From Bacteriovoracia bacterium (GTDB taxonomy: Bacteria; Bdellovibrionota; UBA1018; JBFWNL01): 64,000 nt of DNA. The notes below the pieces were generated by a model that did no database searches, was not told the origin of the DNA, and saw only the letters and a program-made list of their open reading frames with translations. The translations under genes and the position numbers were made by a program. This document shows, piece after piece, positions 1 through 64,000 of the stretch. The stretch spans positions 124,808 to 188,807 of the forward strand of contig JBFWNL010000008.1 of NCBI GenBank assembly GCA_050251055.1. Direction: 5' to 3'. Each line of letters begins with the position of its first letter. The stretch's first letter is position 1.

Positions 1-50
1 CCCCATCATTTCGACGCACATTAACCGCAGGGCGCGGGAGAAGTCAAACG

Positions 51-73
51 GGCGAAAAACAGGCTTTTTCGCC
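51..73 (-). terminator. possible intrinsic terminator hairpin downstream of the desaturase
   Basis: GGCGAAAAA-CAGGC-TTTTTCGCC, 9-bp stem, 20 bp past the desaturase stop; U-tract is weak. Confidence 0.4.
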
Positions 74-93
74 AAATTCGGGGAAGGGGGAGA

Positions 94-1032
94 TCAGCGA
101 CGGAAAGCGAGATCGCGATAATAACGCAGGAGATCAGCCAACCGGGCAGGTCGGGCGGCACTGCCCTCGCGAACGGTGGCTGGCAGCAGGCTATAGGGAT
201 CGGATCGATCGGTGAAGGACGCGACCTTGGCTCCCTGCTGAACAAACTTCTTCTCGTTCAATCGCCAGTACTCCTCGTACTCGTACCAGGGAATCGTGGG
301 TTTGAGGTGATGCACCAGATGCAGGTTTTGATTGAACATGATGAATTGCAACCAGCGCGGGACATACAGGTTGCGCGTGTTGCCGATGCGCGAGGTATCC
401 TGCGCCGGGTGATGCGGCCAGGAGGTATTGGCGAAGGCCAGCAGGCCGATCCCGACGAGGTTCGGCAGGATCCAGCCCAGCAGGCAGGCTTGCGAAAACT
501 CCGTGAACAAACCCAAGCCAATGATGATGCTGGGCCCGACCGTGGACGAAATCATCGTCAGCGCATTCCAGAATCCGCCGGTCCCGTAGTGTTTGAATCC
601 GTACCAGTAATAATAAAAGATAAGCAGGAACGAACGGGTCCACCGCGCCGAAAGCTTTTCGGAAGCCGTGAAATGATCCGGGTCCATCTCCGGGTGGTTC
701 GTGTAGGCGTGGTGAGTGATGTGCAGGCGCTTGAAAAAAATCGGGCTATTGAGAAAAACCGGCCAGGTCCCCCACAAAATAAGGTCGTTCAGCCAGCGGG
801 TGCGGCTCGCCACGCGGTGCACGCCATCATGCAGGGGCGTGAACATCGCGAAGATCAGTACGACCTGCACGCAGAAAATAGCGCCGGCCAGGTACCACGG
901 CAGCGGACGAAACCAAACCAACAAGAAGATGTTGAGGTAAAACCAAATGGAAACGACGAGAAAAATAATCAGGGTCGGATTGATCGCGCGGTCTTGGCTC
1001 GTTGAGCGGCCGGGCGTTGAAGTCGGAAGCAC
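94..1032 (-). CDS. membrane fatty acid desaturase/hydroxylase family protein
   Basis: three His boxes HDGVH, HITHH and HLVHH; hydrophobic helices; GTG start with GGAGG upstream. Confidence 0.85.
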   Translation of the reverse strand: MLPTSTPGRSTSQDRAINPTLIIFLVVSIWFYLNIFLLVWFRPLPWYLAGAIFCVQVVLIFAMFTPLHDGVHRVASRTRWLNDLILWGTWPVFLNSPIFFKRLHITHHAYTNHPEMDPDHFTASEKLSARWTRSFLLIFYYYWYGFKHYGTGGFWNALTMISSTVGPSIIIGLGLFTEFSQACLLGWILPNLVGIGLLAFANTSWPHHPAQDTSRIGNTRNLYVPRWLQFIMFNQNLHLVHHLKPTIPWYEYEEYWRLNEKKFVQQGAKVASFTDRSDPYSLLPATVREGSAARPARLADLLRYYRDLAFRR

Positions 1033-1127
1033 TCCCTTACCTCCAGAAAAGCGCGCTTAAATTTATAGCCGCGCTGCATATAGATTAAAAGAGATGCGCC
1101 CGCCAATGCAAGTGTTATTAATGAGGA

Positions 1128-2612
1128 ATGCGCAAAACCCAGTCTCGTTGGGCCGTACCTACCGGATTATTGGCGTCTTTTTTTCTCGCGGGCTTTCTCA
1201 CTGCGTGCGGGAGCTTGCATAAGCGGGCGAAGGAATACATGGAGGCGGGCGCCCATCTGGAAGCGGCCCGGACCTACGAGGAGATTCTAAAGAAAGACCC
1301 CCAGGACCCCGAAGCTAAGCTTGGCCTAACCGAAGCCCGCTCCCGCTTGATCGACAGCCGCCTCATCGACATCCGGCGCGCGCGAACCTCGGGCAACCCG
1401 GAGCAAGGGCTGGATCATTTAATGGCGCTCCTGAACGATCAGGCGAAGTGGGGGTTGAACGCCCACGCGGCGGCGACCCTGACCCAGGAAGAAGAGACGG
1501 AATTTGGCGCGAACCTCGTGGCCAAAAAGGTAACGTCCGCCAACCAGGCGAATCACCCCCTGCGCGCATCCTCCCTACTTCTCCGCTACCGGCCCCTCTT
1601 CCAAGACAAACGCGCCTCCCGTCACGACGCCTTGAACGCCGAGACCGAGCGGGTCGGGCAAAAGCACTGCAAGAAACTGCAGGCGATGGATCTCAAGAAA
1701 GCGCCTTACTTCGCCGAGTTTGTCATTAAGTATTGCGCCTACTTCAAGGAAGAGTCCGCGCAACTCGCCGACCGCATCGGCCATCGTGCGGCCGATCTCG
1801 TGAATGACGTAACCGTCACCGTAAAGATCAAGGATTTGCCGAACGAAAGCACGCCAAAATTCACGGAGAACTTCCGCGACGCCCTCAAGCGCACCGCCTG
1901 GTACGACGCCGAAGGCAAGCAGACGATCGCGCTCACGGTAGACGGCACGCTTGAGTTCTCGCGCCAACAGGTGCCGGTGAATCTCGTCCACCAATACAAG
2001 GAAGACGAACCCTACGTCGAGGTCATTGACGTGCAAAAAATCCGGCAAGTCCCTTACGAAACGACCGAGTCACGCATCAATCCCACCACTCGAGCCATCG
2101 AGGTGGTGCCCGTTACGAAGTATAGGCAAGAGACTTATATCGAAAAGCAATCCGTCACGCGCACCCGGGAGGTGCTGAAAACCTACCCTTACGGCGCTTG
2201 GAAGCACATGCAACATCTCAAGCTCGCCCTCACGGGCGCGAGTACCGTCGCGGGACGGGCCGTGAACTTCTCGCTCACCGAGGAGCTAAATCAAAACAGC
2301 TTCCAGCACGACCTGGACCTGCCCGCGATTGGGCTGAAACCGGCGAAACTCACGCTCACCGACGAAGGGGCCTGGATCGACGAGCAGGCGAAGCGTGCGT
2401 CCGGGCTCTTCGAGGGCAAACTGGCGGAACTCTGGAAGGACCTTTACTGTTCGGGCAGCGAGAAACTTTCACTGGTAGCGTCCGGCGAGCAGGTGCACCG
2501 CTGCTTGCGCGAGCAGTCGGGCGACGCGCCCGAATTCGCGCAGGGCTGGTATCAGAAGCAACTCGATATGGACATGAAAGAGGCGATGTCCCTCATCGGC
2601 CTCAAGCGCTGA
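1128..2612 (+). CDS. TPR-containing lipoprotein, function unknown
   Basis: lipobox FLTAC; N-terminal TPR-like helices (EAARTYEEILKKDPQDPEAKLGL). Confidence 0.7.
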   Translation: MRKTQSRWAVPTGLLASFFLAGFLTACGSLHKRAKEYMEAGAHLEAARTYEEILKKDPQDPEAKLGLTEARSRLIDSRLIDIRRARTSGNPEQGLDHLMALLNDQAKWGLNAHAAATLTQEEETEFGANLVAKKVTSANQANHPLRASSLLLRYRPLFQDKRASRHDALNAETERVGQKHCKKLQAMDLKKAPYFAEFVIKYCAYFKEESAQLADRIGHRAADLVNDVTVTVKIKDLPNESTPKFTENFRDALKRTAWYDAEGKQTIALTVDGTLEFSRQQVPVNLVHQYKEDEPYVEVIDVQKIRQVPYETTESRINPTTRAIEVVPVTKYRQETYIEKQSVTRTREVLKTYPYGAWKHMQHLKLALTGASTVAGRAVNFSLTEELNQNSFQHDLDLPAIGLKPAKLTLTDEGAWIDEQAKRASGLFEGKLAELWKDLYCSGSEKLSLVASGEQVHRCLREQSGDAPEFAQGWYQKQLDMDMKEAMSLIGLKR

Positions 2613-2627
2613 GCCGTCGCGGCGAGC

Positions 2628-3476
2628 TTAGAGCGTGGGTGGCCCCGCCGTCGGCGAACTATTCAGGAAATAAGAAACCCCGAGCGTGAGCGTATTCGTC
2701 CAGTTCGCACGGTCGGCGATGAATTGCCCCACGGCGAAGCCACTGGCCGCGGACTTGGCGACGATCGCTTCCTTGTAGTACATGGTCCGGAAATCCAGGC
2801 GCAGCGTGAGCGACTGCGAGAGATAGATCTGCTGCCCGATCCCCAGGAAAGGCGTCACGTAGCGCCCGGTTTCGGTCTTCGTCAGCCCCAAGCCGCCTTG
2901 AAGGTGTAGATCAAAGTAAATGATCGATTTCCCCACGAAGCTCAGCTTCCCGTACATGATGCTCCCGCGGCCTTCTACGCCGAAGAAATAATACGGACGA
3001 TTCGTATTCGTGGTGAACCCCACTTCGCTCTCGAACGTTTGCAAGGCGCGCGAAGAGCTGACGAAGTGCTTCCACCCCAGGAGGTGGGCCGAGAAATACT
3101 CGCTGAAGTGATACCCCGCTTCGCCCCCTACCCCACTCATGCTCAAAAACGGATCCGAGCTGATCGTGGCGTAAAACAAACCCGTCTCCACGCGGCCCTG
3201 CTTCGAGTAAAGACGGTTCTGCACGACCCCGATCTCGGTCTCGGAGCCCTTGGCCCAGTACTTTTCCTTGATCTTGTTGACGTCCACCGCTTCGGCCGAG
3301 GGAAGATCCATCGGCGCCGGGCTGGCGGAGGGCTTGGGTTTATCGGCGGCTCCCGCCGTACCCGGGTTCACTCCCGCTACCACCACCATCGCCAGTACCA
3401 GTATAAGGATAGGCGCCAAAACCCCGCTTTTATCAGCCCCGAAAACCCGACTCAAAAACCTGGTTGTACCTTGCAT
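2628..3476 (-). CDS. outer membrane beta-barrel domain protein (TIGR04565-like, Myxococcota/Bdellovibrionota type)
   Basis: signal peptide; IGVVQNRLYSKQGRVE and YGKLSF..IIYFD motifs; terminal strand LTLGVSYFL. Confidence 0.75.
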   Translation of the reverse strand: MQGTTRFLSRVFGADKSGVLAPILILVLAMVVVAGVNPGTAGAADKPKPSASPAPMDLPSAEAVDVNKIKEKYWAKGSETEIGVVQNRLYSKQGRVETGLFYATISSDPFLSMSGVGGEAGYHFSEYFSAHLLGWKHFVSSSRALQTFESEVGFTTNTNRPYYFFGVEGRGSIMYGKLSFVGKSIIYFDLHLQGGLGLTKTETGRYVTPFLGIGQQIYLSQSLTLRLDFRTMYYKEAIVAKSAASGFAVGQFIADRANWTNTLTLGVSYFLNSSPTAGPPTL

Positions 3477-3581
3477 AGGCCGTTGATTCTATTAGTTAAA
3501 ACACTCAGAACCTAGGGAATTCCGCCCCGGGCTTTATTCTTAACTTGAATTAACAATATTAAACATGTTAAACTATTTAAT

Positions 3582-4424
3582 ATGCGGACGATAAGCCTGA
3601 AATCCTCTCGCTACGGCATCCTTTCGATGGCGCTCGTGCTCTTCGGCTGCGAAACCGAACAATTCTTCGCCGAACTCCCCTCCAGCACCCCCCGTGACCC
3701 CAACACCGTGGTTTGCGATCCCTTGGGCCCCGGCAGCAGCCCCCTTTCGAACGGGCACGGAATGAAGGCAAGCCTGCGCTACCTATCCGACAGCATGCCT
3801 CAGTACCAATACGTGGCTGAGCACCTCGAGCACGGCATCCTGGTCGAAGGGGTGGACATCTACTTCAACAACCTCTTCGTCCCCACGCGCATGTTCGACT
3901 CGGGCTTCGAGACCCTGGCGGGCGGCGTCCTAAAAAACAATCACGATGACACGCTGTTTGAGTGGTTTTCCTTGAACATCAACAGCTACCTGCGACTGCG
4001 TATGGAAGACGCCCCAGGAAACTACGAGTTCGCGCTGCTGGCCGATGACGGCGCCGTCCTATCGGGCGACTTCGGCCTCGGTTACGAGCAGCTCGTCGTG
4101 AACGATGGCACGCACCCCACCCGCATGGGTTGCGGCGCGCATCCCGTGGCACTGGATCACAACTCGAACATCCCCATCACGATCGATTACTTCCAAGGCC
4201 CGCGCTACCACATTGCGCTCACGATGCTGTGGCGCCGGCACCAGCCGAACGCCACCGAACCCCTTTGCGGCGCGAGCGGTAACAGCCTCTTTTTCGATCC
4301 GGCTCAATCCATCAACGGCAACTACGCCCCTCAAGCCGCGTATAACGCGCTCCTGAGCCGCGGCTGGACGCCCGTGCCGGCGGAAAACCTTTATTTAGGC
4401 GAGGACTCAAATCCTTGCCTCTAA
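3582..4424 (+). CDS. PA14 domain-containing lipoprotein
   Basis: lipobox LFGC; PA14-like motifs YEFALLADDGAVL, VNDGTH and IDYFQGPRYHIAL. Confidence 0.75.
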   Translation: MRTISLKSSRYGILSMALVLFGCETEQFFAELPSSTPRDPNTVVCDPLGPGSSPLSNGHGMKASLRYLSDSMPQYQYVAEHLEHGILVEGVDIYFNNLFVPTRMFDSGFETLAGGVLKNNHDDTLFEWFSLNINSYLRLRMEDAPGNYEFALLADDGAVLSGDFGLGYEQLVVNDGTHPTRMGCGAHPVALDHNSNIPITIDYFQGPRYHIALTMLWRRHQPNATEPLCGASGNSLFFDPAQSINGNYAPQAAYNALLSRGWTPVPAENLYLGEDSNPCL

Positions 4425-4434
4425 TGGCCGATAA
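4407..4434 (+). promoter_or_regulatory. putative sigma-28 (FliA) promoter
   Basis: TCAAA-N15-GCCGATAA, ending 18 bp before the ATG at 4453. Confidence 0.6.
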
Positions 4435-4452
4435 GATCTGGGGTGTGAATAT

Positions 4453-4953
4453 ATGAAAAAAGAGAGACCTCGCACGAATCGCTTTCGGCTCCTGATTTTT
4501 CCCCGCTTCCAACTTGTGCTGGTGGGCACCAATCTCGCCATCATGTTTGGCGTCTCGCTGCTGACTTGGCTGAGCGTGAACCACGCTTTCACGGGCCTCA
4601 TGCCCGCCGCCGGCCTCGACAGCATGGAAACGGAGTTTTACCAAAAGTTCATCGACTACCAGACGACGACCATGCAGCTGCGCCTCTTCGTGGCGCTGGG
4701 CCTGGGTATCGTCGTATCATCCATCGTCACTCTCCTCATTTCCCACCGCTTCTCCGGGCCGCTCGTCCGGTTGCGCGGTTACTTCCAATCCATCGCTGAC
4801 GGGCATCACCCCATTCCCCGCCTGGAGTTTCGTCATGGCGACTTCTTGGACGATATTCCTCCGGTAGTGAATGACGCGATCGACACGATCCAAAAGCGCG
4901 GCACCTCCTATACGAATGGCCACGCCACCAGCCGACACAAAACGGTCGCGTAA
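4453..4953 (+). CDS. two-TM membrane protein with HAMP-like segment
   Basis: two TM helices followed by SHRFSGPLVRLRGYFQSIADG...FRHGD. Confidence 0.7.
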   Translation: MKKERPRTNRFRLLIFPRFQLVLVGTNLAIMFGVSLLTWLSVNHAFTGLMPAAGLDSMETEFYQKFIDYQTTTMQLRLFVALGLGIVVSSIVTLLISHRFSGPLVRLRGYFQSIADGHHPIPRLEFRHGDFLDDIPPVVNDAIDTIQKRGTSYTNGHATSRHKTVA

Positions 4954-5017
4954 TCTTCACGAAAATATCCGGTTCTGGCTCTCTCCGTCGTGAGCGGGGG
5001 CATGCTAATGTAGGCTC

Positions 5018-6079
5018 ATGCGCGGTCGCGGCGCTTCTGAAAACATTCCCAATCGCTTTGAAAAAATCGCCGTCTCCCTGGATCCAGAATCCGTCGTGGA
5101 TCCCTCGAGCGAGTCCAGTGATTCCGGGTCCAAGCGGCCCGTGCGTACGCAATTCCTGAAAGATCACTCGCGCACCATCCTTTCCACGAACGACAGCCCC
5201 GATATTGGCTTCAACGCGAGCGTCAACCCCTACCGCGGCTGCGAGCATGGCTGCGCGTACTGCTACGCCCGTCCCACCCACGAGTACCTGGGTTTTTCGG
5301 CCGGACTTGATTTCGAGAGCAAGATCGTCGTGAAGGAAAACGCGGCCGCGCTCCTACGGGAAAAACTGATGTCGAAATCGTGGCGACCCCAGGCCGTCGC
5401 CTTTAGCGGTGTCACCGACTGCTATCAGCCCATCGAGCGCAAGCTACGCCTGACCCGCTCGTGCCTAGAAGTTTTGGCCGAATTCCGAAACCCGTTCCTG
5501 ATCATCACGAAAAATCACCTCATTACGCGTGACATTGACCTCATCGCCGACATGGCCCGCGACCAGGCGGCGGCGGTTTTCATTACGATTACGAGCTTGA
5601 ATCCCGAGCTCACCGCGATTCTGGAGCCGCGGACCGCGCGCCCGGCATTACGGTTGGATGCCGTACGAAAGCTCTCCGAGGCAGGGATTCCGGTGGGAGT
5701 GCTCATGGCGCCGATCATTCCCGCAATTAATGACGAAGAGATCCCGCAGGTCTTGGCGGCCGCGCGCGACGCGGGCGCGATCACGGCGGGCTTTACCCCG
5801 CTGCGCCTCCCCGGCGCCGTGCTGCCGATTTTTACCGACTGGCTCGCCCGGCACTATCCCGATCGTCGGGACAAAGTACTGAACCGGATCCGTTCCATTC
5901 GTGAGGGGCAACTCAACGATCCGAATTTTGGCTCGCGCATGCGGGGCAGCGGGCCGTTCGCGGAACAGATCCGGTCCATTTTCAAAGTGCACGCCCGCCG
6001 CTTGGGCTTGGACCGCGGATTTTCTCCGCTGTCGACGGCGCAGTTTCGCCGCCCCGGCGAGCAGATGCGACTTTTATAG
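5018..6079 (+). CDS. PA0069/SplB-like radical SAM protein
   Basis: NPYRGCEHGCAYCYARPTHEYLG, SGVTDCYQPIE and LEPRT motifs. Confidence 0.9.
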   Translation: MRGRGASENIPNRFEKIAVSLDPESVVDPSSESSDSGSKRPVRTQFLKDHSRTILSTNDSPDIGFNASVNPYRGCEHGCAYCYARPTHEYLGFSAGLDFESKIVVKENAAALLREKLMSKSWRPQAVAFSGVTDCYQPIERKLRLTRSCLEVLAEFRNPFLIITKNHLITRDIDLIADMARDQAAAVFITITSLNPELTAILEPRTARPALRLDAVRKLSEAGIPVGVLMAPIIPAINDEEIPQVLAAARDAGAITAGFTPLRLPGAVLPIFTDWLARHYPDRRDKVLNRIRSIREGQLNDPNFGSRMRGSGPFAEQIRSIFKVHARRLGLDRGFSPLSTAQFRRPGEQMRLL

Positions 6080-6086
6080 TAAGGGG

Positions 6087-6704
6087 TTACGGGTTCACGC
6101 TGCCGCGGCACTTATCGAGCTCCGCGCGCAGGGCTTTCACTTCTTTCTCGAGCTCGACCCCGCGGCGCATGTAACCCATGACGGTCTCAGTGGGATAGGC
6201 GTAATAAATTTCGAGGGATTCCCAGTTCTCGCCGCCGATCTGCCGGCGACGGGCTAATTCGTACTTTACCTGCTCGAGCGACTTGCCTTGGGTGAGGTCC
6301 GTAAAGATGCCTTTCACTTCCCGCGCGAAGACGCGATCAATGCGCATGCCTTCGATCGTGAGCAGTGGGTTCGGCGCGCCGTTGACGACCCCGAATTTTT
6401 TTAGGAAGCTCGCCACCGCCGTGCGGGCGCCCTCGATCAGCTCAAGCCCAATTTCCGAATCGCTTTGCTGATTATGATTGTAGCTTTGCGTCACCGTCGT
6501 CACGACGATGCCTTGATGGATGAGGTCAAACTTGTATTGAGACATCCGATCGTTGCCCGGCATCGGGGCCGTGCGGATATCGCTCACCGTATAGGCTGGC
6601 TCCAGAAAGCTGACATCGGCTTGGGCGAAGGTGCCCACCAATAGGCCGGCGAGACCGGCAAAACCTGTGACTAAACTTCCAAATAAACGCTGCTTCATTT
6701 TCAT
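6087..6704 (-). CDS. secreted hypothetical protein
   Basis: signal peptide ending AQA; AGGAG ribosome-binding site; C-terminal coiled coil. Confidence 0.7.
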   Translation of the reverse strand: MKMKQRLFGSLVTGFAGLAGLLVGTFAQADVSFLEPAYTVSDIRTAPMPGNDRMSQYKFDLIHQGIVVTTVTQSYNHNQQSDSEIGLELIEGARTAVASFLKKFGVVNGAPNPLLTIEGMRIDRVFAREVKGIFTDLTQGKSLEQVKYELARRRQIGGENWESLEIYYAYPTETVMGYMRRGVELEKEVKALRAELDKCRGSVNP

Positions 6705-6819
6705 GCTCCTTTTTCTTGCCCGTAGTTACTGATCCAGGCCCAAAAAATAAGACTAAAGCAGTCGATTATATAGTTACATCCCGTTACATCTGAGTAACAT
6801 ATTGATTAATAAGGTATTT

Positions 6820-7827
6820 TTAGCGGACTACGAGCTGAGAAACCGCAGTAGCAACCCCGGTGGCAATCAGGGAGGCGTACTTGAGGTCCAGTCGCCCATC
6901 CACGACATCGCATTTGCGGTGATAGCAAACATCCCCATCGCCACCGAAGAAGTTCTCCGAAAGCACCACGGCCGGGATCTTAGCATTCCAAAACGACGCG
7001 TGATCGCTGCGATCCGTGCAAGCCTTCACCCGGGTCAGCGGCAGCTCACGCCCCTGGATCGACTCCATGATCGCTTTGGTGAGGAAAACCGATTCGCCGC
7101 GATCGCAATCAATCAAATGAAATTTTCCGTCCCGGCGCGAATTGTACGCCATCATCTCCATGTGCACGGCGCCGACGACTTGCGCGGGCTCTTTCAAATC
7201 CGCCACGTAGTTTCGCGAACCCACCAAACCCGTCTCTTCTAGATCAAAGGCCACGAAGCGAAGCGTATGCTTCAACTCTAGGTCCTTCAGCGCTTGGGCG
7301 ATCAAGAGCGCCGCGATCGTACCCGATCCATCGTCGTCGGCTCCCGCATTCCCTACCGAATCCATGTGCGATGACACGATTAAGACTTTTCCGCTCGTCC
7401 CCTTGCGTTCGGCCACGACGTTCGCGCCCTTGGCGAAAACATGTAGTTCCGCCTTAAAACCCAGCTTTTCGTATTCCTGCATCAGCCACTTGCGCGCAAG
7501 TTCCCGGCCCGCGGCCGTCGATCGCTCCGCGATGCGAACGGTCTGGTCACCCACCGTCGTGTCGCGCGCGCCCGTTAGCTCTTCCAGCTTCACGCGAAAA
7601 TCTTCCGCATCAATTTGAATGGCACTAAGCAGCGTGGGCGCGAGATCAAGCGTGCCGGGTTTAGCATAAACGCGGCGATCAATCGAAATCGTGCGGTAGG
7701 CGTCCCGGTCGGCTTTCCAATCCCGATGGGAATGCGGAGCCGCGTTCGCGGCGCCCCCCGAACCCAAGCCCGCTAGGAGCAAAATTCCGCCGAAAACCGT
7801 GGTACTGAATAAACGCGTCTGCATCAC
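6820..7827 (-). CDS. secreted M28 family metallopeptidase
   Basis: SSHMDS, GADDDGSG, EETGLVGS, SDHASFW and YH motifs; signal peptide. Confidence 0.9.
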   Translation of the reverse strand: MMQTRLFSTTVFGGILLLAGLGSGGAANAAPHSHRDWKADRDAYRTISIDRRVYAKPGTLDLAPTLLSAIQIDAEDFRVKLEELTGARDTTVGDQTVRIAERSTAAGRELARKWLMQEYEKLGFKAELHVFAKGANVVAERKGTSGKVLIVSSHMDSVGNAGADDDGSGTIAALLIAQALKDLELKHTLRFVAFDLEETGLVGSRNYVADLKEPAQVVGAVHMEMMAYNSRRDGKFHLIDCDRGESVFLTKAIMESIQGRELPLTRVKACTDRSDHASFWNAKIPAVVLSENFFGGDGDVCYHRKCDVVDGRLDLKYASLIATGVATAVSQLVVR

Positions 7828-7905
7828 AAATCCCCCTCATTCCCCAGGCCACATCCTAGGCCAAGGGCCCGGGAGTTGGCAACTCGCCCTGCGACAAAGC
7901 GGGAA

Positions 7906-9087
7906 CTAGACGCGCTTTAGCTTTAACAACGTGATTTCCGAGGGAACTCCCGTACGGACCGGGGGGCCCCAGTAGCCCGTACCGGGGTTCACGTAGAGCC
8001 ACATCTTGTCTTTATGCTTGTAGAGCCCCTGCAGGTACGGGTGGAAATGCTTGATGATTTGATTGAGCGGAAAGAACTGCCCCGCGTGCGTATGCCCCGA
8101 AATCTGCAGATCAAAGCCCGCGTTAAAAGCCTCGTAACAGCTCCGTGGCTGGTGCGCGAGTAGGAGCTTGAACGCATCCCGGGGGGCGTCGCCCATCGCC
8201 GCAACGGGGTCGCTCGTGTGCACGCTGATCATTTGCTGGGCGGAAAAATCCCGCACGCCCGCGACGACGAGCTTCGCCTTTCCCACGTCGATCACGCGAT
8301 GCTCGTTATCGAGCACGTCGTAGCCCAGGCGCCGGAGTTCGGCTGACCACTCCAACACGCCCGAAAAATATTCGTGGTTTCCGCTGCAGAAAAACTTGCC
8401 GTAACGCCCCTCGAGTTCACCAAAAGGGGCGACATCATGCGATAGCTGAACCACCGGACCGTCCACCAGATCGCCGGTGAGCGCCACGAGGTCGGGCTCC
8501 GCCTCTTGCGCGATATCGACGATTCGCTCGACAAAACCGCGATCAATCGTGGGTCCCACGTGCACGTCGCTGATCTGCACGATCCGAAAGCCGTCGAGGT
8601 CAGGATGCAAGCCAAAGACCGGCACGTCGACCTCCACGAGGTTCGGCCGCTTCACCGCCTCGCGCACTCCCCAAGCCGTGCCCAAGCCCGCCGCCGCAAG
8701 AATCCCCGCGCGGCTTGAACGCAATAGAAACGCGCGCCGGGTGGGATCGAGCGTCTGCTTGCGCACGCGCAAGGCAAAATATCCTAGCCAGCCCACGAGG
8801 TCCGTCACCAGCAGATAAATCAGAACCGCCGCCATGAATCCCATGATGATGTAGGTGCCCCATTGCAGGACCATCAGGATGGGATTGCGAATGGGCAGCA
8901 CGCCCGTGCGCAAAAGCGCCGGCCCCGCGATCAAGCCCGCAAAGGCCGTCACGATTACCGCCGTCGCCAGCTTCGCCCACCACCCCCGCCAACCCAGGGA
9001 GCGAACCATCCGCCGATGGAGGTAGAAACCCATCCCCACCCCAAAGAGCGAAATAATTGAAATAAAAAGGATAAACCGGGTATTCAC
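7906..9087 (-). CDS. membrane-anchored metallophosphoesterase (YkuE/YaeI-like)
   Basis: SDVH, TGDLVD, GNHE, LLAHQP and SGHTHAGQ motifs; N-terminal TM helices. Confidence 0.9.
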   Translation of the reverse strand: MNTRFILFISIISLFGVGMGFYLHRRMVRSLGWRGWWAKLATAVIVTAFAGLIAGPALLRTGVLPIRNPILMVLQWGTYIIMGFMAAVLIYLLVTDLVGWLGYFALRVRKQTLDPTRRAFLLRSSRAGILAAAGLGTAWGVREAVKRPNLVEVDVPVFGLHPDLDGFRIVQISDVHVGPTIDRGFVERIVDIAQEAEPDLVALTGDLVDGPVVQLSHDVAPFGELEGRYGKFFCSGNHEYFSGVLEWSAELRRLGYDVLDNEHRVIDVGKAKLVVAGVRDFSAQQMISVHTSDPVAAMGDAPRDAFKLLLAHQPRSCYEAFNAGFDLQISGHTHAGQFFPLNQIIKHFHPYLQGLYKHKDKMWLYVNPGTGYWGPPVRTGVPSEITLLKLKRV

Positions 9088-9160
9088 CCCCGTTTTATAC
9101 CCCTGAGAGCCCTTGCACTGCCAGGGGTTTTCCGGTAATCATGGGGCTTCGTTAAAAGGT

Positions 9161-9238
9161 GGACCCGTAGCTCAGTTGGATTAGAGCGCCACACTACGGA
9201 TGTGGAGGTCATAGGTTCGAACCCTGTCGGGTCCGCCA
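9161..9238 (+). tRNA. tRNA-Arg(ACG)
   Basis: acceptor stem GGACCCG/CGGGTCC; D arm GCTC/GAGC; anticodon arm CCACA-CTACGGA-TGTGG; T loop TTCGAAC; encoded CCA. Confidence 0.95.
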
Positions 9239-9637
9239 TTTCTAAAGTTCCTGTCTTCATTCAAATTCTACAAATAAGTAACTAAGCCCCTGAGACATCA
9301 CTACGCGTGCGTAAGCGCACTTTAGAAATGGCGGAGAATACAAAAGGCAAAACGCGAAGCGTTTTGTACCTTACGACAGGGTTCGAAAGGCGGAAGCCGC
9401 CGGGTGCCCGCTTGCGGGCGGCGGCTGAGCCCGGCCTGCAGCCGAAGCGCGAGGAGCGCTGAGAGCGGAAGGCGAACCCTGTCGGGTCCGCCATTTCTAA
9501 AGTTCCTGTCTTCATTCAAATTCTACAAATAAGTAACTAAGCCCCTGAGACATCACTACGCGTGCGTAAGCGCACTTTAGAAATGGCGGAGAATACAAAA
9601 GGCAAAACGCGAAGCGTTTTGTACCTTACGACAGGGT
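9218..9637. repeat. 165-bp exact direct repeat (9218-9382, 9473-9637) starting in the tRNA T loop, with internal inverted repeats
   Basis: the two copies read identical at a 255-bp offset; inverted repeats 9216-9229/9374-9387 (14 bp) and 9232-9248/9319-9335 (17 bp). Confidence 0.92.
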
Positions 9638-9663
9638 CGATAAATTGGCAGGTGAGCCAAACA

Positions 9664-12174
9664 TTACCGGGTCCTCACCAAGCGCAGGCCCTGGATGCCA
9701 CCTTGGTGGCACTCAGGCACTAACGCTCCCCGGCTAGCTGACCTCAGGTCACGAGCAACGCTAAGCCAACTTCCCCCGCGGTACACACGTTCTTTGCCGG
9801 AGGAAGGCCCCAGAGGGTTGTGGGTGGTGCCCGCGAGCTGCGTATCGCTCAACCCATAGTTCACGTCGTAAAAATCTTGCACCCACTGGTGTACGTTTCC
9901 ATGCATATCTATCAGTCCAAAGCCATTCCTTTTTCCACGATGTAATTCGACCTCATGGGTAATCCGTCCAGAGTTTTCAGAAAACCAAGCGACCTCTTTG
10001 AGCTTCGTATAAGCGTCGTCATCCTCACCAAAAAAAAAGCTCCCTGGATTCCCTCCACGTGCGGCCCATTCCCATTCCGCTTCAGTGGGCAAACGGTATG
10101 TAAAGCCATCGTTCGATTTTTTATTGAGATTTCGAATGAATGCCTGGGCCCCATCCCAAGAAACACTGTCAACTGGGTTGTTAGGGCAGATCTTAAGAAC
10201 GGGATCAAAAGTATCTGGGCAAAAAGCTTCACCATCGTGGATCGCTCGCACCGTCTCTAATAATCCCGTCCCCCTCATCACACTGTACCATTGTCGCTGA
10301 GTAACGGGGGTAACGCCCATTTCGAAACCATCAACCCTCACCCAGTGCCTCTTTTCGTTTCGATACCGACCGGGCTCCGAATCCGGACTTCCCATTTGAA
10401 AGGTCCCACCTGGAATCGGAACAAATTCCAGGTCGAGATCGCTTGGCATTTCACGTTGAATCATATCTACTATTTTTCGATAAACATCCGAAAAAAAGGC
10501 TCGGGGGACCGCGTGCGCGTTGACTCTTGACACAAAAGCCTGAAGCTCTGGATAAATGCTCGCTATTTGAATCAAATCTGGAAGGCTAATTCCAAACTCT
10601 GCGGCCGCACGCTTGAGATCCACATCGTTTTCAAAACGATCCGTCAAATAGCGAATGGGCTCAGGATCACCGGAACCCGTACGCTTCACGCCCGCGTTTT
10701 TCATCGCCTCAATAAAACGACGCGAGTCCTCGGTAAACGCGGCCTGGAGCGCGTCATTTCCACGGTAGGTCGAAAAAATCTCGTCCAAGTCCTCCTGTCT
10801 AAAGAGGCTAGTGTTTTTGTCCACATACGCCCGCACTTGATCCGAGCGCCTCTGGATACCTTGGTTGTGGCAGGAGATACAAGAAATCCCGTTCACAATG
10901 ACGGCATTCCTCCGCGAAGCATCCTGAACAATCGGAGTCGGAGCTTCATCTATGCGTTGATGGTCCGAAGTCACAAGCATGTAGGCTTGAAGACCATTGG
11001 GGAGATTCCAGATAATTTCGCCTCCGGCATGCTTAAACTGTCCGGCACCGTCGCCGGGCCCAAGCGGTCGCGAGAACAAATCCGACGCGCCGGTACTTTC
11101 TTTAAAGTCGTAAGACTTCCAATACGCGCCATCTCTGATCTTATGGCGCTCGATCATGCGATTATTTTGCGAAACACCCGAGTCTGTGAAGGCCGCCCGT
11201 AGGACGCGCCTCGATTTGATATCTCTGTCGACATCGATCCCAACCAAATCACGTTCAAGCGCCGTATCCGTATCGGGGATATTTAAGAACTGATAATAAA
11301 GAGGCGGCCTGGCTGCGGCAAATGCAAACCAATCACCCCTCGTGTAGAAAAGTCCGGTTCCAGTTTGAATTTGAATAAAGCTGACAGCGGAATCAAAAGC
11401 GTAACCGTAACTCAAATAAGGACTGCTGCCCGCTACCCGATCCCAGACTTGCGCACTCCATCCCAACGCGCCAATATCCACGCGGTAGACCAGGCGATTG
11501 GCATCAATAGCCTGAAGTGGGAAAAGGCTTTCTTGGGAGCTTAGTGAGTTAACCAGCTTTGTGAGAGCATCCCTAAATATATCAAGATCATCAGCTGAAT
11601 CACCGGCCGCCGGCAGGTGGGCAAGCGACAGGTAACGAATGTCCCTGCGTTTACGTTCCGGCAACCGCTCTAAGTCCCTTGCGATGGCCCCGAAAAGATA
11701 AGAATAAGACGCCGTACCTGCGTCTTGCAGCACCCGTCCCTTTTCTTCTCCCGCCGTCGACGGGGCACCCGCCTTGATCCAAGCCAAAACGGTGTCCTTT
11801 TCTTTTTGGGTAAGTTTTCGGATTCCGGTCGCCGCAAGCTCATCTTTCGAGAGCTGTCGGACTTTTGGCATTTCATCGCTTTCGATGCGCTGATAAAGCG
11901 AGGATTGGGCAGGGTCACTTAGATTGATGAAATCTGGGTTGCTCCTAAGTTTTTCAAAATCCAAAACAGAATCGAATCCGCCACGCACTTTTTTTCCCGG
12001 CTCTCCGTGACAGTAAAAACAATTGGCCTTAAAAATCGATTGAACCGAGCGCGCGAGCCTTTCCGCATCGGCATCTTGCGGTAATAGATTGGATGCCCAC
12101 GTCGGCACCGCGACAACGGACACAGAAACGGTCAAAGCAAAAAAGGTAAACGCGGAAAATAGCTTGGAGCGCAT
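9664..12174 (-). CDS. secreted c-type cytochrome domain protein with C-terminal FGE-sulfatase (SUMF1-like, CLec fold) domain
   Basis: signal peptide; CFYCH...EMP and CISCH heme motifs; C-terminal FVPIPGGTFQMGS, YRLPTEAEWEWAARGG, DMHGNVHQW and RGGSW. Confidence 0.85.
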   Translation of the reverse strand: MRSKLFSAFTFFALTVSVSVVAVPTWASNLLPQDADAERLARSVQSIFKANCFYCHGEPGKKVRGGFDSVLDFEKLRSNPDFINLSDPAQSSLYQRIESDEMPKVRQLSKDELAATGIRKLTQKEKDTVLAWIKAGAPSTAGEEKGRVLQDAGTASYSYLFGAIARDLERLPERKRRDIRYLSLAHLPAAGDSADDLDIFRDALTKLVNSLSSQESLFPLQAIDANRLVYRVDIGALGWSAQVWDRVAGSSPYLSYGYAFDSAVSFIQIQTGTGLFYTRGDWFAFAAARPPLYYQFLNIPDTDTALERDLVGIDVDRDIKSRRVLRAAFTDSGVSQNNRMIERHKIRDGAYWKSYDFKESTGASDLFSRPLGPGDGAGQFKHAGGEIIWNLPNGLQAYMLVTSDHQRIDEAPTPIVQDASRRNAVIVNGISCISCHNQGIQRRSDQVRAYVDKNTSLFRQEDLDEIFSTYRGNDALQAAFTEDSRRFIEAMKNAGVKRTGSGDPEPIRYLTDRFENDVDLKRAAAEFGISLPDLIQIASIYPELQAFVSRVNAHAVPRAFFSDVYRKIVDMIQREMPSDLDLEFVPIPGGTFQMGSPDSEPGRYRNEKRHWVRVDGFEMGVTPVTQRQWYSVMRGTGLLETVRAIHDGEAFCPDTFDPVLKICPNNPVDSVSWDGAQAFIRNLNKKSNDGFTYRLPTEAEWEWAARGGNPGSFFFGEDDDAYTKLKEVAWFSENSGRITHEVELHRGKRNGFGLIDMHGNVHQWVQDFYDVNYGLSDTQLAGTTHNPLGPSSGKERVYRGGSWLSVARDLRSASRGALVPECHQGGIQGLRLVRTR

Positions 12175-12373
12175 AAAACAACCTCCCCCCGCCAGATGCG
12201 GTTTTTTGCAGAATGTTTTAAGCGCGATGAATTATTTAGTAGCAAGCTTTAATCATAGGACAACTGGCTCACCGGTTTACTCAAAAAGCATGTGAAATCA
12301 ACAAGTCAGCACCTATCCCCCCCCAAAAAAAATCCACACGCATTCCTACGTGAAATCCGCTATTCCCTAGGTC

Positions 12374-13330
12374 ATGCGAACCCGCACCCTGGGAAAATCC
12401 GACCTCCAAATCGCTCCCCTCGCCTTGGGCGGAAACGTCTTCGGTTGGACCATCGATGAAGCCATGTCTTTTCGCCTCCTCGATCAATTCGTGGACGCGG
12501 GCTTCAACCTCATCGACACCGCCGACATCTACTCCATGTGGGTGCCAGGAAACCAAGGCGGCGAATCGGAAACCATCCTTGGACGCTGGCTACGCCAGAG
12601 CGGCAAACGGGACCGCGTCGTCCTCGCCACCAAGGTCGGCATGAAAATGGGCGACGGCAGGAAAGGGCTGCGCAAGGCGAGAATCTTCGAAGCCGTCGAG
12701 GAATCCTTGCGGCGCCTTCAGGTCGAGACCATCGACCTCTACCAATCCCACTTGGATGATCCGGAAACTCCCGTCACGGAGACCCTGGAGGCGTTTGACC
12801 AGCTGATCAAGCAAGGGAAGGTGCGGGCCATCGGCGCCTCCCAGATCACCCCGGCGCGCCTACGCGAATCGCTGGAAACCAGCCGCCGCGAAAATCTAGC
12901 GAGCTACGTGAGCTTGCAGCCACTTTACAACCTCTACGACCGCCACCCCTTCGAGACCGACTTTGCCCCGATCTGCGAGCAATACGGAATGGGCGTCATC
13001 AATTTCTACTCGCTCGCCGCGGGTTTTCTCAGCGGGAAGTACCGCGCCGAGGCCGATCTCACGAAGAGCGTGCGCGGGAATATCCGCATCAAAGAATCGT
13101 ACTTCAACGAAAAGGGGCATCGAATCATTCGCGCCATGGATCAGGTCGCCGATCGCCTCCAGGCTCCCCACGCCGCCATCGCGCTGGCGTGGCTCCGGAC
13201 AAAGCCCCTGATCACCGCCCCCATCGCCAGCGCCACCCGCCCAGAGCAGATGAACGCGTTAATCCAGGGCGCGGAACTTCAGTTGGATCCGCAGTCCCTG
13301 CGGGAACTAAACGAGGCGACGGAAAACTGA
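12374..13330 (+). CDS. aldo/keto reductase
   Basis: LALGGNVFG, DTADIY, ATKVG, SLRRLQVETIDLYQSH and LQPLYNL motifs. Confidence 0.92.
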   Translation: MRTRTLGKSDLQIAPLALGGNVFGWTIDEAMSFRLLDQFVDAGFNLIDTADIYSMWVPGNQGGESETILGRWLRQSGKRDRVVLATKVGMKMGDGRKGLRKARIFEAVEESLRRLQVETIDLYQSHLDDPETPVTETLEAFDQLIKQGKVRAIGASQITPARLRESLETSRRENLASYVSLQPLYNLYDRHPFETDFAPICEQYGMGVINFYSLAAGFLSGKYRAEADLTKSVRGNIRIKESYFNEKGHRIIRAMDQVADRLQAPHAAIALAWLRTKPLITAPIASATRPEQMNALIQGAELQLDPQSLRELNEATEN

Positions 13331-13333
13331 AGG

Positions 13334-14518
13334 CTACTCCGCTTGAAACGTGGAGCTGAGCGTATCAAAGCGAGCATCCACGCCGTGGAACTGGACACCC
13401 AACCCATCCGGCCGTGCCGGATCGTACTGGATCACAATATATTGAGCCGCAATGTCATCGTTCAGGCTCCAATAATTCTTAAGGATGTTTTTGCGCCAGC
13501 TGCAATCCCACCCCTGGAAGCACTTAAAAAGCCGGTCTGCGGATTTACTCCGAATTTCCGCCAACTCTTCCCGACTCGTGGCGGACCAGACGCCGTCGAT
13601 GGTGTGATTGAAGCCCATCTTATTGGCGCGTTGATACTGGAAATTAGGATGATGAGCCCACACCAAAAATTCCGTGGCGCCGTTTGCGGCTGTGCGCATG
13701 CCAATCTGGGCAATCACCTGCTTGTCGACGAAACGACCGATTGAACCCCATTGCGACGAATGCCTATAGGCACTACGGTAATCGAAATATTGGAAATCAC
13801 CCCAGAAACTAAACTGAAACTCTTCCTTGGAGTTTACCGAATAGACATTATTCGGCTCTTCCACGGGAAACGGTTTATATTCGATCGTGCTCGTTCTCGC
13901 CCAGCTCCGATTGGAGAGCGCCGTCAGCAAATCCTTGCCCGCGGCCGTCAAGTCTTGGAAGCCAGAGGGACGAATAAAGCGCGCGCCTTCCTTAATCTTG
14001 CTGGCGTCTTTACAGGTGAGGTCGATCACCCCAGTTTCCGATCCCGGCGTCGCCACGGCCGTCACGTCTTTAAACAACATAAAGCAACGATCGTGATCGT
14101 AGCCCCAAGGGCGGCCATCCCGGGTCAGCAAGAACACGAACTCGCTTCCCTTGAGCTTCATTTGGTAGGGCCCGCCGTAAATTCCTGGATCGGGTAAACC
14201 AGGATCCGAAAGGCCGATTTCCGAAAGTCGTAGCTCGTCGATGCTCGTGATCGTCAGCTTCTTTAGTTCGCGCAGGTCTTCGGTAGTCGGGGCGTCTTCC
14301 ACGGCTTTTCTCCAAACCACGATCTTTCCGTCGGCTAGCTTCCAAGGCCAATCCAGCAAGCCATTGATCGCCCGCCGATAAGTTGGGGAATCCGAAATAT
14401 AGATCGCCGTTTGCTTCGCTGCCGCCACCATGCTCGAGGAAACTCCCCCGGCCTGCGTGCTAGCGACGCCGCAGAGTGAAAGGGAAACCACCACCACTAA
14501 TCTGACTACTGACTTCAT
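13334..14518 (-). CDS. secreted hypothetical protein
   Basis: start moved to ATG 14518 (AAGGAG RBS); signal peptide MKSVVRLVVVVSLSLCGVASTQA. Confidence 0.7.
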   Translation of the reverse strand: MKSVVRLVVVVSLSLCGVASTQAGGVSSSMVAAAKQTAIYISDSPTYRRAINGLLDWPWKLADGKIVVWRKAVEDAPTTEDLRELKKLTITSIDELRLSEIGLSDPGLPDPGIYGGPYQMKLKGSEFVFLLTRDGRPWGYDHDRCFMLFKDVTAVATPGSETGVIDLTCKDASKIKEGARFIRPSGFQDLTAAGKDLLTALSNRSWARTSTIEYKPFPVEEPNNVYSVNSKEEFQFSFWGDFQYFDYRSAYRHSSQWGSIGRFVDKQVIAQIGMRTAANGATEFLVWAHHPNFQYQRANKMGFNHTIDGVWSATSREELAEIRSKSADRLFKCFQGWDCSWRKNILKNYWSLNDDIAAQYIVIQYDPARPDGLGVQFHGVDARFDTLSSTFQAE

Positions 14519-14746
14519 TCGGAACTCCTTTTGGTGAAAAGGCTTATAGCTAAGTCGCTCTCCACGCTCAATCTTATTCTCCGATACTGACAATCTGTTA
14601 TATGGAATTAATATTTAACTTAATGTTTTTATTGTATTAATCAGTAAAAACTCACGGAGCACTTTGTTTCGGATACTAGGAGTTTTACGGAGCAGGGCGC
14701 TCTTTTGGTTTGACCCGACCGCCGCGACCGGCTAAAAACCGCTTCG

Positions 14747-15550
14747 ATGTTTGAGCAGGAAGACTATCGATATATTTTAAAATCGGAGCTGGAGAACCGC
14801 TGCCGTAAGAATCCTCGATACTCGTTGCGTTCGTTTGCTCGTGATCTAGGACTGAGCTCGGCGCGCCTGAGCGAGATATTGAATCGAAAAGCAGGCTTGT
14901 CCGGAGAGAAAGCACGCGTCGTCGCGAAATCCCTCGGGCTCAACGCGGAAGAGACCGACTTCTTCTATAATCTCGTCGAGGCGGCCCACGCCCGAAGCCG
15001 GATCAAACGCGAGCTTGCCCAAGCCCGACTGCTGAAGTACCAGAAAAATCCTTATCAAAACCTGGAAGTGGATCACTTCCGCGCCGTCTCTGACTGGTAC
15101 CATCTGGCACTCTTGGAGCTCATGACGATCAAAGGATTTCGAAACGATTTGAAATGGATCGCCCGCTCCCTAGACATTCAGGAAACGGAAGCCAAGCTCG
15201 CGATCGAACGCCTAGAGCGCCTGGAGCTGATTCAGCGCAAGGGGAGATCCTGGGCGCCGACCGACGGCTTCTCCACCACTTCGAGCGCCGTACCGTCTGA
15301 AATGATCCGAAAATTTCATCGGCAGATCTTGCAGAAGGCGCTCACTGCGATCGACATGCAATCTATGGAAAGACGCGACCTCGGCGCCATCGTGATGTCC
15401 GTGAAGCGCGCCGACTTGCCGCGCATGAAGGCAAAGATCCGGGAGTTCCGGCGCGCCTTGAATCTGGAGTTTGGCGAGGCGGTGGATAAGGACCGTGTTT
15501 ATTGTTTTTCCACTCAGCTTTTCGAGTTAACGCAAATGGATCGGGAGTAA
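14747..15550 (+). CDS. TIGR02147/DUF4423 family HTH protein
   Basis: NPRYSLRSFARDLGLSSARLSEIL HTH; SDWYHLALLEL, IRKFHRQIL and VYCFSTQLF motifs. Confidence 0.88.
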   Translation: MFEQEDYRYILKSELENRCRKNPRYSLRSFARDLGLSSARLSEILNRKAGLSGEKARVVAKSLGLNAEETDFFYNLVEAAHARSRIKRELAQARLLKYQKNPYQNLEVDHFRAVSDWYHLALLELMTIKGFRNDLKWIARSLDIQETEAKLAIERLERLELIQRKGRSWAPTDGFSTTSSAVPSEMIRKFHRQILQKALTAIDMQSMERRDLGAIVMSVKRADLPRMKAKIREFRRALNLEFGEAVDKDRVYCFSTQLFELTQMDRE

Positions 15551-15555
15551 ACGTA

Positions 15556-16443
15556 ATGTTGTTGAGCCTAATGATGGGATTGATCATGAACACCGGCTGG
15601 ATGGCCGAGATGGCTAACGCCAGCGGGCGCGAGGTCGGCAACGGCGGGGACGCCTATTCCCAAGAATTCATCAGTCTAGGGGGCAGCCTGGCGGCTCGAT
15701 GGCACGAGCTGGGATTCACCGAGGCCCTCCCCGTTAAGCAGGAAGCCTTCCAAAGCGCTACCGAAAAAGTTCGCGTGATATCCACGGAAGAGAAACTAAT
15801 TCTTCGAGGTGAAGAGGTCGACGCCATTAATTATCCACTCTGCAAGGAGGGAGAAACTCCTGAAACGCACCCGTGCGGAAAAATCAGGCTGAATCGATCG
15901 CGCTGGGACGCCCTGAAGGACCGGCGCCACCGTAAAGTCGCCTTGGTGCTTCACGAATACCTCGGCACCCTCGGCACGGACGAGACGCGCTTCGACGACT
16001 ACTACGAAGCCAGCGGACCGCTGTTGGCGAGGCTAAAGAAACTACTGGCGGAAAAACCGCTGGTCGAAGTGAATTTCTCGTGCCGAATCGAAAGATGGGA
16101 CGTCAAAACCAAGGGCACGGTCGTGGCGGCCACGCTCGATACCTACCATGCGCCTTCCGCCGCGGAAATCAAGTTGGGCACCGGTAAGGTCTTTCCGGCG
16201 TACTTTCTTTCGATCGCGAAGGTGGGAAGTGACTTTCTCGCTTCCGTGCAGATTGACCGACTGGAATACCGAATCTATAAGCGACGGGACATCGGGAGCC
16301 CCCTCGAGGGAGAAACCCTGACCGGTGGGTATATTCCGTTCACCGTGAACGGAAAAAATTCGATCCGGGCACTCAATGACCCAGAGCTACAGCTCACTTG
16401 CTACCGAACTTTGGATCAAGTGAATCCGCCCCCGGAACTCTAA
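15556..16443 (+). CDS. secreted hypothetical protein with N-terminal GxEVGNGG motif
   Basis: ATG 15556 with GGGAG RBS; signal peptide followed by SGREVGNGGD; LVLHEYLG motif. Confidence 0.7.
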   Translation: MLLSLMMGLIMNTGWMAEMANASGREVGNGGDAYSQEFISLGGSLAARWHELGFTEALPVKQEAFQSATEKVRVISTEEKLILRGEEVDAINYPLCKEGETPETHPCGKIRLNRSRWDALKDRRHRKVALVLHEYLGTLGTDETRFDDYYEASGPLLARLKKLLAEKPLVEVNFSCRIERWDVKTKGTVVAATLDTYHAPSAAEIKLGTGKVFPAYFLSIAKVGSDFLASVQIDRLEYRIYKRRDIGSPLEGETLTGGYIPFTVNGKNSIRALNDPELQLTCYRTLDQVNPPPEL

Positions 16444-17324
16444 CGGTCTCCCGGAGACTGCGCCAAGTGCCCCATCTTGCCGCTGCGATAATCCGCGAGC
16501 GCTTGGCGGATCTCCCCTTCCGTGTTCATCACGAAGGGTCCGTACCCGACGATCGGTTCATTTAATGGCTCGCCCGCCAAAAAAAGAATTTTCGCGTCTT
16601 CCGTCGCCTCGATCATAAAGCCACTTCCTTCGCGCTCAAACACCGCGAGATCGGATTTCTCTACCACCTGGGCGCCAACCTTCACCGCGCCATCTAGCAC
16701 CAGGAAAGCCGCCGTCCAGCCGGACTTGGCGCTCGCCTCGAACGCCGCGCCTTTCTTTAAACGCACATCCCAGACATCCATCGGGGAAAAAGTCCGCGCC
16801 GGACCCCGGGCATCATTATACTGTCCCGCGATCACGCGCACCTGGCCCCGACCGTCGGCGAGTTCTGCCGTCGGAATCGTGTCCGCCGTGATGCCCTGAT
16901 AGCCAGGTTTCGTCATTTTATCTTTCTTCGGCAAATTCACCCAAAGCTGCACCATCTCGAAAGGCCCTCCCCGCTTCGCGTACTCGCGGCCGTGAAACTC
17001 TTCGTGCACCAAGCCCGCGCCCGCCGTCATCCATTGCACGTCGCCCGGACCGATCTTGCCGCCGGCGCCCGTGGAATCGCGATGCTCGACCTCGCCTTCG
17101 TAAACGATCGTGACCGTTTCAAATCCACGGTGCGGATGCTCGCCCACGCCTAATCGACGTTCGGTGGGCGGGAAGTTTTCCGGCTCCGCGTAGTCGAGTA
17201 AAAGAAAGGGGGACATCTCTTGCGCGATGTCGTTGTAGTTAAATACACCGCGCACATGGAATCCATCGCCCACCCAGTGCTTGTCTTTGCCGCGCTTAAT
17301 AAAGGAGATTTTTTTCATATCCAC
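16440..17324 (-). CDS. pirin family protein
   Basis: PFLLLD, HPHRGFETVT, VQWMTAGAGLVHEE, QLWVNLP and GPFVMNT motifs. Confidence 0.95.
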   Translation of the reverse strand: MDMKKISFIKRGKDKHWVGDGFHVRGVFNYNDIAQEMSPFLLLDYAEPENFPPTERRLGVGEHPHRGFETVTIVYEGEVEHRDSTGAGGKIGPGDVQWMTAGAGLVHEEFHGREYAKRGGPFEMVQLWVNLPKKDKMTKPGYQGITADTIPTAELADGRGQVRVIAGQYNDARGPARTFSPMDVWDVRLKKGAAFEASAKSGWTAAFLVLDGAVKVGAQVVEKSDLAVFEREGSGFMIEATEDAKILFLAGEPLNEPIVGYGPFVMNTEGEIRQALADYRSGKMGHLAQSPGDR

Positions 17325-17565
17325 TAAGATGGGCGCGGAGCGCTATTTGTCAATTACCCCAGAAAAGCGAGGGTTTTTTGGGGTTTGAGAGGTATGACGC
17401 AACTCCGACGTAAGTTAGCAAGTCGCGTAAATATTCACATTGCGTCAGCCACCTGAGTCACAAAAAAACAAATCTGCGTACAGAAAAAAGTTTCCTTCTT
17501 TCTAACTTTCTCTATCATCCATGCCTTCGTTACACGTAAGTAGCGAAAGCTATCCGGGGGGAAGC

Positions 17566-18462
17566 ATGAAAAAAGCAGGATTCATTTACGTCGCCATTTC
17601 GTCGTTCGCTATCGCGCACGCCGCCTACGCTCACACGCAGGAACACGAATCGTTCCTGCCCGAAAACACGCTCGGCGTTGACGAACCGTTCAACTTCCTG
17701 AGCAACATGCCTACCGCGCAGTTCAACGAAATCATCGACATCACGGTCAATCGCTGGAAACCACTCGCTACGGCGTACGGTGGCCAGGTTAACGTCGACT
17801 ATAAATGGGATAGCACCGAAGTGAACGCATATGCCGGTCGTTCCAGCAGCACCTGGACGGTGCAGTTCCACGGCGGACTTGCCCGCCGCGCCGAGATCAC
17901 CCCGGACGGGTTTCAGCTCGTGGTTTGCCACGAACTCGGTCACCTCTTCGGGGGCGCCCCGTTCAAGAACACCCTGAACTACATGACCTCCGAAGGTCAG
18001 GCCGACTACTTCGCCACTTTCGTTTGCTTGCGCGAAATGTGGAAAAACGAGAGTGCGAAGAATGCCGAGGCCCGCGAACAGTTAAAAGCCGAAGAAGTTG
18101 CGGCGTGTGATCAACGTTGGGAGCAGGAAAACGATCGCCACCTTTGTTACCGCACCCTGGCCGCCTCGAATTCCGTGGCGCTTCTGTTCTCGGTACTCGA
18201 GGGCCGCGGAGTCCCGTCCGTGCTCACGCCCAGCACCAGTGTGACGGACGTGACGCAAATGCAACACCCTCCGGCTCAGTGCCGCCTCGACACTTACTTC
18301 AACGCCTCGACTTGCCCCATGGGTTACGACATCCGCAAGATTCCTGGCTACAAAGAGCCAAGTGCCGCCATGCAAGCCAAAGCGATGCAGGAAACATCCT
18401 GCATGGCGGATTCGGACGTACACGCGTACGCCGCCCGGCCGCGTTGCTGGTTTGCAAAATAG
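17566..18462 (+). CDS. secreted zinc metalloprotease (HEXXH, M48-like)
   Basis: signal peptide from ATG 17566; VNAYA, CHELGHLFGG, SEGQADYFA and HPPAQCRLDT motifs. Confidence 0.8.
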   Translation: MKKAGFIYVAISSFAIAHAAYAHTQEHESFLPENTLGVDEPFNFLSNMPTAQFNEIIDITVNRWKPLATAYGGQVNVDYKWDSTEVNAYAGRSSSTWTVQFHGGLARRAEITPDGFQLVVCHELGHLFGGAPFKNTLNYMTSEGQADYFATFVCLREMWKNESAKNAEAREQLKAEEVAACDQRWEQENDRHLCYRTLAASNSVALLFSVLEGRGVPSVLTPSTSVTDVTQMQHPPAQCRLDTYFNASTCPMGYDIRKIPGYKEPSAAMQAKAMQETSCMADSDVHAYAARPRCWFAK

Positions 18463-18485
18463 CGAGAAATCGCCCAATTACCCGG

Positions 18486-19496
18486 TTACGGGCGTACTTG
18501 GTGTTTAAAGAAAATACCGTCGTCACCGAAGGCTGAGGCTAAGAACTCGGACGTCGTGACTACGTCCGCGATGTGCTCCGACTCTTTCAGGAAGCTGACC
18601 GCCAATTCATCGGTGTATTCACCGGTGTAATCAAAGCCGGCGCGCTGCGCGGGCAACGCGTGAATTTCATAGACGGTCGTGCCCACGGGGATCTTGGCGA
18701 AGTCATCGCGCACGTCATGATCGTCGGAGGAAAACTTCAGGTCCCGTCCAGGGACAAAGAAAAGCTGGCGAGGAGCCACGACCGCGGCTGCCTGTTTCCC
18801 GTGCGCGTCTACCAACGCCATGTCCGATGCGAGCAGCTCCTCCGGATACTTGCTGACGGACGAAAAGATCCGGTGCACGAGCTTTTGGCCAAAAGATCCG
18901 CCCACCGGGACGATATTGGACATCGGATGCGCGAAGAAATTGAAATCTTTGCCTTGGCCATCCAGTGAAACCAGCGCCGAGATATTTGCCGACGGCGTGC
19001 CATCGCGCAGGACTTTTAGGGCGAGCCCCGGCGCCACCGGCTTATCACCGGCGGGTCGGTAGGTGAGCGAAAGCCGCAGTAGCGCGCATTCCGCGCCCTG
19101 GAACACGCCGGTGTACTTCAAATGGGCGGGATCGCGCGGCACGATCTTCACCTGAGCCATCGCGCCCCGGCGGTGCAGGTATTTCACCCACCCTTCGGGG
19201 GCATAGTCGGAGAAGCGATCGCGCTTATTGGAGATCTTCTGCCGCCACATACTGTAAACCTGGGGGAGGCCGAGCTTCCCGTACTCTGGCAATTTCGCGT
19301 GCACGGTAGAGGTAACGTTATCCCACAAGGTCTTCTGCTTTTCGCAGGCGCTCAAGGACTCGTAATTAGGCGCGATGCTCGCCGTCGTGCGCGTATAAGC
19401 AGGATCGGATTCCGATCCCGCGAACGCGTACGCCAGGCTCGCGCCCACCGCCGCCAACAATGCCAACGAAGCCACCTTCTTGCCCGCAATGGTCAT
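18486..19496 (-). CDS. secreted catalase-fold (heme-dependent catalase-like superfamily) protein
   Basis: start moved to ATG 19496; N-terminal hydrophobic helix; YLHRRG, YTGVFQG, LLRLS and PGLALKVLRDG motifs resemble catalase-related AOS/HPL proteins. Confidence 0.65.
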   Translation of the reverse strand: MTIAGKKVASLALLAAVGASLAYAFAGSESDPAYTRTTASIAPNYESLSACEKQKTLWDNVTSTVHAKLPEYGKLGLPQVYSMWRQKISNKRDRFSDYAPEGWVKYLHRRGAMAQVKIVPRDPAHLKYTGVFQGAECALLRLSLTYRPAGDKPVAPGLALKVLRDGTPSANISALVSLDGQGKDFNFFAHPMSNIVPVGGSFGQKLVHRIFSSVSKYPEELLASDMALVDAHGKQAAAVVAPRQLFFVPGRDLKFSSDDHDVRDDFAKIPVGTTVYEIHALPAQRAGFDYTGEYTDELAVSFLKESEHIADVVTTSEFLASAFGDDGIFFKHQVRP

Positions 19497-19513
19497 ACCG
19501 TCTGGTCTCGCAA

Positions 19514-21547
19514 CTAGGGCTTCCAAGGATTGAAAGCGGTTTCCAACCCTTGTACGTGCTTTTTGAGTTCCGGCATGTGGCGCACGATCACGCGTTCGAG
19601 GAAGCCCTCGGCGTCGATCCACTCGATGCCCGACTCGGTGTAGTACTCCGGACGGTAGTTGTCCGTATAGAAGCGGTCGGCCATCAGGCGGCGCGAGGCC
19701 ATCACGATGAAGATCTGGAACATCGTTTCGCCGAAACCGAAGTTCTGCGGACGAACTTCCTCGCTGAGCGTACCGACGAGCAGGTCGATCATCTCGACGT
19801 TGTCGTTGCCGTTCTCGTCCTTGCCGTAGACTTCGTAAAATTTGGCCAAGATCGCTTCCTGGCGCGCGTCCGCGGCCTTGCCGCCCGGGAAGAAGTCGGC
19901 GTACTTGGTGATCGGCTTCAGATTGATGCCGCGGCGGAACTGATTGTAGCGCGGAACACCGCGCTCGCGGTCGCGCATGATATCCACCATGCCCAGATCC
20001 ATGATGCCGTGGCCGGGGATCGGCAGCTCCTGCATGAACTTAGGGAAATTGTTCAGCACGAGCTGACCCGGATGCTGGGTACCGAAGGAATAGAAGAGAT
20101 CCTTCAGGTCATGGCTAGCCATGATGCCGTAGCTCTTATCGTTACGCGTGTCTAGGAAAGCCACCTTCTCGATCGAATCCGGCTTTCCGGCGTGCTTGAA
20201 TTCCAGCGCTTCCGGCAATAGCGAGTGCAGCCGGTAAACCGAGGTAAACTCCTCGGTGATGCTGAAGGGCACGCCATAGTCGTTGCGCTTGTCGCCGACC
20301 ACGCCGCCGATCAGGTAACCCGAGCTCGTGCCGCGAATCCAATCCGCGCGGTTGAGATAAGGAATCCGGCGCAGGGCCTTCGTCCAAGAGTTCGGGTTGA
20401 TCAAGCCATACCAGTTGGCGTACATGGCGCGTTTAAGCGTGTCGTTCGCCAGGATCGCCGGCGTCCATTCCACGGTGTGAATCTTTGCCATGACGGCGGC
20501 GTTGATCAGGCGCGCGACCTGGAAGACCTGCTCATCAATGCCGCGGGCACTGAGCACGAGCTTCTGGCTTCCGTTCTTCCATTGATACTTTCCGTTGCCC
20601 AACGCGGTGACGTGCTTTTTCCAAAGCATTTCCGCGATGGCGTTATGCTCCTTCACGAACAGGTGGTGGAGCATGCTGAGGCCCACCCACCAGTTGTCGC
20701 GGAAGCCCGTCACTTCGTGGCCACGGTTTTGCTTGTTGTTCGCGGCGTTCAGTTCCTGGTCGTAAGGCAGGAGCTCACGGCCATTCTGGACCACGGTCTT
20801 CATCTTGCCTTCGGACATCGCGCGCACGGAAAGCTGCTCGCGCAGGTTGCTGCCGTAGATCTGCGAGCCATCCCACCAGTGCGTGACGTCGTTCAGCGTC
20901 GTCTTGCCGAACTCGCGCTTGTACTGGGTGGAATCGGCGGTGTTTTCCTTGGTGCGCTCGACGAGGGAAGCGTCACCGGCACCGGGGACCTGGTAAGCGT
21001 TCTTATCCATGTTGCGGCCGTGCGTAAGCCAGTCGTGGTTCATGAACTGGATCCAACTCGCTGCGAGCATGTTGAGGAACGGCACGGGCTTGAACTCGCC
21101 ACGGGTGAAGAACTTCTTAGACACTTCCGAAGGATTCGGCGTCATGAGGTTCGCGGCTGCGTTCTGGTCGATGAAGCTCGGAGGAACGTTGCGGCCGAAA
21201 GCCACGCCAGCGGCGCCCGCCAGGGGACGAGTCAGATCGGTGCAAGTGCCATCCGCGCTGCGAAAGCGGGGATTATTGGCAGAACAATCCGTTATCTTAT
21301 ATCCGGCGTAGCCGGAGTAATCGACGTGCGGGTCGTGCAGGTTGTTATTCAGCAACCCGTCTCGGATCTGCTTGAGCACCATCAGGCCGCCCACGGTTCC
21401 TTTGCTCGACCAGGTGGTCCAAGGTGTTTCTTCTTCGGCGGCGGCCATCGGCGCGCGCGCCGGCGCCGACCAAACTTGGCCGACTTGGGCCAACTGTAGG
21501 CATTGCACCACAACTAACGTCAACGAGATCGACGGTTTCTTCAACAT
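19514..21547 (-). CDS. secreted heme peroxidase-cyclooxygenase family enzyme, fatty acid alpha-dioxygenase-like
   Basis: ASWIQFMNHDWLTH, WWDGSQIYGS, AKIHTVEWT, EEFTSVYRLHSLLPE, RDRERGVPRYNQFRR and MASRRLMADRFYT motifs; GGAG RBS. Confidence 0.88.
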   Translation of the reverse strand: MLKKPSISLTLVVVQCLQLAQVGQVWSAPARAPMAAAEEETPWTTWSSKGTVGGLMVLKQIRDGLLNNNLHDPHVDYSGYAGYKITDCSANNPRFRSADGTCTDLTRPLAGAAGVAFGRNVPPSFIDQNAAANLMTPNPSEVSKKFFTRGEFKPVPFLNMLAASWIQFMNHDWLTHGRNMDKNAYQVPGAGDASLVERTKENTADSTQYKREFGKTTLNDVTHWWDGSQIYGSNLREQLSVRAMSEGKMKTVVQNGRELLPYDQELNAANNKQNRGHEVTGFRDNWWVGLSMLHHLFVKEHNAIAEMLWKKHVTALGNGKYQWKNGSQKLVLSARGIDEQVFQVARLINAAVMAKIHTVEWTPAILANDTLKRAMYANWYGLINPNSWTKALRRIPYLNRADWIRGTSSGYLIGGVVGDKRNDYGVPFSITEEFTSVYRLHSLLPEALEFKHAGKPDSIEKVAFLDTRNDKSYGIMASHDLKDLFYSFGTQHPGQLVLNNFPKFMQELPIPGHGIMDLGMVDIMRDRERGVPRYNQFRRGINLKPITKYADFFPGGKAADARQEAILAKFYEVYGKDENGNDNVEMIDLLVGTLSEEVRPQNFGFGETMFQIFIVMASRRLMADRFYTDNYRPEYYTESGIEWIDAEGFLERVIVRHMPELKKHVQGLETAFNPWKP

Positions 21548-21584
21548 ATGGGTAGGCTCCTAGCGAGATTTACCGGATTTTTAT

Positions 21585-22478
21585 TTATTTCTTTTCGTTT
21601 TCTTTTGGCTCTTCTTTGGCCAGATCCTTTTCGTGGCGTTCGTAATAGAAACCCACGTCTTTCGGATCGCTCGGGTTGATGAGCATCAACTCGTTCGTGG
21701 TGGCCTTCGGCTTCCAGTTCACGATATCGACGAAGAACGCGATCTTCGCTTCGAGCTTTGCGGTGTTGGCTTCGTCAGCTTCCACGGCCTTCATCACGAA
21801 GAGGCCCGGAACGGATTCCGAAAGCGCGAACGTTCCCTTGGCGCCTTCCCAATTGAAGACGACCTGGCCATTTGCGAACGTTTCCGTGTTGTAGCTCTTG
21901 TTCAACAGGTAATCGAGCCCGGACGAACGCGTAGTGCCCAGGAATTTGCCCACGACGTAGTTTTCCCAGGTGGAGTTCCAGTTGCCTTTGAAATGGATCG
22001 TTTCGACGGCTTCTTTCTTACCCTTCTCGCGACGGGTGAGCGTGGCGCCCTTGATCTGATCGGGCTTCTTCAAGGTCAAGACATCGTAAACCACGTCGGT
22101 CTTCGGCACGATCGCGCCGCCGGCCACCGTGAGGGGGCGCAATACGTAGGTGTAGTCGTTGCCTTTGTCCATCTGGTAGGCGTGCATGCGGTACACCCAT
22201 TTGGTGATCGCGCTGCGCTTCTTATCGGAAAAAATATCGGTGATCACCGTGTCGGTGAACGGGAGGACTTCGTACTCGGCCAGCACGGCGTAGTAACGAT
22301 CGGCCTTGTTCGGGTCCTTTTTAATGAGCAAGGTCATGCTGTACGTGGACAGCGGCCCAAATTTGAAAAGCGAGCTATCGCCGCGGAATGAACCTTCCGG
22401 CAGGTCCGCCAGCGCCGAAGCAGGAACCAAGGCGGAAACCATGGCGATTAAACTTAAAACTTTGAACGCTTTGAACAT
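21585..22478 (-). CDS. secreted hypothetical protein, first gene of the dioxygenase operon
   Basis: ATG 22478 with GGAG RBS; signal peptide ending ALA; 37 bp from the dioxygenase start. Confidence 0.75.
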   Translation of the reverse strand: MFKAFKVLSLIAMVSALVPASALADLPEGSFRGDSSLFKFGPLSTYSMTLLIKKDPNKADRYYAVLAEYEVLPFTDTVITDIFSDKKRSAITKWVYRMHAYQMDKGNDYTYVLRPLTVAGGAIVPKTDVVYDVLTLKKPDQIKGATLTRREKGKKEAVETIHFKGNWNSTWENYVVGKFLGTTRSSGLDYLLNKSYNTETFANGQVVFNWEGAKGTFALSESVPGLFVMKAVEADEANTAKLEAKIAFFVDIVNWKPKATTNELMLINPSDPKDVGFYYERHEKDLAKEEPKENEKK

Positions 22479-23004
22479 AAAACTCCAATCGTTAGGCGCC
22501 CCGAATACTTGTCTTTTATGGTCGAAATGTAAGTACACTATTACGACGCGTTGCGCAATACAGAGTTAAAACGACCTCTCGCGAGCACAATGTATTGATA
22601 TTATAAGATTTTATTACTATCGGTGCCGATTGGCCCAGCTGCTGTTAGGAAAACTGCGAATACCCCATAGCGGTTGGACTACCAACTTCGGCCGAAGTTT
22701 TTTAGAAAACAGCGAATCATATGACGGCCACATTTGAGCGGTCTTCCAAACGCGAAAACACATGCCCGCCGCCGAGTCGCAAGCACCCGGAAGAACGACC
22801 TCCGGAGGGCCGATCGAGAAAAGCAGCTGATTCCTAATGACCGTGGAAAACGGGCATCCATTCGCCCAGGTGATTTCCAATAATGAAAACTCAGCCCGGC
22901 GTTCTGCTTCTACGCGGGTCAAATGCGACACTGTCTGGTGCTCTCCTCACTGCTTATAGAAATGGAAGAAGCCGTCACCGCCCACTTCCTTGCGTCCAAA
23001 GTAT

Positions 23005-23034
23005 GAAAGGAAATCGAATCTACTCTCGTCGGGC
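23005..23034 (+). promoter_or_regulatory. putative ECF sigma promoter, copy 1
   Basis: GAAAGGA-N15-CGTCGGGC before the GGGGAG RBS and ATG 23052. Confidence 0.65.
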
Positions 23035-23051
23035 TCAACGGGGAGCAATAA

Positions 23052-24425
23052 ATGAACGGGTTGGCTCAAAACGAAAATGGCAGCATTCTGCTTTGGGCAA
23101 GCATCGCCGGGAGCGTGCTCGTGAGTGGCCTGTTTTGGGGACAATCTCAGTTAGGTTGGATGCAAAAAGGCGCAGCTCGAATGAAAGAACAAGCAGCCTT
23201 GCAAAAACTAAAGCGCGAAATCGAGATGGCCTTGGCCCAGCCAACTTCTTGCGCCCACGCTCTCAAGAATCAGGCCGTAGCCACCGCCGCAGGCGAACAG
23301 CGGGCCGCAAATATCGCACTCGACGGAGGCCGGCGGCTTTCTCCAGGATTCGCCGATGGGGGAATACGCGTCGCCGACGCCCAACTCGAAACCCTCCAAG
23401 AAACCCGTCCGGGAGAATTTCAAACGGCGCTGGTCATTGAATTAAACAAGAACCGATTGTTACCGGGTGCGCCCACTGGGCGGATGAGTTTTTTTATTAC
23501 TTTGAAACCGAATTCACTGGGAACCGGAGTCGAGCAATGCCAACTGGGAAGTCCACGGGAAATACGCCGAGATGAAAATTGTCCCGAAGGACGCTACCTC
23601 GCAGGTCTGCAAACCGACCTCTCACCGGTTTGCGCGCCGGTCGACTTAACGGCCTTGGAATCTCAGTTCCAATGCCGTGAAAATGAATTTCTGACGGGAG
23701 TACAGGGCGGTATTGCCCAATGCCAACCCCTCCCTCTACCCGATCCGACGGCGTCGCCAGCCCCTAGCCCCAGCCCTTCCGCGACGCCGTCGGATCACCC
23801 CAATCCTTTGTCCGCCTGCTCAGCCACTCCCTGGTACAAGCAGTTTGTTATCCTCTACGAGGACCAAAAGCCGGACGGGAGTTGGAAAATCAATATGGAG
23901 CTCAGCGCTTGGCCACGCGGTTATCAGGCCCGCTCGGACCGAGGTTATATGTTGGGCGAACTGGGTACTTGGGATCTTGACTGTGGTGGGAACTGCCCAT
24001 CCCACGCGGCGGCGATGCTCTATTCAGTACACGGATACTCAGCACCTCAGATGGATGAAGTAGCGCCGATTGTCCAAATCAACTACGGAGATGCCGGCCC
24101 AATTCCCTTCCGTATCCACCCTGTACTTCGGCGGGGGTGCCCATTTGGACCGGGGGACATCTCTCCCAACACTACGGCATTTCGTCCAGGCCAGAACGAT
24201 CCTTGCTCAGGATTCGACATTTACTTTGCTCGCCAGTTCGGCAATTTCTCCGACCGCGGGTGGGAGCAAGTGCCCGGTCCCTACACGATCTGGAGTTTTC
24301 CCGGGATTCTTGCCCTCTGCCAGCAAAACCAAGGCCCAGCGTGCTCCTATCTGAACAATCCCCCGCCCGGGAAACGCGTGCGCATCTTCTGGAAAAAGTT
24401 CCAATGGGAGGATTGCCAGCCATGA
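23052..24425 (+). CDS. large PilX/GspK-like pilin-related protein with Cys repeats and a variable C-terminal domain
   Basis: NENG|SILLWASI hydrophobic N-terminus lacking E5; CAHALKNQ; two CxxxxxLxG...C repeats; Pro/Ser linker. Confidence 0.65.
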   Translation: MNGLAQNENGSILLWASIAGSVLVSGLFWGQSQLGWMQKGAARMKEQAALQKLKREIEMALAQPTSCAHALKNQAVATAAGEQRAANIALDGGRRLSPGFADGGIRVADAQLETLQETRPGEFQTALVIELNKNRLLPGAPTGRMSFFITLKPNSLGTGVEQCQLGSPREIRRDENCPEGRYLAGLQTDLSPVCAPVDLTALESQFQCRENEFLTGVQGGIAQCQPLPLPDPTASPAPSPSPSATPSDHPNPLSACSATPWYKQFVILYEDQKPDGSWKINMELSAWPRGYQARSDRGYMLGELGTWDLDCGGNCPSHAAAMLYSVHGYSAPQMDEVAPIVQINYGDAGPIPFRIHPVLRRGCPFGPGDISPNTTAFRPGQNDPCSGFDIYFARQFGNFSDRGWEQVPGPYTIWSFPGILALCQQNQGPACSYLNNPPPGKRVRIFWKKFQWEDCQP

Positions 24426-25825
24426 ATCAAGCGGGATTCACGCTCGTCGAAACCACGGTGGCCGGTACGGTGCTCGCCCTGCTGTTGACGGTGACCCTCA
24501 ATGGACAGAGCCAAATCGCGCAATCGGCAGCGCGGCTTGATCACGGCCGCGGAAAAATGGATTCGGCTTTCAAGAACTGGCAGTTAATGTTCGACCCCGA
24601 GCTATGTACCCGCTTGCTAGCGGGCCAACCCATCCGACCCGATCCGGGAACGGCGGTGACGGTCACCGGCAGCTTGGAATCGGTGATAGATTTGCGCGCC
24701 GGTGCGCAATTCTCGGAAGATCAGCAGCTCGCCCGCGCGGAACTTCGCACCGACGCATTAGCCCACGAAGGCGACGAGCTTTCCACCTACCGGGCACGCT
24801 TGAACCTGATCGGTTCGGCCGAGCAACGCTTAGAATCAGTCCCGCTTTTTGTCGAAGCCGGTACCGAAGATAGGCGAATCCGCCGCTGTGGAATCTATAT
24901 CGAAGATACCAACCCTTTACAGGGAGAAGCCTGTGCTTCAGCTGCGGAAGTGATCGTAGGATTTAACTCCGACGGTCAGATCGTCTGTCGGCCCGCGACC
25001 GCAGAAGCCCTACCCCTCATTACATGTCCTGCGGACCACTACTTAGTTCGCATCGAAAACGGCGAACCCACCTGCCGGCCTATGCCACAGGCGGCAGCCG
25101 CTGACCCTTGGATTGCCACATTCAACTTTGAGCTGAGTTGCCGCTGGCGTGACGGTGTCCCAGTAGTCCGTGGCGCTGGTCCTCGCCAAAGCTCGATAAC
25201 GGGGGGCTGGCAGCAAGGATCCTACTCGAATCGCCCAGGCAATGACCCTGGATGGGAAACCCCGCCAATCGAATTTCCGCCTGCCGCGAGATTCCTGGTG
25301 GGCGAGATCGCGATGGAAGCCCCAAATTTGCAAATTACTCAAGACCCCCAGACCCAAAACTACTCGTATCCCAATGACCGCCCTTGGCGTATCGGCTATA
25401 ACCCCACCGATTTATCGTTGATTCTCGAAGTACGTAGCGCCAATGGCACTTCGGGATGGGGATCCATATTCGATGGAAAGTTTTACGGGCTTTCCAGTAG
25501 TCCGTTGGGCCCGCACGCCAACTACTTCCAAGACATGAACTCGTTTTATGGCCTTGGCAAGTTTGGAGACTATAAGATGTTGGGTGCAGAACCCACGCGC
25601 GTCGCCCACACTCCATTCACCTACTATCTTTCCACGCAAGATCAGGTATTGCGCATTAACGCGCAAGCACCCTGTTACGGCGACCCGACCGATACCACCC
25701 AACCCCCCAGTCGGGTCTCCGTACGGGTGCAATTCTGCCGTGGTCTCTCTCATGACCCGCAAAGCAAATGTTACCCGCAAGGACGTCAAATACCGACCCC
25801 GCCTGAGGGTTCTTATGCCGACTAA
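24422..25825 (+). CDS. large type IV prepilin-like protein
   Basis: start moved to ATG 24422 (ATGA overlap); MNQAG|FTLVE prepilin cleavage/methylation motif; CTRLLAGQ; two Cys repeats. Confidence 0.8.
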   Translation: MNQAGFTLVETTVAGTVLALLLTVTLNGQSQIAQSAARLDHGRGKMDSAFKNWQLMFDPELCTRLLAGQPIRPDPGTAVTVTGSLESVIDLRAGAQFSEDQQLARAELRTDALAHEGDELSTYRARLNLIGSAEQRLESVPLFVEAGTEDRRIRRCGIYIEDTNPLQGEACASAAEVIVGFNSDGQIVCRPATAEALPLITCPADHYLVRIENGEPTCRPMPQAAAADPWIATFNFELSCRWRDGVPVVRGAGPRQSSITGGWQQGSYSNRPGNDPGWETPPIEFPPAARFLVGEIAMEAPNLQITQDPQTQNYSYPNDRPWRIGYNPTDLSLILEVRSANGTSGWGSIFDGKFYGLSSSPLGPHANYFQDMNSFYGLGKFGDYKMLGAEPTRVAHTPFTYYLSTQDQVLRINAQAPCYGDPTDTTQPPSRVSVRVQFCRGLSHDPQSKCYPQGRQIPTPPEGSYAD

Positions 25826-27353
25826 ACGGAGCTCTGGATACACATTGGTGGAAATGATGGTGGGCGTGGCCGTACTTGGAATCGCTTCCGCCGGCATTTC
25901 GACGATATTGGTACGACAAAATGGATTCTCAAGTTGGATCGGAAAGAAATCTGGACAGCTCGGCTTCTTGCACCAGCTCCAGTACGACCTTCTTTCGCAG
26001 GATCGCTGTACGTTCGCGCTGATGGGGCAACCGCTTCCCCCCGTGGGCACCGCCGAAATCGAATTTGAGTCTCGGAGCAACGCCGTCTACCGCCGCGGCT
26101 GGCGTGAATCGGGTGTCACCTTAGAATCTTTCACTATCGAGCGTGGCCCCCGCATCCGCCAAAGCTCGTCGGGAGATTACTACATGTCGCGACTTCGCAT
26201 TCGCACGTCAATGGCCGGCGATGCCGGCCAAGCCGACAAAAAAAATCGCGACCAAACTTTTCAGGTAGTCGTACAAAAGGAAGCGGGCGCCGATCGGGTG
26301 CTCAGCTGCGGATACGGCACCTCGGAAGACCCGGTGATCTGCCCCACCGGAAAATTTCTCGCTGGCTTCGCGATGGACGGGGCGCCTATCTGCCGACCGG
26401 CCGATTTGAACGTAACGCTCAATTGTCCGCCGGGAAAATACTTGGCGGGATTCAACGCGAACTACCCCATTTGCTATCCGTTGCCGGGCCAAGGGGTGGT
26501 GGACCGCAACCCGACGAACCGGCCTCAACCGCCTCCGCCCGTCCGCGTCGACGGGGGATGGGGACCATGGGGAGCGTGCCTAAACGGATCCCAAACCCGC
26601 GTATGCAACCAGCCCCCGCCGGCGAATGGCGGCGCGGACTGTAGCGGTGCCGCAACTCGCAGCTGCGTGGCCGGGGGACCATCGCTGGACCCCATGGAAT
26701 ACACCGTTCCGGGAACTTACACTTACACGGTGCCGGCCGGCATTACGGCGCAAGTACGGATCGTCGTGGTTGGAGCCGGGGCCAGCGGAAACGGTGGAGA
26801 CAAAAAAGACGGCAAAGGAGGGAAAGCCGGCAACTTGATGACCGAAACCCGCACAGTTCAAGGGCCTGCTACTTACACGGTGGTGGTCGGTCAAGGAGGC
26901 ATGATGTCTCGATCCGGTCCCGATAACGGTTACTACGGAAATCCGGGTACCGAATCGAAGTTCGACGGCCTAACGGCAACTGGTGGCGTGGTGGTCCGAA
27001 ACGGCACTGACACCTCCCAGGGCGGCAAGGATCATTGCGCGGTAGGAAACATCGCCGCCTTAGGCCAAGACAGCCCCCTCGGCTCGGGAGGAGGTCTCTC
27101 GTGCGTATGTCACTACGCCTGCGGAAATAGTGGGAGTGCGCCGAACGAAATCGACAACTATGCGCCCGTCTACGACCCCGAACGGATGCATCACTACCGG
27201 GGTTGCGTGCGCGACGGATTCATATCCGAACACCGGGGCGACACCATGCACGGCTGCCCCGGTACGCGACCGGGTGCAGGCGGTGGCGGCGGCAGCAACG
27301 GCAATCGCGGCGGCGCTGGCGCGCATGGCTACGTTGGAATTTTCCCAATTTGA
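25815..27353 (+). CDS. large type IV prepilin-like adhesin with thrombospondin type-1 repeat and glycine-rich domain
   Basis: start moved to ATG 25815; SSG|YTLVE; CTFALMGQ; two Cys repeats; VDGGWGPWGAC...QTRVCNQPPPANGGADC; YTVPGTYTYTVPAG...VVGAGASG. Confidence 0.8.
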   Translation: MPTKRSSGYTLVEMMVGVAVLGIASAGISTILVRQNGFSSWIGKKSGQLGFLHQLQYDLLSQDRCTFALMGQPLPPVGTAEIEFESRSNAVYRRGWRESGVTLESFTIERGPRIRQSSSGDYYMSRLRIRTSMAGDAGQADKKNRDQTFQVVVQKEAGADRVLSCGYGTSEDPVICPTGKFLAGFAMDGAPICRPADLNVTLNCPPGKYLAGFNANYPICYPLPGQGVVDRNPTNRPQPPPPVRVDGGWGPWGACLNGSQTRVCNQPPPANGGADCSGAATRSCVAGGPSLDPMEYTVPGTYTYTVPAGITAQVRIVVVGAGASGNGGDKKDGKGGKAGNLMTETRTVQGPATYTVVVGQGGMMSRSGPDNGYYGNPGTESKFDGLTATGGVVVRNGTDTSQGGKDHCAVGNIAALGQDSPLGSGGGLSCVCHYACGNSGSAPNEIDNYAPVYDPERMHHYRGCVRDGFISEHRGDTMHGCPGTRPGAGGGGGSNGNRGGAGAHGYVGIFPI

Positions 27354-27376
27354 CCCGCCCAATGCGTTCGGCGACA

Positions 27377-28984
27377 ATGAGCGACGTGCTAAATTCCCGC
27401 CAAATCTTCCTGCGAGTCGCGTTCGTGGGTACCCTCTGCGCAGTCGGATCCGCCTCCGCGTCGGCGGCGGGACCCGACCCGAAGCTGCTCGAGGCCCTCC
27501 GCCACACCGCCGAGGGAGATCAGACGCGGGCGATTCAAATTCTCGTGCCGCTCGCGGCGAAAGCCCCCGACGACTTCACCCTGCAGCTCGCCCTGGCGAA
27601 CGCTTACTTCGGGGATCGTAACTTTAGGCAGGCACTCGAGACTTACAAACGCATCGCCGAGCGCACACCCGCCACCAATCCCCTCAACGGACTAGCGCAC
27701 CTGAATCTAGCCAAGTCTTACCGCATGCTCGGCGTACTGGATTTGGCCATCGAAGAATGCAAACTCCTGCGTGAGCGCCCACTGCCCGACGCCATTCAAA
27801 ACGCCGTCATCGACGAGCGGCGCGCGCTCGCCGATGAACTCAATCAAAAATCCTTCGCGGCCTATGAATCCGCCCAGTACGGTAGCGCGTTGGGGGATCT
27901 CCGAAAATCCCTGGCTACGCACGAGACCTCGGAGGCATTTTTGCTCGCAGGGATGACCTTGCTCAAACAGGCGCGCGTTTACGAAGCGCGCGCGTACTTC
28001 AAGCAAGTACTGGCTCGCCCGGACGAGGCGAACCTGCATGACCGGGCGTTGGATTACCTCAACAAGATCCGTCAGGGGGTTTGGGAAGAGTCCGACCCTT
28101 TCCGCCTGCGCCTTTCCGTGGGCACGGGTTGGAACACCAACGCCACGAGCGAAGGCGATTCGCTGGCGAATGTTTCCCGGCCCACCGCCGACTTCCTACT
28201 AGACGCCGGGGCACTGGTGTTTCGGAATCCTATTCACAAATTTTCTTTAAACTACCTCGCTTCCTGGAACGAAATCATTGGCGTGCCGAACCTGCGCGTG
28301 ATTTCTAACTCCATTTACGCCGATTGGACGCTGCGATTTGGGCCAGCGCGACTGGGCTTGGTACCCCAATATGTACATCAAATCGTGGGTGCTTCTCCGC
28401 TTCTGCATCGCCCGGGCGGCGAAGCCCGGCTGCAATTTCGCTTCGGCGATTGGGACGCAGGAGCGGAAGTATATTTAGGAAAAAGCGTCGGGCTTGGCGG
28501 CGCGGATTATCTCACCGGCCTTACCCAAACCCGAACGGTTTACACAAGCTATTCCGACAGCTTTTTCTTTCTTCGCCCCTTCGTCATGCAGATTATCGAT
28601 GATAGCGGCAGTTATTCGTTTGTCACCTACCCCTGCTCGTTCGCCGCCGGAGTTTCGGCGAGCCTCCCCTACGGCTACACCGCATGGGGCGGTGGAATCA
28701 AAGCGGGTTGGTTTCCGGAGACCGACACACGACTCTTCTTTCAGTACCGGCACCTAACGAAGACCTTCGACGGCTTCTTTGTTCCGGGCAACCTGGTGCG
28801 CGAGGATGGCGAAAACTTACTAGCGATCCAGGCCGAGCACGAGCTGGACCCCACGTGGACGCTCTACGGATCGCTAGCCACGGTGATCAACGGCTCTACC
28901 CTGGGTTCCGGCACCGCCATCGATAAAAACTATGGCCAGGTGGTACTTGGGTTAGGTGTGCAGATAAATCTTTTAAGATATTGA
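27377..28984 (+). CDS. TPR + outer membrane beta-barrel protein (Slam/DUF560-like architecture)
   Basis: signal peptide; several TPRs; barrel begins LSVGTGWNTN; amphipathic strands; C-terminal LGLGVQINLLRY; start uncertain (27362, 27377 or 27386). Confidence 0.7.
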   Translation: MSDVLNSRQIFLRVAFVGTLCAVGSASASAAGPDPKLLEALRHTAEGDQTRAIQILVPLAAKAPDDFTLQLALANAYFGDRNFRQALETYKRIAERTPATNPLNGLAHLNLAKSYRMLGVLDLAIEECKLLRERPLPDAIQNAVIDERRALADELNQKSFAAYESAQYGSALGDLRKSLATHETSEAFLLAGMTLLKQARVYEARAYFKQVLARPDEANLHDRALDYLNKIRQGVWEESDPFRLRLSVGTGWNTNATSEGDSLANVSRPTADFLLDAGALVFRNPIHKFSLNYLASWNEIIGVPNLRVISNSIYADWTLRFGPARLGLVPQYVHQIVGASPLLHRPGGEARLQFRFGDWDAGAEVYLGKSVGLGGADYLTGLTQTRTVYTSYSDSFFFLRPFVMQIIDDSGSYSFVTYPCSFAAGVSASLPYGYTAWGGGIKAGWFPETDTRLFFQYRHLTKTFDGFFVPGNLVREDGENLLAIQAEHELDPTWTLYGSLATVINGSTLGSGTAIDKNYGQVVLGLGVQINLLRY

Positions 28985-29005
28985 TTTTAATAGATAATTA
29001 ATTCA

Positions 29006-29035
29006 GTAAGGAAAACCCCTACCCCAGCGTCTAGC
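29006..29035 (+). promoter_or_regulatory. putative ECF sigma promoter, copy 2
   Basis: GTAAGGA-N15-CGTCTAGC before GTG 29058. Confidence 0.65.
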
Positions 29036-29057
29036 ATAGGATAAGGGCGGGCAAAAG

Positions 29058-29609
29058 GTGAACTCCAACGACGATACCGATCGTTTCCTACGGGAAGCCA
29101 TTGGCGAAAAAGTGAAAGCAAGCGCGACCGGCGGCCCCGTTCCGTCGCCCTATTTAAAAACGCGCGTGCTGGCGCGAATCGCAGAAACCGAGCGCGCGCG
29201 CCGAACCTCGGGCGCGTGGCGAAGATTGGCGCTGGCCACCTCCACGGCCGCGGTGCTGGCGGTCTCGTGGCTTTCCTACCAAACCTTAAAGCCAAAGCCG
29301 GACTTCGTGGCCAACGTCGAACAGGTCGTGATCATCCGCGTGGCGGTCGAAGACCTACAACACCAACCCATCGCAAAAGCGCGGATCGAGCTCGACGAAG
29401 GCGTACAATTTTATTCCGAAGGCATGCCGGCCGTGGAAACCCAGCGCTTCCTGCAACTCGCGTGGAACGCAGAGTTGATCGGCAGCCATCTGCCGATCGT
29501 GGTCACGGCCAAGAAATCGGGCGCGCGCCAGGTCCACGTTCGCTTTTTCGACGAGGCAGGTACCCAGCTTGCGGAAAAAACTATTCGGGTCCAATTCAAG
29601 AAGGGATGA
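29058..29609 (+). CDS. putative anti-sigma factor A (single TM, periplasmic beta domain)
   Basis: PSPYLKTRVLARI cytoplasmic helix, then TM and beta-rich C-terminus; paralogue of 30666-31223; near the ECF gene. Confidence 0.65.
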   Translation: MNSNDDTDRFLREAIGEKVKASATGGPVPSPYLKTRVLARIAETERARRTSGAWRRLALATSTAAVLAVSWLSYQTLKPKPDFVANVEQVVIIRVAVEDLQHQPIAKARIELDEGVQFYSEGMPAVETQRFLQLAWNAELIGSHLPIVVTAKKSGARQVHVRFFDEAGTQLAEKTIRVQFKKG

Positions 29610-29998
29610 TGAGAATGGATCGCACCAAATGGCTTTGGCCCATGATGATTGTCGCCAGCTCACTTTCAACGATGGCGCTCACCTTCGGACAAGATATCTA
29701 CTCACAGCTGGTACTGAAGACGGGACCCGCATCGGTTTCAGCTTCGGGAGAAACCACGGCTAAGTCGACCAAAGCGACCCAAGCCGCCCGCGATGCCGCC
29801 GCCGGCACCTTAGCGAGCGTGGCCCGCGCCGAACGTACGCGCGCGCTACAGGACCGAATTCGCACGCAGAGCGCCCAGGAGCTGACCACGGCCACGTTGG
29901 CGGCACGGCAATCCGAGCGCCAGCAAGCGCGCCTGGAACAGACGGAGCGCAGTCCGGGCCGCCAGAGCGTGGAAGCGATTTCAAACCGTCGGCGCTAA
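29606..29998 (+). CDS. small secreted/membrane-anchored Ala/Arg-rich protein
   Basis: ATGA overlap with the upstream stop; hydrophobic N-terminus. Confidence 0.6.
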   Translation: MMRMDRTKWLWPMMIVASSLSTMALTFGQDIYSQLVLKTGPASVSASGETTAKSTKATQAARDAAAGTLASVARAERTRALQDRIRTQSAQELTTATLAARQSERQQARLEQTERSPGRQSVEAISNRRR

Positions 29999-30020
29999 GG
30001 CACCGGGGGTAAGGGGGAGC

Positions 30021-30641
30021 ATGAAGGGCACGGAAGAAAAAAGACGAGTCGTGGATCCGCCACTAATGGCCGCCATCGCCGCCGCCCGCCAAGGGGATCA
30101 GTCCGCCTTTGGTGAGGTGATCGAGCTTTCGCAAACGCGGCTCTTTCGTTTCCTCGTCTATCTTTGCGGCAAACCCGACCTCGCCCAGGACCTGGCGCAA
30201 GAGACGTACGTCAAGCTTTGGAACAATCTCAAGAAGCTAAAGGAGCCGGAAAAGTTCTGGAGCTGGCTATTTAAAATGGCGAAAAATCTTTTCATCGACC
30301 ATGTGCGCGCCGCTAAGAACTCCGATAGCTACACCCCGATCGAAGAAGCCGATCACCTACTCACCGATCTTTCGGCTGGGCAGCGCGACGTGACCCTCGA
30401 AATTCAAACCGTGCTCGCGCAGCTGAAACCTGAGGAACGCTCCTTGATCCTGCTCATTTACTTCGAGGAGCACACCTGCGCCGAAGTAGCCGATATTCTG
30501 GGAATCAGCGAGAATGCGGTATGGACTCGGCTGCACCGCGTACGGCAGGAGTTCGAGTCTAAATATTCAAAGTCACAGCTAATTAAAAATCAGGAAAGGA
30601 TCAGCAAGCGTCCCACGTCTGGCTCCATGGGAGGAGATTAG
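30021..30641 (+). CDS. ECF family RNA polymerase sigma-70 factor
   Basis: region 2 GDQSAF...AQDLAQETYVKLW...FWSWLFKMAKNLFIDHVR; region 4 EVADILGISENAVWTRLHRVR. Confidence 0.93.
   Translation: MKGTEEKRRVVDPPLMAAIAAARQGDQSAFGEVIELSQTRLFRFLVYLCGKPDLAQDLAQETYVKLWNNLKKLKEPEKFWSWLFKMAKNLFIDHVRAAKNSDSYTPIEEADHLLTDLSAGQRDVTLEIQTVLAQLKPEERSLILLIYFEEHTCAEVADILGISENAVWTRLHRVRQEFESKYSKSQLIKNQERISKRPTSGSMGGD
30594..30623 (+). promoter_or_regulatory. putative ECF sigma promoter, copy 3 (inside the 3' end of the sigma gene)
   Basis: GAAAGGA-N15-CGTCTGGC before ATG 30666. Confidence 0.65.
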
Positions 30642-30665
30642 GGATAACGGCATGAAGGAATAATC

Positions 30666-31223
30666 ATGGATCTGCAGAAGATAGACACGGAAGCATATTT
30701 CAAGCGTGAATTCTCGGCGCTGTTCGCGCAAGGGCGCGCCATTGCCTTTTCGCCGCCTCCCTACCTCAAAGCCCGAGTGATGGCGCGATTGCCGGAGCAG
30801 ACAATCCAGGCTACCGCCCTACGCTGGAAGTGGATCACCGCGTTCAGTAGCGCTACGGCGCTCCTAGCCATGCTCTGGATTAGCTTCACCCAACGAGCAC
30901 CACGGGCGGACTTCGTTGCCCAGCTCGGGGATGTGGTCACCGTGCGGGTAGCCGTCAACGAGCTGGAACACCTCTCCATCCAGCGTGCGCGCGTGGAGCT
31001 GGAAGGCGATTTACGTTTCTACTCCCAGTCGCTGCCCGAGATCGAAGCTCGACGTTTTTTGGAACTCGCGTGGAATTCCCAAATGATTGGCTCGCATTTA
31101 CCGATCTTGGTGAGCGCGGCTTCGACCGGCAGCAAGCGCGTGACTATTCGTTTCTATGATGAAAAAGGCCAGGAAGTGGCCCTGAAAACCTTGGACGTCG
31201 AGTTCAAGAAAGCGGTGATATAG
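30666..31223 (+). CDS. putative anti-sigma factor B
   Basis: PPPYLKARVMARL, TM, RFLELAWNSQMIGSHLPI; directly downstream of the ECF gene. Confidence 0.7.
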   Translation: MDLQKIDTEAYFKREFSALFAQGRAIAFSPPPYLKARVMARLPEQTIQATALRWKWITAFSSATALLAMLWISFTQRAPRADFVAQLGDVVTVRVAVNELEHLSIQRARVELEGDLRFYSQSLPEIEARRFLELAWNSQMIGSHLPILVSAASTGSKRVTIRFYDEKGQEVALKTLDVEFKKAVI

Positions 31224-31586
31224 ATGAAAAATTTATTATTGATGGTGTTTCTGCTCCTTGGTTTAGGCGCTACGATCACACGCGCGGACAGCTTTGAAGC
31301 TGCAAAAAAGGGCCAAGTCAAAGGCGACGACGCCGAAAAATTCGACCAAGTACTGCAGCAGCTCGTCCTCACAGGAAACCCCGGCACCGGTGCACGCCCG
31401 ACGGCAACACCTAACCCGGCCAAGCCTGGGAAACCCGACAGTGCCGTGGCCAGCGCGCGCGACAAGAAAGCTCCGGCGGATCCGCGCGCGGCGGCGGCGT
31501 TAGCTAACCGCGCTCCGAAACCGGGTACTGCCCCTGGAACCGGGACCGTGAATACGCCCGGCGCGATTCCGGCGCGAAAGAAATAG
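31224..31586 (+). CDS. small secreted Pro/Ala-rich protein
   Basis: ATG abuts the upstream stop; signal peptide ending TRA. Confidence 0.7.
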   Translation: MKNLLLMVFLLLGLGATITRADSFEAAKKGQVKGDDAEKFDQVLQQLVLTGNPGTGARPTATPNPAKPGKPDSAVASARDKKAPADPRAAAALANRAPKPGTAPGTGTVNTPGAIPARKK

Positions 31587-31615
31587 GCTCAACACAAGCC
31601 CAAAAACGCTTTGGC

Positions 31616-32770
31616 TTATTTGGAAGTGGGATAGTACCCGGGCTGGCTGAAGAATGGGCCGTTAAACGGGGCGCTCACCGAAGCGAACGGCGTCGGGTTG
31701 ATTTCCGTGAGGGAAGACAAAATCTCGTAGGTCCGAAGCGCCAAATCCGCCGCCGACGTGTTTTGGGTGATTAGCCAACGTCCATCCGAGGAAATCGCCC
31801 GGAGCTCTCCCACCGCATAACAGTTGGCCTGGGTCAGGGTGCCGGCTTCTTCGTCCAAGCGATAAAAGCAAGGGTTCGTGCCGGTGACGGAAACCCGGTG
31901 GTCCAAAGGCGAAGTGAAGAGCGGAGTCGTGTTAAAATTCACGTTCGTGGTTCCCGTAAATGTTCCCGTCGATACCGCTTGAAACGTGCAGCCATTACTG
32001 CAGTAACGATAACTCGTGACCTCAATTCCAGCGGGAAAGGTGGCCAGCTTATAGTGCAGCATGTGCTGAGCGTCCGCCGAAAAATCCACCTGTAAATTGC
32101 CGAAAGCGCCTCCCGCGGTCAGTGACAAAACCGGATTCGGATCGAAAGCATCGGTGACCCAAAGTTTATAGAGGGTGGTCGAACCCGCGTTCGGCCCAAT
32201 CGAGGCGAACAAGGATCCCCCATCCCCAATGGAAGGGGGCACCAGGCGGGTGGTCGTACGACCGGTGTTTTCGGCTAACCGAGTGAGCGCCCCACTCGAT
32301 GTATTCAGCCGAAAAACAAATTCTCGAGCGCCTCCGACGATCACCAATCCGCTTTCCCCGGAAGCCGACAAAGAAGTATCCACCCCGATCCCCGGCGGGA
32401 CGAATAGATCTTTTCCGTCTACTTCCGAAATCGCCGCGCCGTTGACGCCAATCTCCCAAGCCACCAGTCGGCTCGGAACCGAACCCACCGTCGCACCTTC
32501 ACAAACGGTGAGCACGAATCGGCCAGCCGTGGTCACTGCGCGCACCGTACAACCGCTGATATCAAACGGAGACCCAGAAAGGGCGGTGAGCGCGCCCGTG
32601 GAGAGCTGCAAACGGTAGATCGCGACTCGATCCAACCCCCCCGGCGATACCCCCGTATGAGCACCCGCCGCAACCAGATCGCCCCCTTGAACGGGACGAC
32701 GGAACTGGGCGCAGGCGCTAAACGCCAGAATCGAACCTAAAATTAAACATGGTAGGCGGAAAAGCCTCAC
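31616..32770 (-). CDS. beta-propeller (lactonase-like) lipoprotein
   Basis: start moved to GTG 32770; lipobox FSAC; repeated xGALT blade motifs (STGALTALSGSPF, SSGALT, EAGTLT). Confidence 0.6.
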   Translation of the reverse strand: MRLFRLPCLILGSILAFSACAQFRRPVQGGDLVAAGAHTGVSPGGLDRVAIYRLQLSTGALTALSGSPFDISGCTVRAVTTAGRFVLTVCEGATVGSVPSRLVAWEIGVNGAAISEVDGKDLFVPPGIGVDTSLSASGESGLVIVGGAREFVFRLNTSSGALTRLAENTGRTTTRLVPPSIGDGGSLFASIGPNAGSTTLYKLWVTDAFDPNPVLSLTAGGAFGNLQVDFSADAQHMLHYKLATFPAGIEVTSYRYCSNGCTFQAVSTGTFTGTTNVNFNTTPLFTSPLDHRVSVTGTNPCFYRLDEEAGTLTQANCYAVGELRAISSDGRWLITQNTSAADLALRTYEILSSLTEINPTPFASVSAPFNGPFFSQPGYYPTSK

Positions 32771-32813
32771 GTCGGTACGATAGCACCGGCCGCCGGGCCG
32801 AAGAACCGGAAAA

Positions 32814-34172
32814 TCAAGGAACGACTTCAAGAATGCCGTGCTGAATGAGCGGAAACGCGGGCGTCTCCAGGAAGATCGGATCGTACTCGAACTGCAGCTC
32901 GCCCACGGCAAAGAGCGAGACTTCGGCGACTACGACCCCCTTAAAGGGCCCATAGTAACGGCTATGCACCTGCGGCGCGTTCAGAAGTACGTGCTCATAC
33001 CCAATGTTGACGCGGGTACGAGTCGTCCCGGCGGGGTCAACATAGGTAACGTAACTGTAACTCTGTCCGGGGGTAGCCGCGTCCACCAGATCGGCGCCAA
33101 GGCGCTGCGCTTCGGCCAGTACTGACTGCGACTTTTCCAAGATCGTGCCCGGGCCGCGCGTCGGCGCCATGTGGGCGTAGGGGTAACTGACTAACCGATT
33201 CTCCAGGCTTGCGTAATCAAACCCCATGACGATCGCCTTGGCGCTCGTGATCTGCAGGTTCGAACCGTCGTTTTGGTATTGGATTTTTCCCTGGATGAAT
33301 ACCGTATCCGACGCGTAAATGCGGCAGCCGCCCGGACCGCTGGCGAGGAGCAAATCGCGCAAAAAGAGCGTGCCTTTAATGATCAGATCGCCTTCACAAT
33401 AAAACACGGATCCCGTTTGGTTACGGTAGTAGGCGTTCGTTCCGGAGCCCACGAGCTCAAGACCCGCCAGCCCCGTGGTCCAGTCTGGCCGAAAAGCATA
33501 GGCCTGATCGGCGGGGCTAGATCCCACCGCGGGATCGAGGGCCAGGATCTGAGCGCGCGTAGGCGCGCCGATGTAAAGCGCACTGACTTCCAAAAGCGGA
33601 GGAAGGCCATCCAAGGGAGACACCACGCGCGACATCGCTGGTCGAAGCTGGTGCCCCCAGGCGCCGTAAGTAGGTGCGTAGTAGTCGTTGGACATGAAGC
33701 TCATTAATGAAAGCGGGGCCACGGTGGGCTCGCCCGGCTTGGTCATCGACTGCAGCACAAGCGGATCGGAAATCGTGGCACGAGGGATCACGACGCTGCC
33801 TTCGATCTTGCTCACGTAGGAAGGTAGGCTTCCGGGATACGCGGGTTTGGTTCCGTCGGCGGGGGTCCAACCGTGATACGGATTTCCATAGTAGTCAGAA
33901 CCCAAGCCGTACTGATGGGCGCCCATGAACCAGGGATCGCCGTACCCGAAATCGGTGATAACGTTCGCTTTCACATCGGCGTGACACATCAAGCAGGAAA
34001 TGCCGCGTACCGCGAGCACGGGCCGCAGACGGCGCAGGACTTCGTCTACCGGGCCGGTAACCGAAACGCCCGGGGGGGAATTCTGGGGAAAACTCACGAC
34101 GGGAATGCCGGCCGTGCAGCCAGTTGCCAGGGCCAACAAAAGACACGCGCCCACGATTTTATGCGACTTCAA
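32814..34172 (-). CDS. lipoprotein with a single CXXCH motif, function unknown
   Basis: TTG start with GAGGAGG RBS; lipobox ATGC; RGISCLMCHADVKANVITDFG. Confidence 0.7.
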   Translation of the reverse strand: MKSHKIVGACLLLALATGCTAGIPVVSFPQNSPPGVSVTGPVDEVLRRLRPVLAVRGISCLMCHADVKANVITDFGYGDPWFMGAHQYGLGSDYYGNPYHGWTPADGTKPAYPGSLPSYVSKIEGSVVIPRATISDPLVLQSMTKPGEPTVAPLSLMSFMSNDYYAPTYGAWGHQLRPAMSRVVSPLDGLPPLLEVSALYIGAPTRAQILALDPAVGSSPADQAYAFRPDWTTGLAGLELVGSGTNAYYRNQTGSVFYCEGDLIIKGTLFLRDLLLASGPGGCRIYASDTVFIQGKIQYQNDGSNLQITSAKAIVMGFDYASLENRLVSYPYAHMAPTRGPGTILEKSQSVLAEAQRLGADLVDAATPGQSYSYVTYVDPAGTTRTRVNIGYEHVLLNAPQVHSRYYGPFKGVVVAEVSLFAVGELQFEYDPIFLETPAFPLIQHGILEVVP

Positions 34173-34205
34173 AGTTGCCTCCTCACACTCTCAAGGAGGA
34201 AGGAT

Positions 34206-34221
34206 TGCAAGACCAAAGCCG
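34206..34221 (-). promoter_or_regulatory. possible sigma-54 promoter
   Basis: CGGCTTTGGTCTTGCA (GG-N10-GC with TTGCA) upstream of 34172. Confidence 0.45.
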
Positions 34222-34343
34222 ATTAAAACCGAATCCCGGGGAGCGCAGAGAACATTATAGCGTGCGAAAAACACGACCCTCTGCCAGATGCTTGAATAGC
34301 TGTCTAAAAGTTCGACAGTTCCTGCGGGCTCGGGAGAAGCTGC

Positions 34344-35417
34344 TTAGAGCGTCGTGCGGAATTTCCTCAAACCCACCGTAAGGGTAGCGGCTCCGATCAG
34401 CGCCAAGGGTATCAAGTGATGAAAAAAGAAAGTCAGGCTTCCCGCTTTCAGCAAGATGTTCCGTAGCAGCGCCACGAAGTGGGTCAACGGATTGAGCTGG
34501 GCCAAAGCGTAGATGGGGCCGGGCATGTTCTCCAACGGAAACATCAGACCCGATAGCAATACCGATGGAAACAAAAACAGGAATCCCCCCAACATTGCCT
34601 GTTGCTGGTTACGCGCAAAGGTCGAAATCACTAGCCCAATGGAAACCGTCGTCGCGATGAAGACGAATCCAGCCACCGCGAACAGAAGCAAGGGCCCTCG
34701 AAACGGAACCCCGAATCCGAAGACGGCCACCATGAGGACAAGCGGCAACTGCACCGTGCCTAGGGTCAAGAAAGGGAGGGTTTTTCCCACGACGATTTCC
34801 CACGGCTTCACGGGCGCGGAGATCAGCGTTTCTAGCGTGCCCACCTCGCGCTCACGCGCGAGCGACATGCTGGTGAGTAGGATCGTTACGATACAAACGA
34901 GCATGCACATCACCCCGGGAACCATGTAGACGCTGGTTTCGAGGGTTGGATTATAGAGCACACGCACATCGAAGCGGATCGGAGGCGGACGAGAGCCCGC
35001 GGATTGATCGGCCTCTACTCGGCGAATGATCGACAGCAGGTAGTTCTCCGCCGCCTGCGCGCGAATGACATTCTGCGCATTCACTAACAGCTGGATATCG
35101 GGGTTTCCCTTTGCACGGACCAAAACCACGTCGGCTTGGCCACGCTGAATCCAATCATAGGGCTCGGTACCAGTGATAGCGGCGGGGCGAAACCAGCCCG
35201 AAGCGATGCTTTCGTCGTAGATTCTACGCATTTCGGCATCGTAAGGGGCGTGGAGGCTGGCTAGACGTACGTTTTTCACTTCGTTCGAGATGGCGACGCC
35301 GAAGAGCGTCAGCTGCATGATCGGGGCTACGAATAAAACGATGCGCATGCGTGGATCACGCAACGTTTGGCGTAGTTCCTTTCGAAGAAATCCAACCAAG
35401 GTGGGATTGATCTTCAT
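34344..35417 (-). CDS. ABC-2 transporter permease (YbhR-like)
   Basis: KELRQTLRD, LYNP, AREREVGTLETL and LLSGLMFPLENMP motifs. Confidence 0.9.
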   Translation of the reverse strand: MKINPTLVGFLRKELRQTLRDPRMRIVLFVAPIMQLTLFGVAISNEVKNVRLASLHAPYDAEMRRIYDESIASGWFRPAAITGTEPYDWIQRGQADVVLVRAKGNPDIQLLVNAQNVIRAQAAENYLLSIIRRVEADQSAGSRPPPIRFDVRVLYNPTLETSVYMVPGVMCMLVCIVTILLTSMSLAREREVGTLETLISAPVKPWEIVVGKTLPFLTLGTVQLPLVLMVAVFGFGVPFRGPLLLFAVAGFVFIATTVSIGLVISTFARNQQQAMLGGFLFLFPSVLLSGLMFPLENMPGPIYALAQLNPLTHFVALLRNILLKAGSLTFFFHHLIPLALIGAATLTVGLRKFRTTL

Positions 35418-36556
35418 GGCTCCACATCCTTCTTAAATCGGCGGACGGAAAGCGCAATGAGGACCGTGGCGATGACGGCGAGCGCAAAGAAGGGACCGCG
35501 CAGGGTCCAAAGCGACGACCCCTGCAAAAAACTATCGCGCGCAATCGTCATGAACCACCGCGCGGGCAAGATCATCGTGAAGTACTGAAAGAAAGTCGGC
35601 ATGCTTTCCACCGGAAAAATGAACCCGGATAAGAGCTGCGACGGCAACAACCCCGTGAGCATGGCGAATTGCATGGCGAGTGTCTGCTTGCGGGTCGCGA
35701 CTGAAATCAACAGCCCTTGCGCGAGATAAGTCACCAAAAATAAGATTACGCCCAAGAGGAAAACCAGGTGATTCCCTTGAAAAGGCACGCCAAACACCCA
35801 GCGGGCCATGAAGTAGACGATCGTAACCGCGGCCAATCCAAGCGCCGCATACGGGCTGAGCTTTCCCAGGATGACCTCGAGCGGCCGCACCGGCGTGGAC
35901 AGCAGCAGCTCCATTGACCCGTTTTCCCACTCGCGAGCGACGGTCAACGCCGTGAGCAGGATCGACAGGATCGACATCACCACGACCACTAGGCCCGGCA
36001 CCACGAACCAGCGGGAAGAAAGCTCCGGATTATAGAGAAAACGGGTATGCACCGGAATCGCGGGGGCGGCCCCTTCGACTCCGGCGACCGCTGCTCCCAC
36101 CATTCTTTGGGCGGAACGCCGCTGGATTTCGCGAAGGTATCCCGTCACCGAGCCCACGACGGTGCCGTCGGCGCCGTCGATCAACACCTGGACGTCCGCC
36201 CCCCTTCCCGAGATCACATCGCGCTCGAACTGGGGCGGAATCACGATCAAGGCTCGTGCGTCTTCCGCTTCCACGGCGCGCAGTCCGGCGTCGGGCGTTT
36301 CAACCGCCGCCATGCGAAAGTAGTCAGAGCTACCGAAGGTTTCCACCACCGCTCGCGACCCCTGGGTGCGATCGCTATCCAGGTAGGCCGTCGGAATACG
36401 AGTGAGGTTGAACTCAATGGCGAAGCCGAAAATCAGTACCACGAGCATAGGTAAAATCGTGCTCAGTGCGATGGTGAACGGATCGCGCGCAATGTGGGCG
36501 ATTTCCTTGCGCGCGATGGCGGCCGCACGGCTCCAACGAAAACCCTCGGCGCTCAT
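35414..36556 (-). CDS. ABC-2 transporter permease (YbhS-like)
   Basis: KEIAHIARD, YNPEL, AREWENGSMELLL and LLSGFIFPVESMP motifs. Confidence 0.9.
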   Translation of the reverse strand: MSAEGFRWSRAAAIARKEIAHIARDPFTIALSTILPMLVVLIFGFAIEFNLTRIPTAYLDSDRTQGSRAVVETFGSSDYFRMAAVETPDAGLRAVEAEDARALIVIPPQFERDVISGRGADVQVLIDGADGTVVGSVTGYLREIQRRSAQRMVGAAVAGVEGAAPAIPVHTRFLYNPELSSRWFVVPGLVVVVMSILSILLTALTVAREWENGSMELLLSTPVRPLEVILGKLSPYAALGLAAVTIVYFMARWVFGVPFQGNHLVFLLGVILFLVTYLAQGLLISVATRKQTLAMQFAMLTGLLPSQLLSGFIFPVESMPTFFQYFTMILPARWFMTIARDSFLQGSSLWTLRGPFFALAVIATVLIALSVRRFKKDVEP

Positions 36557-37473
36557 CGTTGGCTTCCTTCCACCAAGCGGATAAATACGTCCTCCAACGT
36601 CGGCCGAATCTCGCGAACCAGGAAGTCCCGGCCCAACTCACGCTTGATCCCGCCCCCGTCAACTTCGGCGGATAGCTCGGCATGGAAGCGCATGCCGTAG
36701 GGCTGGAAGAGCGTAAAACGGGGATCGTTCTTGAGACGCCGTGCTACCTCCCGGGCGGAGTCGGACTGCGGATCGAGTTGCAACAGGCCCCGGGGAAACA
36801 CCTGGAGCTTCAACGCTTCCGGCCGATCTAGCGCGATGAGTTCGCCCGATCGCATGAGCGCGATCCGACCGCATTGCTCCGCTTCGTCCATGTAGTGGGT
36901 CGTGACGAAAACCGTTCGCCCCTGGTTGGCTAACTCGCGGATCAGCTCCCAGAAGCGCGCGCGATAGGCGGGCGTGACGCCGGCCGTAGGCTCATCGAGG
37001 AAGACTACCTCGGGGTCGTGAATGAGCGAAGCCACGAGGGAAACCTGCTGCTTGATCCCGCCCGGCAGATCGCGAACTAGAGTGTCGAATCCGGATTGGA
37101 AATCGATGAACTTCAAAAGCTCGGTGCGCCGCTGATTGAATTCGGCGGTATCGAGCTTGCGCAGCCGAGCGGTGAACGCGAGATTTTCTTCCACGGTCAG
37201 ATCATCGTAGAGCGTGAATTTTTGGGACATATATCCGACCTTGCTCTTGAGCCGCAGTCCCCCATCGGAGAATCCCTCGCCCGCGACTTCCACCCGTCCC
37301 GCGCTGGGCACGAGTAGTCCACACAAAACCCGGATGGTCGTCGTCTTCCCGGCTCCGTTCGCGCCCAAAAACCCGAAGATCTCTCCCGGGGCGACCTCGA
37401 AGCTCACGTGCTTCACCGCGTAGAACTCTCCGAAGCGAACGGAGAGATCGTTTACCTTAACCGCCGTTTTCAC
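36553..37473 (-). CDS. ABC transporter ATP-binding protein
   Basis: Walker A GANGAGKTT, signature LPGG, Walker B FLDEPT and TTHYMDEAE; probable GTG start at 37473. Confidence 0.92.
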   Translation of the reverse strand: MKTAVKVNDLSVRFGEFYAVKHVSFEVAPGEIFGFLGANGAGKTTTIRVLCGLLVPSAGRVEVAGEGFSDGGLRLKSKVGYMSQKFTLYDDLTVEENLAFTARLRKLDTAEFNQRRTELLKFIDFQSGFDTLVRDLPGGIKQQVSLVASLIHDPEVVFLDEPTAGVTPAYRARFWELIRELANQGRTVFVTTHYMDEAEQCGRIALMRSGELIALDRPEALKLQVFPRGLLQLDPQSDSAREVARRLKNDPRFTLFQPYGMRFHAELSAEVDGGGIKRELGRDFLVREIRPTLEDVFIRLVEGSQR

Positions 37474-38218
37474 GGGACCTCCGCAAAAAATACTCATCGA
37501 ACGAGCTCACCCCAGCCTCTTCGAGGAGTTGCTTGGGTTCCCCACTCGCCAGGGAACGACCGGCGTTTACGAGGTGAACGCGTGCGCAGCGCTCGGCCTC
37601 GTCCATGTAGGCGGTAGCGACCAAGATCAGCATCCCTTGCCCGGATAACTCGTACAAAAGCTCCCAAAACTCGCGTCGACTGATCGGGTCGACGCCGTTG
37701 GTAGGCTCGTCCAATAGGAGTACCGACGGCGACGCGAGTAGCGCGCACATGAGGCCGAGCTTTTTATACATCCCGCCGGAAAGCTTGCCCGCCGGCCGAT
37801 CGACGAATTTTCCCAGGCGCGTGATCTCCAGCAGGCGCTCGCGCTTTCGGGCAAATTCGGCGTCATCCAGGCGATAGAGGGACCGAAAAAAATCCAAGTG
37901 CTCGCCGATGGAGAGATCCGGATACAAGCTCTGCTGTTGGGGCATGTAGGCGATCCGGGCGCGGACATCATCGAAGGCGAGCGCACGGCCATCTTCACGA
38001 TACGCTACGGTGCCCGCGTCGGCCCGTAATAGACCCACCAGGTGACGAAACAGCGTAGTTTTCCCGGCACCCTCCGGGCCGATCACTCCGTGCATGAGCC
38101 CCGCATCAAATCGCAGATTCAGTCCGCGCAACGCGTCCGTTTTCCCCAAGCGCTTGCGGAGGTCAGTCACCTCCAGTTCGATCAAGCTAGGCGTGTGAGA
38201 CGGGACCGATGACATCAT
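37457..38218 (-). CDS. ABC transporter ATP-binding protein
   Basis: GPEGAGKTT, LSGGM, LLDEPT and TAYMDEAE motifs (equivalent to the first half of YbhF). Confidence 0.92.
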   Translation of the reverse strand: MMSSVPSHTPSLIELEVTDLRKRLGKTDALRGLNLRFDAGLMHGVIGPEGAGKTTLFRHLVGLLRADAGTVAYREDGRALAFDDVRARIAYMPQQQSLYPDLSIGEHLDFFRSLYRLDDAEFARKRERLLEITRLGKFVDRPAGKLSGGMYKKLGLMCALLASPSVLLLDEPTNGVDPISRREFWELLYELSGQGMLILVATAYMDEAERCARVHLVNAGRSLASGEPKQLLEEAGVSSFDEYFLRRSRENGG

Positions 38219-38949
38219 TCGGGTAAGGTGACTTCGATGGTCATGCCGGGCTTCAACGCGTCGTCGGTGTTTTCGAAAGCGACCTTCACCCCGAAGACCA
38301 GGCGCGTTCGTTCGGCTTGGGTTTGTACGTTCTTGGGCGTGAACTCCGCCTCATCGTTGATCTTGCGAATAATCCCGCGAAAGTCACGTTCCAGCTCGGG
38401 GATCCTTCCCACAACGGTCACGCCCGTCTTTAACCGCGACATCACGGCTTGTGGCACATAGATATAGGTCCAGACGTCACGGAGGTCCGCCACGCTCAAG
38501 AGTTTCGCGCCGGGGTTCACCCACTCGCCGGGATCCATGAAGCGATTTAACACCGTTCCATCCACCGGCGATGCGACCTCGCACCAACTCAGCCGCGCGT
38601 CCGATTCCTGCTTGCGGCTACTGAGCTGGTCAAACGCTTCTTGAGAAAGACTGCCGGTAGCCCTTAGCTTGCGGCCACGCTCGAAGTTCTCAGTGGCGAG
38701 CCGGCCAGCGATACGAACCTCTTCGCAAGCCAAGGTGGCAAGCTTCTGGCCCTTTTTCACGGCTTCGCCCTCTTCCACGTTGATTTCGGAAACGACGGTG
38801 GCTACCCGCGCGGGTAGATCGATGCGCGTCGCCTCGATCGTCCCCGCGTAACGAAACGCTGGCTTCCAAAGCCATCGGCTTCCCGCCCAGGCCAGCACGG
38901 CGACGAGGGCGAGCGGGATGAGAATCAGACGCGGATCGCGTTTCTTCAT
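38215..38949 (-). CDS. HlyD family membrane fusion protein (YbhG-like)
   Basis: N-terminal TM; VEEGEAVKKGQ, ASPVDGTV, AEFTPKNVQT and LKPGM motifs. Confidence 0.9.
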   Translation of the reverse strand: MKKRDPRLILIPLALVAVLAWAGSRWLWKPAFRYAGTIEATRIDLPARVATVVSEINVEEGEAVKKGQKLATLACEEVRIAGRLATENFERGRKLRATGSLSQEAFDQLSSRKQESDARLSWCEVASPVDGTVLNRFMDPGEWVNPGAKLLSVADLRDVWTYIYVPQAVMSRLKTGVTVVGRIPELERDFRGIIRKINDEAEFTPKNVQTQAERTRLVFGVKVAFENTDDALKPGMTIEVTLPE

Positions 38950-40229
38950 GGGGACTCCTTAGCCAGGTATTCCAGTTGGTAAATTTGCATCAACGTCTGC
39001 GCGTCGATTCGCGCGCCTTGCACTTGCGCCTCCAGCCACTTCAGGTTGGCCGACTGCACATCCAGCAAGTTCACCCGGCCGGCGCGGTAAGATTGTTCGC
39101 TGAGTTGGACGAGCGACTCGCTAAGCCGGACATTTTTTCCCGCGCTTTCGCGTTGCTGCTTCAAATGCTCGAGACGATTCTCCGCTTTTTCCCAGTCCCG
39201 TTCGAGATCAGACTGGGCCTGGTCGCGGCGGAATCGCCAACCTAACGCTTCGGCGCGTTTTTGGTCGGCCGCGGAACCCGCACGACCCCAATCCAAAAGG
39301 GCCCAGCTCAACGAGATGCCCACGGAGTTCTGATGAATTCGCTCGAGGTTTGGCCCATTCGGATAATCGAGGCTAGTGCGGGCCTGCAGCTGAATGAGTG
39401 GCCACCGGCCAGCGCCCACGCCGTCGGCGGCGAGCTCCGCCGTTTCCGCGAGGTAGTGCTGCGCGCGCAGTTGCGGATGTTCGACGCCAAAGGACGTCAA
39501 CTTCCGGTTGGACTGCGCCACGGCTTCGGCCTCCAGGGCATCCAGCTTCACCTCGACGCCGCCGAACGGCCCTACCCAAGCGCGCAGCTCGGTAAAAGCC
39601 GTATCCAGCTCGCTCTTGCCCTGGGCTTCGCGCAGCTCGAAGCTCGACACCTCGCGCTCGGCATTCAGTAAGTCGATGCGGCTCGCGCTGCCCGCGCGGT
39701 AGCGCGCGGAGATATCCGCATACTGCCGGCGTGCGAACTGGAGCGATTGTTCCACCAGCTCCACCTCTCGCTGCGCGAGTTGCGCTTGAACGTAAGCCTG
39801 ACGGGTGGCGAGCAGGACCTGTCGCTCGGCGGCGGCATGGTCCTGCTCCTTGGCCTGACGGAGCGATTCAAAGCTGCGGTACAAGTTGCGTCCGCTCCCT
39901 TGGTCAAAAAGTGTATAAGTCAAAGTCGGCCCGATGCTGTAATTCTTGTGATCTCCTAGCGGCGTGGAGCCCGCACCGGTGCGGATCTCCGGCACGATAC
40001 TGTTATAGCGATAACTCGCGTCGAGGCTGAGCTTGGGGAAAAGCGTGGCGTACTGGCTGTCGGACTGCCCTACGGCGGCGGCCACATCTTGAGCGACGGC
40101 CTGCAAGCGGGGCGAGCGGGTCCTTGCCCGAGTTTCGGCCTCCTTGCGGGTCAGCGCGACGGGAGCTTCGCGGGTTTCCGCTGGGCTCAGAGGGGAAAAA
40201 AAAGACATCATTACGATTAGTCCAATCAT
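38946..40229 (-). CDS. TolC family outer membrane efflux protein
   Basis: start moved to ATG 40229 (ATGA overlap); FPKLSL, RYRAGSASRIDLL and SYRAGRVNLLDV duplicated OEP motifs. Confidence 0.88.
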   Translation of the reverse strand: MIGLIVMMSFFSPLSPAETREAPVALTRKEAETRARTRSPRLQAVAQDVAAAVGQSDSQYATLFPKLSLDASYRYNSIVPEIRTGAGSTPLGDHKNYSIGPTLTYTLFDQGSGRNLYRSFESLRQAKEQDHAAAERQVLLATRQAYVQAQLAQREVELVEQSLQFARRQYADISARYRAGSASRIDLLNAEREVSSFELREAQGKSELDTAFTELRAWVGPFGGVEVKLDALEAEAVAQSNRKLTSFGVEHPQLRAQHYLAETAELAADGVGAGRWPLIQLQARTSLDYPNGPNLERIHQNSVGISLSWALLDWGRAGSAADQKRAEALGWRFRRDQAQSDLERDWEKAENRLEHLKQQRESAGKNVRLSESLVQLSEQSYRAGRVNLLDVQSANLKWLEAQVQGARIDAQTLMQIYQLEYLAKESP

Positions 40230-40855
40230 GGTCGCAGTCCTCGCATGATGAAATCGACGCGTTTTTCGAAAATGTCCTGAGCGTAGGAATCGGTTTTCAG
40301 AAACGGCTTGAGGAACGCCGGCTTTAACCGCTCGAGCGTGCCGCTGATGAGCGCGGCCGAACCGATATTGGAGAGGCAAAGCATCGCCACTTGAAACGCG
40401 CTCAGATCCTTCCGAATTGCGCCTTCTTTCAACGCGTCCTGAATTGCGTTCAGCATCAGCTTTCCGTGCCGAGGGACGTTCTTAGCCACGAACTGCAGCA
40501 CCAGGCGGTTGCCGGAAAGGACTTCTTTAATGAGGAGCGACACCAGCTCCCGATGCTCGCACACATAGGTGGCCAAAACCTCGAGCAAACGACGCAAGCG
40601 TTCGTGCGAGGACCGCTCGGCGCTCTCGCGATGGGCTTCCTCCTCCAGGCGGGCGAAGAATTCTTCGTAGCACTCCTGCAGGACAAGACGAATGAACTCA
40701 TCCTTCGTCTTGAAGTGGTAGTGAAACATGCCCAGATTCACGCCGGCGGCCTCGGCCACCTGGCGGAGGCTGACTTCGCGAATCCCGTGTTTCACTAGCA
40801 TTTTTCGGCCCGCCTCCAGCAGGCGGCGGTCGGTATGAGTAGACGGGCGGGGCAT
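40226..40855 (-). CDS. TetR/AcrR family transcriptional regulator
   Basis: SLRQVAEAAGVNLGMFHYHFKTKDEF HTH; first gene of the efflux operon. Confidence 0.92.
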   Translation of the reverse strand: MPRPSTHTDRRLLEAGRKMLVKHGIREVSLRQVAEAAGVNLGMFHYHFKTKDEFIRLVLQECYEEFFARLEEEAHRESAERSSHERLRRLLEVLATYVCEHRELVSLLIKEVLSGNRLVLQFVAKNVPRHGKLMLNAIQDALKEGAIRKDLSAFQVAMLCLSNIGSAALISGTLERLKPAFLKPFLKTDSYAQDIFEKRVDFIMRGLRP

Positions 40856-40863
40856 GAGATAAC

Positions 40864-40885
40864 TATACGATCGTATAATTATACG
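40864..40885. promoter_or_regulatory. putative TetR operator (overlapping palindromes)
   Basis: TATACGATCGTATA (40864-40877) and CGTATAATTATACG (40872-40885) just upstream of the tetR start. Confidence 0.7.
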
Positions 40886-40946
40886 TTCAACTAATTATTT
40901 TTATATAATAATTACATATAGTTAATTATTACACAAAATCCCTTAA

Positions 40947-41432
40947 CTAGGATCCCCACGCCCGCGCCTCCGCGAGCGCATCGCGAATGTCGCTGTCCGT
41001 ACCTTGGCCAAAATCACGGGGAATCTCCCCTACGACCACGTCCCGAAGGTTCGCGTTGAGCTGGGCGCGCAACCGTCCCAAAAACTGGGGCTCGGCGATA
41101 AGCACGAGCTCGTTAAACCGCTTCTCATCGAGCCCGATTTGCAGGAAGCGCGTGACCTGCCTGGCGAACTGGCGCGCCACCTCGTCAAACCGCGCTTTGC
41201 GGTCCCCGACCGCGTGATGGATCGTTGTACTCGCGCTGGCAAAGCCACGCCCGACGTCATCAGAGTTAAGCTCACGTGCGCTTCTCAACCCTCGTGGGTT
41301 TACCAGGCGATCAACGAAATGAAATCCCCGGCCCTCTCCCTCGGCGAAAAAAACCGCTTCTCCCCGGTTCGCCATCACGTACCAGCGAACCGCAACCGGC
41401 GCGAAGTATCGGGGGACCACGATTTTTCCCAT
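40947..41432 (-). CDS. host attachment protein family (baeRF12-like)
   Basis: WYVMANRGEAVFF, FARQVTRFL and LVLIAEPQFLGRLRAQL motifs; probable ATG 41432. Confidence 0.8.
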   Translation of the reverse strand: MGKIVVPRYFAPVAVRWYVMANRGEAVFFAEGEGRGFHFVDRLVNPRGLRSARELNSDDVGRGFASASTTIHHAVGDRKARFDEVARQFARQVTRFLQIGLDEKRFNELVLIAEPQFLGRLRAQLNANLRDVVVGEIPRDFGQGTDSDIRDALAEARAWGS

Positions 41433-41436
41433 ATGG

Positions 41437-41892
41437 CTAAGCCGCCTTCTCCGCCGCTCCGGATTTTCCAATGCTGATTTGCCGCGACTTCGGCGCTTCC
41501 GCTTTCGGCACCGTTACACTCAGCACGCCATTGAGAAATTCGGCCGATATCTGCTCCGCCTTCACCGAAGATGGAAGCGTGAACGACCGTTCGAAGGAAC
41601 CGTATAAAATCTCGGAACGAAATTGCGGACTCCGCATGTCTCCTCTGCGTTCTCCACTAACGGTAAGCACGTTGTCTCGCACCTCCACCTTGACTTCGGA
41701 TTGCTTTACTCCCGGCAGATCGAAGTTAATTCGATAAGCTTTTTCAGTCTCTTCGACTTCTGCGGAAGGAGAAAAAAAAACTCCGGGAGAATCGTTGAAC
41801 GCACGATCTATTTGGCGCTGCATACGGGTCAGCTCCCGTAGAGGCCCACCGTTGAGAAAATCCCGGCTAAAAAATGTCGGTAAATTATCCAT
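41437..41892 (-). CDS. Hsp20/alpha-crystallin small heat shock protein
   Basis: DLPGV, LTVSGER, YGSFERSFTLP and FLNGVLSVTVPK motifs; start moved to ATG 41892. Confidence 0.92.
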   Translation of the reverse strand: MDNLPTFFSRDFLNGGPLRELTRMQRQIDRAFNDSPGVFFSPSAEVEETEKAYRINFDLPGVKQSEVKVEVRDNVLTVSGERRGDMRSPQFRSEILYGSFERSFTLPSSVKAEQISAEFLNGVLSVTVPKAEAPKSRQISIGKSGAAEKAA

Positions 41893-41920
41893 AAGCATCT
41901 TTCCTTTCGCTGATAAGAAA

Positions 41921-41936
41921 AGCAATTCGAGTGCCA
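41921..41936 (-). promoter_or_regulatory. sigma-54 promoter of hsp20
   Basis: TGGCACTCGAATTGCT matches the TGGCAC-N5-TTGCW consensus exactly. Confidence 0.8.
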
Positions 41937-41994
41937 GACGTACCGATCCGTGCACGCCGTTCACCGGAGAAGATGTGTCGATTTGACCCACCGC

Positions 41995-42867
41995 TTAGCC
42001 GGCGGTGGTATCGCCACCCAAGAGAGTAAGGATTTCGCCGGTGATATAGTTGGAATCCGCGCCGGATGCGAAAAAAACGTAGGCCGGTGCGACTTCCTCC
42101 GGCTGGGCGGGCCGCCCATAGGGCGTATCTGCGCCGAACTCTTGGATTTCCTTCGGCGTGCGATCGGCGGGATTCAGCGGCGTCCAAACCGGGCCGGGGG
42201 CTACGCAATTCACGCGAATTCCACGCTGTACCATGTTTTTTGCCAGCGACTTTGTGAAGGCGTGGATCGCGCCCTTGGTGGCCGAATAATCCAAAAGCGC
42301 CCCGCTTCCTTCCAGGCCCGTGATTGAACCCGTGTTAATAATCACCGCCCCCGGATTCAGGTGCGGGCTGGCCGCCTTCACCATGTGGAAGTAACCGTGG
42401 ATATTCGTGCGGAAAGTGTGATCCCATTCGGAAACGCTCAGCTCGTCAACATCCTGGTGATGTTGCTGATAAGCGGCGTTATTCACTAAAATATCCAGCC
42501 GACTGAAGTGCTCCACGACGTGCGCGACCGCACGCTCGCAAAACTCATAACGGGTAACATCGCCCGGAAGCAGTAACGCCTCACGGCCCTCTCCTTCAAT
42601 CAGGCGTTGAGTCTCCAGGGCATCGGATTTTTCCGAGGGCAAGTAGACAAGGGCGAGGTCCGCTCCTTCACGAGCGTAAATGAGCGCGACGGCACGGCCA
42701 ATACCGGAATCACCGCCTGTGATAAGCGCGACCTTGTCCTTTAGTTTCCCGGCCGGCCGGTAAGTCTCTGCATAAAAACGCGGACGAGGATTCAACTTCG
42801 ACTCAAGACCTGGTTTGGCAAGCTTTTGCGCGGGAAAAGGGGGATGATTCGGCATGGATCGATTCAT
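41995..42867 (-). CDS. SDR oxidoreductase (YdaD/YhdF general stress type)
   Basis: ITGGDSGIGRA, NNAA, YSATK and VAPGPVWTPL motifs. Confidence 0.92.
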   Translation of the reverse strand: MNRSMPNHPPFPAQKLAKPGLESKLNPRPRFYAETYRPAGKLKDKVALITGGDSGIGRAVALIYAREGADLALVYLPSEKSDALETQRLIEGEGREALLLPGDVTRYEFCERAVAHVVEHFSRLDILVNNAAYQQHHQDVDELSVSEWDHTFRTNIHGYFHMVKAASPHLNPGAVIINTGSITGLEGSGALLDYSATKGAIHAFTKSLAKNMVQRGIRVNCVAPGPVWTPLNPADRTPKEIQEFGADTPYGRPAQPEEVAPAYVFFASGADSNYITGEILTLLGGDTTAG

Positions 42868-42880
42868 GACCTAAGGATTT

Positions 42881-42896
42881 AGCAGCATTCGTGCCG
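42881..42896 (-). promoter_or_regulatory. putative sigma-54 promoter of the SDR gene
   Basis: CGGCACGAATGCTGCT (GG-N10-GC). Confidence 0.65.
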
Positions 42897-42905
42897 GAGG
42901 CGCTT

Positions 42906-42921
42906 CGGCATCGATATTGCA
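42906..42921 (+). promoter_or_regulatory. putative sigma-54 promoter of the membrane protein/ion channel genes
   Basis: CGGCATCGATATTGCA (GG-N10-GC with TTGCA). Confidence 0.65.
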
Positions 42922-42935
42922 AAATTTTTTAGAAA

Positions 42936-43664
42936 ATGCAGAACACGCCAAAACATGTCCACGGTAGCGCAATCCTCGTGGGCTCCGCCATCGGTCTCGC
43001 TCTCCACCTTGCGTTTGCCACCTTGGGCGCCGCCCTCGGATTTTTCGTCCTCGATTTGGTACGCGGCGAAACACCCTCGCCCGCCCTGATTGTCATCGCT
43101 GCGGTCTTCGCCGTTTTGTCCTTGAGCTTGTCATTTTTTGTCGCGGCTTATGTCACCGTGCGTCTCTCTCGGGTGAGTGCGCCTTTCGACGCCCGGATGC
43201 ACGGGCTAGCCTGCTGGGCCGTGATTCTTCTCGTGGCGGGGCTCGCCTTTTCTCGTGGGGCATCTGCGATCGGCGGCTTACTCGCGACCGCGGGATTGGG
43301 AGCGGGATCCGTGGTGACCGTCGGCAGCGTGCTGAAGGAAATCAACGATCTCAAGCCACGCATCGTGACCGACCTCAAGGTGTTCCAAGGAAAAGCGGTG
43401 ACGACATTCGAAACGGGGCCTATAGGCGCCGTGGGCGAAAAAGTGGTCGATAGCGTCAAGCAGGACGTAAACGAACTCGCCACCCAATCCGCCGACAAGC
43501 TTAATCGCGCCCTCATGATCGCCAGTTGGCTAATCGCCTGCGTAATCCTGCTGGGTGGGTTTGCCGCGGTTTACGGAGGGCATCGCGCCGCCCTCCGCGG
43601 CCCCGTGAGCGAAGTACGATCCCTCGTCGACCGAGGCAAGCTTCCGCCAAGAAAACAATTGTGA
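42936..43664 (+). CDS. multi-TM membrane protein, stress-associated type
   Basis: four to five hydrophobic helices; HGLACWAV motif. Confidence 0.7.
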   Translation: MQNTPKHVHGSAILVGSAIGLALHLAFATLGAALGFFVLDLVRGETPSPALIVIAAVFAVLSLSLSFFVAAYVTVRLSRVSAPFDARMHGLACWAVILLVAGLAFSRGASAIGGLLATAGLGAGSVVTVGSVLKEINDLKPRIVTDLKVFQGKAVTTFETGPIGAVGEKVVDSVKQDVNELATQSADKLNRALMIASWLIACVILLGGFAAVYGGHRAALRGPVSEVRSLVDRGKLPPRKQL

Positions 43665-43692
43665 ATTCGCCTGGGCCGCGTATTCTTTTTCC

Positions 43693-44673
43693 ATGACAAA
43701 AAAAATGCGCACTGGCCTCGCCTTCGCGATCCTATCGACGTCGGTCTTCACCACCGCCCCTACTCTGGCTCGAGCGGCGGATCAGGTGGTCGTCGGCGCG
43801 TACATCAACGACATCCCCAACGTGGACGTAAAGACCCATACCTTCGCGCTGGATTTGTATGTCTGGTTCCGCTGGAAGAAGAAGCACCTCAATCCGGCAA
43901 AATCTATCGAGTTCCTGAACCCGTACGAGCTTTGGGCGATGACGCGGACGCAGGACTACGAGGAGCCCATCCTCCTGCCCACGGGCGAGTACTACCAGGT
44001 TGTGCGCTTCCAAGGCAGGTTCAGCCAGAAGATGCATCTGAGGAACTACCCCTTCGACCGGCAAACCCTGAGCGTGGCGTTCGAAGACACCGCCGGCGAA
44101 TCCGCCCAGCTCGCCTACCGCGCCGACGAGAAACCTATCAGCATGAATCCGCAGGTCGAGCTTCCAGGATATAAACTTGGCGAACCGAAGCTGACGGTGT
44201 CCACCGCAAGTTATCCCACCGACTTCGGGGATCCGCGCAGCCGCTCGGATAACGCATTTTCTCGACTTAAGATTGAGATCCCCATTCATCACCCCACCTT
44301 TACTTACCTGATCAAGCTTTTGCTTCCCGTGCTTTGCGTGATTTTCTGCGCGGCTCTGATGTTCCTCCTGAATCCGACCTATGTCGATTCGCGCGTCGGC
44401 ATCGGAATTACTTCGCTCTTAACGGTCGTTGCGCTCCAGATCACCCTCAACGAGGATCTGCCGGAGATCGATTACCTGGTGCTGATGGATAAGATCTACT
44501 TGGGCGCGTACATCTTCATCATTGCCAGCCTCGCGATCGTGGTGAAGACGACCTGGACCCTGGAAAAAGGGAAAGTCCAGCGAGCGATCCAGCTCGATCG
44601 CCTGGGGCTAATCACGTTAACGAGCGGTTTCTTCGTATTTCTCGCGGTGATATTGATTTCCGCCGCGGTTTAA
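43693..44673 (+). CDS. prokaryotic pentameric ligand-gated ion channel (GLIC/ELIC/Cys-loop superfamily)
   Basis: signal peptide; VVVGAYINDI, FALDLYVWFRW and Pro-loop NYPFDRQ; four TMs with M2 RVGIGITSLLTVVA and M2-M3 LPEIDY..MD. Confidence 0.88.
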   Translation: MTKKMRTGLAFAILSTSVFTTAPTLARAADQVVVGAYINDIPNVDVKTHTFALDLYVWFRWKKKHLNPAKSIEFLNPYELWAMTRTQDYEEPILLPTGEYYQVVRFQGRFSQKMHLRNYPFDRQTLSVAFEDTAGESAQLAYRADEKPISMNPQVELPGYKLGEPKLTVSTASYPTDFGDPRSRSDNAFSRLKIEIPIHHPTFTYLIKLLLPVLCVIFCAALMFLLNPTYVDSRVGIGITSLLTVVALQITLNEDLPEIDYLVLMDKIYLGAYIFIIASLAIVVKTTWTLEKGKVQRAIQLDRLGLITLTSGFFVFLAVILISAAV

Positions 44674-46139
44674 CCCTTCGGACTATAAAGGGCGACCGCT
44701 TTCAGCTTGCGAGCGGCGTGGTCGACGATTGGATCGATCGGCGCGTGAAGCGCCTTGCCCTTCAATCCGCTTCTTTCGGGCACGTATCTGCGGACATACT
44801 CCCCTTCGGGGTCGAACTTCTCGCTTTGTAAGGTCGGATTGAAGATACGAAAGTAAGGCTGAGGATCACAACCGGTGGAGGCGGCCCACTGCCAGCCTCC
44901 GTTGTTGGCGGCCAAATCCCCGTCCAATAACTGCTCCATGAAATAACGTTCACCCCACCGCCAGTCGACCAGCAGGTCCTTGGTGAGGAAAGAAGCCACG
45001 ATCATCCGCACGCGGTTATGCATAAAGCCCGTTTGCTTCAGCTCCCGCATGCCCGCGTCAACGATCGGGTAACCCGTTTTTCCCTCCTTCCAAGCCTCAA
45101 ATAAATCCTTCCGGTTTTCCCAGCCGAGATCTTTATACTTCGAAAGGAAGGCCTCATTCTCGACCCGCGGAGCGTGATAAAGAATGTGGTAGTAAAATTC
45201 CCGCCACGCGAGTTCCTTCAGGTACTGAACCGGGCCGCTCACTTTCTTTGGATTTTCGGGACGTAATCCCAGGGTGGCGATCACCTGCGCGGCGGTAAGC
45301 GAGCCATTCTTCAGGAAAATACTCAAGCGAGACGTCCCGGGCATCGCCGGGAAGTCCCGGTTCTCCTGATAGGACGCCAGGCGATCTTTAAACCCGTCGA
45401 GTTGGGCGAGCGCCGCGCGGCTTCCCGCTTCCGGGATTGGGACGGTGACATGCCGAGCGTTTTTTTCCGTGAAAGCGGCCAGTTGATCGGAAAATTCTCC
45501 GCCTGACCCCAATACCTCGGCCCACTTTAAACTAAATATAGGCTTGGCACCGGGGCCACGGGTTGATCTCCGCAGCATCTTCAAGCCTTCGGACTGGGCC
45601 TCGATTCGCGCTTGGATCGCCGGGGTCTTTAGCAAATCGAACCACCGCCGCGCGAAAGGTGAGTAAATTTGGTAAAAATCCCCCGGCTTATCGCGAGTCA
45701 GATCGGCCGGCTCGATCAGGAGATGATCCCGCTCCGTGTGCACGCCCACGCCGAACTCTTGCTCTAAATCCGCCTGCACCTGAGCGTCGCGCGCGCGCGC
45801 AAATGGTTCGTAATCCCGGTTAAAGGTGATGGAGGCGGGCTTCCCCAGCGGCGATTTTTCCAGCGCCCGAATCAAAGCTGCGAATCCTTCGCGCGGCGGC
45901 CGATCAAGTACAAGCAAATCCCCGCCCACTTCCCGCAAGTCTTCCCGCAAGGAGGCCAACGTTTTCAGGAAAAAAGCAAACCGATTATGGGAGAAATCAG
46001 GACGCGCTAAAAAGCTGGAATCGAAGAAAAAAACGCTCAACACCCGTCCCTGATGCCGCTGCCAATTGGCTCGCAACGCGGGATTGCCCGCGACCCGTAA
46101 ATCGCGGCGAAACCAATGGACACCGAAAGGAGTCACCAT
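44670..46139 (-). CDS. phrB: deoxyribodipyrimidine photolyase (class I)
   Basis: WFRRDLRVAGN, GTSRLS, WREFY, TGYPIVDAGMREL, MHNRVRM and NNGGWQW motifs. Confidence 0.9.
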   Translation of the reverse strand: MVTPFGVHWFRRDLRVAGNPALRANWQRHQGRVLSVFFFDSSFLARPDFSHNRFAFFLKTLASLREDLREVGGDLLVLDRPPREGFAALIRALEKSPLGKPASITFNRDYEPFARARDAQVQADLEQEFGVGVHTERDHLLIEPADLTRDKPGDFYQIYSPFARRWFDLLKTPAIQARIEAQSEGLKMLRRSTRGPGAKPIFSLKWAEVLGSGGEFSDQLAAFTEKNARHVTVPIPEAGSRAALAQLDGFKDRLASYQENRDFPAMPGTSRLSIFLKNGSLTAAQVIATLGLRPENPKKVSGPVQYLKELAWREFYYHILYHAPRVENEAFLSKYKDLGWENRKDLFEAWKEGKTGYPIVDAGMRELKQTGFMHNRVRMIVASFLTKDLLVDWRWGERYFMEQLLDGDLAANNGGWQWAASTGCDPQPYFRIFNPTLQSEKFDPEGEYVRRYVPERSGLKGKALHAPIDPIVDHAARKLKAVALYSPKG

Positions 46140-46142
46140 AAC

Positions 46143-47372
46143 TTAGGTTCCTTTTAAGTCTTCCGACGCCGGCCGCGAAGCCGGAAAAGACACGAGAACG
46201 CCGACCCCCAGCAAAAGCGCGGCGGCGAGGTAAGGCGCTCCCAAGGGGCGTAGGCCCTCTGGTCTCGCCACGGCCGCCAAGATTTGCGTGAAAAAAAGAG
46301 GGCCCGCCATACCGGTAATCCCGCGCAAGCTACTCAACGCGCCCTGCAACTGGCCCTGCTCGGTCGGTCCAATTTTTCGCGTCATCAAGGCTTGCATGGC
46401 GGGACCCGCGATCCCCCAAAGCGCCGTGAACAAAATTCCCGTCATGAACACCCCGGAAGTTTCCGCCATGCCAAAGAGCCCGAAACCAATCACTCCCAGC
46501 GAAAGTCCCAATATCAAGGATGTTCGTTCCCCAAATTTCTTTACGGCTTTGCCGACGAGAACGGCGGAAACCAGCGTAGAACAGATTCCCACGGCCGCTA
46601 GCGAAAATCCCACCATCTTCTCGTCCCAGTGATAACGGAAGTGGGTGTAGAGCACGAAGATACTAGGCAAGGACTCGTGGGCCAGGCTGGAGAGAAAAGC
46701 GATGGCGCCCAACCCCAACAGGCCCGCGCGGGATCGCAGCAGCCGAATGGAACCGATGGGGTTGGCGGTTCGCCATGAAAACGGCGCCCGCTTCTCGGGC
46801 GGCAAAGATTCCGGCAGGATGAAATAACCATAGGCGGCGTTCGCGAGGCTGAGCCCGGAAGCCACCCAGAACGGAAGCCGCAGATCCACCGCGCCGAGCA
46901 TGCCGCCGATGGCCGGCCCCACTACGAAACCTAAGCCAAAAGCCGCGCCGAGCATCCCAAACTGCGCCGCGCGCTTCTCGGGCGGGGAAACGTCGGCGAT
47001 GTAGGCGCTAGCGGCCGAAAAGCTTGCCGCGGTGATACCCGAAATCACGCGCCCTACGAAAAGCCACCCCACGGTGGGCGCGAGCGCCATCAAAAGATAA
47101 TCCAAGCCCAACCCGAAGTTGGAAAGCAACACGACCGGCCGCCGGCCAAAGTGATCCGAAAGCGCGCCCACGACGGGCGAAAAGATAAATTGCATCAGGG
47201 CCCAGGCAAATCCGAAAACGCCGGTGATCGCGGCGGCCTTGGCGATGTCGCCGCCTTCGAACTCCACGACAAGCTTCGGCAGCACCGGAACCATGATCCC
47301 CAGCGCCAACATATCCAGCGCGACGGTAATAAAGATGAAAATGAAAGCGGCTCTTCCGGTTTTGGATGGCAA
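46143..47372 (-). CDS. TCR/Tet family MFS transporter
   Basis: LDMLALGIMVPVLP, GALSDHFGRRPV and GFVVGPAIGG motifs; about 12 TM. Confidence 0.9.
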   Translation of the reverse strand: MPSKTGRAAFIFIFITVALDMLALGIMVPVLPKLVVEFEGGDIAKAAAITGVFGFAWALMQFIFSPVVGALSDHFGRRPVVLLSNFGLGLDYLLMALAPTVGWLFVGRVISGITAASFSAASAYIADVSPPEKRAAQFGMLGAAFGLGFVVGPAIGGMLGAVDLRLPFWVASGLSLANAAYGYFILPESLPPEKRAPFSWRTANPIGSIRLLRSRAGLLGLGAIAFLSSLAHESLPSIFVLYTHFRYHWDEKMVGFSLAAVGICSTLVSAVLVGKAVKKFGERTSLILGLSLGVIGFGLFGMAETSGVFMTGILFTALWGIAGPAMQALMTRKIGPTEQGQLQGALSSLRGITGMAGPLFFTQILAAVARPEGLRPLGAPYLAAALLLGVGVLVSFPASRPASEDLKGT

Positions 47373-47441
47373 GCGAAGTTCCTATCGTTTTTTCCTAAAG
47401 TAGCAGGAATTCGGCGGGTCGCCAGCCTTAAAACGTTACGG

Positions 47442-49418
47442 CTAACGGGAATCCAGGAGAAGCTTCGGACCGAGCTTCCCTTTGGGCGGCTGCACTAAGC
47501 TACGCTTGCTGGATTGGGGACCGCCGGCCCCACCCGGGGGGGCGGGACGTCCACGTCTATACTTCCGCAATATCTCGGCGTGACCCTTCTTGTGCGGTTG
47601 CAGCAGCGCCTGCTGCAGCTTGCGGTCTTCCCAAGTTTTCGGCACGAAGAGCGCTTTCTTGCTCATGGGGTCGATACCCGTCCAGTACATCGCGGTCGCC
47701 AGGGTCATCGGCGTCGGGATGAACGCCTGCACCTGCTGCAGGTTCCAGCCCTTTTCCTTCAGGTAGCCGTGCACCTTTTCCATCTGCGCATGCGTCGTAC
47801 CAGGGAATCCGCTGATGAAGTACGGAACCACGTATTGCTCCTTGCCGATCTCGTCGGAGACTTCCTTGAAGTAACTCACGAACTGGTCGAAGTTCTTCAG
47901 GCCCGGCTTCTTCATCAGGTGCAAAACATCGTCGTCCAAGTGCTCAGGCGCGACCTTCAAGTGACCCCCCACGTGGTGCGTGATGAGCTCGCGCATATAA
48001 GTTTGACCGGCCTTCTGATCAGCGAGTGAAATATCGTAGCGCAGACCCGAGGCGATGTGAATTTTGCGGATGCCGGGGATCTTGCGCGCTTTGCGCAGCA
48101 ATTCGACCTGAGGCGTGTGGTCCGTGTGCAAGTGCGGGCAGACTTTGGGATGCACGCATGAGAGCTTGCGGCATTTGCTTTGAATATCGGTGCTTTTGCA
48201 GCGCAGCTGGTACATATTCGCGGTTGGACCGCCGATATCGCTGACGATTCCCTTGAATCCCGGCACCTGATTCAAGCCTTCGACTTCTTTCAACACACTG
48301 CCTTCGGAGCGCGACTGCACGATGCGGCCCTGGTGCAGGGTGATCGCGCAGAACGAGCAACCCCCAAAACACCCGCGGGTGGACGCCACGGAAAAACGAA
48401 TCATGTCGGCCGCGGGGATCCGTTCGCGGTAGCTGGGGTGCTGCTCCTTCGTGAAAGGCAGCTCATAAATGGAGTCCATTTCCGGCGTCGAAAGCGGAAG
48501 GGCCGGCGGGTTGATCACCACGGCCTTGCCGCCATGGTACTGAATCAGGCGCTTACCATTATAAGGGCTGGCCTCGTATTCGATGAAATAAGCTGCTTTG
48601 GCGAACTTTTTCTTGTCGTCGCGGACTTCCTCGAAAGACGGGATGGTGAGCCGGCCCTCTAGATTGCGCGCGTGATCCTTCGTCGTGAGAAACGCAATTC
48701 CACGCTGGGTCTTGAGCTCCGCCAGGGCCGCTTGGGTTTCCGGCTGCTGGAGACTGAGCGGACCACCCACGGCTTCTGCGGCCTTCTTAAACTCTGCGAC
48801 CATCACGGACGTCGTTCGTTCGCCCATGCCAAAGACCACGAGATCGGACTTGAGCTCCGTCAGCACGGAAGGACGAATGCGGTTTTGCCAAAAATCGTAG
48901 TGCGCGAGGCGCCGGAGACTCACTTCCACCCCACCCGCGATGATCGGGGTTTCGGGGAAGGCCTGGCGCGCGAGATCGGAGTAGACGATGGTCGCGTAAT
49001 CGGGCCGTTTACCGCCCTTGCCGCCCTCCGAATACATGTCATCGGAACGCACCTTCTTGTTGGCGGTGTAATTATTGATCATGCTATCGACGGTGCCCGA
49101 AGACACGCCGACGAAAAGTCGGGGTCGCCCTAAACGTTGGATGTCTTCCAAATTGTGCCAGCGCGGTTGGGATACGATGCCCACCCGCAAGCCCAAGCGC
49201 TCGAGCCAGCGGCCTAAGCAGGGAATCCCGAAGGTCGGGTGGTCGACGTAGGCGTCGCCGTTGATCAAAAGGACGTCGAGCTCTTCCCAGCCACGTGCTT
49301 GCATTTCTTCGCGCGTCGTGGGTAAGAAACGGCGGCAGGCTTCGCGATAAACGGACGCGTTGTCGACTCGGAGGTTTTGCGCGGGCGTGCCGATAGTGGA
49401 TGCAGGTCGAGTCGACAT
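47442..49418 (-). CDS. YgiQ (UPF0313) family radical SAM protein
   Basis: GDAYVDHPTFG, SLRRLAHYD, RGCFGGCSFC, DIGGPTANMY and LKVAPEH motifs. Confidence 0.92.
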   Translation of the reverse strand: MSTRPASTIGTPAQNLRVDNASVYREACRRFLPTTREEMQARGWEELDVLLINGDAYVDHPTFGIPCLGRWLERLGLRVGIVSQPRWHNLEDIQRLGRPRLFVGVSSGTVDSMINNYTANKKVRSDDMYSEGGKGGKRPDYATIVYSDLARQAFPETPIIAGGVEVSLRRLAHYDFWQNRIRPSVLTELKSDLVVFGMGERTTSVMVAEFKKAAEAVGGPLSLQQPETQAALAELKTQRGIAFLTTKDHARNLEGRLTIPSFEEVRDDKKKFAKAAYFIEYEASPYNGKRLIQYHGGKAVVINPPALPLSTPEMDSIYELPFTKEQHPSYRERIPAADMIRFSVASTRGCFGGCSFCAITLHQGRIVQSRSEGSVLKEVEGLNQVPGFKGIVSDIGGPTANMYQLRCKSTDIQSKCRKLSCVHPKVCPHLHTDHTPQVELLRKARKIPGIRKIHIASGLRYDISLADQKAGQTYMRELITHHVGGHLKVAPEHLDDDVLHLMKKPGLKNFDQFVSYFKEVSDEIGKEQYVVPYFISGFPGTTHAQMEKVHGYLKEKGWNLQQVQAFIPTPMTLATAMYWTGIDPMSKKALFVPKTWEDRKLQQALLQPHKKGHAEILRKYRRGRPAPPGGAGGPQSSKRSLVQPPKGKLGPKLLLDSR

Positions 49419-49503
49419 AAGTGCGCTAACTTACAGTGTTTATGGCAATGCGTCAAATTGAAATCCAGTGGCGGTTCCAGTGAAAATATGCCAGCTTTTT
49501 CAT

Positions 49504-50151
49504 ATGCAAAGGTCCGGGTCGACAATCCCCTTTCCTCTCCTGGTGTCGCTAACGCTGCTACTGACGGCGTGCGGGAATACGACCGCGCTCAACTGCTCGG
49601 TTCGTAAATCCGCCGACGATTCCTACGACGCGGCTTCGGCGGTGAGCCTCAATATCGGCAGCGGAGATGAGGTCGCTCAATCGTTTCAAGTGCGTAGCAC
49701 GGCGATCGCCGAGAACCACACCACGCTCACCGTGAGCAGTGTCGAGCTGATGTTGGAGCCGATCGGCGAGGTCTCCGGTAACTTGTTTTTTTCCATTCAA
49801 ACCGATAGCGGCGGAGCGCCGTCGGGGACCGAACTCAGTGCGAACGCGAACGCCACGGTTAGCATCACGACGAACCTTACTCGCGGCGCCGAGTTCTATA
49901 CCTTCACCCTCCAAACCGCGACCGAACTTAGTCCGAACGTGACGTACTGGCTGCGCCTAAAAGCGATCTACCCCGTGAGCACCACGCAGTACGTGAAATG
50001 GTATGCCGATCCGGCCGCCGACGTATACGACGCGAGCAACGAGGGGTATTCGATGAAATCCAATGGCGCTAGCCCTCCCGTTTTCACGAGCCTGGGCGGA
50101 GATTTAGATTTTCTCTTCCGCATCGGGTGCACGGCGGTCACGTCGTCGTGA
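49504..50151 (+). CDS. lipoprotein with choice-of-anchor R-like beta-sandwich
   Basis: lipobox LTAC; AQSFQV, SIQTDSGGAPSG and LSPNVTYWL motifs. Confidence 0.6.
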   Translation: MQRSGSTIPFPLLVSLTLLLTACGNTTALNCSVRKSADDSYDAASAVSLNIGSGDEVAQSFQVRSTAIAENHTTLTVSSVELMLEPIGEVSGNLFFSIQTDSGGAPSGTELSANANATVSITTNLTRGAEFYTFTLQTATELSPNVTYWLRLKAIYPVSTTQYVKWYADPAADVYDASNEGYSMKSNGASPPVFTSLGGDLDFLFRIGCTAVTSS

Positions 50152-50573
50152 AAAAAACCCTGGCCTGGTCGGCGCTCCTGCTATCATCCATCACCGGCTG
50201 TGGTGAAACGCTGACCGGAGTCCAATCTCCCCAAACCGGCTGCTCGGCGAACGCCGTGCTGATCTTAGTCGGCGACGGATTCGTACAAAATTTCTGCGGC
50301 TGCCAGGAGGCCTCCGGCACCCTCGCCACCTCCGGGCAAAACCTCACCTGTACCTTCGCCGTGGGTAAAACGGTGATCTTCCAGTACCAGCCCGGCCGCT
50401 TGCATCACCAAATCATCCCCGTGGGCACGCCCGCCATCATCGACGGCCCCGTCTACGACCCAAATGCGAGCGTACCCATCCGCAGCTTCAGTCACGTGCC
50501 AGCGGCCGCTGGCACTTATCGCTTTCAGGATTCCTTCAACACCGCCGTCTCCGGTCAGCTCGTCGTCCAGTAA
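50148..50573 (+). CDS. small lipoprotein, cupredoxin-like fold
   Basis: GTGA overlap with the upstream stop; lipobox ITGC; C-terminus AGTYRFQD...SGQLVV. Confidence 0.55.
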   Translation: MKKTLAWSALLLSSITGCGETLTGVQSPQTGCSANAVLILVGDGFVQNFCGCQEASGTLATSGQNLTCTFAVGKTVIFQYQPGRLHHQIIPVGTPAIIDGPVYDPNASVPIRSFSHVPAAAGTYRFQDSFNTAVSGQLVVQ

Positions 50574-50600
50574 GCCCACCCAGAATTAATCTAAAGCCCG

Positions 50601-50718
50601 TTTCACCCTTTCCCATTTTCCTGAGGTCACCGGCCGCCGGCCTTCCATGACCTCTCCTCTCTTTTCCTTCCTTGGTCGAGGAGCGGCGGTGACCTCAGGA
50701 AAATGGGAAAGGGTGAAA
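50601..50718. repeat. perfect 32-bp inverted repeat with a 54-nt pyrimidine-rich loop
   Basis: TTTCACCCTTTCCCATTTTCCTGAGGTCACCG (50601-50632) is the exact reverse complement of 50687-50718. Confidence 0.9.
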
Positions 50719-50843
50719 TGGTGTTTATCGTGATTGTAGGTAGGCTTACTGGGTAATAGCTGCCCGGCAGAAGAGTTCCGTTAAAAGCGCCCCCGAAACG
50801 TCGATAGGTCCATTGAACCGTTCGTAATCCAGGAGGGAAGCAC

Positions 50844-51044
50844 ATGACGGCACATTCCAAGAAAATCGATAAGATCCGCGAAAAGATGGCCAAAAATCAG
50901 GAAGCGGCCGAGAAGGAAGCCGACGTGCTTTACCAACGTATGGGTGACCGCTGGTACGCGTTCTCCATCGTGGACGACGAAGTTTTCATGGGCGAAGTGC
51001 CCGAAGACGCCATTCACCTGGCGAAATCCGAAGCCAAGAACTGA
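50844..51044 (+). CDS. small hypothetical protein
   Basis: GGAGG RBS; LYQRMGDRWYAFSIVDDEVFMGEV. Confidence 0.7.
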   Translation: MTAHSKKIDKIREKMAKNQEAAEKEADVLYQRMGDRWYAFSIVDDEVFMGEVPEDAIHLAKSEAKN

Positions 51045-51256
51045 TGACCGCGCGGAAGTTTAAAGCCGCATCCCCCGCGACCCCTGGCCGCCCCGCCTCC
51101 CGCGGGGCGGGCGTACCCGACATCACCGCCGTCAAATTGCTGCGCGACCAGATCGCCGACCAGATCGCGACCGACCCCAAGAAGGCAGCCAGGATCTTGA
51201 CGCATTGGTTAAAGTCGGCATCTCACGTTAAAAATACGCGGAAAAAAGCCGCGTAA
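51044..51256 (+). CDS. small hypothetical protein with FliF C-terminus-like motif
   Basis: TGATG overlap with the upstream stop; IATDPKKAARILTHWLK. Confidence 0.6.
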   Translation: MTARKFKAASPATPGRPASRGAGVPDITAVKLLRDQIADQIATDPKKAARILTHWLKSASHVKNTRKKAA

Positions 51257-51328
51257 CGCTCACTTTCACTTCCCGTGTGCTACACTCGTGGTCGGACCTA
51301 CCGGTCCCACGAAGGGGATGATCCGTAC

Positions 51329-51598
51329 ATGAAGTACCTCACGCAACTCTCTGGCAAATTCTCGGTAATGTTCTTAGCGCTCCTCGCGCTCAGCCTCGGT
51401 GCTTTGGCCGACGACACGACGGGTACCGACGAAACCACCGGCGCGCCCGACCCGGAAACGGTGGCCCTGACCGATGAGATCGACCGATCCCCCGCCGTCC
51501 TCGACTGGCCCGTGGATCAGCCGTCAGGCGAAAACGCGCAAGTCTACGAAGACTTCGAAAAGCGCCTAGAGCTCAGCGCCCACGAAACCGAAAACTGA
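51329..51598 (+). CDS. small secreted acidic protein
   Basis: signal peptide ending ALA; Asp/Glu/Thr-rich. Confidence 0.6.
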   Translation: MKYLTQLSGKFSVMFLALLALSLGALADDTTGTDETTGAPDPETVALTDEIDRSPAVLDWPVDQPSGENAQVYEDFEKRLELSAHETEN

Positions 51599-51612
51599 AA
51601 TCCGCTGATCGA

Positions 51613-52092
51613 TTATAAGTAAAAATGCGTAACGCCGCCCTTATCTTTATGGGCGTTTTCTGAGTACATATGCAGGAACTTCACGAACTGCTTATAGGCT
51701 TCGTAAGTCGTGAGGCTTTGATCCACTACGCAGCCATAGCGTACATAGCGGATACCCTCTTCGATATACGGGCGTGAGTTCGCGACTTTGATGTGCAGAG
51801 GCAGGTAAGTGTCCTGGCTGAAGTACATGCGGATCGGAATCTCTTTCGAATCGGTCGGCCAGGGATCCTTGCTATCAAAAGGAGTCACGAACGAAAGCCC
51901 TTCTTCGCTGACGTCGACGATCTCCATTTGGCGTACGCCGCCTTCGGCGCCGGTGACGCAATAGACGCCGAGCAGCTGTTTGAAGAAGAGGCGCTCGGTT
52001 TTGCGGCGCTTTTCCTCGAGCTTCTTGGCGCGAACTTCCTCGAAATCGATCACTTGTTCAGCGGGCTTCTTGGCGTCAGTCCTTTGAGGCAT
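51613..52092 (-). CDS. PilZ domain protein
   Basis: RRKTER and DVSEEGL motifs; ATG 52092 with GGAGG RBS. Confidence 0.8.
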   Translation of the reverse strand: MPQRTDAKKPAEQVIDFEEVRAKKLEEKRRKTERLFFKQLLGVYCVTGAEGGVRQMEIVDVSEEGLSFVTPFDSKDPWPTDSKEIPIRMYFSQDTYLPLHIKVANSRPYIEEGIRYVRYGCVVDQSLTTYEAYKQFVKFLHMYSENAHKDKGGVTHFYL

Positions 52093-52235
52093 ATACGAGA
52101 GATCCTCCAAAAGACTTTTCGGCTTCGGGCCGGCCCGGCTGAACAGGTAAATTCTACCCCCGTCCCAAACGGACGAGCCCGGCACGGGCGCGGAATCATC
52201 GCCGTGGCGCCAAAGTTTTGACGAAAAAAAGCGAA

Positions 52236-52652
52236 CTAGAACTCGACGCGCACGGCGACGTCGTTGATCACGTCGAGCGTCTTCAGGAAGGAAAGCAAGG
52301 CTTGGCAGCCCGGGTCTTTCGGGTCGTGGAACTCGGCGCCCACCCGGCGCACAGAGTTCTTCTCCACTAAACGAGCCACCTTTACCGGCAGGGGAATGTA
52401 TAACGACTGATTCAAATAGACTTGGATGTCCAGCGTCTCGCCAGACTCGATCGCGGAGCCGTCCATGCCCTCGCCTTCCATGTCGAAATCGAAGCCGATG
52501 CCGACCTCACTCAAGTCATGGATCGGCAGACGATGGATGCCTTTCTTGGGGACTACGACGAAGAGAGAGAACGTATCCAGAACCGGCCGGCGTTCGAATC
52601 GCCGACGCTCGGAGCCGCTGTAATCTTTCTTACCGGATTTCTTTTTCGTCAT
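52236..52652 (-). CDS. PilZ domain protein
   Basis: ERRRFERRP (RxxxR), DLSEVGIG (DxSxxG) and VGAEF motifs. Confidence 0.85.
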   Translation of the reverse strand: MTKKKSGKKDYSGSERRRFERRPVLDTFSLFVVVPKKGIHRLPIHDLSEVGIGFDFDMEGEGMDGSAIESGETLDIQVYLNQSLYIPLPVKVARLVEKNSVRRVGAEFHDPKDPGCQALLSFLKTLDVINDVAVRVEF

Positions 52653-54364
52653 AGTGCTTTCCTTTGCGGCATCCCGTTCGGGGTAAGGGGCAGATTTTCC
52701 GTCTGTTGCAGCTCCTGCCCGGCTTTCGCGACGGCCTCTTCCGCCCGCTTACGCGTCTCGTCTAAGCGCCCAGTGAAAGTTTTACCATCAACTTTGGAAT
52801 TAAAAAAGGAATGTTGCAGGTTATGCAGCTCCAGGAACGCATCCCCGGCGGCCTTGATGGCCAGGTACAGGCCCGTGTGGAACCGCTCGTTTTCCAGCAT
52901 TTCCGGCGTGTACTTGGCGAAAAGCTGCGCGTGCATCGCCGCCCACTTATTATGGGATTGGACCCACTTAGCGGGCGCCGGGGACCCCGGCCGAAGCCGG
53001 CTGAAGGACTGGAAGAGCCGGTTCGTGTCCTTTAGCAAACCGTTGAAAGTCAGATAAAGCATGCGCAGCTCGGTAAGCTCGCCCTTGGACTTCTTCAGGA
53101 GCTCGTCGTGGTATTTCTTGAGCCGCACGTCGTAGTTGTGATCGAGCTCCCCTCCCAGACTCAGGGCCCGGTGAAAGACCACCTTCTTGCCCGCGAGCGC
53201 TGTAGCGAGCTCGGCGGGGGCGCCCGGGATGGAAGGTACCGCCGCTACCGGCACGTTGGCCAATGCCTGCTGGACGGTCTCCAGTTGATTGCGCGCATCA
53301 AAAACGACCACGTGGTACTTCCCTTTCGGCATGGGATCGCGGTCCTTCAGACGGAAGGGGCGGGTCTTGCCGATATGGCCCACGAGCACGACCTCGCGCT
53401 TTTCCAACACCTGATAGTAATTCAGAAGCGTGTCCGGAACGCCCCAAACCCAGAATTCGAACTTCGTGCCTTCGGGCAGGCTAGAGCCGAGATAAAAAAC
53501 CGGCGAAACGGGATCCCCCGTCGCTTGCGCCACCTCCAAGCTATAAGTGCCCGGGGTCACCGGCGCGACGGCGGCCTTACGAATAGCCTCCTTGCCTTCG
53601 CCACTCAGGTCTTCGATCTTCGCGACCGGAGAAACCAGGTTCGCCACCCACGGGATCTTCTCGCCTACCCGGTTCAGCCATGGCCGCGCGGCCTCGATGC
53701 CCTTTTCCACGTAGGGCGTCGCGAGCTGCTTGGCCGATTGCCAACTCGACTGCACCTGCGGGTGTTGCAGCACCGGATCGATGTAAGGTTTGAGCGGGCC
53801 CGTTTGGTAAAAATAAACCGTACAAAACACCCCGCAGAGAAAGAGAATGCGGAGCACGCGCCGGCGGCGTTGCTTACGCCGGACCATGCGCAGGTGCAAA
53901 TCTTCGTCGGTCGGAAACACACTGCGCAGTGGGCGGAATCCGCTCTTCACCGCGACGCTCGAGCTGTTGATGGTTTGGGAGTCGACTTCTTGCACGTCGA
54001 CCACCAGCGGATTGCGACCCTGATTGTCGTCGACGACCGCCGGTACGGGATCATCGGCGGGAACCTCCAGGGCCGGGGCGTCGTCGAGCGCCATGCCTTC
54101 CGAAGCGTCCAAAGTTTGGGTCTTTTCCAACCCGCCGATGGGAGCGATGTCCGGCGCTCCCCCTGTACGCAGACCGCTCATGGCCGAGCGAAATGCGTCC
54201 ACCTCATTCATCATTACCCAATCCGCCATGCCTTCGCACCAAACGTACTGCTGGGAAGACGCGCTTCCCTGGGACACGCGGCTTAGGACTTCATCGACGG
54301 TAAACGGCCCCTCGTGGTGATCCACGAGATAGATGAACCATTTTTTTTCCTGAGTGGTAGCCAT
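52649..54364 (-). CDS. GYF_2 (DUF4339) domain membrane protein
   Basis: WFIYLVDHHEGPFT...YVWCEGMADW; low-complexity linker; one TM; large C-terminal domain. Confidence 0.8.
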   Translation of the reverse strand: MATTQEKKWFIYLVDHHEGPFTVDEVLSRVSQGSASSQQYVWCEGMADWVMMNEVDAFRSAMSGLRTGGAPDIAPIGGLEKTQTLDASEGMALDDAPALEVPADDPVPAVVDDNQGRNPLVVDVQEVDSQTINSSSVAVKSGFRPLRSVFPTDEDLHLRMVRRKQRRRRVLRILFLCGVFCTVYFYQTGPLKPYIDPVLQHPQVQSSWQSAKQLATPYVEKGIEAARPWLNRVGEKIPWVANLVSPVAKIEDLSGEGKEAIRKAAVAPVTPGTYSLEVAQATGDPVSPVFYLGSSLPEGTKFEFWVWGVPDTLLNYYQVLEKREVVLVGHIGKTRPFRLKDRDPMPKGKYHVVVFDARNQLETVQQALANVPVAAVPSIPGAPAELATALAGKKVVFHRALSLGGELDHNYDVRLKKYHDELLKKSKGELTELRMLYLTFNGLLKDTNRLFQSFSRLRPGSPAPAKWVQSHNKWAAMHAQLFAKYTPEMLENERFHTGLYLAIKAAGDAFLELHNLQHSFFNSKVDGKTFTGRLDETRKRAEEAVAKAGQELQQTENLPLTPNGMPQRKAL

Positions 54365-54400
54365 TTATAGGAAATTCCGTATAAAATCAGTCTAAGTGAA

Positions 54401-55246
54401 ATGAAGCGCACAAGCAATTGGTCTCTCATCGGAATTCCCGACCAGCAGGGCGTCCTCCACGTCGGCGGACGAGCGGGAACGGTCTACGGTCCTGAGGCTT
54501 TCAGGCGGGTATTTAGACGCATGCAGGGACGCGCACGCGTACAGGAATCCCTAACGGAAGACGCCACGCTAGATCCGGTGACCGGCGACATCGACGCGAA
54601 TCATCGCCTCGCCATCTCGCTTGTTTCCACGACCCACGCCAAAACGGGAATTTCCGTGGTGGTCGGTGGCGGCCACGACCACGGCTACACCCACCTCGCC
54701 GGCGTGGCGAAGGCGCACCCAAAGCAAATCCTCGGATGCATCAATCTCGATGCACATCTAGACGTCCGTAAGCCCGATCCCAAGATCAGCAGTGGCTCCC
54801 CTTTCTTTCTCGCCTTGGAGAGCGGCGTGATCGCGCCGGAAAACTTCGTTGAGTTCGGCATTCAATCCCATTGCAACGCGCCCGCCCTTTGGGAGTACGC
54901 GGAAAAGAAGAAGATCCGCGTCGTACCCATGAGCACGCTTCGGCACGGAAAGGCGATCTCAGCGTTCTCGGCCGAACTGGAGAGCCTGAAAAAGAAATGC
55001 GACGTGATCGTGGTAAGCCTCGATCTCGATGCCATTTCCCAAGCATACGCTCCTGGCGTGTCCGCGCCCCAAGCCGAAGGCTTCACGGCGAGCGAAGCAT
55101 TGGGGTTTTGCGAGATCGCGGGGCGCGAGGCGAAAGTGGCGTCGCTCGGGATCTTTGAGCTCAACCCCGAACACGACGACGACGACAAGACCGCGCGCTT
55201 AGCCGCGACCTGTGCATTCCATTTTATTGAAGAAAAAATAAGCTAA
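54401..55246 (+). CDS. hutG: formimidoylglutamase (arginase family)
   Basis: GGRAG, GGGHD, NLDAHLDVR, SSGSPF, SLDLD, APGVSAP and ELNP motifs. Confidence 0.82.
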   Translation: MKRTSNWSLIGIPDQQGVLHVGGRAGTVYGPEAFRRVFRRMQGRARVQESLTEDATLDPVTGDIDANHRLAISLVSTTHAKTGISVVVGGGHDHGYTHLAGVAKAHPKQILGCINLDAHLDVRKPDPKISSGSPFFLALESGVIAPENFVEFGIQSHCNAPALWEYAEKKKIRVVPMSTLRHGKAISAFSAELESLKKKCDVIVVSLDLDAISQAYAPGVSAPQAEGFTASEALGFCEIAGREAKVASLGIFELNPEHDDDDKTARLAATCAFHFIEEKIS

Positions 55247-55253
55247 TCGTTGT

Positions 55254-56303
55254 TCAAGACACGAAGCGATTGAGCTTTTTGACTTTATCGACGTGCTCGT
55301 TGAGCGCGCCCGTCGCCTTCACGAGATGCTCCTGCATCCCACCGCGGAACTGCAGCACCTTGCCCGTACGGCGCCTTGCTTCGTCCATCGCCTGCGCCGC
55401 AGGCTGGAGCTGTTCCGCCGCTTGCTGCAACGATTGACGGGTTTGCGCCATCTCATCGAGCAACGCCCGGATGTGCGTCTGAATCGGAGCGGGCAACGCC
55501 CGAGCTCCCTTGGCAAAGCGTTCGCTCGTGGCGATGGTTCTGGCTAACGCGATCTGCGTCCGTTCAAGCTCCGCTTCCACGGCCAGGAGGGAAGACGCCA
55601 TCCGCTCCAAGGTTTCTTGAGTTTCGATCGAAGCCACGATCAGCTGCTTGCAATCCCCCACCACGTCGCGGATACACACACCCAGGTCTTTTATTCCCCG
55701 GCGCGCGTTTTCCACCCACTCGACTAGCTCCTTGCGACGAACCGCGCGGGAAACGCGCTGGTAACGCAGCCCCATCCAAAAACACAGGAAGAAAAAGCAG
55801 GCGAGCGTGGTGACGGCAACCGACTCGCGGAGGCGATCGCGCAACCCGAAGGCACCGCGATACGCGCGCGCGATCTGCACGCGCACGCCATAGTTGCTGC
55901 CTTCCTCACCGACCGTGCGAACGAAATCAAAGTAGCCGCCTTCCGCGTTCCACTCGAATTTTTCGCCTTGAGTCTTCGCGCCAAAATCGTTCGGGAGTTC
56001 GACTGGGAAAACCTTGAGCGCGCGGGTTACGCCGGCGGGCGTGCGCTCAGGCCAGAATAATTTTCCGATCGCCCAATATACCGGCGTCGCTTCGCCTTGC
56101 TCCTGGGCGTATTTCGCCAGCGAAGTGACTTCGAAATAAGTCGTGCGCGCGAGTGCGAGCGCGTCCTCGGCCTGATTTTTATAGCTGACTTGCGAACTAA
56201 AGTAATACAACACTCCCGTCAGCACACCGGCCGCGCAGAACGCGAGGAGGCCTTCCTCGAAGTGGGTTCGCTTCATCCATTTGAGCACGCCGTACAGACT
56301 CAT
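55254..56303 (-). CDS. two-TM membrane protein with cytoplasmic coiled coil
   Basis: start moved to ATG 56303; TM-periplasmic domain-TM-coiled coil topology; no canonical MCP tip motif. Confidence 0.6.
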   Translation of the reverse strand: MSLYGVLKWMKRTHFEEGLLAFCAAGVLTGVLYYFSSQVSYKNQAEDALALARTTYFEVTSLAKYAQEQGEATPVYWAIGKLFWPERTPAGVTRALKVFPVELPNDFGAKTQGEKFEWNAEGGYFDFVRTVGEEGSNYGVRVQIARAYRGAFGLRDRLRESVAVTTLACFFFLCFWMGLRYQRVSRAVRRKELVEWVENARRGIKDLGVCIRDVVGDCKQLIVASIETQETLERMASSLLAVEAELERTQIALARTIATSERFAKGARALPAPIQTHIRALLDEMAQTRQSLQQAAEQLQPAAQAMDEARRRTGKVLQFRGGMQEHLVKATGALNEHVDKVKKLNRFVS

Positions 56304-56357
56304 CCGTCTTTCTTTTCGTCGCCTTGCGGGGTATTCCTGAGGCCTCAAGAGGATCCT

Positions 56358-57848
56358 ATGAAATATATTCTGGCGGTAGATCAGGGCACGACTGGCACGA
56401 AGACCCTGGTGGTCGACGAACAACTGAATATCGTTGCGGAAACCACGGTCGACTTTCAGCAGCATTTTCCCCAACCGGGTTGGGTGGAACACGACTTGAA
56501 CCAAATCTGGGAGACTGTCGTGATGGGCATCAGCGCGGTCACCCGAAAAATTGACGCCCGTCAAATTGCTGCCATCGGCATCACCAACCAGCGCGAAACC
56601 CTGTGTTTCTGGGAGCGTGAAACGGTGAAGCCGCTTGCACACGCCATCGTTTGGCAGGACCGCCGAACCCACGAAATGTGCGAGCAAATGCGCGCCAAGG
56701 GCACGGAGCCCTTCTTCCAAGAGAGTACGGGACTCCTGCTCGACCCTTACTTTTCCGGAACCAAAGCCGCCTGGGCGCTGAAGCACTGGGACGCGGTAGC
56801 CGCCGCGCGAAAAGCGGGATCGCTTGCCGCGGGTACCGTCGATAGCTTCCTCATCGCCAAGCTCACGGACGGCGCTTCGCATGTGACCGAGCCCTCCAAC
56901 GCCTCGCGCACGCTTTGTTTCCACCTGACGAAACACCAGTGGGACGCAGATCTGGCCGCCGCGCTCGGCGTGCCCACCGAGATCTGGCCGGAGGTGAAAC
57001 CCTCCACCGGTAAATTCGGTTTCACCAAAGACGTACCCGGCCTGCCCGATGGCATTCCAATCACGGGCGTACTGGGCGACCAGCAAGCCGCGCTACTGGG
57101 GCAGGCGTGCACGACCGAAGGTAGCGCGAAGTGCACCTACGGCACGGGCGCGTTCATGCTCTTGAATACCGGCGCGAAACCCGCGAAAAGCCGACATCGC
57201 ATGCTCAGCACCGTCGCCTGGGCCTTCAGTGACACGAACTACACTTACGCGCTCGAGGGCAGCGCCTTCATCGCCGGGGCGGCGGTGCAATGGGTACGCG
57301 ACGGCCTGAAGCTCATTCGCGCCTCGTCCGAGATCGAACCCCTGGCCGCAAGCGTTCCGTCTTCCGACGGCGTAGTCTTCGTCCCCGCACTCACGGGCCT
57401 AGGGGCCCCGCACTGGGACGCGCAGGCCACGGGCATGCTCACGGGGCTCACCCGCGGCAGCACCTCCGCGCACATCGCGCGCTCAGTGCTCGAAGGCGTG
57501 GCATTTCAAATCGCCGATATCTTGAGCGCGATGGAAAAAGACTTGGGTAAGCCGTTACGTGCGCTGAATGTAGACGGCGGCGCCTGTGCGAATAATTTAA
57601 TGATGCAGTTCCAATCCGACATCTTAAACGTGGAACTCGCGCGCCCGAAGTTTTTGGGCACGACGAGCCTGGGTGCGGTTTTCGCGGCGGGCCTGGGCGT
57701 GGGGCTATGGACCAGCCTCGACGACATCGCTAAAACCTGGAAAGAGGACCGGCGCTTCAAGCCACAGATGGACGCGGCCACGCGCACCGCCGCGCTCAAG
57801 CGCTGGCAATCGGCCGTGGGACGCGTCACCTATAGAACGCAGACATAG
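56358..57848 (+). CDS. glpK: glycerol kinase
   Basis: AVDQGTTG, GITNQRET, VWQDRRT, DPYFSGTK, GDQQAAL and KCTYGTG motifs; ATG 56358 with GAGGA RBS. Confidence 0.95.
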   Translation: MKYILAVDQGTTGTKTLVVDEQLNIVAETTVDFQQHFPQPGWVEHDLNQIWETVVMGISAVTRKIDARQIAAIGITNQRETLCFWERETVKPLAHAIVWQDRRTHEMCEQMRAKGTEPFFQESTGLLLDPYFSGTKAAWALKHWDAVAAARKAGSLAAGTVDSFLIAKLTDGASHVTEPSNASRTLCFHLTKHQWDADLAAALGVPTEIWPEVKPSTGKFGFTKDVPGLPDGIPITGVLGDQQAALLGQACTTEGSAKCTYGTGAFMLLNTGAKPAKSRHRMLSTVAWAFSDTNYTYALEGSAFIAGAAVQWVRDGLKLIRASSEIEPLAASVPSSDGVVFVPALTGLGAPHWDAQATGMLTGLTRGSTSAHIARSVLEGVAFQIADILSAMEKDLGKPLRALNVDGGACANNLMMQFQSDILNVELARPKFLGTTSLGAVFAAGLGVGLWTSLDDIAKTWKEDRRFKPQMDAATRTAALKRWQSAVGRVTYRTQT

Positions 57849-57869
57849 CGACGGCGCAAGCTACCGGCG

Positions 57870-58250
57870 TTACTTACGATTCGCGAATTTCTTGATTTTA
57901 CCGGATTCAAGATCCCGCATCATCCTCTCCCAACGATCGCGCTGAGCGATGAAACGAGCATGCAGGCTTTGGTAGGAAAATCTCAGCATCGAAGTCGTCT
58001 TCGGAAGGTGCTCGAGCGCGACCATGAGCTCTTCCAGCTGGCGACGACGCACCCAGGGAGGCATTTTTTCCACTCCCGCGACGTACATATTATAAAGATG
58101 CTGAACCTGATTCATCATCTCTTCCGCGCGGTTCATGTAGGTCTGCAGACGCTTGTTGGCCTCGTTGCCAGGCCCTCGGTTCCCTTTCAGCTCGGCTTCC
58201 AGGTCATCAATGAGGGGCGAGGTGTTGGAATTTTTTTTAATTAGTGCCAT
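57870..58250 (-). CDS. hypothetical protein resembling the MXAN_5187 C-terminal domain
   Basis: LYNMYVAGVEKMPP...LRFSYQSLHARF...WERMMRDLESG. Confidence 0.6.
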   Translation of the reverse strand: MALIKKNSNTSPLIDDLEAELKGNRGPGNEANKRLQTYMNRAEEMMNQVQHLYNMYVAGVEKMPPWVRRRQLEELMVALEHLPKTTSMLRFSYQSLHARFIAQRDRWERMMRDLESGKIKKFANRK

Positions 58251-58262
58251 AACTCTTGCATC

Positions 58263-58289
58263 TTATCGGCAAGGGGTTGGCGAATATGA
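58263..58289 (-). promoter_or_regulatory. possible sigma-28 promoter
   Basis: TCAT-N15-GCCGATAA; perfect -10, weak -35. Confidence 0.45.
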
Positions 58290-59746
58290 AGGTCAAAACA
58301 TTCTATAGCTGCCAAAGTTGTGGATATTCCTCGGCTAAATGGCTAGGACGCTGTGCTGGGTGCGGTGAATGGAACACCCTGGTGGAAGAACGCACGGGCG
58401 GGGCGGTCGACGCCAAGGAAATGGCCGGGACGCTTTCGGCCATGCGTGAGGAGTTTCGCGCGGTCGGACGGAAAGCGGACACCCGTGGAGGCCTGGGAGC
58501 CTCCTCCCACGGTGCCGAACCCTGGGTACCATTATATAGCGAAGGAACCGAGACGGAGGCCCACGCTCAGGCGCGCATCGCCACGGGCCTAGGGGAGCTA
58601 GATCGAGTGCTGGGCGGAGGGCTCGTGCCGGGTAGCTTCGTCTTGCTGGGAGGGGATCCGGGCATCGGCAAGAGCACGTTGCTCTTACAAATGGCCAAGG
58701 GCATCGGGGCGAAAGTTTTGTACGTGAGCGGCGAGGAATCCATCGAGCAAATCCGCGGTCGCGCCCATCGCCTGGGCGTCTCTAAATCGCAGCGGATTTT
58801 CCTCGCGGCCGAAACCCAGCTCGAAAAGGCCTTTGCTTCCGTGAAGGAGCTCGAGCCCGACGTGCTGATCATGGATTCGCTGCAGACCTTTGCCAGCGCA
58901 TATCTGGAAAGCGCGCCCGGTAGCGTTAGCCAGGTGCGGGAGATCGCCGCGCGCTTGATGACCTTAGCCAAGACCGCGAATATTTCCGTTTGGCTCGTGG
59001 GACATGTTACCAAGGACGGCAGCATCGCCGGTCCGAAGGTGGTCGAGCACATGGTCGATACCGTGCTGTATTTCGAAGGCGACGAAGGACAGAACTATCG
59101 GTTGATTCGGGCCGTGAAAAACCGCTTCGGCAGCGCACGTGAGCTGGGTGTATTCGAGATGGATGGCGAGGGATTGCGCGAGGTGACGAACCCGTCTTCG
59201 TTGTTCCTAAGCGAACGTCGCGATCCCGTCGCCGGCACCGCCATCACCGCTTGCCTGGAAGGGACGCGCCCGTTACTCGTAGAGCTACAGGCGCTGGTCT
59301 CCCAAAGCATACTCGCGCTACCGCGCCGTACATCCGTGGGACTCGAGGGCAATCGCTTGAGCTTGCTCTCTGCCATTTTGGAGCGCCACATGAAACTTTC
59401 GCTCGCGGACAAGGACCTCTTCTTTAATGTGGCGGGAGGACTGCGCCTCGACGAGCCGGCGTGCGACCTCGCCGCCGCGGCCGCGATCTGGTCGAGCCTT
59501 ACGGAAAAAGCGCTGCCTTCTGGCTGGGTTTGGATCGGCGAGGTCGGTCTTACCGGCGAAGTTCGCCGCGTGTCCCAACCCGAGTTAAGGGTGACGGAAG
59601 CGATGAAGCTGGGCTTTAAGGCCGCCGTGATTCCCGAAGCCAATCTCGAGCGCTGCGCGAAGATCGCAACGGCGGGCGGGATGAAGCTGCTTCCGATTCA
59701 GCATGTGGATGAGCTGCGGAAGATCATCCCCGCTAAACCACTCTAG
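58286..59746 (+). CDS. radA: DNA repair protein RadA/Sms
   Basis: C4 zinc finger CQSC...CAGC, GGDPGIGKST, KNRFG and Lon-like C-terminus; start 58277 or 58286. Confidence 0.95.
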   Translation: MKVKTFYSCQSCGYSSAKWLGRCAGCGEWNTLVEERTGGAVDAKEMAGTLSAMREEFRAVGRKADTRGGLGASSHGAEPWVPLYSEGTETEAHAQARIATGLGELDRVLGGGLVPGSFVLLGGDPGIGKSTLLLQMAKGIGAKVLYVSGEESIEQIRGRAHRLGVSKSQRIFLAAETQLEKAFASVKELEPDVLIMDSLQTFASAYLESAPGSVSQVREIAARLMTLAKTANISVWLVGHVTKDGSIAGPKVVEHMVDTVLYFEGDEGQNYRLIRAVKNRFGSARELGVFEMDGEGLREVTNPSSLFLSERRDPVAGTAITACLEGTRPLLVELQALVSQSILALPRRTSVGLEGNRLSLLSAILERHMKLSLADKDLFFNVAGGLRLDEPACDLAAAAAIWSSLTEKALPSGWVWIGEVGLTGEVRRVSQPELRVTEAMKLGFKAAVIPEANLERCAKIATAGGMKLLPIQHVDELRKIIPAKPL

Positions 59747-59823
59747 CGATCGTGCACCCTGCTTACCCAGTTTCCGCTTACTGAAATTTGACGCATCAAG
59801 TCATATTTAGTACCAGGTGGGTC

Positions 59824-60147
59824 ATGAGATCTTTTACCTTTATATTTCTGGCCTCCTTTCTGACCTTAAACGCATCGGCGGATACGATTCGACTGAGTCC
59901 CGGCTCCTCGATCGAAGTCGAAGCGAGCCAAACGACGAAAGTGATTTGTGAAGGCAGCGGCCCACCCCCGCTTACAAAGCTATGCACTTGTCGAGAAGGA
60001 GGGGGACCCCTCAGCTGGGCTGTGCAATTGAACTACATCACTACGGCCGGAGAGTATGGCGCGTCTTTCTACCTAACCTCCACCCGTTCCGAGATGACGT
60101 ACGACAAGTGCATGCAGACGATTGATACCCTCAAGGCCTGTCAATAG
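59824..60147 (+). CDS. small secreted Cys-containing protein
   Basis: signal peptide ending ASA; five Cys. Confidence 0.6.
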   Translation: MRSFTFIFLASFLTLNASADTIRLSPGSSIEVEASQTTKVICEGSGPPPLTKLCTCREGGGPLSWAVQLNYITTAGEYGASFYLTSTRSEMTYDKCMQTIDTLKACQ

Positions 60148-60271
60148 CGTCCGCGAGTTATTTACTAATGGCGCCAGGATTGGTCTTCAATCGCCTCCGG
60201 TTTGTAATATCACCGCTTTTCGGATAGAGTTTTTTCGGGCGAGCTAAAATCAATCGAAATCAAAGGGCTAA

Positions 60272-61366
60272 ATGGGCACGCCAGTAAACTCGCTCGTTAT
60301 TTTCTCTATCCTCGCTTCTGTTACCCTTACCTCCGCGTGCTCAGCCGTATTTCAGGCACCTACGCGCTCAAAATACTATCTCGTTTCCTTGCGATCCAAT
60401 TCGGTCGATATCCGACTCCTCACGGACGAGGGGGGAGAACCCATCGCTGTACAAAACGATGGCTTGCTTGGGATCGCCGCCCAATCCGCCGCGATCGATC
60501 CCCTGGGAAAATTCTTGTGGCTGTGCAATGACTCCACCATCACCACCTATCCTTTTTCGGGCGCCACCGGCCAGGTAGGGGAATCCACCGGTTCCATCAC
60601 TTTGGCGGGTAGCACGGGCACTTGCAAGCTGACGATGCACCCGAGCGGGCGATATCTCATCGCCGCCATCAGTACTAATTCGCGAACCGTTTCCCTTTCC
60701 ATCGATCCCGCCACGGGGGCTCTGCGGGACGTCGAAACCCGGCTACTGAGCGGGGGCACCATCGCTTACATGCACAGTAGTGGCCTCCACGCGATTTTGA
60801 GCGGAATTACTTTGAGGATAATCGAGTTCGACCCCGCCAATGGTCTATTCGGCGGCAGTACGAATATCTCGCTCGGAGGGTTGACCCAGCTCACGGCCTA
60901 CCGCGAAAGCCCCAGTCACGATCACCTGGTGATCATTAACAACGGCAGCCTCATGCTGATTGGAATCAACCCCGCCTCGGGAGAAATATCCGATACGAGC
61001 TCCCTCGCCACCGTTAGCTCGCTATCCAACGGTTTCGTTGGATTCGCCGATACCCACTTAGCGCATCACCCGTTCTTGCCTTGGGTGGCGTTTTTAAATA
61101 ATGCCGACGGCACGATTCGGCTTTATTCCTACGAAGGCGGCGACCACTTCAGCCTTCTCCAATCGATCGCCGCTTCCGGACAACACTGCTTCGCCTTTCA
61201 GTTTCATCCCACCGGGAATACCTTCTATTGCTCGAATGGCGCTTATCTGAGGACTTACTCGCTTTCCATGGACGGAACCGCTACGGCCGTTTCGTCGATA
61301 ACCGCATCGGGTTGGGTGTCACTCAATTCCTTCCAGCTCTTTAAGGTACGCGCACCGCTGAACTAG
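60272..61366 (+). CDS. lactonase-family beta-propeller lipoprotein
   Basis: lipobox TSAC; blades IDPLGKFLW, MHPSGRYL, IDPATGAL and FHPTGNTFY. Confidence 0.7.
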   Translation: MGTPVNSLVIFSILASVTLTSACSAVFQAPTRSKYYLVSLRSNSVDIRLLTDEGGEPIAVQNDGLLGIAAQSAAIDPLGKFLWLCNDSTITTYPFSGATGQVGESTGSITLAGSTGTCKLTMHPSGRYLIAAISTNSRTVSLSIDPATGALRDVETRLLSGGTIAYMHSSGLHAILSGITLRIIEFDPANGLFGGSTNISLGGLTQLTAYRESPSHDHLVIINNGSLMLIGINPASGEISDTSSLATVSSLSNGFVGFADTHLAHHPFLPWVAFLNNADGTIRLYSYEGGDHFSLLQSIAASGQHCFAFQFHPTGNTFYCSNGAYLRTYSLSMDGTATAVSSITASGWVSLNSFQLFKVRAPLN

Positions 61367-61428
61367 ACTTAGGCGTCATCAATCGAAGATGATATCGATC
61401 GGGCACCTCGATCAGCCCGAGGTGGTGC

Positions 61429-63456
<2,028 letters not shown>

Positions 63457-64000
63457 TTAGAAGTAATACAAGAGCGAGGGAGAGAACGAAACTGCGCGTT
63501 GGGACAGCGAGGCGTTGGCGAAATCGCCGCCCTTCGCCCAGATCTCGAAGCCGGCGCGGAGGATCATGCGCGACTCCAGGCGATAGTAACCCCCCAGGAA
63601 AAACGAGAAATCGGTCGACCCGCTGGAACTACCGGAGATCTGCGGAGTCTCGCTCAAGGACTTGAAGAGCCCCACATCGAATTCCAGCAAGGCGCCGAAG
63701 TTGCCGCGCAGGGGCAGCTCTCCGCCTAAGCCCAGGTAAAGCCCGGATACGCCCGTCGGCGTGGTGGTGCTCGTGGCCGGAAGGCTGAAGCCCATGCTGT
63801 GATAGCCGATCTTGGCAAACCCCTTGGGTCCGAACATATCGCCACGGACGAAGTAGGTGTAGCCGAAGGCGAGGTCAAAGAGCGTCATGGTGCTGCTGCC
63901 TGTGGCGCCCACCGCTCCACTCACCGAATCGGTCTCCGAATAGCTGAAGAAGCCGTAACCGAACGCTAACCGCGCGAAGTAGTAGTTACGCGTTAACCAG
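63457..64000 (-). CDS. outer membrane beta-barrel protein, C-terminal part (5' end outside window)
   Basis: amphipathic aromatic strands; terminal beta-signal SLLYYF. Confidence 0.65.
   Translation of the reverse strand, partial: WLTRNYYFARLAFGYGFFSYSETDSVSGAVGATGSSTMTLFDLAFGYTYFVRGDMFGPKGFAKIGYHSMGFSLPATSTTTPTGVSGLYLGLGGELPLRGNFGALLEFDVGLFKSLSETPQISGSSSGSTDFSFFLGGYYRLESRMILRAGFEIWAKGGDFANASLSQRAVSFSPSLLYYF

Follow-up and report, generated by a model that had tools for sequence, protein, structure and literature searches.

A conserved pairing of an alpha-dioxygenase homologue with a truncated catalase-fold protein suggests an extracytoplasmic fatty-acid alpha-oxidation module in Bdellovibrionota

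Three adjacent genes of a Bacteriovoracia bacterium, here called A, B and C, raise the question of what a homologue of the plant alpha-dioxygenases (alpha-DOX) does in a bacterial envelope, in the company of a catalase-like protein and of a protein that had been taken for an orphan. The genes lie in a window of 64,000 nucleotides, the whole stretch of DNA that was analysed. The open reading frame (ORF) list reproduced the layout first described for positions 18486–22478, with all three genes on one strand and gaps of exactly 37 bp between A and B (21584–21548) and exactly 17 bp between B and C (19513–19497). The same list offers longer options, starting at GTG 22538 for A and at GTG 19622 for C, the latter overlapping B by 109 nt. 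We prefer the ATG starts because GGAG precedes the start of A and AGGAG that of B, and because they give signal-peptide-like N-termini and agree with the lengths of homologues, which are mostly 320–340 aa in the C family and 263–316 aa in the A family. The promoter-like site upstream of A is the sole one within positions 18200–23100 and, since shuffled sequence yielded a mean of 2.1 such sites, is recommended by its position alone (Table 1).

Table 1. Positions of the three genes and of the promoter-like site in the window.
Feature	Position	Strand	Description
Gene A	22478..21585	(-)	297 aa, ATG start; no Pfam/NCBIfam family
Gene B	21547..19514	(-)	677 aa, alpha-dioxygenase homologue, haem peroxidase-cyclooxygenase superfamily
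Gene C	19496..18486	(-)	336 aa, truncated catalase-fold protein, no Pfam model
Promoter-like site TCGGCA-18-TATAAT	22600..22629	(-)	~120 nt 5' of gene A; 10/12 consensus positions

The sequence of B shows strong homology to plant alpha-DOX, and B would be expected to share the activity of these enzymes. It matches PF03098 (An_peroxidase) over residues 95–665 with an E value of 7.7e-97, and the closest solved structures are the alpha-DOX enzymes of Arabidopsis (4hhr, E 2.5e-83) and rice (4kvj, E 4.1e-83), aligned over residues 90–675. Lactoperoxidase at 9e-15 and cyclooxygenases at 5e-6 or worse come next among the PDB matches. These searches uphold the initial annotation of B as a plant-type alpha-DOX, and all four of the signature motifs named in it were found, namely HDWLTH (H171), AKIHT (H357), VYRLH (Y438 and H441) and SRRL (R619 and R620). 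In rice alpha-DOX, as set out in the available text of PMC8720084, H157 and H382 are the distal and proximal haem histidines, Y379 is the catalytic residue, H311 and R559 bind the carboxylate, T316 positions C2, and W315, F375, F549, F552 and A556 belong to the channel. H171, H441 and Y438 of B align to rice H157, H382 and Y379, and none of the three varies among 60 homologues; the same is true of H357, R620, T362, W361, F434, F610, F613 and A617. At the position of rice I553 the 60 homologues carry Ile (49), Val (5) or Ala (6). B is the sole An_peroxidase gene found in the source genome.

The breadth of the An_peroxidase family allows another reading, in which B performs different haem chemistry, at another carbon or as a plain peroxidase, and B and C form an envelope pair for peroxide defence or oxidant production. 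The catalase-like fold of C would fit such a pair, as would the finding of no canonical catalase (PF00199) in the genome, which is 93.5% complete. However, cyclooxygenases and peroxidases match B far worse than alpha-DOX does, and the carboxylate His/Arg, the C2-positioning Thr and the channel residues, with the roles given in the available part of PMC8720084, are those found invariant above. Together with the features of C and the linked Mpo1-like genes described below, which point to 2-hydroxy fatty acids, this makes other chemistry improbable.

The association of B with C recurs in many genomes. Of the 68 loci gathered with the C profile, 65 have B no more than 2 kb from C, with the genes divergent in 46, co-oriented in 8, convergent in 2 and fused in 9; the fusions are Gammaproteobacterial loci in which a single ORF of ~917 aa holds both. 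A strong C was present in 38 genomes of a phylum sample of 401, and 37 of these also carry B, the genes being at most 2.1 kb apart in 31 of the 37 and non-adjacent in 6. In another 21 of the 401 genomes weaker C-family genes occur but B does not, so the association of the C family with alpha-DOX is not exclusive. The one B gene from the same order for which no C was apparent is followed immediately by a divergent C-family gene (hhalign probability 96.6%), in which Arg replaces the distal His and the C-terminal His is kept. Conservation of the pairing had been put forward at the outset as the point on which the proposal could fail; the pairing is conserved, which excludes a chance association, and the adjacency and natural fusions robustly demonstrate that B and C are functionally coupled. 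That A, B and C are mere neighbours without a common function might be argued from the fact that no RNA run was found to contain this DNA. The conservation and the fusions contradict this idea, as do the common strand, the short gaps and the recurrence of the A-B-C order in a further locus (L025), and we regard it as barely credible. Taken jointly with the extracytoplasmic alpha-oxidation reading developed below, we consider it reasonably probable that the three genes form one operon. Our literature searches found no prior description of an alpha-DOX paired with a member of the C family.

Sequence searches with C gave no match in Pfam, in NCBIfam or among PDB sequences, the last also with a profile search. 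PF00199 matched neither C of the window at E 0.1 nor any of 105 diverse members of the family, which comprises 2293 representative clusters, and hhalign gave C a non-significant link to catalases (probability at most 5.8%). The AF2 model (pLDDT 90.4) is more informative. Its best Foldseek match is 3e4y (E 6e-5, probability 0.99, with low TM-scores of 0.32–0.35 among the matches), VIA gave a best Z of 10.4 and 179 chains at Z of at least 8, and all of the Foldseek matches listed and all 50 of the VIA matches listed are catalases or catalase-related. In the ESM Atlas, the model reached a TM-score of 0.51 to a cluster named "putative catalase family peroxidase". C is predicted from this model to have the catalase core β-barrel fold.

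Residues K105, H108, R141, S143, K161, R263 and H332 of C are invariant in 67 of 67 family members, and the first four are near-invariant across the 105 diverse representatives. VIA places residue 103 of the model on residue 70 of human catalase, which sets H108 on His75, and a low-stringency, non-significant hhalign alignment puts KYLH on RVVH, RLS on RFS and GLALK on GFAVK. We take K105, H108, R141 and S143 to occupy the positions of catalase R72, H75, R112 and S114. From the structure alignment and the conservation, C keeps the distal His, the supporting Ser, the propionate-binding Arg and a Lys of the distal side, and has Leu or Ile in place of the distal Asn. Its last residue, 336, aligns to residue 353 of human catalase, 410 of HPII, 332 of the E. 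faecalis catalase and 289 of the MAP protein, in each case presumably ahead of the proximal Tyr; the hhalign alignment with catalase stops even sooner, at the NFF motif after β8. The proximal Tyr helix that follows the barrel is absent from C, and the last 40 residues contain no conserved Tyr. The C-terminal end carries an invariant FF(K/R)H motif, and H332 is the only invariant candidate haem ligand in those 40 residues.

Characterised enzymes of the catalase-related group that transform hydroperoxides have the proximal Tyr as their haem ligand, and catalase chemistry needs both this Tyr and the Asn, which argues against a peroxide-defence role for C. The initial annotation of C as a catalase-fold partner thus stands as to the fold, but not as to a catalase-related haemoprotein of the typical type, and haem binding by C is putative because the Tyr helix, the distal Asn and any PF00199 match in the family are missing. 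The same absences would suit a C that binds no haem or catalyses nothing itself and assists B instead, for membrane docking, fatty-acid hand-over, or haem delivery or holding, with A and C both acting as lipid or haem helpers. Exported haem-b enzymes, as B would be, require a route to haem, the predicted fold of A is also of a ligand-binding type, and the divergent gene of the same order has Arg for the distal His with the C-terminal His kept. Yet the four residues at catalase haem and distal pocket positions are conserved in type, and unless C binds haem or has a catalytic site, it is difficult to account for their invariance in the 67 members and near-invariance in the 105 representatives; moreover, the invariant C-terminal His could stand in for Tyr as the ligand. 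We consider a purely accessory C unlikely, though a serious contender.

Visual inspection and a crude script rule served to judge signal peptides, and signal-peptide-like N-termini were seen in all three proteins, as had been claimed. A begins with MFKAFKVLSLIAMVSALVPASALA, with predicted cleavage before DLPEG; B has KK followed by a hydrophobic stretch, and C a hydrophobic stretch up to AYA. By the crude rule such N-termini occur in 54 of 57 members of the A family and 49 of 52 of the C family. Among B homologues they were found in 46 of 60, 31 of the 46 with a lipobox-like Cys, and the pair Cys88/Cys102 is invariant in 47 of 47. From these signal or lipoprotein N-termini, and for B also from the Cys pair, A and B are predicted to be exported, and C to be exported or anchored. 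The crude rule detected no signal peptide at the N-termini of the Gammaproteobacterial B-C fusions, so the term "secreted" does not hold for the system as a whole.

Gene A has no significant match in Pfam or NCBIfam, and its best PDB-sequence hit has an E value of ~1. The description of A as an orphan does not survive the finding of 59 other homologues, with a member in 36 of the 68 C-profile loci, and of a predicted fold: the AF2 model (pLDDT 87.6) is all-β and appears to form two tandem eight-stranded calycin-like barrels. Foldseek returned nothing at E below 1e-3 and gave probabilities of 0.96–1.0 for AimA, nitrophorin 4 and erythrocruorin linker barrels, and VIA gave a best Z of 9.4 for residues 24–169 only and 6–7 for the second half, values close to its stated background of 7–8. 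On this generic fold match, A probably binds a hydrophobic substrate or product.

A further gene connects these loci to 2-hydroxy fatty acids. An Mpo1-like gene (PF06127) occurs in 24 of the 68 C-profile loci; as a rule it sits immediately upstream of C in the same orientation. According to the available text of PMC10398889, yeast Mpo1 is an Fe2+-dependent dioxygenase that acts on 2-hydroxy fatty acids in a one-step alpha-oxidation. The PF06127 genes beside B-C link the module with 2-hydroxy fatty acids and with CoA-independent alpha-oxidation, and they lend support to the earlier suggestion that 2-hydroxy fatty acids are produced. The operon of the window lacks this gene; the single copy of the genome is on another contig.

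Our favoured reading, held with moderate confidence, is that A-B-C form an envelope-located, O2-driven module for alpha-oxidation of fatty acids that uses neither CoA nor ATP. Exported B, most of whose relatives appear to be lipoproteins, would bind the carboxylate of a free fatty acid through His357 and Arg620, and a haem-generated Tyr438 radical would let O2 add to C2, yielding a 2-hydroperoxy fatty acid, as homology to alpha-DOX suggests. C would work on or with this unstable product, most likely turning the 2-hydroperoxide into the 2-hydroxy acid or else controlling how it decays to the C(n-1) aldehyde, and A would bind the hydrophobic substrate or product. In many related loci, the Mpo1-like 2-hydroxy-fatty-acid dioxygenase would take the pathway to its end, the C(n-1) acid. 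The trio resembles an undescribed oxygen-driven shortening or hydroxylation of fatty acids outside the cytoplasm. More tentatively, and with considerable doubt on our part, the C family may be an unrecognised branch of the catalase fold that lacks the Tyr helix, binds haem through the C-terminal His and serves as the 2-hydroperoxide partner of bacterial alpha-DOX, in a full cycle with Mpo1-like enzymes that trims or detoxifies fatty acids from prey or environment in the Bdellovibrionota envelope. Such a cycle would run from fatty acid through 2-hydroperoxide and 2-hydroxy acid to the C(n-1) acid, independently of CoA, ATP and nicotinamide cofactors. The label "probable predator" given to the source organism is conjectural; its genome is labelled only as belonging to the same phylum as the genomes with the closest homologues, titled Bdellovibrionota.

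Comparison with known systems sets the module apart in several respects. The best structural match to C is the 33-kDa catalase-related protein of Mycobacterium avium subsp. paratuberculosis (3e4w, 3e4y), on which the model superimposes with an rmsd of 4.6 Å over 203 residues. Both are small proteins that amount to the catalase core and lack the C-terminal helical domain, but their identity is 13–16%, with no detectable sequence similarity, and residue 336 of C falls on residue 289 of a chain of 301, so that C ends before what we take to be the segment with the Tyr ligand. Also among the Foldseek matches of C is 1u5u, the AOS domain of the coral allene oxide synthase-8R-lipoxygenase fusion (AOS-LOX). 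Like this fusion, the ~917-aa Gammaproteobacterial protein joins a catalase-fold domain to a fatty-acid dioxygenase. In the coral protein, however, the oxygenase is a non-haem-iron lipoxygenase, the catalase domain is N-terminal and the AOS haem is ligated by Tyr, whereas the Gammaproteobacterial fusion has a haem alpha-DOX and a C-terminal catalase-fold domain, and C has no equivalent Tyr.

A parallel in gene arrangement is the 10S-dioxygenase/lyase pair of Nostoc punctiforme, reportedly the work of Brash et al. in 2014. As described in the available part of PMC13049297, a linoleate 10S-dioxygenase is accompanied there by a separately encoded catalase-related 10S-hydroperoxide lyase; both systems thus pair a bacterial haem dioxygenase of the peroxidase-cyclooxygenase superfamily with a protein of catalase fold that has its own gene, and in both the two proteins presumably work in tandem, with a fatty-acid hydroperoxide as the compound acted on. 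As far as that text goes, the window pair differs in that its dioxygenase is of the alpha-DOX type, with attack at C2 and acceptance of saturated acids, in that C lacks the proximal Tyr helix, the distal Asn and recognition by the Pfam catalase model, and in that the proteins carry export signals and have natural B-C fusions. B shares its family, its catalytic, haem and carboxylate residues and a similar length of catalytic domain with the alpha-DOX of Arabidopsis (4hhr) and rice (4kvj), CalDOX and LepDOX, as these are presented in the available text of PMC8720084. Unlike these enzymes, B has a predicted signal peptide, with mostly lipoproteins among its relatives, and an invariant Cys pair that is absent from the aligned Arabidopsis alpha-DOX. 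It also has a dedicated catalase-fold partner, of a kind that the available text of PMC8720084 does not mention for plant or cyanobacterial alpha-DOX. Finally, the PF06127 genes beside B-C resemble yeast Mpo1, but in the yeast route, as outlined in the available part of PMC10398889, the 2-hydroxy acid arises from sphingolipid breakdown rather than from an alpha-DOX.

Genes A (a two-barrel protein), B (an alpha-dioxygenase, alpha-DOX, homologue) and C (its catalase-fold partner) were annotated initially as a co-oriented trio, and we recovered both the shared minus strand and the gaps of 37 bp between A and B and 17 bp between B and C. The ATG of A is preceded by GGAG and that of B by AGGAG, and a promoter-like site is located ~120 nt 5' of A. 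This is the only such site in 18200-23100, where shuffled sequences averaged 2.1 sites, so that its position alone argues for it. Since the flanking genes all lie on the plus strand (on one side an ORF of 313 aa that ends at 18462, on the other ORFs beginning at 22883 and 23052), A-B-C forms a self-contained unit. The N-termini of A, B and C resemble export signals by eye and by a crude script, in agreement with the signal peptides first proposed for all three proteins.

Coordinates of the genes discussed. Positions without prefix are in the window; L-numbers denote loci from other genomes and G000 the window's genome.
Feature	Coordinates	Strand	Description
Gene A	22478-21585	minus	ORF, 297 aa
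Gene B	21547-19514	minus	ORF, 677 aa
Gene C	19496-18486	minus	ORF, 336 aa
DUF4423 protein gene	14747-15550	plus	neighbour of the trio
Pirin gene	16440-17324	minus	Pirin + Pirin_C; neighbour of the trio
313-aa ORF	17521-18462	plus	convergent with C; Peptidase_M48 match below threshold only
Pilin-like gene	25548-27353	plus	N-terminal methylation motif and Gly_rich_2 domain; neighbour of the trio
Divergent C-family gene	L003:3381-4382		same-order genome
Protease genes	L006:1353-2747, L007:2436-3755		PDZ_4 + Peptidase_S41
Mpo1-like genes	L016:5491-5934, L022:5452-5895, L025:1636-2097		PF06127; beside the B-C pair
Mpo1-like gene of the window's genome	G000:C4:111833-112231		locus L081
MBL-fold hydrolase genes	L024:1464-2234, L029:2852-3628, L059:4976-5932		near the B-C pair

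The assignment of the central enzyme to the alpha-DOX type was borne out. B matches Pfam An_peroxidase with an E-value of 7.7e-97, and its best matches among solved structures are the alpha-DOX enzymes of Arabidopsis (4hhr, E 2.5e-83) and rice (4kvj, 4.1e-83), aligned over residues 90-675; lactoperoxidase (9e-15) and then the cyclooxygenases (5e-6 or worse) are weaker structural relatives. In the excerpted text of Kim et al. (PMC8720084), the rice enzyme has H157 and H382 as distal and proximal haem residues, Y379 as the catalytic residue, H311 and R559 holding the carboxylate, T316 positioning C2 and a channel whose residues include W315, F375, F549, F552, I553 and A556. Each residue of that list has a match in B in the alignment to the alpha-DOX structures. 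Of 13 positions checked, 12 never vary among the 60 sequences compared (B and 59 homologues from related loci), and the one matching I553 holds I, V or A. Unlike the aligned sequence of Arabidopsis alpha-DOX, B also contains a Cys88/Cys102 pair, invariant in 47 of 47 sequences, that would fit a disulfide in an exported protein, and most Bdellovibrionota homologues carry lipoprotein-type signals as scored by the crude script. No other An_peroxidase gene was found in the window's genome. Judged from its sequence, B is an alpha-DOX homologue with all the residues required to oxygenate C2 of a fatty acid anchored by its carboxylate.

The pairing of B with C is conserved. Among 68 loci from species-representative genomes, retrieved with the C profile, B is no more than 2 kb from C in 65, with the two genes divergent in 46, co-oriented in eight, convergent in two and fused in nine; B was not found in the other three (L026 and L072, which have full flanks, and L076, a fragment). 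The fused loci encode B and C as a single ORF of ~917 aa, under record titles naming Allohahella, Thalassolituus, Marinibactrum, Ketobacter, Teredinibacter and two MAGs, and the databases call these proteins 'peroxidase family protein' or 'hypothetical protein'. The Gammaproteobacterial fusions start at a conserved WVTW segment and have no visible signal peptide. An exhaustive profile search also returned An_peroxidase-C fusions of 919 aa and 1356 aa, the latter with the C domain at its end, while a word-based search for longer forms gave three proteins, two of ~917 aa with PF03098 and one of 589 aa with no Pfam domain recorded.

We also sampled 401 genomes of the window's phylum independently, defining a strong C by E<1e-90; B is present in 41 genomes, strong C in 38 and both in 37. 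B and C are at most 2.1 kb apart in 31 of these 37 and on other contigs or ~200 kb apart in six, and the four genomes with B and no strong C include one with a weak partial B match only. Because related genomes are not independent, we give counts instead of a test; the link nevertheless spans deep B clades that are merely 35-45% identical. On the basis of adjacency and fusion, B and C are functionally linked. Another of the four, a same-order genome in which the HMM found no C, was considered as a case of B without C and rejected, since hhalign (probability 96.6%, E 6e-10) reveals that the gene directly downstream of B is a divergent member of the C family, with Arg for the distal His and with R141, S143, K161 and the C-terminal His kept. 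One further genome of the phylum sample (G198) has a single C but two B paralogues, which belong to different deep clades.

C has no sequence match in Pfam, NCBIfam or the PDB, profile searches included. Its AlphaFold2 model, built from 59 sequences, has a pLDDT of 90.4 and a pTM of 0.88, and the top Foldseek match is the Mycobacterium avium 33-kDa catalase-related protein (3e4y, E 6e-5, probability 0.99), followed by chanoclavine synthase, catalases and coral allene oxide synthase, with TM-scores of just 0.32-0.35. VIA-align gave a Z of 10.4 with an rmsd of 4.6 Å over 203 residues and found 179 chains with Z of at least 8; all 50 of the matches listed are catalases or catalase-related. The ESM Atlas returned a cluster of 329 aa named 'putative catalase family peroxidase' (TM 0.51) and one of 914 aa named 'Animal haem peroxidase', which matches C over its C-terminal part (TM 0.68 by query). 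A sequence-level link to catalases was not supported, as none of the searches was significant: hhalign probabilities for a first C profile were at most 0.3% with both a canonical catalase and three catalase-related proteins of ~400 aa, a more diverse profile at low stringency reached 5.8% and 1.6%, the PDB sequence search gave two chance-level matches (E 1.6) with the first profile and none with the more diverse one, and the Pfam scan found catalase matches in 0 of 105 family members. The fold assignment of C is therefore drawn from predicted structure only.

Structural alignment places residue 103 of the C model on residue 70 of human catalase, so that H108 falls on His75, the distal His. The low-stringency hhalign alignment, non-significant at 5.8%, agrees on these anchors, with KYLH on RVVH, RLS on RFS and GLALK on GFAVK. 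Seven residues (K105, H108, R141, S143, K161, R263 and H332) are shared without exception by the 67 family members from the loci, and they hardly vary among 105 diverse representatives with 26-54% identity to C. The last residue of C aligns to residue 353 of human catalase, 410 of HPII, 332 of the E. faecalis catalase and 289 of the M. avium subsp. paratuberculosis protein, and hhalign places the end of C still earlier; the proximal Tyr of those catalases presumably lies just beyond this point. The distal-Asn position is occupied by Leu in 59 members and Ile in eight. The predicted structure thus suggests that C is a catalase barrel with its distal and propionate-side residues retained and its Tyr helix lost. 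The C terminus carries an invariant D..FF(K/R)H motif; H332 may be a haem ligand, or C may be without haem. The catalase-fold partner of the initial annotation hence stands as a predicted fold, but a catalase-family sequence match, the proximal Tyr helix and the distal Asn are missing.

The C family is large, uncharacterised and structurally unusual, with 2293 representative clusters at 50% identity (E<=1e-3), or 621 at E<=1e-30, in the exhaustive profile search; annotated matches carry the name 'hypothetical protein'. Weaker C-family genes (E 1e-72 to 3e-6) occur without any B in 21 of the 401 phylum genomes, including family f4 of the window's order and others, and some C-family members therefore work without an alpha-DOX. 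Elsewhere, the C domain follows DUF2515 in fused proteins of 573-607 aa (among P0262, P0315, P0201 and P0190), and it occurs in a 1546-aa protein that carries eukaryotic PTHB1 domains and may be either an artefact of gene modelling or a eukaryotic member of the family. In two same-order genomes a protease gene adjoins a C-family gene; one of these C genes follows B, and the other is a stand-alone C-like gene beside an acyl-CoA dehydrogenase.

Clustering of all ORFs in the 68 loci revealed recurrent neighbours. An Mpo1-like gene (PF06127, '2-hydroxy-palmitic acid dioxygenase') is present in 24 loci, in each case above the Pfam cut-off, and usually lies directly upstream of C on the same strand, and an MBL-fold hydrolase (Lactamase_B_2/B_3) of ~257 aa is near the pair in 26. 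The window contains neither, and the single Mpo1-like gene of its genome is on another contig. According to the excerpted text of PMC10398889, yeast Mpo1 converts a 2-hydroxy fatty acid to the C(n-1) acid in one step, and the title of Seki et al. 2019, cited there, describes it as Fe2+-dependent. The B-C neighbourhood recurrently holds a 2-hydroxy-acid dioxygenase family.

A, originally called an orphan secreted protein, proved to have relatives: 59 other proteins match at E<=0.001, with record titles naming Bdellovibrionaceae, Pseudobdellovibrio and Elusimicrobia MAGs, and the family is present in 36 of the 68 loci (13 close orthologues and 23 distant paralogues), none of them Gammaproteobacterial. 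A gave nothing significant in Pfam or NCBIfam, nor did its paralogues in Pfam. Its model is all-beta (pLDDT 87.6); Foldseek gave no match with E<1e-3, the high-probability rows being the two-lipocalin AimA, nitrophorin 4 and erythrocruorin linker barrels, and VIA against diverse eight-stranded barrels gave Z up to 9.4 for residues 24-169 and 6-7 for residues 170-285. We read the model as two calycin-like barrels, which may point to a ligand-binding role.

The record titles of the closest homologues are Bdellovibrio, Pseudobdellovibrio, Bacteriovoracaceae and Halobacteriovorax, and their genomes are labelled as the same phylum. In a quick tree the window's B falls inside the main Bdellovibrionota clade, beside a Bacteriovoracaceae MAG (SH-aLRT 97). 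B was found in just two of 60 relatives searched within the window's own order, and this patchy distribution could reflect gene transfer. Public read runs containing this DNA comprise three DNA runs, all from one landfill-metagenome study, and no RNA runs were found.

We propose that B would make 2-hydroperoxy fatty acids and that C would act on them, most likely by reducing them to the 2-hydroxy acid, the Mpo1-like substrate; alternatively, C might otherwise steer decay of the 2-hydroperoxide to the aldehyde. A would carry the lipid, and in Bdellovibrionota the module would work outside the cytoplasm. If true, this would extend to alpha-dioxygenases the logic of a fatty-acid dioxygenase with a catalase-fold partner, which to our knowledge has so far been seen in the coral AOS-lipoxygenase fusion and the Nostoc 10S-DOX/lyase pair, and would offer a first clue to the function of a large family that has no Pfam model. 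It would also mean fatty-acid shortening outside the cytoplasm that needs O2 only, with a bearing on lipid handling by predatory and hydrocarbon-degrading bacteria, and biocatalysis would have an interest in exported alpha-DOX systems of bacteria and in their natural fusions, with fatty aldehydes, 2-hydroxy acids and odd-chain acids as possible products. A full-text literature search found no description of a bacterial alpha-DOX with a catalase-fold partner or fusion; the excerpt of Kim et al. reports alpha-DOX-like sequences in Proteobacteria and other phyla and itself mentions no partner (PMC8720084). The nearest precedent is the Nostoc 10S-DOX with its catalase-related lyase, as described in the excerpted text of PMC13049297.
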